Source: a virus
DNA length: 23,864 nucleotides
UHGV virus genome: UHGV-1462696
Direction: 5' to 3' (one strand)
Shown piece after piece: positions 1 to 23,864 of the stretch. The notes beneath the pieces are model-generated. The model was not told where the DNA came from. It made no database searches and saw nothing but the letters and a program-made list of their open reading frames with translations. A program made the position numbers and the translations under genes. Numbering within the stretch: the first letter of the stretch is position 1; each line of letters opens with the position of its first letter.

Positions 1-100
1 ACTGAATGGTGTGTGGATGCAAAAGGCGTAAGCCCAATATTTGATACCAGACCTCTCCGAGCCGCCATGATTGTATTTCTCATGATGCAGGAAAATCAGA

Positions 101-439
101 ATGGCTAAATCAGCAGCAGAGCGCAAAGCCGCTCAGCGCGCTCGGCAGTCCGCCGCCGGTGAGCGCAAAATTGAACTGGTGCTGGATAAGCAGGAGCAGG
201 AAATGCTGGCGCGGAACTGCGCCGCCCGGCGCCCTGGTCGCGATCCATATGAAATGGCCGAGTACATCGCGCTGCTGATCCGCCAGGATGATGCACGTGT
301 GCGCGGGCGTATAAAATCGATCAGCAGAAAACGTTGCGGTAAGTGCGGCGAGAGAGTTCCAGTTAATTCATGCCCGTGTAATGGTGACTCGCAATGCTGG
401 GTGACTAAAGGCTGGCATGAAACGAAATTAATAGTGTGA
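101..439 (+). CDS. Hypothetical small basic protein with C-terminal Cys-rich zinc-ribbon-like motif (CGKCG...CPCNGDSQC)
   Basis: 112-aa ORF with ATG at 101 and AGGA-like SD upstream; Lys/Arg-rich N-terminus, Cys cluster at C-terminus; lies directly upstream of the terminase genes. Function not recognised. Confidence 0.5.
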
Positions 440-447
440 CATGTCAC
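436..447. repeat. Perfect 12-bp palindrome GTGACATGTCAC, copy A, overlapping the stop codon of the 101-439 gene
   Basis: Read directly; identical copies at 3512-3523 and 21231-21242. Confidence 0.9.
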
Positions 448-488
448 GAGTAGATTATGCATGATGAATTTGATGGATTTTGAATACT

Positions 489-514
489 GCCGCCAACTAT
501 GGCGGCTTTATTTT
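489..514 (+). terminator. Intrinsic terminator (GCCGCC-aactat-GGCGGC followed by TTTATTTT)
   Basis: 6-bp GC stem, 6-nt loop and T-run read directly; downstream of the 101-439 gene and of palindrome A. Confidence 0.6.
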
Positions 515-525
515 GCATGGTACTA

Positions 526-540
526 TTACCACAACGGTAA
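526..540. promoter_or_regulatory. TTACC-N5-GGTAA palindromic motif (variant, spacer ACAAC), 18 nt upstream of the terminase small subunit start
   Basis: Read directly; one of six TTACC-N5-GGTAA sites in the window. Confidence 0.4.
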
Positions 541-557
541 CAATTACCACGGTGGTT

Positions 558-1154
558 ATGATGCCTGCTGAACCTAAAACCTATAAACGCAAATCAACGC
601 AATTTAAGCCGCTCACAGCAATGCAGGAGGCTTATTGCCAGTCATACATCAAAACGCCTGAAAACCAGACTCAGGCTGCGATTAACGCAGGATTCTCCCC
701 AAATACAGCGGCAGTTAAAGCCAGTGTCATGATGCGCGATGAACGCATTCAGAAACGGATTGCCGAGTTGATGGAGGAGCGCAACAAACGAATGCGTGTC
801 AGTGCTGATTACGTTCTCATGCGCCTGGTGGAGATCGACCAGATGGACGTGATCGACATCCTCAACGACGATGGGAGCCTTAAACCAATCCGTGAGTGGC
901 CGAAAATCTGGCGCACTACGCTTAGTGGCTTTGATCTGTCATCGACCATCATGAACATGAACGAGGATTCAATAGAGACAATCCTCAAAAAAATTAAATG
1001 GCCTGACAAGGTGAAGAACCTTGAGCTGATTGGTAAGCATGTTGATGTCAACGCATTCAAAGAACGTCTGGATGTTAATGTGAATGTGACAATTGCTGAT
1101 CGCATAGCAGCAGCCAGGAAGCGACTCAAAGAACGTCAGGATGATAATCAGTGA
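558..1154 (+). CDS. terS: Terminase small subunit (Terminase_2 / P27-type, N-terminal HTH)
   Basis: Motif QEAYCQSYIKTPENQTQAAINAGFSPNTAAVKAS matches the conserved N-terminal DNA-binding signature of Terminase_2-type small subunits. The track ORF begins at 480, but its first 26 codons cover the terminator hairpin and are low complexity; ATG at 558/561 is the likely start. Stop overlaps the large subunit start. Confidence 0.8.
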   Translation: MMPAEPKTYKRKSTQFKPLTAMQEAYCQSYIKTPENQTQAAINAGFSPNTAAVKASVMMRDERIQKRIAELMEERNKRMRVSADYVLMRLVEIDQMDVIDILNDDGSLKPIREWPKIWRTTLSGFDLSSTIMNMNEDSIETILKKIKWPDKVKNLELIGKHVDVNAFKERLDVNVNVTIADRIAAARKRLKERQDDNQ

Positions 1155-2626
1155 CAGATACAGCGTTATCTCCTGAAGAGCAGTTAATCGAGGATATTGC
1201 AGGGTTCACTCACGATCCACTTGGATATGCCCTCTATGCGTTCCCGTGGGGGGAAGAGGGGACTGAACTGGCACATGCCACCGGTCCACGTCAGTGGCAG
1301 GCCGATGCGTTCCGAGAGATACGTGATCATTTGCAGAATCCAGAGACGCGCTATCAGCCGCTTATGCTGGCACGTGCTTCTGGTCACGGTATTGGTAAAT
1401 CCGCATTCATCTCAATGCTGATCAACTGGGGCATGTCCACTTGCGAGGATTGTAAGGTCGTGGTGACCGCCAACACCGACAACCAGCTACGAACGAAGAC
1501 CTGGCCGGAAATTATCAAGTGGTCGAACCTTGCTATCACGAAAGACTGGTTTACCTGTACCGCTACCGCGATGTACAGCAATGACCCTGGGCACGACAAG
1601 CGGTGGCGGGCTGACGCAATACCCTGGTCTGAGCACAACACTGAGGCGTTCGCCGGACTACACAACGAGCGCAAACGCATCATCGTGGTGTTTGATGAAG
1701 CGTCGAACATTGCGGATCTGGTGTGGGAAGTTGCCGAGGGGGCGCTTACGGACGAAGACACTGAGATTATCTGGGTGGCGTTCGGAAACCCGACGCGTAA
1801 TACCGGACGTTTCCGCGAATGTTTCCGCAAATATAAACACCGCTGGAAAACTGCGCAGATTGACAGCCGGACGGTGGAAGGCACTAACAAACAGCAGTTG
1901 CAGAAATGGGTTGATGACTACGGGGAAGACAGCGACTTCGTTAAAATCCGTGTGCGCGGCATATTCCCTGATGCATCTGAATTGCAGTTTATCCCTACCG
2001 GCCTTACTGACGAGGCAATGAAACGGGGGGTAACTGCTGCGCAGGTGGCACATGCTCCGGTGATAATCGGCGTTGACCCGGCATACTCCGGCGTTGATGA
2101 CGCTGTGATATACCTGCGGCAGGGGCTGCACAGTAAGGTGCTGTGGACTGGCAACAAGACCACTGACGATCTGATTATGGCGAAGCGCATCGCTGACTTT
2201 GAAGACCAGTATCAGGCTGACGCGGTATTCATCGACTTCGGTTACGGAACCGGTTTGAAGTCAATCGGTGATGGCTGGGGACGTACATGGCAACTTGTTC
2301 CGTTCGGTGGCGCGTCTACTGACCCGCAGATGCTCAACAAGCGTGGGGAGATGTTCAACTCATGTAAGACATGGCTGAGGCTGGGCGGTATGCTGGATGA
2401 CCAGGAAACAGCGGACGACCTGTCGACGGCAGAGTACAAAGTTCGCGTGGACGGTAAAATCGTTATCGAACCGAAGGAAGATATCAAAGAACGACTTGGG
2501 CGTTCGCCGGGGAAAGGCGATGCGCTATTGCTGACGTTTGCTTTCCCTGTGTCGAAGCGCCTGCGAATTCCCGGTCAGCAGAACCAGCAAGGCAAGGCCA
2601 TCACAGATTACGACCCGTTTGCGTGA
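1151..2626 (+). CDS. terL: Terminase large subunit (ATPase plus nuclease)
   Basis: 491 aa; Walker A-like ARASGHGIGKS, Walker B-like IIVVFDEAS, C-terminal RNaseH-like nuclease segment (VIIGVDPAYSG); GTG start overlapping terS stop (GTGA). Confidence 0.88.
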   Translation: MTDTALSPEEQLIEDIAGFTHDPLGYALYAFPWGEEGTELAHATGPRQWQADAFREIRDHLQNPETRYQPLMLARASGHGIGKSAFISMLINWGMSTCEDCKVVVTANTDNQLRTKTWPEIIKWSNLAITKDWFTCTATAMYSNDPGHDKRWRADAIPWSEHNTEAFAGLHNERKRIIVVFDEASNIADLVWEVAEGALTDEDTEIIWVAFGNPTRNTGRFRECFRKYKHRWKTAQIDSRTVEGTNKQQLQKWVDDYGEDSDFVKIRVRGIFPDASELQFIPTGLTDEAMKRGVTAAQVAHAPVIIGVDPAYSGVDDAVIYLRQGLHSKVLWTGNKTTDDLIMAKRIADFEDQYQADAVFIDFGYGTGLKSIGDGWGRTWQLVPFGGASTDPQMLNKRGEMFNSCKTWLRLGGMLDDQETADDLSTAEYKVRVDGKIVIEPKEDIKERLGRSPGKGDALLLTFAFPVSKRLRIPGQQNQQGKAITDYDPFA

Positions 2627-2627
2627 T

Positions 2628-3368
2628 TTATTGCTTATTTTTCACGGCTTCAGCAATCATTCTCTCAGCCTGTGATGTATATGTTTTTCGCAAGGGTTCA
2701 TGGCCCATATGCAATACGATACTTTCCTTTTCTTTTTCCTTTAATTCTTGTATGAGATTATTTATTTTGGCCTCCCTATCTTCAAGCATTCTGGCGGACT
2801 TTTCTGCCTCAATCTTTAACGCTGCAGCCACTGATTGCATGTTTTCCAGCTTCTTATTCAATTCCAAAACCTTATCGGAGAGCCTATCTCTTTCCGACGT
2901 TAGCTCACCCATCCTGGCCTGTGACTCCGTAATTCTTTCCTTCATAGCCTGTATGTCTTTTTCGGCGCCAGTCTTAACTTTGTCGTATGTCACATCGTGC
3001 TTTGCCTTCAGGCGCTGCAGGCGTGTGGCGCGATGAATGCGCTTGGCCTTCCGGTGGTTCTCTATCGAATCGTAATTATCAAGAGGTTTGGCTTGCCACT
3101 TTGAAATCACGTTGTTGATCCAGGGCATGCCGCCGCACAGGATTATTGCTGAAACACATGGGAATGCTAATACCGTTTTCCAACTGCTATTGCTGGAAAT
3201 GTAGGTGATCTTGTCGATGATGCTGGAGTCGCTGAGGAGTAAGTATAAAATCGACTTCCAGTTAAAGGCGCACCATGACAGTGCGAACGCTCCAAACACT
3301 GGATTTCTGACCCTTTGCGCAGCGGTATTAACGGTTGAAGATAGGTATTCTTTAAGTGATTCAAGCAT
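2628..3368 (-). CDS. Membrane-anchored coiled-coil protein of unknown function (accessory; candidate abortive-infection / superinfection-exclusion effector)
   Basis: 246 aa; two hydrophobic segments in the N-terminal ~90 aa (FGAFALSWCAFNWKSILYLLL; VLAFPCVSAIILCGGMPWI) followed by ~130 aa of heptad-like charged sequence; AT-rich relative to flanks by eye; AAGGG SD upstream of ATG at 3368; opposite strand to the late operon. Confidence 0.6.
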   Translation of the reverse strand: MLESLKEYLSSTVNTAAQRVRNPVFGAFALSWCAFNWKSILYLLLSDSSIIDKITYISSNSSWKTVLAFPCVSAIILCGGMPWINNVISKWQAKPLDNYDSIENHRKAKRIHRATRLQRLKAKHDVTYDKVKTGAEKDIQAMKERITESQARMGELTSERDRLSDKVLELNKKLENMQSVAAALKIEAEKSARMLEDREAKINNLIQELKEKEKESIVLHMGHEPLRKTYTSQAERMIAEAVKNKQ

Positions 3369-3398
3369 GTCCAGGCCCTTTTAGGTTTTTTTCTGATT

Positions 3399-3413
3399 CT
3401 ACCTTTAAGGTAA
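3399..3413. promoter_or_regulatory. TTACC-N5-GGTAA-type palindrome (CTACC-TTTAA-GGTAA) in the promoter of the 246-aa gene
   Basis: 31-45 nt upstream of the ATG at 3368; on the gene strand the site reads TTACCTTAAAGGTAGAAT, so the -10-like TAGAAT overlaps it. Confidence 0.5.
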
Positions 3414-3480
3414 TCTTCGGTCATTATGAAAAACGTATCCCTATGAGGGGATAATGTCGTTGATATCCTCTGATGAGGAT

Positions 3481-3506
3481 AAAACAAAGCCAGCTCATCG
3501 GCTGGC
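3481..3506 (-). terminator. Intrinsic terminator on minus strand (GCCAGC-cgatga-GCTGGC followed by TTTGTTTT)
   Basis: Read directly; immediately downstream of palindrome B and the stop of the 3528-3899 gene. Confidence 0.6.
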
Positions 3507-3511
3507 TGTTT

Positions 3512-3523
3512 GTGACATGTCAC
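3512..3523. repeat. Perfect 12-bp palindrome GTGACATGTCAC, copy B
   Basis: Read directly; 5 nt after the stop codon (3528-3530, minus strand) of the 123-aa gene. Confidence 0.9.
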
Positions 3524-3527
3524 GGTG

Positions 3528-3899
3528 TTATTGCTCGCTTAGCTTCTGCTTCAGCAAGTAACCTTCGAGCATCCAGATTTTGTTTACAGCATTCTGCCGG
3601 GCAATCTTCCGACCAATTTCTGCATCAAAGTTTTCATGGCTTGCACAGGCGCTTTCTCCGGTTACAGTAAATCCGTTGCGCAGCACCAGAACGCAGAAGG
3701 TCAGCAGAGAAAGTGATTCGTGCGGCTGGTAGTTTACCTCTCCGCCAGTATGTTTCGCTTTTATGGCTTTGCCAAAGGCACCATCTTCTGCTGTGAAATA
3801 TGCCTCCTGAGCAATAATGCCTTCGATATGGTCTGGCGTAACGCGCGGTGCCGTTTTGCCTTTCTCAACGATTTCTTTTTCGATTTGCTTGTCGTTCAT
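3528..3899 (-). CDS. Hypothetical small phage protein (possibly Gp49-like family)
   Basis: 123 aa; strong SD AAGGTGA 4-5 nt before ATG at 3899; central motif CVLVLRNGFTVTGESACASHENFD resembles small conserved phage proteins; family assignment is from memory only. Confidence 0.55.
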   Translation of the reverse strand: MNDKQIEKEIVEKGKTAPRVTPDHIEGIIAQEAYFTAEDGAFGKAIKAKHTGGEVNYQPHESLSLLTFCVLVLRNGFTVTGESACASHENFDAEIGRKIARQNAVNKIWMLEGYLLKQKLSEQ

Positions 3900-3910
3900 A
3901 ATCTCACCTT

Positions 3911-3934
3911 AAAAAAATGCCCGGCGAACCGGGC
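3911..3934 (-). terminator. Intrinsic terminator on minus strand (GCCCGG-ttcg-CCGGGC followed by ATTTTTTT), immediately upstream of the RBS of the 123-aa gene
   Basis: Read directly from the reverse complement of 3911-3934. Confidence 0.6.
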
Positions 3935-4010
3935 GAACTGGAAGCAATGAGTTATGCCTTCCGTGGCTGTACGTGTTTACAGCATGAAGTCATCGCAATG
4001 GCGTCCTGCT

Positions 4011-4054
4011 GTAAAAAGGGCGGTGATAGTCCTTCAAGGGAAACTATCACCGCC
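4011..4054 (-). terminator. Long hairpin (12-bp stem GGCGGTGATAGT/ACTATCACCGCC, 12-nt loop) followed by CTTTTTA on minus strand; probable tRNA terminator
   Basis: Read directly; about 44 nt downstream of the tRNA 3' end. Confidence 0.5.
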
Positions 4055-4097
4055 AAGCACCTGGAACTTCTGGCATCACGGTCCTTAGGCGTGATTC

Positions 4098-4174
4098 TGG
4101 CGTGGCATGCAGGATTCGAACCTGCGACCAACCGCTTAGAAGGCGGTTGCTCTGTCCAACTGAGCTAATGCCAC
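4098..4174 (-). tRNA. tRNA-Arg (anticodon UCU), phage-encoded
   Basis: Reverse complement gives a 77-nt cloverleaf: acceptor GTGGCAT/ATGCCAC, D-arm GCTC-AGTTGGACA-GAGC, anticodon stem ACCGC/GCGGT with loop CTTCTAA (anticodon TCT), T-arm GCAGG-TTCGAAT-CCTGC, discriminator G, encoded CCA. Confidence 0.85.
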
Positions 4175-4496
4175 AACGCTGAGAGCACTTAGCCTGTTAA
4201 GGCGCCACACTTTGTCGCGGCTCCATAAATGCTCTCATCGTTGTACCCTCGTCTCTTCCGAGGCGTCACACCGAATCGCCGGGATGGTGAATCCCCGTGC
4301 GCGGAATAAAACCGCTCGACTTGCACATTCCGGCTACCTGGTTCGTTTGCCCGAGCAAGGGAGGGTGTCCCTTAAACGTATCCAGACCGCTATCGGCGCA
4401 TGTGCCATACGCCGTACTGCTCAAAATAAAAGCTCACTCCACCTGTTCAATTTAACGACAAGCCAGTCAGGTTAATAACCGGAATGAACCCTTTAC

Positions 4497-4511
4497 TTAC
4501 CTGAAAGGTAA
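4497..4511. promoter_or_regulatory. TTACC-TGAAA-GGTAA palindrome (17-mer identical to the site at 23536) in the divergent region between the tRNA and the portal module
   Basis: Read directly; 91 nt upstream of the ATG at 4602. Confidence 0.55.
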
Positions 4512-4601
4512 TAATTTGTGCGTTAAATGTCAACTTCCTACGATAAATAAATCATATGTGGTTAAATTGGTAATAATTTAATTGCGTACGGAGTCATTGA
4601 T

Positions 4602-4808
4602 ATGTGCATGGGTAGCTCACCATCAGTGCCTGCAACACCAGAAATTCAGGCAGCACCACAGGAGCAGGATGCCGCCGTTGTTGATGCCCGCGACGAAGAA
4701 ACTCGTCGCCGTCGCGCTGCTGCTGGTCGTAGTTCTACGCTGCTTACCGGTTCTCAGGGCGACACATCAACCGCTAATACCAGCGGTAAAACGCTGCTTG
4801 GTCAGTAA
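4602..4808 (+). CDS. Small hypothetical protein (68 aa) upstream of portal
   Basis: ATG preceded by GGAGTCATTGA, the same 11-mer that precedes the portal start; GC-rich coding-like composition; function unknown. Confidence 0.4.
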   Translation: MCMGSSPSVPATPEIQAAPQEQDAAVVDARDEETRRRRAAAGRSSTLLTGSQGDTSTANTSGKTLLGQ

Positions 4809-4822
4809 CCGGAGTCATTGAA

Positions 4823-6502
4823 ATGGCGGAAACAACTAAAGAGCGATTGAACAAACAGTTCGCACAACTTGAAAGCGAGCGTCAGTCGTTCGAGCCGCAC
4901 TGGCGCGAGTTGAGTGATTACATCAACCCGCGTGGTTCCCGCTTTCTGACTTCTGAGGTCAACCGTAACGATCGACGCAATACACGCATTATTGATTCGA
5001 CCGGGACTATGGCGGCGCGCACTCTCGCCAGCGGCATGATGTCAGGCATCACAAGCCCCGCGCGTCCGTGGTTTCGCCTGGCTACGCCAGATCCTGAAAT
5101 GATGGATTATGGCCCTGTTAAGTTGTGGCTTGAGGCGGTGCAGAACCGCATGAACGATATGTTCAATAAGTCGAATCTCTATCAGTCGCTGCCGCAGTTA
5201 TACGGAAGCCTCGGCACATACAGCACTGGTGCAATGGCAGTGCTGGAGGATGACGAGGACATCATTCGCACAATGCCATTCCCGATAGGCAGTTACTACC
5301 TGGCTAACTCACCTCGTGGCAGTGTGGACACCTGTTTTCGCAAGTTCTCTATGACTGTTCGTCAGCTTGTTCAGGAGTTCGGGCTAAATAACGTCAGCGA
5401 ATCCGTAAAAAGCATGTGGGAAAGCGGCACTTACGAGAAGTGGATTGAAGTGATGCATTCGGTTTACCCGAACATTGACCGCGATACATCGAAGCTGGAT
5501 AGCAAGAACAAGCCATTCAAATCGGTTTATTACGAGGTTGGCGGCGATAACGACAAGTTGTTGCGTGAGTCCGGATTCGATGAGTTTCCAATTATGGCTC
5601 CGCGCTGGGAAGTTAACGGCGAAGATGTTTATGGATCATCATGCCCGGGTATGCTGGCGCTTGGACCTGTTAAGGCATTGCAGCTTCTCCAGAAGCGCAA
5701 GTCGCAGTTGATTGATAAAGCCACCAATCCGCCGATGGTTGCTCCGACTTCCCTCAAGAATCAGCGCGCCTCCCTTCTTCCTGGCGACATCACGTATATC
5801 GATCAGATTACTGGTCAGGATGGTTTCAGGCCTGCTTATCTGGTTAACCCCAGTACAGCAGATCTGGTGGCAGACATTCAGGACACTCGCCAAATCATTA
5901 ACAGCGCCTACTTTGTCGATCTGTTCATGATGTTGCAGAACATCAATACCCGCTCGATGCCTGTTGAAGCGGTGATCGAAATGAAAGAAGAAAAACTTTT
6001 GATGTTGGGGCCGGTTCTGGAGCGTCTGAACGACGAATGTCTTAATCCTCTCATTGATCGCGCTTTCTCGATGATGGTGCGTAAAAACATGCTGCCGCCA
6101 CCGCCTGACGCGATGGAAGGCATGCCCCTGAAGGTCGAATACATTTCCGTCATGGCTCAGGCGCAGAAGTCTATCGGCCTGTCCAGTCTGGCGTCCACGG
6201 TTAACTTCATTGGTCAACTTGCGCAAGCGAAACCAGAAGCTCTCGACAAACTCAACGTTGATCAGGCGATCGATGCATTCGCTGATATGTCCGGAGTGTC
6301 TCCAACCGTCATTGTTCCGCAGGAACAGGTTGAGCAGGCTCGCCAGCAACGGGCACAGCAGCAACAGCAGCAACAAATGATGGCGATGGGGATGGCGGCG
6401 GCACAGGGTGCCAAGACGCTAAGCGAAGCTAAAACTTCGGATCCGAGTGTTTTGTCAGCTATGGCGAATGCAGTTAGTGGTCAGGGTGGGCAATCACAAT
6501 GA
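4823..6502 (+). CDS. Portal protein (T7 gp8-like head-to-tail connector)
   Basis: 559 aa; position after terminase; Q/M/A-rich C-terminal tail (QQQQQQQMMAMGMAAAQG) resembling the T7 gp8 C-terminus; strong SD. Confidence 0.75.
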   Translation: MAETTKERLNKQFAQLESERQSFEPHWRELSDYINPRGSRFLTSEVNRNDRRNTRIIDSTGTMAARTLASGMMSGITSPARPWFRLATPDPEMMDYGPVKLWLEAVQNRMNDMFNKSNLYQSLPQLYGSLGTYSTGAMAVLEDDEDIIRTMPFPIGSYYLANSPRGSVDTCFRKFSMTVRQLVQEFGLNNVSESVKSMWESGTYEKWIEVMHSVYPNIDRDTSKLDSKNKPFKSVYYEVGGDNDKLLRESGFDEFPIMAPRWEVNGEDVYGSSCPGMLALGPVKALQLLQKRKSQLIDKATNPPMVAPTSLKNQRASLLPGDITYIDQITGQDGFRPAYLVNPSTADLVADIQDTRQIINSAYFVDLFMMLQNINTRSMPVEAVIEMKEEKLLMLGPVLERLNDECLNPLIDRAFSMMVRKNMLPPPPDAMEGMPLKVEYISVMAQAQKSIGLSSLASTVNFIGQLAQAKPEALDKLNVDQAIDAFADMSGVSPTVIVPQEQVEQARQQRAQQQQQQQMMAMGMAAAQGAKTLSEAKTSDPSVLSAMANAVSGQGGQSQ

Positions 6503-6795
6503 CAGATTACGAAGACGATCAACTGAAAGAAGAAAACGCCCGTAAGCAACGTGACATGGCACAGCGTGAAATTGATGACATTCGCTTTGTCATGAGCAGT
6601 GAACAGGGGCGTCGGGTTGTCTGGTCGGTACTGGAGAAAGGCCGTGTGTTTTCCGCTATCTCGCCGATGGACGCTATGGCAATGGCATTTAATGAGGGGC
6701 AACGCAATCTGGCGCTGGAACTGTTTCAGCGCGTTATGGCGCATTGCCCTGAACAGTATTTGAAGATGGCCAAAGAGGCCAGTGAACAGGAGTGA
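6499..6795 (+). CDS. Hypothetical protein (98 aa) between portal and scaffold
   Basis: ATGA start/stop overlap with portal, consistent with translational coupling. Confidence 0.55.
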   Translation: MTDYEDDQLKEENARKQRDMAQREIDDIRFVMSSEQGRRVVWSVLEKGRVFSAISPMDAMAMAFNEGQRNLALELFQRVMAHCPEQYLKMAKEASEQE

Positions 6796-6797
6796 TC

Positions 6798-7493
6798 ATG
6801 AATTTATTTGAGCGTTTGCTGTATCGCCGTCTTTGCAATGAGCAACCAGTCGATGGTGGAGCAGCTCCGGCTGCGTCAGAACCGTCAGCGCCTGCAGGTG
6901 ATAACCCTGCTCCAGTTGGTGATCCATCACAACAGGAAGGTGATAAGCCACAACCTGTTGCTGATGGCGATAAACCTGCTGATGACAAAAAGTCTGAAAA
7001 CGATAAGCAGGATGAAAAAAAGGACGGCGATAAACCAGAGGGTGCGCCTGAGAAGTACGAGTTTCAGGCTGCCGAAGGCGTAGAGCTGGATACAGAAGCG
7101 TTGAAGGAGTTCGAGCCGGTGGCTCGAGAACTAAACCTGACCAACGAGCAAGCGCAAAAGCTGGTTGATGCTTATCCGAAGATTCTGGCAGGTGTTCAGC
7201 AGCGCCAGGCAGAAGCCTGGCAGAAAACAACCGAGCAGTGGGCTGCGGATGTAAAAGCTGACAAAGAAATCGGTGGCGACAAGTTGATTTCTAACCTTAG
7301 CGCCGCACAGCGTGCGCTTGACCAGTTCGGGACACCTGAACTCAAAGAATATCTGAACACCACCGGGCTGGGTAATCACCCTGATCTGGTCAAAACGTTC
7401 GTGAAAATCGGAAAGGCGATGTCTGAAGATGGCATGGTCACCGGTGGTAATGAAGGCCAGCGTAGTGCGGCCGAAGTGCTCTATGGCAAATAA
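6798..7493 (+). CDS. Putative capsid scaffolding protein
   Basis: Acidic, Pro/Ala/Asp/Lys-rich N-terminal half and helical C-terminal half; sits between portal and capsid genes as in T7 (gp9); ATG at 6798 with AGGAG SD preferred over GTG at 6792. Confidence 0.6.
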   Translation: MNLFERLLYRRLCNEQPVDGGAAPAASEPSAPAGDNPAPVGDPSQQEGDKPQPVADGDKPADDKKSENDKQDEKKDGDKPEGAPEKYEFQAAEGVELDTEALKEFEPVARELNLTNEQAQKLVDAYPKILAGVQQRQAEAWQKTTEQWAADVKADKEIGGDKLISNLSAAQRALDQFGTPELKEYLNTTGLGNHPDLVKTFVKIGKAMSEDGMVTGGNEGQRSAAEVLYGK

Positions 7494-7507
7494 GAGAGGA
7501 AATGACA

Positions 7508-8494
7508 ATGGCTGTTAAAGGCTTAACTGCGCTAACGCTGGCTGACTGGGGTAAGCGCGTCGATCCAAACGGGAAAGTCGATAAGATTATCGAGCTTCTC
7601 GGTCAAACTAACCCGATCCTTCAGGATATGCCTTTTGTCGAAGGGAACCTTCCTACCGGACACCGAACCACCATTCGTTCTGGTTTACCTTCAGCTACCT
7701 GGCGTTTGCTGAACTATGGTGTACAGCCAAGCAAATCAACCACAGTGCAGGTCACCGATTCCGTTGGCATGCTGGAAACCTATGCTGAAGTCGATAAGTC
7801 ACTGGCTGATTTGAACGGCAATACCGCCGAATTCCGCCTGTCTGAAGACCGCGCATTTATTGAAGCGATGAATCAGCAGATGGCGCAGACGCTGTTTTAT
7901 GGTGATTCCAGCGTTAACCCTCAGCAGTTTATGGGACTGTCCTCCCGCTATTCCAGCCTGTCTGCGGGTAATGCTCAGAACATCATTGATGCTGGTGGCA
8001 CGGGTACAGATAACACCTCAATCTGGTTAGTGGTGTGGGGCGAAAACACCGTGCATGGCATCTTCCCGAAAGGGCAGAAGGCTGGCATCCAGATGGAAGA
8101 TAAAGGCCAGGTGACACTGGAAGATGCTAATGGCGGCAAGTACGAAGGCTATCGCACCCATTACAAATGGGACAACGGACTTGCTCTGCGTGACTGGCGT
8201 TATGTTGTTCGCATTGCAAACATCGATGTCAGCAATCTTTCAGAACCTTCCTCAGCCGCAAATATTGCGAAGTTGATGGTTAAAGCACTGCATCGCATTC
8301 CAAACCGTGGCATGGGTCGCCCGGTGTTCTACATGAACCGCACTGTAGGCCAGGCTCTTGATCTGCAATCTCTGGAGAAAACATCTCTGGCGATCAGCGT
8401 AAAAGAGACAGAAGGCGAGTGGTGGACTTCATTCCGTGGTGTACCAATCCGTGAAACTGATGCGCTTCTGGAAACAGAAGCCCGCGTGGTGTAA
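7508..8494 (+). CDS. Putative major capsid protein
   Basis: About 328 aa directly after the scaffold gene; size and position as for T7 gp10; ATG at 7508 has better SD spacing than 7502. Fold not verifiable without search. Confidence 0.6.
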   Translation: MAVKGLTALTLADWGKRVDPNGKVDKIIELLGQTNPILQDMPFVEGNLPTGHRTTIRSGLPSATWRLLNYGVQPSKSTTVQVTDSVGMLETYAEVDKSLADLNGNTAEFRLSEDRAFIEAMNQQMAQTLFYGDSSVNPQQFMGLSSRYSSLSAGNAQNIIDAGGTGTDNTSIWLVVWGENTVHGIFPKGQKAGIQMEDKGQVTLEDANGGKYEGYRTHYKWDNGLALRDWRYVVRIANIDVSNLSEPSSAANIAKLMVKALHRIPNRGMGRPVFYMNRTVGQALDLQSLEKTSLAISVKETEGEWWTSFRGVPIRETDALLETEARVV

Positions 8495-8545
8495 CGCCTG
8501 TTATTAACCTGTGGGTCGTAACAGACCCACTAATGGAGAAAGAAG

Positions 8546-8992
8546 ATGATCACCGACAAACTGTTGATGTTCTCCGAAGCTCAGGCGGTTACGAATACCG
8601 CGGCTTCTACTGACGTAATCGATCTCGGTCCAATTGACGGAAAGCGTCGTGATATCGGCGTTGGTTACCCGCTTGAGTTTTGGGCGCTGGTTAACACAGC
8701 CGCCGCGGCAAGCGGTGATGCAACTGTAAACATCCAGTTGCAGACGAGTGAGAATAACAGCTCATGGACCACTATTTATGATAGTGGCGCACTGGCAAAG
8801 ACCGCCCTGACAGCAGGTAAACGAGTTGTTTCTGCAAAGGTGCCTGCCGGTGTTCAGCGATATCTGCGTGTTAACTACTCCGTCGCAACTGGCCCACTAA
8901 CGGCTGGCGAATTCACTGCTGGTATCAGTCTTGATGTTGATGCCAATACGCCGTATACGCCGTATCCGATCCGCTCAAAAGTAACTGGTTAA
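8546..8992 (+). CDS. Hypothetical head-associated protein (148 aa)
   Basis: GGAG SD; in structural operon after the capsid gene; Thr/Ala/Gly-rich. Confidence 0.5.
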   Translation: MITDKLLMFSEAQAVTNTAASTDVIDLGPIDGKRRDIGVGYPLEFWALVNTAAAASGDATVNIQLQTSENNSSWTTIYDSGALAKTALTAGKRVVSAKVPAGVQRYLRVNYSVATGPLTAGEFTAGISLDVDANTPYTPYPIRSKVTG

Positions 8993-9002
8993 GGTGATAT
9001 CG

Positions 9003-9338
9003 ATGTCAGGTGAGAAACCAAGATACCGCGTTCTGCGCCTCTCTCATATCCATAACACTCTGTGGCCGGAGGGGGCAGAAATCGAATACGAAGGTGAGCC
9101 TGGTAGCGCACTGGAACCTGTTAACGATGCAGCCAGACAGGCAAAAGCAAAAGTTGCAGGAAAGGTGTCAATGGCAGCAACCAGCACCAAAATCATCAAC
9201 GATGTGTCAGATGATGGTGAACTGGATAAGCTCCGTGAAGAGTACGAATTGCTCTTTAACGAGAAGCCACACCATAACGCCAAAGCCGAAACGCTCCGCG
9301 AGAAGATCGCAGATAAGCGTAAAGAACTGGGCGTGTAA
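9003..9338 (+). CDS. Hypothetical structural-module protein (111 aa)
   Basis: ATG at 9003 with AAGGTGA SD; the track ORF starts at GTG 8994. Confidence 0.5.
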   Translation: MSGEKPRYRVLRLSHIHNTLWPEGAEIEYEGEPGSALEPVNDAARQAKAKVAGKVSMAATSTKIINDVSDDGELDKLREEYELLFNEKPHHNAKAETLREKIADKRKELGV

Positions 9339-9355
9339 GCCTCGCGAATCAGACA

Positions 9356-9376
9356 AGGGGCTTCGGCCCCTTTATT
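9356..9376 (+). terminator. Intrinsic terminator (AGGGGC-ttcg-GCCCCT followed by TTATT) after the capsid gene block
   Basis: Read directly; analogous in position to the terminator after T7 gene 10. Confidence 0.6.
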
Positions 9377-9388
9377 GCAGGAGTGTAT

Positions 9389-9712
9389 ATGGAACTCGTA
9401 AACCTCAAAACAGGCACTGACAGCTACCAGGATGAGAGCGGAGAAACCAGAACTCGCGATGAATACCCGTGGGGGCTGTGCATCACGCTGAATAACGACA
9501 CATTGAATAAGCTGAAGGCGCAACCTCAGGGCGTCGGAACAGAAGTGATGATAACTGCAAAGGCTGTTATTCGAGGCCTGTCTGCCAGAGAAACTGACGA
9601 TGGTGTTAATCGCAGCGCCGATCTGCAGATCACTGATATGGCTATCGCTCCTGTTTCCGGTGATGTAGGAAAATCAGCGGCTGAAACTCTGTACGGCAAT
9701 GGGGGGGAGTAA
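9389..9712 (+). CDS. Hypothetical small virion protein (107 aa)
   Basis: ATG at 9389 with AGGAG SD 6 nt upstream; TAATG overlap with the next gene. Confidence 0.5.
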   Translation: MELVNLKTGTDSYQDESGETRTRDEYPWGLCITLNNDTLNKLKAQPQGVGTEVMITAKAVIRGLSARETDDGVNRSADLQITDMAIAPVSGDVGKSAAETLYGNGGE

Positions 9713-10317
9713 TGGCCTCTGTAGTAGAGATCTGCAATCGCGCGCTGTCCAATATTGGCAATAGCCGCAGCATTAACAGCCTGACGGAAGCCAGCAAGGA
9801 AGCGGGGGAATGTTCGCTGCATTTCGATGCCTGTCGTGATGCTGTGCTTTCTGATTTTGACTGGAACTTTGCTACCAAACGCGTGGCGCTTGCAGATACG
9901 AGCAATCCACCGCCTGACTGGGCGTATGCGTATCAGTACCCGTCTGATTGCCTGCGCATCACTGAAATCATGCTTCCCGGTGTTCGCAATCCAACAGCAG
10001 CAATGCGCGTTCAGTACGAAGTTGGTGCAGACACCGACGGAACAGGAAAGTTGATCTACACAGACCAGCCGCAGGCATGGCTCAAGTATGTCTCTCGCGT
10101 TTCAGATGTGAACATGTTTGATGCCATTTTTATGGAGGCGTTGGCCTGGCGTCTTGCGGCAGCTATTAACATGGCGCTGACTGGGAATGCAGACCTCGGT
10201 ACGTTTGCCCTCAATATGTACAATCGCGTGATTCTTAGTGCTGGCTCGCATAGCCAGAATGAATCACAGGAACCACAGCCACCGGTTGACGAGTTTACCA
10301 TTGCGAGGTTGTCCTGA
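9712..10317 (+). CDS. Tail tubular protein A / adaptor (T7 gp11-like)
   Basis: 201 aa (T7 gp11 is 196 aa); N-terminal NRALSNIGNSRSINSLTE and DFDWNFA resemble T7 gp11 NDILASIGEPPVSTLE and RGWTFN as recalled; position directly before a gp12-sized gene. Confidence 0.55.
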   Translation: MASVVEICNRALSNIGNSRSINSLTEASKEAGECSLHFDACRDAVLSDFDWNFATKRVALADTSNPPPDWAYAYQYPSDCLRITEIMLPGVRNPTAAMRVQYEVGADTDGTGKLIYTDQPQAWLKYVSRVSDVNMFDAIFMEALAWRLAAAINMALTGNADLGTFALNMYNRVILSAGSHSQNESQEPQPPVDEFTIARLS

Positions 10318-12788
10318 TGGCTATCAGTTGGATCCAGCCCAGCTTTGCCGGTGGTGAGATTGGACCGTCGTTGTACGGTCGTATCGACATGGCGAAGTAC
10401 CAGGTGGCATTGCGCAAGTGCGATAACTTTATCGTGCGGCAGTATGGCGGCGTTGAGAATCGACCTGGTACGCGTTTTGTCGGTGCCGCCAAATACCCAA
10501 ATCGGAAATGCCGCCTGATCCCGTTCCAGTTCTCGACGGTTCAGACTTATGCTCTGGAGTTCGGACACCAGTACATGCGCGTTATCAAAGATGGTGCGTT
10601 GGTGCTGAACAGCAGCAATGTTATTTATGAAATTGCCACGCCATATACTGAAGCCGATCTGTTCCGAATTAAATTCACGCAAAGCGCAGACGTGCTTACG
10701 CTGGTTCATCCGGCATACCCGCCGAAAGAGTTGCGCCGCTATGCGCATGACAACTGGCAACTGGTTGATGTGGTAACGAAGAACGGGCCATTTGAAGATA
10801 TCAATATTGACGAGTCAGTGACGGTTTATGCCAGCGCCAGCACCGGGACAATTACGTTAACGGCAAACGCCTCTATTTTTGGCGCGGAGCAGGTAGGCAA
10901 ATTGTTCTATCTGGAACAGCCTGCAGTGGATTCAGTGCCGGTATGGGAAACCAGTAAGAGTACGTCGATTGGCGATATTCGCCGTGCAGACAGTAACTAC
11001 TATCGCGCCGTTACAGCAGGCAAAACAGGCACTTTGCGCCCTTCGCATACAGAAGGCACATCATGGGATGGCTGGGGCGGATCCGGTGATGATGATACCG
11101 GCATTGAGTGGGAGTATCTGCACAGTGGTTTTGGCATTGCCCGTATCTCTGCTGCAAATGGAACTACTGCAACTGCCGAGGTGATTTCCTATATCCCTTC
11201 GCAGGTCGTTGGCGAGGATAATGCCAGCTATAAATGGGCTAAATATGCCTGGAACAGTGTTAATGGTTATCCTGGCACTGTTGTTTATTATCAACAACGT
11301 CTTTACTTCGCCGCATCGACTGCGTTCCCTCAGACTATCTGGGCCAGCCGTACCGGGGATTATAAGGATTTTGGCAAAAGCAATCCTACGCAGGATGACG
11401 ACAGAATTATCTACACCTATGCCGGGCGTCAGGTTAATGAGATCCGCCACCTGATTGATGTCGGTTCGCTGGTGGCACTGACTTCCGGAGGTGAGTACGT
11501 CATCACCGGCGACCAGAACAAAGTGTTAACCCCATCATCATTTGCATTCAGCTCTCAGGGATCAAATGGCTCGAGCAATGTCCCACCAATTGCCGTGGCG
11601 AATATTGCTCTGTTCGTCCAGGAGAAAGGCAGTGTTGTCCGTGATCTGGCCTACTCATTCGATGTTGACGGCTATCAGGGGAACGACCTGACCATCCTTG
11701 CCAATCATCTTTTTCAGAAGCACAGCATTGTTGACTGGTGCTTCTCTATTGTCCCTTACTCCAGCGCCTTCTGCATTCGTGATGACGGTAAATTACTGGT
11801 GATGACCTATTTGCGTGATCAGCAGGTTTTTGCATGGGCACCACAATCCAGTACCGGAAAATATGAAAGCACATGCAGTATCAGCGAAGGCAATGAAGAT
11901 GCGGTGTATTTCGTCGTTAACCGAACCGTTAACGGGCAAACAGCGAGATACATCGAGAGACTGTCCAGCCGTTTATTTACCAGCGATGAAGATGCTTTCT
12001 TTGTTGATTCTGGCCTTAGCTATGATGGAAGAAATACGTCTGACAGAACGATGACCATCACTGGTGGTTCTGGTGAATGGGATTACCGTGCGGAATATAC
12101 AATCAGTGTTTCTGGTGGTGCGTACTTCACCAGTAGTGATGTCGGCGCGCAACTACAGTTCCCTTATACCGGAACTGTTCCTGATACTGGCGATGAAGTG
12201 TCAAAAGAATTACGTTGCGACATTATTTCTGTAACCAGCAATACCGCTGTAGTGGTTCGTCCTAACAGGAACATCCCGCCATCCCTCAGGAATGTGGCCA
12301 CCACGAACTGGCAGATGGCGCGCCGGACATTTGGCGGCTTGTCTCATCTTGAAGGTCAGACCGTAAACATCCTCTCTGATGCGAACGTGGAACCACAGAA
12401 AGTTGTTTCCGGAGGTGCCGTCACGCTGGAATCTCCGGGGGCTGTAGTGCACATCGGTCTGCCAATAACTGCTGAATTCGAAACACTGGATATCAACATT
12501 AACGGACAGGAAACGCTGCTGGACAAAAAACAGGTGATCCCCTCCGTTACTCTGGTTGTGAATGCCAGTCGCGGCATCTGGGCGACTACGCCCGGCGGTA
12601 AATGGTACGAATATCCACAGCGTGAATTCGAGTTCTACGATGATCCTGTTGATGATGCTACCGGAAAAGTAGAAGTGAAACTTGACAGTAACTGGGGCAA
12701 AAACGGACGTGTAAAAATCCGTCAGCTTGACCCGTTGCCGCTGTCTGTTCTTGCCGTTATTCCTCGCCTTACTGTTGGGGGATTCTGA
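10317..12788 (+). CDS. Tail tubular protein B / nozzle (T7 gp12-like)
   Basis: 823 aa (T7 gp12 is 794 aa); N-terminal pattern I-x-P-x-F-A-G-G-E-I-G-P ... RPG resembles the gp12 N-terminus; order and overlapping start codon. Confidence 0.5.
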   Translation: MAISWIQPSFAGGEIGPSLYGRIDMAKYQVALRKCDNFIVRQYGGVENRPGTRFVGAAKYPNRKCRLIPFQFSTVQTYALEFGHQYMRVIKDGALVLNSSNVIYEIATPYTEADLFRIKFTQSADVLTLVHPAYPPKELRRYAHDNWQLVDVVTKNGPFEDINIDESVTVYASASTGTITLTANASIFGAEQVGKLFYLEQPAVDSVPVWETSKSTSIGDIRRADSNYYRAVTAGKTGTLRPSHTEGTSWDGWGGSGDDDTGIEWEYLHSGFGIARISAANGTTATAEVISYIPSQVVGEDNASYKWAKYAWNSVNGYPGTVVYYQQRLYFAASTAFPQTIWASRTGDYKDFGKSNPTQDDDRIIYTYAGRQVNEIRHLIDVGSLVALTSGGEYVITGDQNKVLTPSSFAFSSQGSNGSSNVPPIAVANIALFVQEKGSVVRDLAYSFDVDGYQGNDLTILANHLFQKHSIVDWCFSIVPYSSAFCIRDDGKLLVMTYLRDQQVFAWAPQSSTGKYESTCSISEGNEDAVYFVVNRTVNGQTARYIERLSSRLFTSDEDAFFVDSGLSYDGRNTSDRTMTITGGSGEWDYRAEYTISVSGGAYFTSSDVGAQLQFPYTGTVPDTGDEVSKELRCDIISVTSNTAVVVRPNRNIPPSLRNVATTNWQMARRTFGGLSHLEGQTVNILSDANVEPQKVVSGGAVTLESPGAVVHIGLPITAEFETLDININGQETLLDKKQVIPSVTLVVNASRGIWATTPGGKWYEYPQREFEFYDDPVDDATGKVEVKLDSNWGKNGRVKIRQLDPLPLSVLAVIPRLTVGGF

Positions 12789-13252
12789 TGATCGATGTTC
12801 GAATTATTCCCGCCACCGAAGAGCATCTTCAGATGATTTTGCCGGATGTTCGTCAGGCTGATATTGACGAACTGTATGCGGTATCGCTGATGACTACCGA
12901 AGATGCGCTGCGTGTTGGTCTTCGCACTGCGACTATGGCCTGGTCAGGGTTCGCAAACGGAGAACTGGTAACCATGTTTGGTGTATCTCCGGCGTCAATG
13001 ATCGGTGGCAATGGTACGCCCTGGCTGGTCGGGACCAGCCGTATTGAAAAATATCAGAAGACATTTCTGCGCCACTGCCGCCCTGTATTGCAGCAGATGC
13101 TGGCAGTTTATCCGCGCCTGGAAAACTATGTCGATGAGCGAAACCATGTTGCCAAAGCATGGCTGCACTGGCTTGGATTCAGGCTTGAAGAAGCCGCGCC
13201 TTATGGTGCACTTGGTCTTAATTTCCACAGATTTCACATGGAGAGAAAATAA
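12788..13252 (+). CDS. Hypothetical virion-module protein (154 aa)
   Basis: TGATG overlap with upstream gene; position corresponds to T7 gp13. Confidence 0.45.
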   Translation: MIDVRIIPATEEHLQMILPDVRQADIDELYAVSLMTTEDALRVGLRTATMAWSGFANGELVTMFGVSPASMIGGNGTPWLVGTSRIEKYQKTFLRHCRPVLQQMLAVYPRLENYVDERNHVAKAWLHWLGFRLEEAAPYGALGLNFHRFHMERK

Positions 13253-13797
13253 TGTGCGATCCGGTTATTGCTGGTGGCGCAATGCTCGCCATGAGTGGCA
13301 TTCAGGCATACACCCAGTACCAACAGGGAAAGTATGCCTCGAAGGTTGCAGAAGCGAACGCAGATATAGCCACAGCTCAGGCAAATGATGCAATAAACAG
13401 GGGTAACGCTGAAGCTGAGCAACGGCGCAGAGAGACCCGACAGCGGCTTGGTACACAGGCGGCGACAATGGGGGCTACCGGCTCTGATTTATCTACAGGT
13501 AACGCGCTGGATATATTTGGCGACACTGCCCAGTTTGGCGCTCTTGATTCGCTGACGACGGTGAATAACGCGCAACGCGAGGCTTACGGTTATCAGGTTC
13601 AGGCTGCCAACTATAAAGCAGAAGCCAGTTCAGCCCGTAAACAGGGGAATGTGGGAGCAGCAACAACATTGCTCACTGCGCCTCTGAAGGCATACGGTGC
13701 GTACCAGATGTTTGGTGGGACGTGGAGTCCGTTTACTCAAAGCACCCCCGCGCCAATCAGGGCAGCAGCAGGAACCAGATTACCCGGAGGATTATAA
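13252..13797 (+). CDS. Putative internal virion protein (181 aa, Ala/Gln/Gly-rich)
   Basis: Position corresponds to T7 gp14; TAATG overlap with the next gene. Confidence 0.45.
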   Translation: MCDPVIAGGAMLAMSGIQAYTQYQQGKYASKVAEANADIATAQANDAINRGNAEAEQRRRETRQRLGTQAATMGATGSDLSTGNALDIFGDTAQFGALDSLTTVNNAQREAYGYQVQAANYKAEASSARKQGNVGAATTLLTAPLKAYGAYQMFGGTWSPFTQSTPAPIRAAAGTRLPGGL

Positions 13798-16418
13798 TGC
13801 CAGTCGTACCAACAGTATCCGGACGTCAGGTTGAGAGCCGTGGAGTTCAGTCAGCAGGCTTGCAGACGTTTTCTCAGCCAGGTATTGGTGATGCTTTTGT
13901 TCTGGCAGGGACAGAGGCAATTGATGTTCTGGGTCAGGCAAAACAGCGCGCCAATATTGCCTTGGTTCAGGAGGCATCCCTTAAACTCAGTCAGACAGGC
14001 AGTGATCTGCTGAATAATCCTGAAACAGGATTGCTTAACCTGAAAGGGAAAAATGCTATTGGAAAAGGTCAGGAGTATACGCAGCAGTTTGATGCCCAGG
14101 TCGAGCAACTGGCTATGTCGCTGCCGGATGAACAGGCTCGTAATGCTTTCATGCAGCAGGCGCAGCAGCAGCGCATTCAGTTCACTACGCAGGCCGGGAG
14201 GTACGAAATAGGACAGGTTCGCCAGTATGAGGCGGATATGCAGGATGCGACACTAAAAAACCTATCGATGCAGTTCCGTAACCCGACAATGGCAAACCAG
14301 GCAGGATTGAAGGCATATCATAGCATCATCGCTTACGGCGAAGCCCACGGCCAGAGTCAGGAAGAGATCGAACAGAACTGGGTTTCGTGGCGCGAGAATG
14401 CCGCGAACGGTGCGGCGGAGGCGTGGTATGTGCCGATGTATCAACAGATGATGGGTCCGAACGGCAAGATTGAGGTAACCGATACACCGAGTGAGGCGCA
14501 GTTATTCTCTGCAATAATCTGGCAGGAGAGTGGCGGAAATCAGTACGGAAAGGACGGAACACCTCTGGTGTCGCCAAAAGGCGCTGTTGGCGTAGCGCAG
14601 GTGACGGAAGATACTGGCCCCGAAGCTGCCCGCCTTGCTGGCGTGCCGTGGGACCGCGATAAATGGTTGAATGACCCGCGCTATAATGCCCGCTTGGGGC
14701 AAGCTTATTTCGGCGCGCAGATGAAGAAATACGACAATAACCCGGTTCTGGCAGTAGCTGCCTATAACGCTGGCCCAGGAAAGGTTGACGGCTGGATTAA
14801 ACAGATTGGCGACCCGCGCACAGGCGAAGTCAGTAACGCCCAGTTTGCCGCAGCTATCCCATACGACGAGACGCGCAATTATGTGGCAAAAGTAACTGGC
14901 AGTGCTGGAGCTATTCCTGGATCTGCGACGATGGAAAACCTCATCGCACAGCCATTCTGGAACGCCATGAGTCCGGACAAAAAGTCGCAGATGATGAGCA
15001 AGGTTGCTGGCATGTACGACATGCAGGCTTCAGCCGGTCGCGTTGCGCTACAGAGTCGAATGCAGGACGACCTATCCAAAATTGAGGCCGGTAAGCAGGT
15101 GACGCCTATTTCAGCGCACGAATGGGCCGCCGTTATGCCGCTTCAGGCAGCGCCTGCCGAGCGCCTGCAGATGGAAAAAACCTTCCAGCAATACCAGCAG
15201 GCAATGACGCTACAACCTGTTTATCAGACCATTATGCAGGGCAACGTCCAGCAGGGTACCGCCGCCGTGCAGGCAATGGCACCGCAGGAAAACGACCCTG
15301 ACTTTAAATACAAAGCAGAGCTTTATGCATCGGCAAAGGTCAAGCTTGGGCAGGTACTGAAGGCGCGGGAAGCGGATCCGGGGGCATGGCTGCAACAAAA
15401 CTCTCCGGTTGTGCAGGCTGCATTCCAGCAGTACCTGAATGACCCTTCATCTGGTGAATACCTAGTTTCCCGAATACAGTCTGAAAAAGACCGCCTGGGG
15501 ATAATGAGCAAAAAAGTTTTACCGGAGTCCATGGTCAATGATGTACTGCAGCGTATTGACAACACGCAGGAATCTAGCGTAAAGGCCATTCAGTCGGTGG
15601 CGCAGTCGTTCGGCAAATACTCGGATCAGGTGATGCAGCAGGTTCAGAAGAGCGCTTATCCTGCGTTGCAGGTTGTCATGGCTACCGAGAACCCGCGCGC
15701 GGCAAATGCGCTCTGGCAAAACCGTAGCGTTAAAACTGCTGACTTACGCGGCAGTCTTGAGAAAACCGACGCGGATAGCGCCGACTCGTCATGGAATGAC
15801 CAATCGAAAGATTTTGCTGGCACGATGGTTGTTCAGCCTGGTGGCACTGCCGTGTGGAATAACTTCAACGAGCAGGGAAAACGACTTACTTACATCAACA
15901 TGCAGCGCGGAATGTCGGCGTCTGATGCAGCAAAACAGGCGTATCAGGACATCCTCGGCGAGCAGTACCAGACCAATGGCACTTGGCGGCTACCTAAGCG
16001 TGCAGGGATAGATATTCGTGACGTTAACGATGGTGCCAATGCGTATCTGAAAAACCTGTCAGCAGATCAGATTATGCCGCTTATTGGTGACCCAAGGCTA
16101 CCTGATGAGGTCAACCGTGAGCAGAGTATCTCCCGCATTCGTGATAATGCGCAGTGGGTTACCAACAGCGACGAAACAGGACTTACCCTGATGCTCAACG
16201 GGCTGATCGTCAACGGTGCCGACGGCAACCCGATTACGGTGCCGTTCAACGATCTGGCGAAACTGGGAACAACCAACCGATCAGTATGGAACAGCATTAC
16301 CAAGTTCATTGATACTCCGGTGAAATATACTCCCGGACAGTCTAAGGAATACAGCGCAGAAAGTCAGCGCGACAACCTGATTAACATTTTCCAGAACGGC
16401 CAGCAATCAGGACGATAA
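13797..16418 (+). CDS. Internal virion protein with lytic transglycosylase (SLT) domain
   Basis: SLT catalytic signature EAQLFSAIIWQESGGNQYG ... VGVAQV ... AAYNAGPGKV read directly; ATG at 13797 with GGAGG SD is the likely start, so the track ORF from 13722 overlaps the upstream gene. Confidence 0.8.
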   Translation: MPVVPTVSGRQVESRGVQSAGLQTFSQPGIGDAFVLAGTEAIDVLGQAKQRANIALVQEASLKLSQTGSDLLNNPETGLLNLKGKNAIGKGQEYTQQFDAQVEQLAMSLPDEQARNAFMQQAQQQRIQFTTQAGRYEIGQVRQYEADMQDATLKNLSMQFRNPTMANQAGLKAYHSIIAYGEAHGQSQEEIEQNWVSWRENAANGAAEAWYVPMYQQMMGPNGKIEVTDTPSEAQLFSAIIWQESGGNQYGKDGTPLVSPKGAVGVAQVTEDTGPEAARLAGVPWDRDKWLNDPRYNARLGQAYFGAQMKKYDNNPVLAVAAYNAGPGKVDGWIKQIGDPRTGEVSNAQFAAAIPYDETRNYVAKVTGSAGAIPGSATMENLIAQPFWNAMSPDKKSQMMSKVAGMYDMQASAGRVALQSRMQDDLSKIEAGKQVTPISAHEWAAVMPLQAAPAERLQMEKTFQQYQQAMTLQPVYQTIMQGNVQQGTAAVQAMAPQENDPDFKYKAELYASAKVKLGQVLKAREADPGAWLQQNSPVVQAAFQQYLNDPSSGEYLVSRIQSEKDRLGIMSKKVLPESMVNDVLQRIDNTQESSVKAIQSVAQSFGKYSDQVMQQVQKSAYPALQVVMATENPRAANALWQNRSVKTADLRGSLEKTDADSADSSWNDQSKDFAGTMVVQPGGTAVWNNFNEQGKRLTYINMQRGMSASDAAKQAYQDILGEQYQTNGTWRLPKRAGIDIRDVNDGANAYLKNLSADQIMPLIGDPRLPDEVNREQSISRIRDNAQWVTNSDETGLTLMLNGLIVNGADGNPITVPFNDLAKLGTTNRSVWNSITKFIDTPVKYTPGQSKEYSAESQRDNLINIFQNGQQSGR

Positions 16419-16419
16419 C

Positions 16420-18117
16420 ATGCCAATTTACACAGATGATCCGGGACAGGGAATTAACCAGCCAATTGGCAACGCGCCAGCAGGGCTTGGCGAATCGCTG
16501 CTTTCTTCCCTTAAGCAGGGATTTGAAGAGGGGCCGGTCATGTCCGGCTACCGCTTTGCGCAGGCCGACTCGCTGGCGAATGACCCAAACTCTACAGTTA
16601 TCAGTAAGCAGGAAGCGGATGAGCTCCTGAAGCAGTACGGCGTAAAGAGCATAAACGTGCCAGATTCTGGCGTTACGCAGGCTTTTCTCGATCATGTTAT
16701 TGCCGAACGCAAAGATTCTCTGGCACGCCAGCAGATCGCGATGTCGGCACCGAGCGGGTGGGTAGCCACGCCGCTTAATTTCGCAGCCAGCCTAGCTGGT
16801 TCAATGGCAGATCCTGGTAACGTGGCGCTGGCGCTGGTTCCGTTCGCTGGAGAAGCAAAGGCGGCTTCTGTGCTTGGCCGATTTGGCGAGCGATTTGTTG
16901 CTGGTGCACGCATGGGGGCAGCGCAGGCGGTGGTGACCGTGCCGCTTACCGGGCTGGCAGCGGCGGCGGAAGGTGACGACTTCACCTATAGCAACGCGTT
17001 GGAAAGTACTTTCTTTAACACGATGGCTGGCGGTCTAATGCATGCCGGCGGCGGCCTTATCGCCGATATCGTGCGACCGCGTCGCGTTCCCGATGCTGCA
17101 ACGGGAGAGTCCCCGGCGTTTTCTGGCGATGCGCAGCCAACCCCGGTGATAACGCCTGACAACATTCCGGCGGGCGTGAATATCCCTGAGGTTGGCGCTA
17201 ACGCAGATCTGGCGGCGGCCATTTCCAGTGAAGCGGAGAGCTACGCATACAGCCGGGCTTATGACGACGTGGTTCCTGACTATATGGCGCGCCAGCAGGA
17301 GTTACAGAGCGGGCAGATCGGTAACGTTGCCGACCTGCGTGCCGAGCTTGCGGCTAATCAACGTCATGCTGACTCGCTTGATGCGACGCTGCAGCAGCGC
17401 ACCAAAAAGTATCAGGGGCAGCGGATGAAGTTTAAGGATGCGCGCTCTAGGGCACTGAAAGAGATTCAGGCCGAGAAAGACGCCATCGCTGCACGCAATC
17501 AGGAGATCAACACATCGCTGGAGCAGAACGCGACAGCAGAGCAGGCGCGCTGGCGCCAGTCTCAGATTTCCCGCGGCGATATCCCCGACGATCTGAAAGT
17601 CACCATTTCCGAGCGTGCGCAGCAGATCCTGGACGGCATGCAGATGTCGCCGGTCGCTGGCGCAGTTCGCACTGCCGCAAGCGCCATCAGGGATGCTGAC
17701 TGGAACGTGAACCAGCAGGCGTATCGCGCTGCGCTGGCACACATGATGGAAGGACGTAGCCCAGATGTTGAGCCCTTCTATGAACTGCACAAACCGGCAC
17801 TGCGTGAACGCGCCATCCATCGCATACAGAACCCGGCACGGCAGGTTGATGAAACGGCTCGCCCAGCAAGCGAAACAGCCGATCGGGTTTATCAAGAAAC
17901 GCAAAAGGCAGATCATGAAATTACCGCTGCCGCTGCAGACCTTGATAACGAGCTCAACCTGAGTAACGCCCTGCTTGACGATATCGCTGTCGATAACCCT
18001 GATCTTGCGACCACGTTGCGCCAGAAACTCAATGATATTCGTGCCGACGCCAGCGACAATAGCATGAGCAACGCTTTCCGGGCATTTGCCGCCTGTATGA
18101 TTAACCGGGGGATGTGA
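16420..18117 (+). CDS. Putative internal virion / ejection protein (565 aa)
   Basis: Ala-rich large protein within the block of large virion proteins; tightly coupled to neighbours. Confidence 0.5.
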   Translation: MPIYTDDPGQGINQPIGNAPAGLGESLLSSLKQGFEEGPVMSGYRFAQADSLANDPNSTVISKQEADELLKQYGVKSINVPDSGVTQAFLDHVIAERKDSLARQQIAMSAPSGWVATPLNFAASLAGSMADPGNVALALVPFAGEAKAASVLGRFGERFVAGARMGAAQAVVTVPLTGLAAAAEGDDFTYSNALESTFFNTMAGGLMHAGGGLIADIVRPRRVPDAATGESPAFSGDAQPTPVITPDNIPAGVNIPEVGANADLAAAISSEAESYAYSRAYDDVVPDYMARQQELQSGQIGNVADLRAELAANQRHADSLDATLQQRTKKYQGQRMKFKDARSRALKEIQAEKDAIAARNQEINTSLEQNATAEQARWRQSQISRGDIPDDLKVTISERAQQILDGMQMSPVAGAVRTAASAIRDADWNVNQQAYRAALAHMMEGRSPDVEPFYELHKPALRERAIHRIQNPARQVDETARPASETADRVYQETQKADHEITAAAADLDNELNLSNALLDDIAVDNPDLATTLRQKLNDIRADASDNSMSNAFRAFAACMINRGM

Positions 18118-20666
18118 TGGCAGCAAACGAATTTTTGACGCAGTGCGAGCGCAGTGTAAATGCTGCCGCTGGTCGCGAGCTTTCTTCCGATGAGATGGAG
18201 TCGCTGGTGCGTGACATGAACGACACCACTAGGCGAATTCTGGCGACCAATGAGGCGCTGTCTCTGGAAGAGGCCGCGATGCGCGCAGCGGAAGAACTGA
18301 GCAATGCCGATATGCTGGCAAAACAGATTGAGGCTCGCAATAAGGCAATCAACGCCCGTATTGCCGCACAACGACTTAGAGAGCTTCGTACTATCTGGAA
18401 AGACCGCCCGGATATCGGGCTTGAAGCAATGCTGGTTGGCCGCAACGATGCGCGTACCGGCGCCCGCCGGTCGGTATCTTCGGAGGTGGCGCAACTGCGC
18501 GGCAAGTATCATTCCGGTATCAACTACGATTTTGACCGTGCCGGACTGGTGCAATTCATCGCCAGCGGCAGCAATGACCGGGAAATTGCCGATGCAATGT
18601 GGCGCATAGGGCGCGGGCAGTCAACTGACGGTATGACAAAGCAATCCGTAAGCGCTGCACAAATCATCATGAAATGGCAGGAAACTGCGCGCATTGATGA
18701 GAACCGCGCCGGGGCATGGATACGCAAAGAGCCGGGCTATATAGTTCGCCAGTCACACGACATCATGAAGATCCGCGCCGCAGGTTATGAAGCATGGCGA
18801 AATGCTATTCTCCCGCGCCTTGATGAGCGCACTTTTGACGGCGTGGCTGACCGCGAGCAGTTCATGCGTAACATTTATAACGGGCTGGCTTCCGGCGTGC
18901 ATCTTACATCTGAAAAGCCCGATTGGATGAATGGCTTTAAGGGATCGGCGAACGCAGCTAAACGCGCCAGCCAAGAGCGAATTTTGCACTTCAAAGATGG
19001 TATCTCGTGGCACGAGTACAACCAGCAATTCGGCACCGGCAGCCTGCGAGAAGCGCTGTTTGGTGGCTTAAACAGCGCTGCCCGCACAACGGGCATGATG
19101 CGCGTACTGGGCACTAACCCACAGAACATGTTTAAGTACCTGACGGACGCCATTGCTGAAGATATCAGCAAATCCGGAAGACCGGCAGCGTTGGCTGACT
19201 ACATGACGAAGGTGCGTCGCATTAACCGTACCGTAATGCCGCAGGTTGACGGCTCGCTAAATATTCCTGGCAGCGTAGGCTGGGCCAATGCGTCGGCGGC
19301 TGTACGCGGCTGGTTGCGTATGAGCCAACTTGGTGGTGCGGTAATCTCATCGTTTAACGACGTGCCTATCGCCGCTACCGAGATGCGCTACCAAGGGCAG
19401 AATTTTATGCAGGCGTTGCTTGGTGCTATGAGAGGCCGCTTCACGCGTTACAACAGCGCGGAGCAGAAAGAGATCCTTTCCTCTATCGGAGTTTATTCCG
19501 ACTCCATGACGCAGGAAATCATCCGGCGCATATCTGGTGATGACACGCTGAATGGAAAGCTTGGTCGCGCGCAGCAGCTTTTCTTTAAGTACAACCTCAT
19601 GAACTTCTGGACCGAGAGCGGTCGCAACAGCAACGCCATGATGATAACCAACTGGCTTGCAAAGAATGCTGACCAGTCTCATGCGCGGCTACCGGAAGAC
19701 CTGCGACGCGTGCTGGATCTGCACGGTATTGGCGAACGTGAGTGGGAAATTTTTCGCAACATGGACATGGCCGATAGCGAAGGTCGTAAGTTCATGACGA
19801 CCAGCGGCATCCGCGGCGTGCCTGACGAAGTGATTGCCGGTTATGTAGAGAGTAAGGGGATCAAACCAACGCAGCGCGCTATCGCTGACGCACGCGATCA
19901 ATTGGAAGGGCAGTTGCGCGGCTACATCCTTGACCGCCTGAATATCGCCATGTCAGAGCCTGGCGATCGCACGCAGGCGTTTATGAAGATGGGCACGGTG
20001 CCAGGAACGGTGGCTGGGGAAGCAATACGATTCGCTGGTCAGTACAAATCGTTCACTGCAAGCTTCATGCAGAACGTACTAGGACGCGAAGTATTCGGGC
20101 GTGGTTATATTCCTGCTGGGCTTGGTGAGTCGAAAACCGGATCGCTGACGAATGCGCTGCTACGTAACGGGAAGGGGGCTTTCCTTGGTGCTGCAAACCT
20201 CTTTGTCTGGGCGACTATGTTTGGTTATATCTCCATGCAGTCAAAACTCATGCTGAAAGGGCAAACACCACGCCCGGCAGATGCCAAGACGTTTCTCGCA
20301 GCCGCATCTCAGGGGGGCGGTCTTGGCATCTTGGGTGACTTCATGTTTGGCGAGGTCAACCGCATGGGGGCCGGGCCGGTTACGTCGCTAATGGGGCCAG
20401 CAGCATCGAACGCTGACAGCATTATCACGCTGCTCCAGCAGACCACGAGAGGGGATGCAGATTTGGGTGACTGGTATCGCACGGCACTTGACAATACGCC
20501 ATTCCTCAACGTGTTCTGGCTTCGTACGGCGATGAATGGTTTAATATTGAACCGGATACAAGATGCCCTTGACCCAGGCTCTCTTGAGCGTTATCAGCGC
20601 CGTGTTGAGCGTGAGCAGGGTAACGACTTTCTGATCCCACCATCGCAGTTCATGCTAGGTAAATAA
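18117..20666 (+). CDS. Putative internal virion / ejection protein (about 850 aa)
   Basis: Large ORF, TGATG overlap with upstream gene; hydrophobic C-terminal segments (FLGAANLFVWATMFGYI) consistent with a membrane-interacting ejection protein. Confidence 0.5.
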   Translation: MAANEFLTQCERSVNAAAGRELSSDEMESLVRDMNDTTRRILATNEALSLEEAAMRAAEELSNADMLAKQIEARNKAINARIAAQRLRELRTIWKDRPDIGLEAMLVGRNDARTGARRSVSSEVAQLRGKYHSGINYDFDRAGLVQFIASGSNDREIADAMWRIGRGQSTDGMTKQSVSAAQIIMKWQETARIDENRAGAWIRKEPGYIVRQSHDIMKIRAAGYEAWRNAILPRLDERTFDGVADREQFMRNIYNGLASGVHLTSEKPDWMNGFKGSANAAKRASQERILHFKDGISWHEYNQQFGTGSLREALFGGLNSAARTTGMMRVLGTNPQNMFKYLTDAIAEDISKSGRPAALADYMTKVRRINRTVMPQVDGSLNIPGSVGWANASAAVRGWLRMSQLGGAVISSFNDVPIAATEMRYQGQNFMQALLGAMRGRFTRYNSAEQKEILSSIGVYSDSMTQEIIRRISGDDTLNGKLGRAQQLFFKYNLMNFWTESGRNSNAMMITNWLAKNADQSHARLPEDLRRVLDLHGIGEREWEIFRNMDMADSEGRKFMTTSGIRGVPDEVIAGYVESKGIKPTQRAIADARDQLEGQLRGYILDRLNIAMSEPGDRTQAFMKMGTVPGTVAGEAIRFAGQYKSFTASFMQNVLGREVFGRGYIPAGLGESKTGSLTNALLRNGKGAFLGAANLFVWATMFGYISMQSKLMLKGQTPRPADAKTFLAAASQGGGLGILGDFMFGEVNRMGAGPVTSLMGPAASNADSIITLLQQTTRGDADLGDWYRTALDNTPFLNVFWLRTAMNGLILNRIQDALDPGSLERYQRRVEREQGNDFLIPPSQFMLGK

Positions 20667-20668
20667 TA

Positions 20669-21229
20669 ATGAAGGCAATTATATTTTTTGTTTCAATATT
20701 GATGTCTGCATTTTCTTTTGCAGGGCAAAATGTTAAATGCGAACTTCAATACTTTGGAGATAACGATAAATTTAAGGTAACTCAGTTTTCTTTTATGGGG
20801 ATTCCATCTGATTCATACCTTTATACCTGTGCCGACTGTGGAGGCATCCAGATAAACGTGTTCCCATCTATTCAGACTGTTGCTTCCTACTCATTTGAAA
20901 ACAACATTGATTTCGAAAGGAAAATCAATGCTGAATACAACAGAAAAGACATAGCTAAACTTGAGATGGAAAACGTTACTCAAGGCGGGAGAATAAAATA
21001 TTCAATCACCGATACTGGTTTGGCAGAGTTTTACCCAGAGGGCAAAAAGATAAGCTACCTCTACTTTTTAGCCAAGCAACAAAATGGTAAAGAACAAGTA
21101 GGTTATTCAGGATTTGTTACCTCTAACGGGGATAAGTCATGCTCAATTATTGCGACATATCCAGGAAAAGAAATTTCTTTTCTGGGAAGTAAATCTTTAA
21201 GCTACTTTATGAATCATATATCAATGTAG
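20669..21229 (+). CDS. Secreted or periplasmic hypothetical protein (moron)
   Basis: Signal peptide MKAIIFFVSILMSAFSFA then GQN, no lipobox; strongly AT-rich codon usage unlike the flanking virion genes; starts 2 nt after the upstream stop, so likely co-transcribed with late genes. Confidence 0.6.
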   Translation: MKAIIFFVSILMSAFSFAGQNVKCELQYFGDNDKFKVTQFSFMGIPSDSYLYTCADCGGIQINVFPSIQTVASYSFENNIDFERKINAEYNRKDIAKLEMENVTQGGRIKYSITDTGLAEFYPEGKKISYLYFLAKQQNGKEQVGYSGFVTSNGDKSCSIIATYPGKEISFLGSKSLSYFMNHISM

Positions 21230-21230
21230 C

Positions 21231-21242
21231 GTGACATGTCAC
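21231..21242. repeat. Perfect 12-bp palindrome GTGACATGTCAC, copy C
   Basis: Read directly; 2 nt after the stop of the 186-aa gene and immediately before a terminator. Confidence 0.9.
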
Positions 21243-21266
21243 AGGCCGCTTTCGCGGCCTTGTTTT
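21243..21266 (+). terminator. Intrinsic terminator (AGGCCGC-tttc-GCGGCCT followed by GTTTTT) ending the + strand late transcript
   Basis: Read directly. Confidence 0.7.
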
Positions 21267-21304
21267 TAACGAATGCCACCGCCGCCCGGGCGGGAATCCG
21301 CAGA

Positions 21305-21329
21305 CACAAAAAAGCCCGCAACGCGGGCT
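21305..21329 (-). terminator. Intrinsic terminator on minus strand (AGCCCGC-gtt-GCGGGCT followed by TTTTTTGT), overlapping the stop of the YafO-like gene
   Basis: Read from the reverse complement. Confidence 0.6.
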
Positions 21330-21874
21330 TATTCCTTCCATTTATCAGAAAAAAGATCTTCTTCTAAAGGCATTGGTTCTGTTTTTGTTTTCTCAAAGAA
21401 TTGATAACTGATAGTGATTGCTTCCTCTTTAAACTCTTCTTGCTCAGTTATGTTGTGGGCATCTGCGTCAACAAAAAACATAACCAGCGCATCACGATTG
21501 TGATTTACCGAATAAACTAAAAAGCAATCACTTGTTGGTATGCATTTTACTTGCACAGACGCTATATTTTTCCATGCATCCCAAGATGATTTTTTACCAG
21601 TGTGTTTTTTATCACTATCTTCTGGAATATAGTCTTGGTTATCGACATGAGTATGCCTGACATTTAGTTTAAGCATTTCTGTCGGACGAGCAAATGCAGC
21701 ATCTTTACCAAGAGATGGATGGTATCCCGTTTTCCAATACTGGGTAAAGGCATCAGATACTTTCTTCAGCTCAAGATCAGATGCACAAAGGGCCGAGAAA
21801 TTTTGCGTATGCAATACTCGACCCTTATATCTGACAATTTGATTTTTATCATTCTGCGACGCAGACGAACTCAT
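21329..21874 (-). CDS. YafO-like toxin candidate (ribosome-dependent mRNA interferase family) with acidic C-terminal tail
   Basis: Motifs FTQYWKTGYHPSLGKDAAF, NVRHTHV and CFLVYSVNHNRDALVMFFVDADAH parallel YafO segments as recalled (FISYKRDGVLPDIFGRDALY; VAHIHL; AHLVYCQGAFDEQAWLLIAILKPEPH); AT-rich; AAGGA SD before ATG at 21874; the track ORF extends to 21901. Confidence 0.5.
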   Translation of the reverse strand: MSSSASQNDKNQIVRYKGRVLHTQNFSALCASDLELKKVSDAFTQYWKTGYHPSLGKDAAFARPTEMLKLNVRHTHVDNQDYIPEDSDKKHTGKKSSWDAWKNIASVQVKCIPTSDCFLVYSVNHNRDALVMFFVDADAHNITEQEEFKEEAITISYQFFEKTKTEPMPLEEDLFSDKWKE

Positions 21875-22028
21875 AATTTTCCTTATTGTTACGAGAATCA
21901 AAGAAAGCTCGGGATACGCGACTTGCGTGATCTTTTGTCATAGTAACTTTTACGTACTCTACGCTTCCATTGAAAGAACGTCTTGCGGCAGCTTGCGCTC
22001 TACGCATCTGCAATTTTTCGTTTCGCAT
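21849..22028 (-). CDS. Small basic ORF (59 aa, below the track cutoff); candidate antitoxin or regulator
   Basis: Hand-translated from the reverse complement: MRNEKLQMRRAQAAARRSFNGSVEYVKVTMTKDHASRVSRAFFDSRNNKENYEFVCVAE; GAGG SD 7 nt upstream; overlaps the start of the YafO-like gene by 26 nt in another frame; sigma70-like promoter TTGGTT-17-TGTAAT upstream. Confidence 0.3.
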   Translation of the reverse strand: MRNEKLQMRRAQAAARRSFNGSVEYVKVTMTKDHASRVSRAFFDSRNNKENYEFVCVAE

Positions 22029-22088
22029 GACATTACCTCATATCTCATAAGTTCATTACACGGATTAATAAAAATGAAACCAATCCGT

Positions 22089-22103
22089 TTACCCTTGAGG
22101 TAA
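22089..22103. promoter_or_regulatory. TTACC-CTTGA-GGTAA palindrome adjacent to the predicted promoter of the small-ORF / YafO-like unit
   Basis: Read directly; 61-75 nt upstream of the ATG at 22028. Confidence 0.5.
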
Positions 22104-22175
22104 TAGTACGCTATTCACCCACAGTCTGCAATCTGTACAGAATTATTTAAAGGCACATCCCTGTGCCGCCGCCCG

Positions 22176-22886
22176 TCAGAAGAACCCAGCCTTGTCGTTG
22201 ATGTACTCCGCGTGAGTCTGGATATCACGCAGGCATTTGCTCACACCAACGATGTAGCAAAACATGGTGGTCAGCTCCGCCGCCGCGCCCGATACATCGT
22301 GCCCGTCTTCCTGCAACTGGTTCAGCAAATTCATCAGCAGTGAGTTCTCCGTCAGGCCGAGAACACCAGACGGAGAATGAATCAGACTGCGGTAGCCGGG
22401 CTTCAGTGGGGCACTGTAGGTTTTGTTCTCTATCTTCATTGCCTGCATCACTGCTGATGCTGTGGCGTTGGCTACCTGGTCGGCAACCATCTTTATGCGT
22501 TCTTCCTGCGGGAGCGAGTTTTTAATGTAACTTCCGGTGCGGCGGATCTGAGGAAGAACCTCACCTGTAACCCATTTACGAAAGCGGTAGGGGATAGTGC
22601 CTGGTGTCACCGCATCGCGGCAGCGGAGGATCAGTGTGTAGAGGCCTGACTCGGAGATGATGTTGATCTCTTTTACTCGGCTGTCAAAAATTGCACGATG
22701 TTCATGCCCTATGTTGAACATAGACCTTTCATCATCATCCAGTTTTTCAAGTGCTTGGGTGACGTTTTGGATACGCAGCGCACTACAAACGTCTTGGGCT
22801 ACAAACCATGGTTGGCCATCGATAATGATGGAACGGATAGGGTTAACAGATTCAAATTTGAAGATGGCAGTTTGAGCATTAGCCAT
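22176..22886 (-). CDS. ant: Phage antirepressor-like protein (N-terminal Bro-N domain plus C-terminal Ant-type domain)
   Basis: N-terminal AIFKFESVNPIRSIIIDGQPWFVAQDVCSALRIQNVTQALEKLDDDE is a typical Bro-N signature; ATG at 22886 with GGAG SD is preferred over the GTG at 22901 used by the track. Confidence 0.75.
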   Translation of the reverse strand: MANAQTAIFKFESVNPIRSIIIDGQPWFVAQDVCSALRIQNVTQALEKLDDDERSMFNIGHEHRAIFDSRVKEINIISESGLYTLILRCRDAVTPGTIPYRFRKWVTGEVLPQIRRTGSYIKNSLPQEERIKMVADQVANATASAVMQAMKIENKTYSAPLKPGYRSLIHSPSGVLGLTENSLLMNLLNQLQEDGHDVSGAAAELTTMFCYIVGVSKCLRDIQTHAEYINDKAGFF

Positions 22887-23041
22887 GGTGGTTATCTCCA
22901 CTTAGTGATTTTAATCACCACCGCAACGCCAATTACTGGTGGTGAACTGGACAAGGTTGGCGTACCGGCCTAAGTGGTACCGGCGTCCTTTCGGACCCCT
23001 GCCCAGCCCACCATAATTCGGATATGGCTGTGCTTAACGCA

Positions 23042-23065
23042 TAAAAAAACCACGTCTGGCGTGGT
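23042..23065 (-). terminator. Intrinsic terminator on minus strand (ACCACG-ccaga-CGTGGT followed by TTTTTTTAT)
   Basis: Read from the reverse complement; downstream of the truncated ant paralog. Confidence 0.6.
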
Positions 23066-23155
23066 ATGCGCCACTTAGTAACTCGGGACGCCAATCCCGG
23101 CACTGGATTTTGCCAGTGCCCGATTACTATGGCACAAGAGGAGTGCGATGTAAAT

Positions 23156-23170
23156 TTACCGCAAAGGTAA
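23156..23170. promoter_or_regulatory. TTACC-GCAAA-GGTAA palindrome embedded in the 30-nt loop of a 10-bp inverted repeat (AGAGGAGTGC 23137-23146 / GCACTCCTCT 23177-23186)
   Basis: Read directly. Confidence 0.5.
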
Positions 23171-23201
23171 ATATAAGCACTCCTCTTGGTAATTTCAAAT
23201 C

Positions 23202-23459
23202 TTATCTGGTTTGTTTTCGTAATTGTTCGGCACAATAGTCGAGATGTGTTTGCAGATCCCGCATAGACATCTGTGAGCTGGTGACGTAGTTAATCAGTGC
23301 AGTCAGTTCGGCAAGTGGGCCATCGACATTAAATCCATCCTTATCGAGATCCCGGAGTAATTTCATCAAGTGCGATCCCTCCACCAGTGACCTGACGCCT
23401 CCCGGCGTGTGAATCCTTTCGGTAAATCCGTCTTCCAGTGGATAGTGATACTGCTGCAT
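23202..23459 (-). CDS. Stand-alone paralog of the antirepressor C-terminal domain (about 85 aa)
   Basis: ERIHTPGGVRSLVEGSHLMKLLRDLDKDGFNVDGPLAELTALINYV...RDLQTHLDYC aligns with SLIHSPSGVLGLTENSLLMNLLNQLQEDGHDVSGAAAELTTMFCYI...RDIQTHAEYI in the ant product; ATG at 23459 with GGAG SD; the track ORF begins at 23525. Confidence 0.6.
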   Translation of the reverse strand: MQQYHYPLEDGFTERIHTPGGVRSLVEGSHLMKLLRDLDKDGFNVDGPLAELTALINYVTSSQMSMRDLQTHLDYCAEQLRKQTR

Positions 23460-23535
23460 CTTATCTTCTCCATGTAATAACTGTATATTTATACAGTAGC
23501 AAATAATTTGTTTGCTATCCAGCACGTTTTGCGAA

Positions 23536-23550
23536 TTACCTGAAAGGTAA
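23536..23550. promoter_or_regulatory. TTACC-TGAAA-GGTAA palindrome in the divergent region between the ant paralog and the tail fibre gene
   Basis: 17-mer TTACCTGAAAGGTAATA identical to the site at 4497; 105 nt upstream of the tail fibre ATG. Confidence 0.55.
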
Positions 23551-23654
23551 TATCTGTTCGTATTTATGGGTTATCTATCCATATGTGGTTTTTTAGGTAA
23601 TAGAATGATCGGATATGCGGCGCAACGGGTGCTGCGACTATCTGGAGATTTAAC

Positions 23655-23864
23655 ATGACGGTCTCAACCGAAGTTGACCACAACGAATACACAGGTAACG
23701 GCGTTACGACATCATTTCCGTACACCTTTAGGGTTTTCAATAAATCTGATCTGGTAGTACAGGTGGTTGACCTTGACGAAAATATCGCTGTGCTGGCTCT
23801 TGATACTGATTACACAGTTACCGGGGCTGGAGGATATAACGGCGGTAATGTAATTCTCTCGAAG
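23655..23864 (+). CDS. Tail fibre / tailspike protein, N-terminal part (truncated by window end)
   Basis: N-terminal EYTGNGVTTSFPYTF ... DTDYTV pattern is typical of the conserved particle-binding N-terminal domain of podovirus tail fibres (T7 gp17-like); the ORF runs off the window. Confidence 0.7.
   Translation, partial: MTVSTEVDHNEYTGNGVTTSFPYTFRVFNKSDLVVQVVDLDENIAVLALDTDYTVTGAGGYNGGNVILSK

Follow-up and report, generated by a model that had tools for sequence, protein, structure and literature searches.

A second conserved box beside the predicted Rep operators upstream of the portal and tailspike genes in epsilon15-type podophages

Work on podovirus structure and on serotype conversion uses phages of the epsilon15, phiV10 and SPN1S type as models, and they also serve as O157 and Salmonella reporter phages. 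A close described regulatory system is the Rep/Ant/LexA lytic switch of SPC32H, for which the studies of Kim and Ryu in 2013 and Kim et al. in 2016 reportedly deal with ant control and the disassembly of Rep, and not with late promoters or a second box. We take PDB entries 5D4Z and 5D50 to be this SPC32H Rep/Ant switch. These entries hold Rep solved alone and together with its antirepressor (PDB 5D4Z, 5D50), and according to PMC9638917 Rep is tetrameric and its binding sites are palindromes. In vB_EcoP_ZX5, overexpression of the repressor abolishes the holin and lysin transcripts (vB_EcoP_ZX5 paper). The epsilon15 record (GenBank AY150271.2) annotates a 17-bp repeat as 'protein_bind repressor, lysogeny' at seven places, as predicted sites; one lies at 2931-2947 upstream of gp3/portal, another at 19895-19911 upstream of the tailspike gene, and the repeat, ATTACC-N5-GGTAAT, is also found at PR, PL, terS and RuvC. 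Apart from this 17-bp palindrome, the record holds at these places only nearby IHF and RNase III predictions, and neither box 2 (the subject of this work), nor a half-operator at the -10, nor a fixed spacing is annotated in it. Literature searches on epsilon15/phiV10 promoters, operators or the motif CCATATATGG, and on how late genes are switched on in epsilon15/phiV10/SPN1S-type phages, returned nothing relevant, and they brought up neither mapped 5' ends nor reporter or binding results for these promoters in any relative.

The window analysed here is a stretch of 23,864 nt from the virus genome UHGV-1462696, which we assign to an epsilon15/phiV10-type podophage (Uetakevirus). Its first gene is the last of the early-right genes; terS, terL and the structural operon follow, and the window ends shortly after the tailspike gene has begun (Table 1). 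Two of its intergenic regions, upstream of the gp3 homologue and portal gene and upstream of the tailspike gene, are 93-99% identical to their counterparts in phiV10, TL-2011b and related E. coli podophages, and 73-81% identical to those of epsilon15, SPN1S/SPC32H, Enterobacter phage Tyrion and Klebsiella phages, all in or near the genus Uetakevirus. Each of the two spacers is the sole place where transcription of its operon could begin and should thus contain a promoter, because the upstream neighbours, tRNA-Arg and ant, are divergent or on the other strand. SPC32H likewise has a tRNA-Arg at the matching position.

Both spacers share a second box, box 2. We propose that it forms the part nearest the promoter in a Rep-controlled module found at most Uetakevirus lytic operons, with a weak -35 and a palindrome bound by a phage factor. 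We regard this reading as about evenly balanced between right and wrong. Within the window, the module is predicted to serve the structural operon, from gp3 and the portal gene onward, and the tailspike gene. The operator half of the arrangement is already known, since it is annotated in epsilon15. Box 2, its palindromic core and the phased spacing are apparently undescribed: we found no description in accessible records and literature, and an earlier one is possible.

Table 1. Positions of genes, predicted sites and candidate promoters in the window
Feature	Position	Strand	Remarks
Homologue of epsilon15 gp49/phiV10p55, last early-right gene	101..439	+	phrog_536 'transcriptional regulator', E = 5e-54
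Adjacent pair of operator-like sites, ATTACCACAACGGTAAC and ATTACCACGGTGGTTAT	525..559		directly 5' of the terS ATG at 561
tRNA-Arg(tct)	4098..4174	-	ARAGORN and Rfam tRNA, 73 bits
Portal-unit predicted Rep operator CTTACCTGAAAGGTAAT	4496..4512	.	one mismatch to ATTACC-N5-GGTAAT
Candidate leftward promoter	4505..4533	-	TTGACA (reverse complement of 4528-4533), 17-nt spacer, TACCTT (reverse complement of 4505-4510); read from the sequence
Portal box-2 core	4552..4563	+	imperfect palindrome TCATATGTGG, then TT
Portal GGTAAT half-operator with -10 candidates	4569..4579	+	half-operator 4569-4574, fused to TAATAA 4571-4576 and TAATTT 4574-4579
68-aa gp3 homologue and portal gene	4602..4808 and 4823..6502	+	first genes of the structural operon, predicted to be served by the portal unit
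Operator-like site TTTACCGCAAAGGTAAA and candidate leftward promoter	23155..23211	-	site at 23155-23171, overlapping the -10 of TTGAAA-N17-TATATT upstream of isrK/C4
ant, small antirepressor gene, divergent from the tailspike gene	23202..23459	-	PDB 5D50 chain E 'Anti-repressor protein', E = 1.4e-46
Predicted ant promoter region	23481..23521	-	LexA box; -10 TACTGT (reverse complement of 23493-23498); -35 TGGATA (reverse complement of 23516-23521)
Tailspike-unit predicted Rep operator ATTACCTGAAAGGTAAT	23535..23551	.	perfect match to ATTACC-N5-GGTAAT
Tailspike box-2 core	23579..23590	+	imperfect palindrome CCATATGTGG, then TT
Tailspike GGTAAT half-operator with -10 candidate	23596..23606	+	half-operator 23596-23601, fused to TAGAAT 23601-23606
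GC-rich hairpin, predicted 5' UTR of the tailspike gene	23610..23644	+	directly before Shine-Dalgarno GGAG
Start of the tailspike/tail fibre gene	23655..23864	+	cut by the window end

The first box is a 17-mer, TTACCTGAAAGGTAATA, that a preliminary description had reported as identical upstream of both genes; it is indeed exact at 4497-4513 and 23536-23552 and nowhere else in the window. With up to three mismatches the window holds four matches, a number that none of 100 shuffles reaches. This 17-mer sits one base off the portal operator, and the two operators of Table 1 are the orthologues of the annotated epsilon15 sites at 2931-2947 and 19895-19911. Compared with shuffled sequence, the ATTACC-N5-GGTAAT pattern is about threefold more frequent in the window if three mismatches are tolerated, and the excess is about tenfold or more with a limit of two. 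Triplets of it flank rep in epsilon15, SPC32H, phiV10 and Tyrion, and single copies stand ahead of other operons in every full genome examined. From the epsilon15 annotation and this layout, the 17-bp palindrome is a predicted Rep operator.

The rep gene itself is located outside the window, and the switch that would act on Rep is partly inside it. As in SPC32H, where the orthologue is annotated ant, the window has an ant homologue that is preceded by a LexA box and points away from the tailspike gene. The LexA box CTGTATATTTATACAG at 23481-23496 is perfect (CTGT-N8-ACAG) and overlaps the proposed ant -10, TACTGT; the blocks of this promoter are conserved in 66 variants, and its hexamers are candidates assigned by their sequence. 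The 23.5-kb region can therefore be described as a divergent control region, with the ant promoter pointing leftward, the Rep operator in the middle, and box 2 and the tailspike gene rightward. The epsilon15 Rep matches PDB 5D50_A with E = 8e-128.

Box 2 follows the 17-mer on its 3' side in both spacers. The pattern CATATGTGGTT-N3-T(T/A)GGTAATA occurs in the window at 4553-4575 (CATATGTGGTTaaaTTGGTAATA) and 23580-23602 (CATATGTGGTTtttTAGGTAATA) only; when up to three mismatches are allowed on both strands of the 23.9 kb, the same two sites are the only ones, against a shuffle mean of 0.01, and none of 100 shuffles reaches two. Direct reading, mismatch search and shuffles thus bear out the shared second box of the preliminary description. 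Its distance of about 45-55 nt from the upstream palindrome agrees with our counts (56 and 44 nt, start to start), and the GGTAAT half-site and -10-like hexamer that it noted are both conserved, TAGAAT being the top sigma-70 candidate in four of four genomes scored. Its end coordinates, 4577 and 23606, take in the -10-like bases beyond the pattern. From the end of ATTACC-N5-GGTAAT to CATATG there are 40 nt in the portal unit and 28 nt in the tailspike unit.

Judged from its sequence, box 2 is a composite of an imperfect palindrome of 12-14 bp, A-n-(C/T)-CATAT-R-TGGTT, which occupies the position expected for a -35, and a GGTAAT half-operator fused to a -10-like hexamer. The centres of palindrome and half-operator are 9.5 bp apart in both window units. 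Across 25 distinct instances the palindrome has the consensus A-n-(C/T)-C-A-T-A-T-R-T-G-G-T-T, and its right half, TGGTT, is invariant in 24-25 of the 25, which come from phages of four host genera. The left half is much looser, so that a symmetric dimer site is not certain, a point against our reading, and the lysis units of phiV10 and Tyrion contain perfect 14-bp palindromes, AACCATATATGGTT. In epsilon15, box 2 reads TCATATGTGGTTAAATTGGTAATAATTT before gp3 and TCATATAAGGTTTTTAGGGTAATAGAAT before the tailspike gene, and blocks of the box are common to phiV10, SPC32H, Tyrion, HEMP4 and two Klebsiella phages.

Conservation within close relatives gives a finer picture. From IMG/VR we obtained 58 distinct portal and 66 distinct tailspike upstream sequences; the portal-protein search there yields relatives with 99-100% portal identity only, and informs polymorphism, not diversity. 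Among 56 tailspike variants the pattern resembles a footprint: the operator half-sites have a mean column entropy of 0.11 and box 2 one of 0.23, against 0.65 for the gap. This gap is free in sequence and constant in length in 53 of these 56 variants and in all 58 portal variants, as one expects for two bound proteins, or for one protein and RNA polymerase, held in a fixed geometry. Hardly any tailspike variant departs from the string GGTAATA(G/A)AAT, although variation is seen in the 3-5 nt that precede it, and the G/A polymorphism falls at the least critical -10 position of TAGAAT.

The module is neither confined to the window nor to late genes. Motif searches place both boxes at homologous positions in epsilon15, phiV10, SPC32H, Tyrion, BUCT711, Kp4865-1 and HEMP4, so that the preliminary description withstands the refutation it had named, a lack of the boxes in related phages; SPC32H, for example, has operator and box-2 units at its portal, tailspike and lysis positions. 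Palindrome and nearby operator recur ahead of the lysis cassette, of the replication operon (gp40 class) and of the RuvC/DUF1064 operon, and in Tyrion and the Klebsiella phages the palindrome lies inside PL as well. The earlier proposal of a duplicated late-promoter/operator unit holds broadly as regards a putative promoter/operator unit. Its other two elements do not stand: instead of a simple duplication in this phage we find an old, genus-wide, multi-copy module with class-specific sequence and spacing, and a unit whose CATATRTGGTT core and operator also occur before lysis, replication (gp40) and RuvC/DUF1064 operons and in some PL is not late-specific. Palindrome cores within 60 bp of an operator number one to six per genome, with BUCT711 having only one, against about zero in 30 dinucleotide shuffles; the count of cores alone is not enriched (2-6 against 2.2-3.5 in shuffles), only their co-location with operators is. 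An IMG/VR scan for operator, gap and palindrome gave, among the matches listed, contigs of 2-46 kb, many of about 40 kb.

The spacing between operator and palindrome is characteristic of each class. Measured from centre to centre it is 52.5 bp in the portal class and 40.5 bp in the tailspike class (eight genomes compared for each), 43.5 bp in the lysis class, 42.5 bp in the RuvC/DUF1064 class and 19.5 bp in the gp40 class, and it is invariant within each class over seven to eight diverged genomes, with a single exception of 20.5 bp in one genome of the gp40 class. All five distances are at most 1.5 bp off whole helical turns, which is suggestive, not proof, of helical phasing between operator and palindrome. 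In the RuvC class and PL the layout is an operator, 18 nt, TTGAnn, N5, the palindrome, N2, and a -10 fused to a second operator, the last two -10 bases being the first of that operator; the two full operators are 62 bp apart. The portal unit of the window repeats this spacing, as the centre of a pseudo-operator at 4558-4574 is 62 bp from the upstream operator. In the tailspike unit, operator and half-operator are 50 bp apart, not whole helical turns, and this counts against the reading we propose.

Fixed, nearly whole-turn spacing could also mean that palindrome and half-operator are extra contacts of the Rep tetramer within one composite operator, with a second HTH-like domain of Rep perhaps reaching the palindrome. 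In epsilon15 Rep, Pfam HTH_3 falls at residues 104-150, within the crystallised C-terminal fragment 92-198, and the phiV10 record notes two HTH motifs in the repressor. The order of sites is compatible as well: operator, 19.5 bp, palindrome, about 40-42.5 bp, operator at gp40, and the mirror image of this in the RuvC class and PL. But PR has three operators and no palindrome, the lysis unit of HEMP4 has a palindrome without an upstream operator (a point that counts against our own reading too), and the palindrome takes different positions along the roughly 62 bp between the operators, at 19.5, 42.5 or 52.5 bp. Moreover, CCATA, the half-site of the palindrome, bears no relation to ATTACC, and the C-terminal domain of Rep reportedly serves tetramerisation and Ant binding in the published SPC32H work. 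We consider an exclusively Rep-bound module improbable.

Common descent is another way to obtain similar units. Box 2 might be a core promoter inherited from one ancestral promoter-operator, its palindromy incidental, with only RNA polymerase and Rep binding. The portal unit contains GGTAATAATT, the same string as the epsilon15 PR -10/operator; the left half of the palindrome is weakly conserved; and all classes resemble rearranged copies of one layout. Against this, the core sequence is constant across differing -10 and -35 registers, which would not be so for a fixed promoter element, and TGGTT is kept through four host genera while adjacent bases drift. Descent without a dedicated binding protein is, in our view, quite unlikely.

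Where, then, is the promoter in each unit? A scan for consensus promoters finds no canonical one on the plus strand in either region, its only match being on the minus strand inside the tailspike coding sequence. The -35 hexamers of the window units, TCCATA and ATCATA, match three of six positions each and neither is canonical, and those of the epsilon15 and Klebsiella tailspike units, TTCATA, match four of six. The -10 candidates are better: TAGAAT at 23601-23606 is conserved, matches five of six positions and has T at -12, A at -11 and T at -7; in the portal unit, TAATTT has all three of these bases, and TAATAA has T at -12 and A at -11 with A in place of T at -7. Weight matrices pick T(C/T/A)CATA-17-TAGAAT as the best candidate of the tailspike class (top in four of four genomes scored; palindrome centre at about -29.5), TTGATC-17-CAAAAT for the gp40 class (-10 fused to TACC; palindrome at about -40.5) and TTGAWW-17/18-TTAAAT or TAAATT for the RuvC/DUF1064 class (palindrome at about -19.5). 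For the portal class the same scan gives no consistent sigma-70 candidate, which counts against our reading. The TGG of the palindrome might serve as an extended -10 'TGn' in the portal unit (TGGTTAAAT); as no other unit fits this, we do not adopt it for the module at large.

Relative to the likely -10, the palindrome thus lies at about -19.5, at -26.5 to -29.5, or at -40.5, depending on the class. Since its sequence is kept while the -10 register shifts, the palindrome is likely to be a binding site itself and not a fixed polymerase contact, which argues for a putative protein-binding site separable from the half-operator. All of these positions overlap the core promoter, and this speaks against our reading, a repressor being no less plausible there than an activator. 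In the main alternative, a second repressor, such as the Cro-like gp39 or another down-regulator of the lytic phase, would use the palindrome as its operator, and box 2 would be a doubly repressed sigma-70 promoter with no activator. The palindrome is in the spacer in the RuvC class and at PL, covers -35 and spacer in the tailspike class, and abuts the -35 in the gp40 class; unaided promoter scores of 9.0 (gp40), 8.2-11.4 (RuvC) and 10.6 (epsilon15 tailspike) are at least at the 90th percentile of random 150-nt windows; and gp39 matches phrog_35 'transcriptional repressor'. However, a protein shutting off replication, structural, tailspike and lysis genes and not PR would make poor lytic logic, the rep operon shows no extra gene to supply such a protein in the lysogen, and the -35 hexamers of the portal and E. 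coli-type tailspike promoters are poor. On balance we think a second repressor unlikely, though it deserves more weight than the readings that dispense with a further phage protein.

The palindrome might alternatively be the site of an enterobacterial host DNA-binding protein, and the motif is indeed identical in phages of Escherichia, Salmonella, Enterobacter and Klebsiella. To our knowledge no enterobacterial regulator has a site of this type. The pattern searches point away from one too: neither of the two regions searched holds a match to an IHF, CRP, LexA, sigma-54, Ogr, CII or MotA pattern, and the gap that holds the predicted IHF sites of epsilon15 is hypervariable. In these searches the Ogr/P4 Delta dyad TGT-N12-ACA had no match on either strand of 4480-4601 or 23500-23654, and the lambda CII motif TTGC-N6-TTGC, the T4 MotA motif TGCTT, the sigma-54 pattern GG-N10-GC (TGGCAC-N5-TTGC) and the CRP and IHF patterns had none in either region. 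Resemblances to sigma-32, DnaA, PhoP and OmpR sites were judged poor by eye. We regard a host factor as very improbable. As a separate observation, the invariant TGGTT stands about 10 nt before TAGAAT, a positional resemblance to the MotA box and nothing more.

Returning to a phage-encoded factor, three small putative DNA-binding proteins could be candidates for the palindrome binder: gp39, gp40 and the gp49-like protein. Among the proteins scanned, no homologue of CII, MotA, Ogr or Mu C/Mor-type activators was identified. The second candidate, gp40, has 67 residues and a Cys/His cluster; the distribution of its zinc-finger domain was considered as a clue and set aside as uninformative, since the domain turns up widely in phages that are unrelated and often lytic. 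The gp49-like protein encoded at 101..439 has no Pfam, NCBIfam or PDB match, and by eye it looks ribbon-helix-helix-like, followed by a cysteine cluster. A P2-like Yersinia phage lacking both boxes encodes a homologue with 45% identity, which at this level of identity is weak evidence against the gp49-like protein as binder. Neither distribution tells the three candidates apart or links one of them to the palindrome. More specifically, the palindrome may be the site of a Uetakevirus lytic master regulator (gp39, gp40 or the gp49-like protein) that is helically phased with the Rep operators and forms a three-site complex at each lytic operon, its position setting either activation, where it replaces the -35, or shut-off, where it lies in the spacer. 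We offer this extension of our reading tentatively, as possible and less than probable.

How might such a module work? In the lysogen, tetrameric Rep would bind cooperatively to two sites, the operator upstream and the half-operator that overlaps the -10 at a distance of 62 or 50 bp, and occupancy of both sites would keep the promoter of each operon silent directly. After DNA damage, LexA would leave the ant promoter, Ant would take Rep apart, and the promoters would become accessible. Full activity would still require an early phage protein on the palindrome, since the -35 is weak or absent. In early promoters with the palindrome in the spacer, namely the RuvC class and some PL, the same protein would damp transcription, and activation of late and damping of early promoters by one palindrome-binding protein could constitute an early-to-late switch.

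Parts of this scheme have parallels elsewhere. Like the looping systems of lambda CI (OR/OL), GalR and LacI, the module combines an operator pair about 60 bp apart with an oligomeric repressor; in contrast to them, looping here is a proposal, the proximal site is a half-site in both window units, the tailspike spacing is 50 bp, and the palindrome adds a third conserved site in between. With activator-dependent phage promoters (CII at PRE, the MotA box at -30, P2 Ogr, Mu C/Mor) it shares a weak or missing -35 and a conserved site that overlaps or replaces it, whereas TTGC-N6-TTGC, TGCTT and TGT-N12-ACA are absent in both regions and activation here is putative. The presence of the box-2 palindrome at a repressing position in early promoters recalls the dual regulator p4 of phi29.

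That operator, palindrome and -10 recur with precise spacing ahead of each lytic operon hints at direct control of all these operons by the prophage repressor, and the module predicts a second DNA-binding regulator beside Rep. The finding would be ordinary should box 2 amount to no more than a Rep half-site on a weak sigma-70 promoter. If the master-regulator reading were true, repression and early-to-late timing would run through one module and not through an antiterminator or a single late operon. Elements of 12-17 bp and a shortlist of three small proteins provide concrete targets for experiments.

The window holds further candidate sites. The -10 of the candidate leftward promoter at 4505..4533, which from its hexamers may be a promoter, falls within the portal operator, and the TGTCAA block upstream of portal is kept among the 58 variants and across genera; tRNA-Arg(tct) is a possible product of this promoter. 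The operator-like sites before terS have an epsilon15 counterpart at 12-27 that is annotated as a repressor site. Upstream of isrK/C4, TTGAAA-N17-TATATT is likewise a putative promoter, judged by its hexamers, and the same region includes a box-2-like sequence, CTTATCTGGTT, inside the 3' end of ant. In the window as a whole the Rfam matches are tRNA, isrK and C4 only, with no family over 4480-4600 or 23520-23650. The tailspike 5' hairpin has a folding energy of -17.3 kcal/mol (z = -3.1), and relatives keep a GC-rich, hairpin-forming stretch of different sequence at the same position.

Besides its predicted rightward role at the portal genes, the portal-unit operator may also control a leftward tRNA transcript, as the -10 (TACCTT) of a candidate leftward promoter is contained within this operator (Table). 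In SPC32H, a tRNA-Arg is found at the equivalent place. Upstream of the operator, a segment of ~100 nt (4319-4416) shares 89% identity with lambdoid and Stx-converting phages (cdtI, mEp460 and Stx2a phages) that are otherwise unrelated to this phage, and it looks like a small mosaic segment.

Features near the portal, tailspike, terS and ant genes (coordinates in the window)
Feature	Coordinates	Strand	Remarks
Two adjacent operator-like sites	525-559		Between the terminator 3' of the gp49-like gene and the ATG of terS (561)
Operator-like site ATTACCTTAAAGGTAGA	3398-3414		28 nt upstream of a 246-aa ORF (2628-3368, minus strand)
tRNA-Arg(tct)	4098-4174	-	
Candidate leftward promoter TTGACA-N17-TACCTT	4505-4533	-	Conserved; ~320 nt upstream of tRNA-Arg(tct)
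Operator-like site ATTACCTCAAGGGTAAA	22088-22104		Fused to candidate promoter TTGCAG-N17-TACTAT
Bro-N domain ORF	22176-22901		
C4 antisense RNA, P1/P7 immI type	22935-23018	-	Rfam, 66 bits
isrK Hfq-binding sRNA	23043-23119	-	Rfam, 67 bits
GC-rich hairpin, predicted tailspike leader	23610-23644		-17.3 kcal/mol, z = -3.1; close to predicted 5' end

The isrK and C4 RNAs are flanked by the small LexA-controlled ant gene on one side and the Bro-N ORF on the other, which suggests that the phage has, beside its SPC32H-type Ant, a second antirepressor-like module that is under RNA control. Just 5' of isrK, a candidate leftward promoter, TTGAAA-N17-TATATT, has its -10 overlapped by the operator-like TTTACCGCAAAGGTAAA, and the 3' end of ant contains the box-2-like CTTATCTGGTT (both within 23155-23211). 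This arrangement, with an operator-like site on the -10 and a box-2-like site, is the same in phiV10, Tyrion and HEMP4.

Further operator-like sites precede accessory genes on the minus strand: one lies at 3398-3414, and the other, together with its candidate promoter, is positioned 5' of two ORFs, a small one and a YafO-toxin-like one (21329-21901). A recurrent feature, present at terS, PL, RuvC, gp40 and isrK, is a -10 that ends in AT and is fused to TACC. The listed terS ORF starts, like that annotated in phiV10, at a TTG (480), so that the two adjacent operator-like sites would fall within terS; a start at the ATG at 561 agrees better with the epsilon15 annotation.

Are the operator and the palindrome always found together? 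In the lysis unit of the relative HEMP4 (~37830-37940), the palindrome CCATAAATGGTT is kept, in the spacer of GTAACA-17-TATTAT, with no recognisable operator upstream of it, which shows that the two boxes need not occur together. At the position of the tailspike leader hairpin, the GC-rich stretch of the Salmonella, Enterobacter and Klebsiella relatives differs in sequence and also looks hairpin-forming.

In the epsilon15 repressor (32690-33286), the only Pfam HTH_3 match (residues 104-150) is located within the portion crystallised as the domain for tetramerisation and Ant binding, and not in the N-terminal part. Finally, the gp49-like protein (101-439) has no match in Pfam, NCBIfam or PDB, and translation may in fact begin 3' of the listed ATG (101), since every tblastn match begins at residue 23 or later. 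Its homologues are found in P2-like Yersinia phages and many Vibrio phages.
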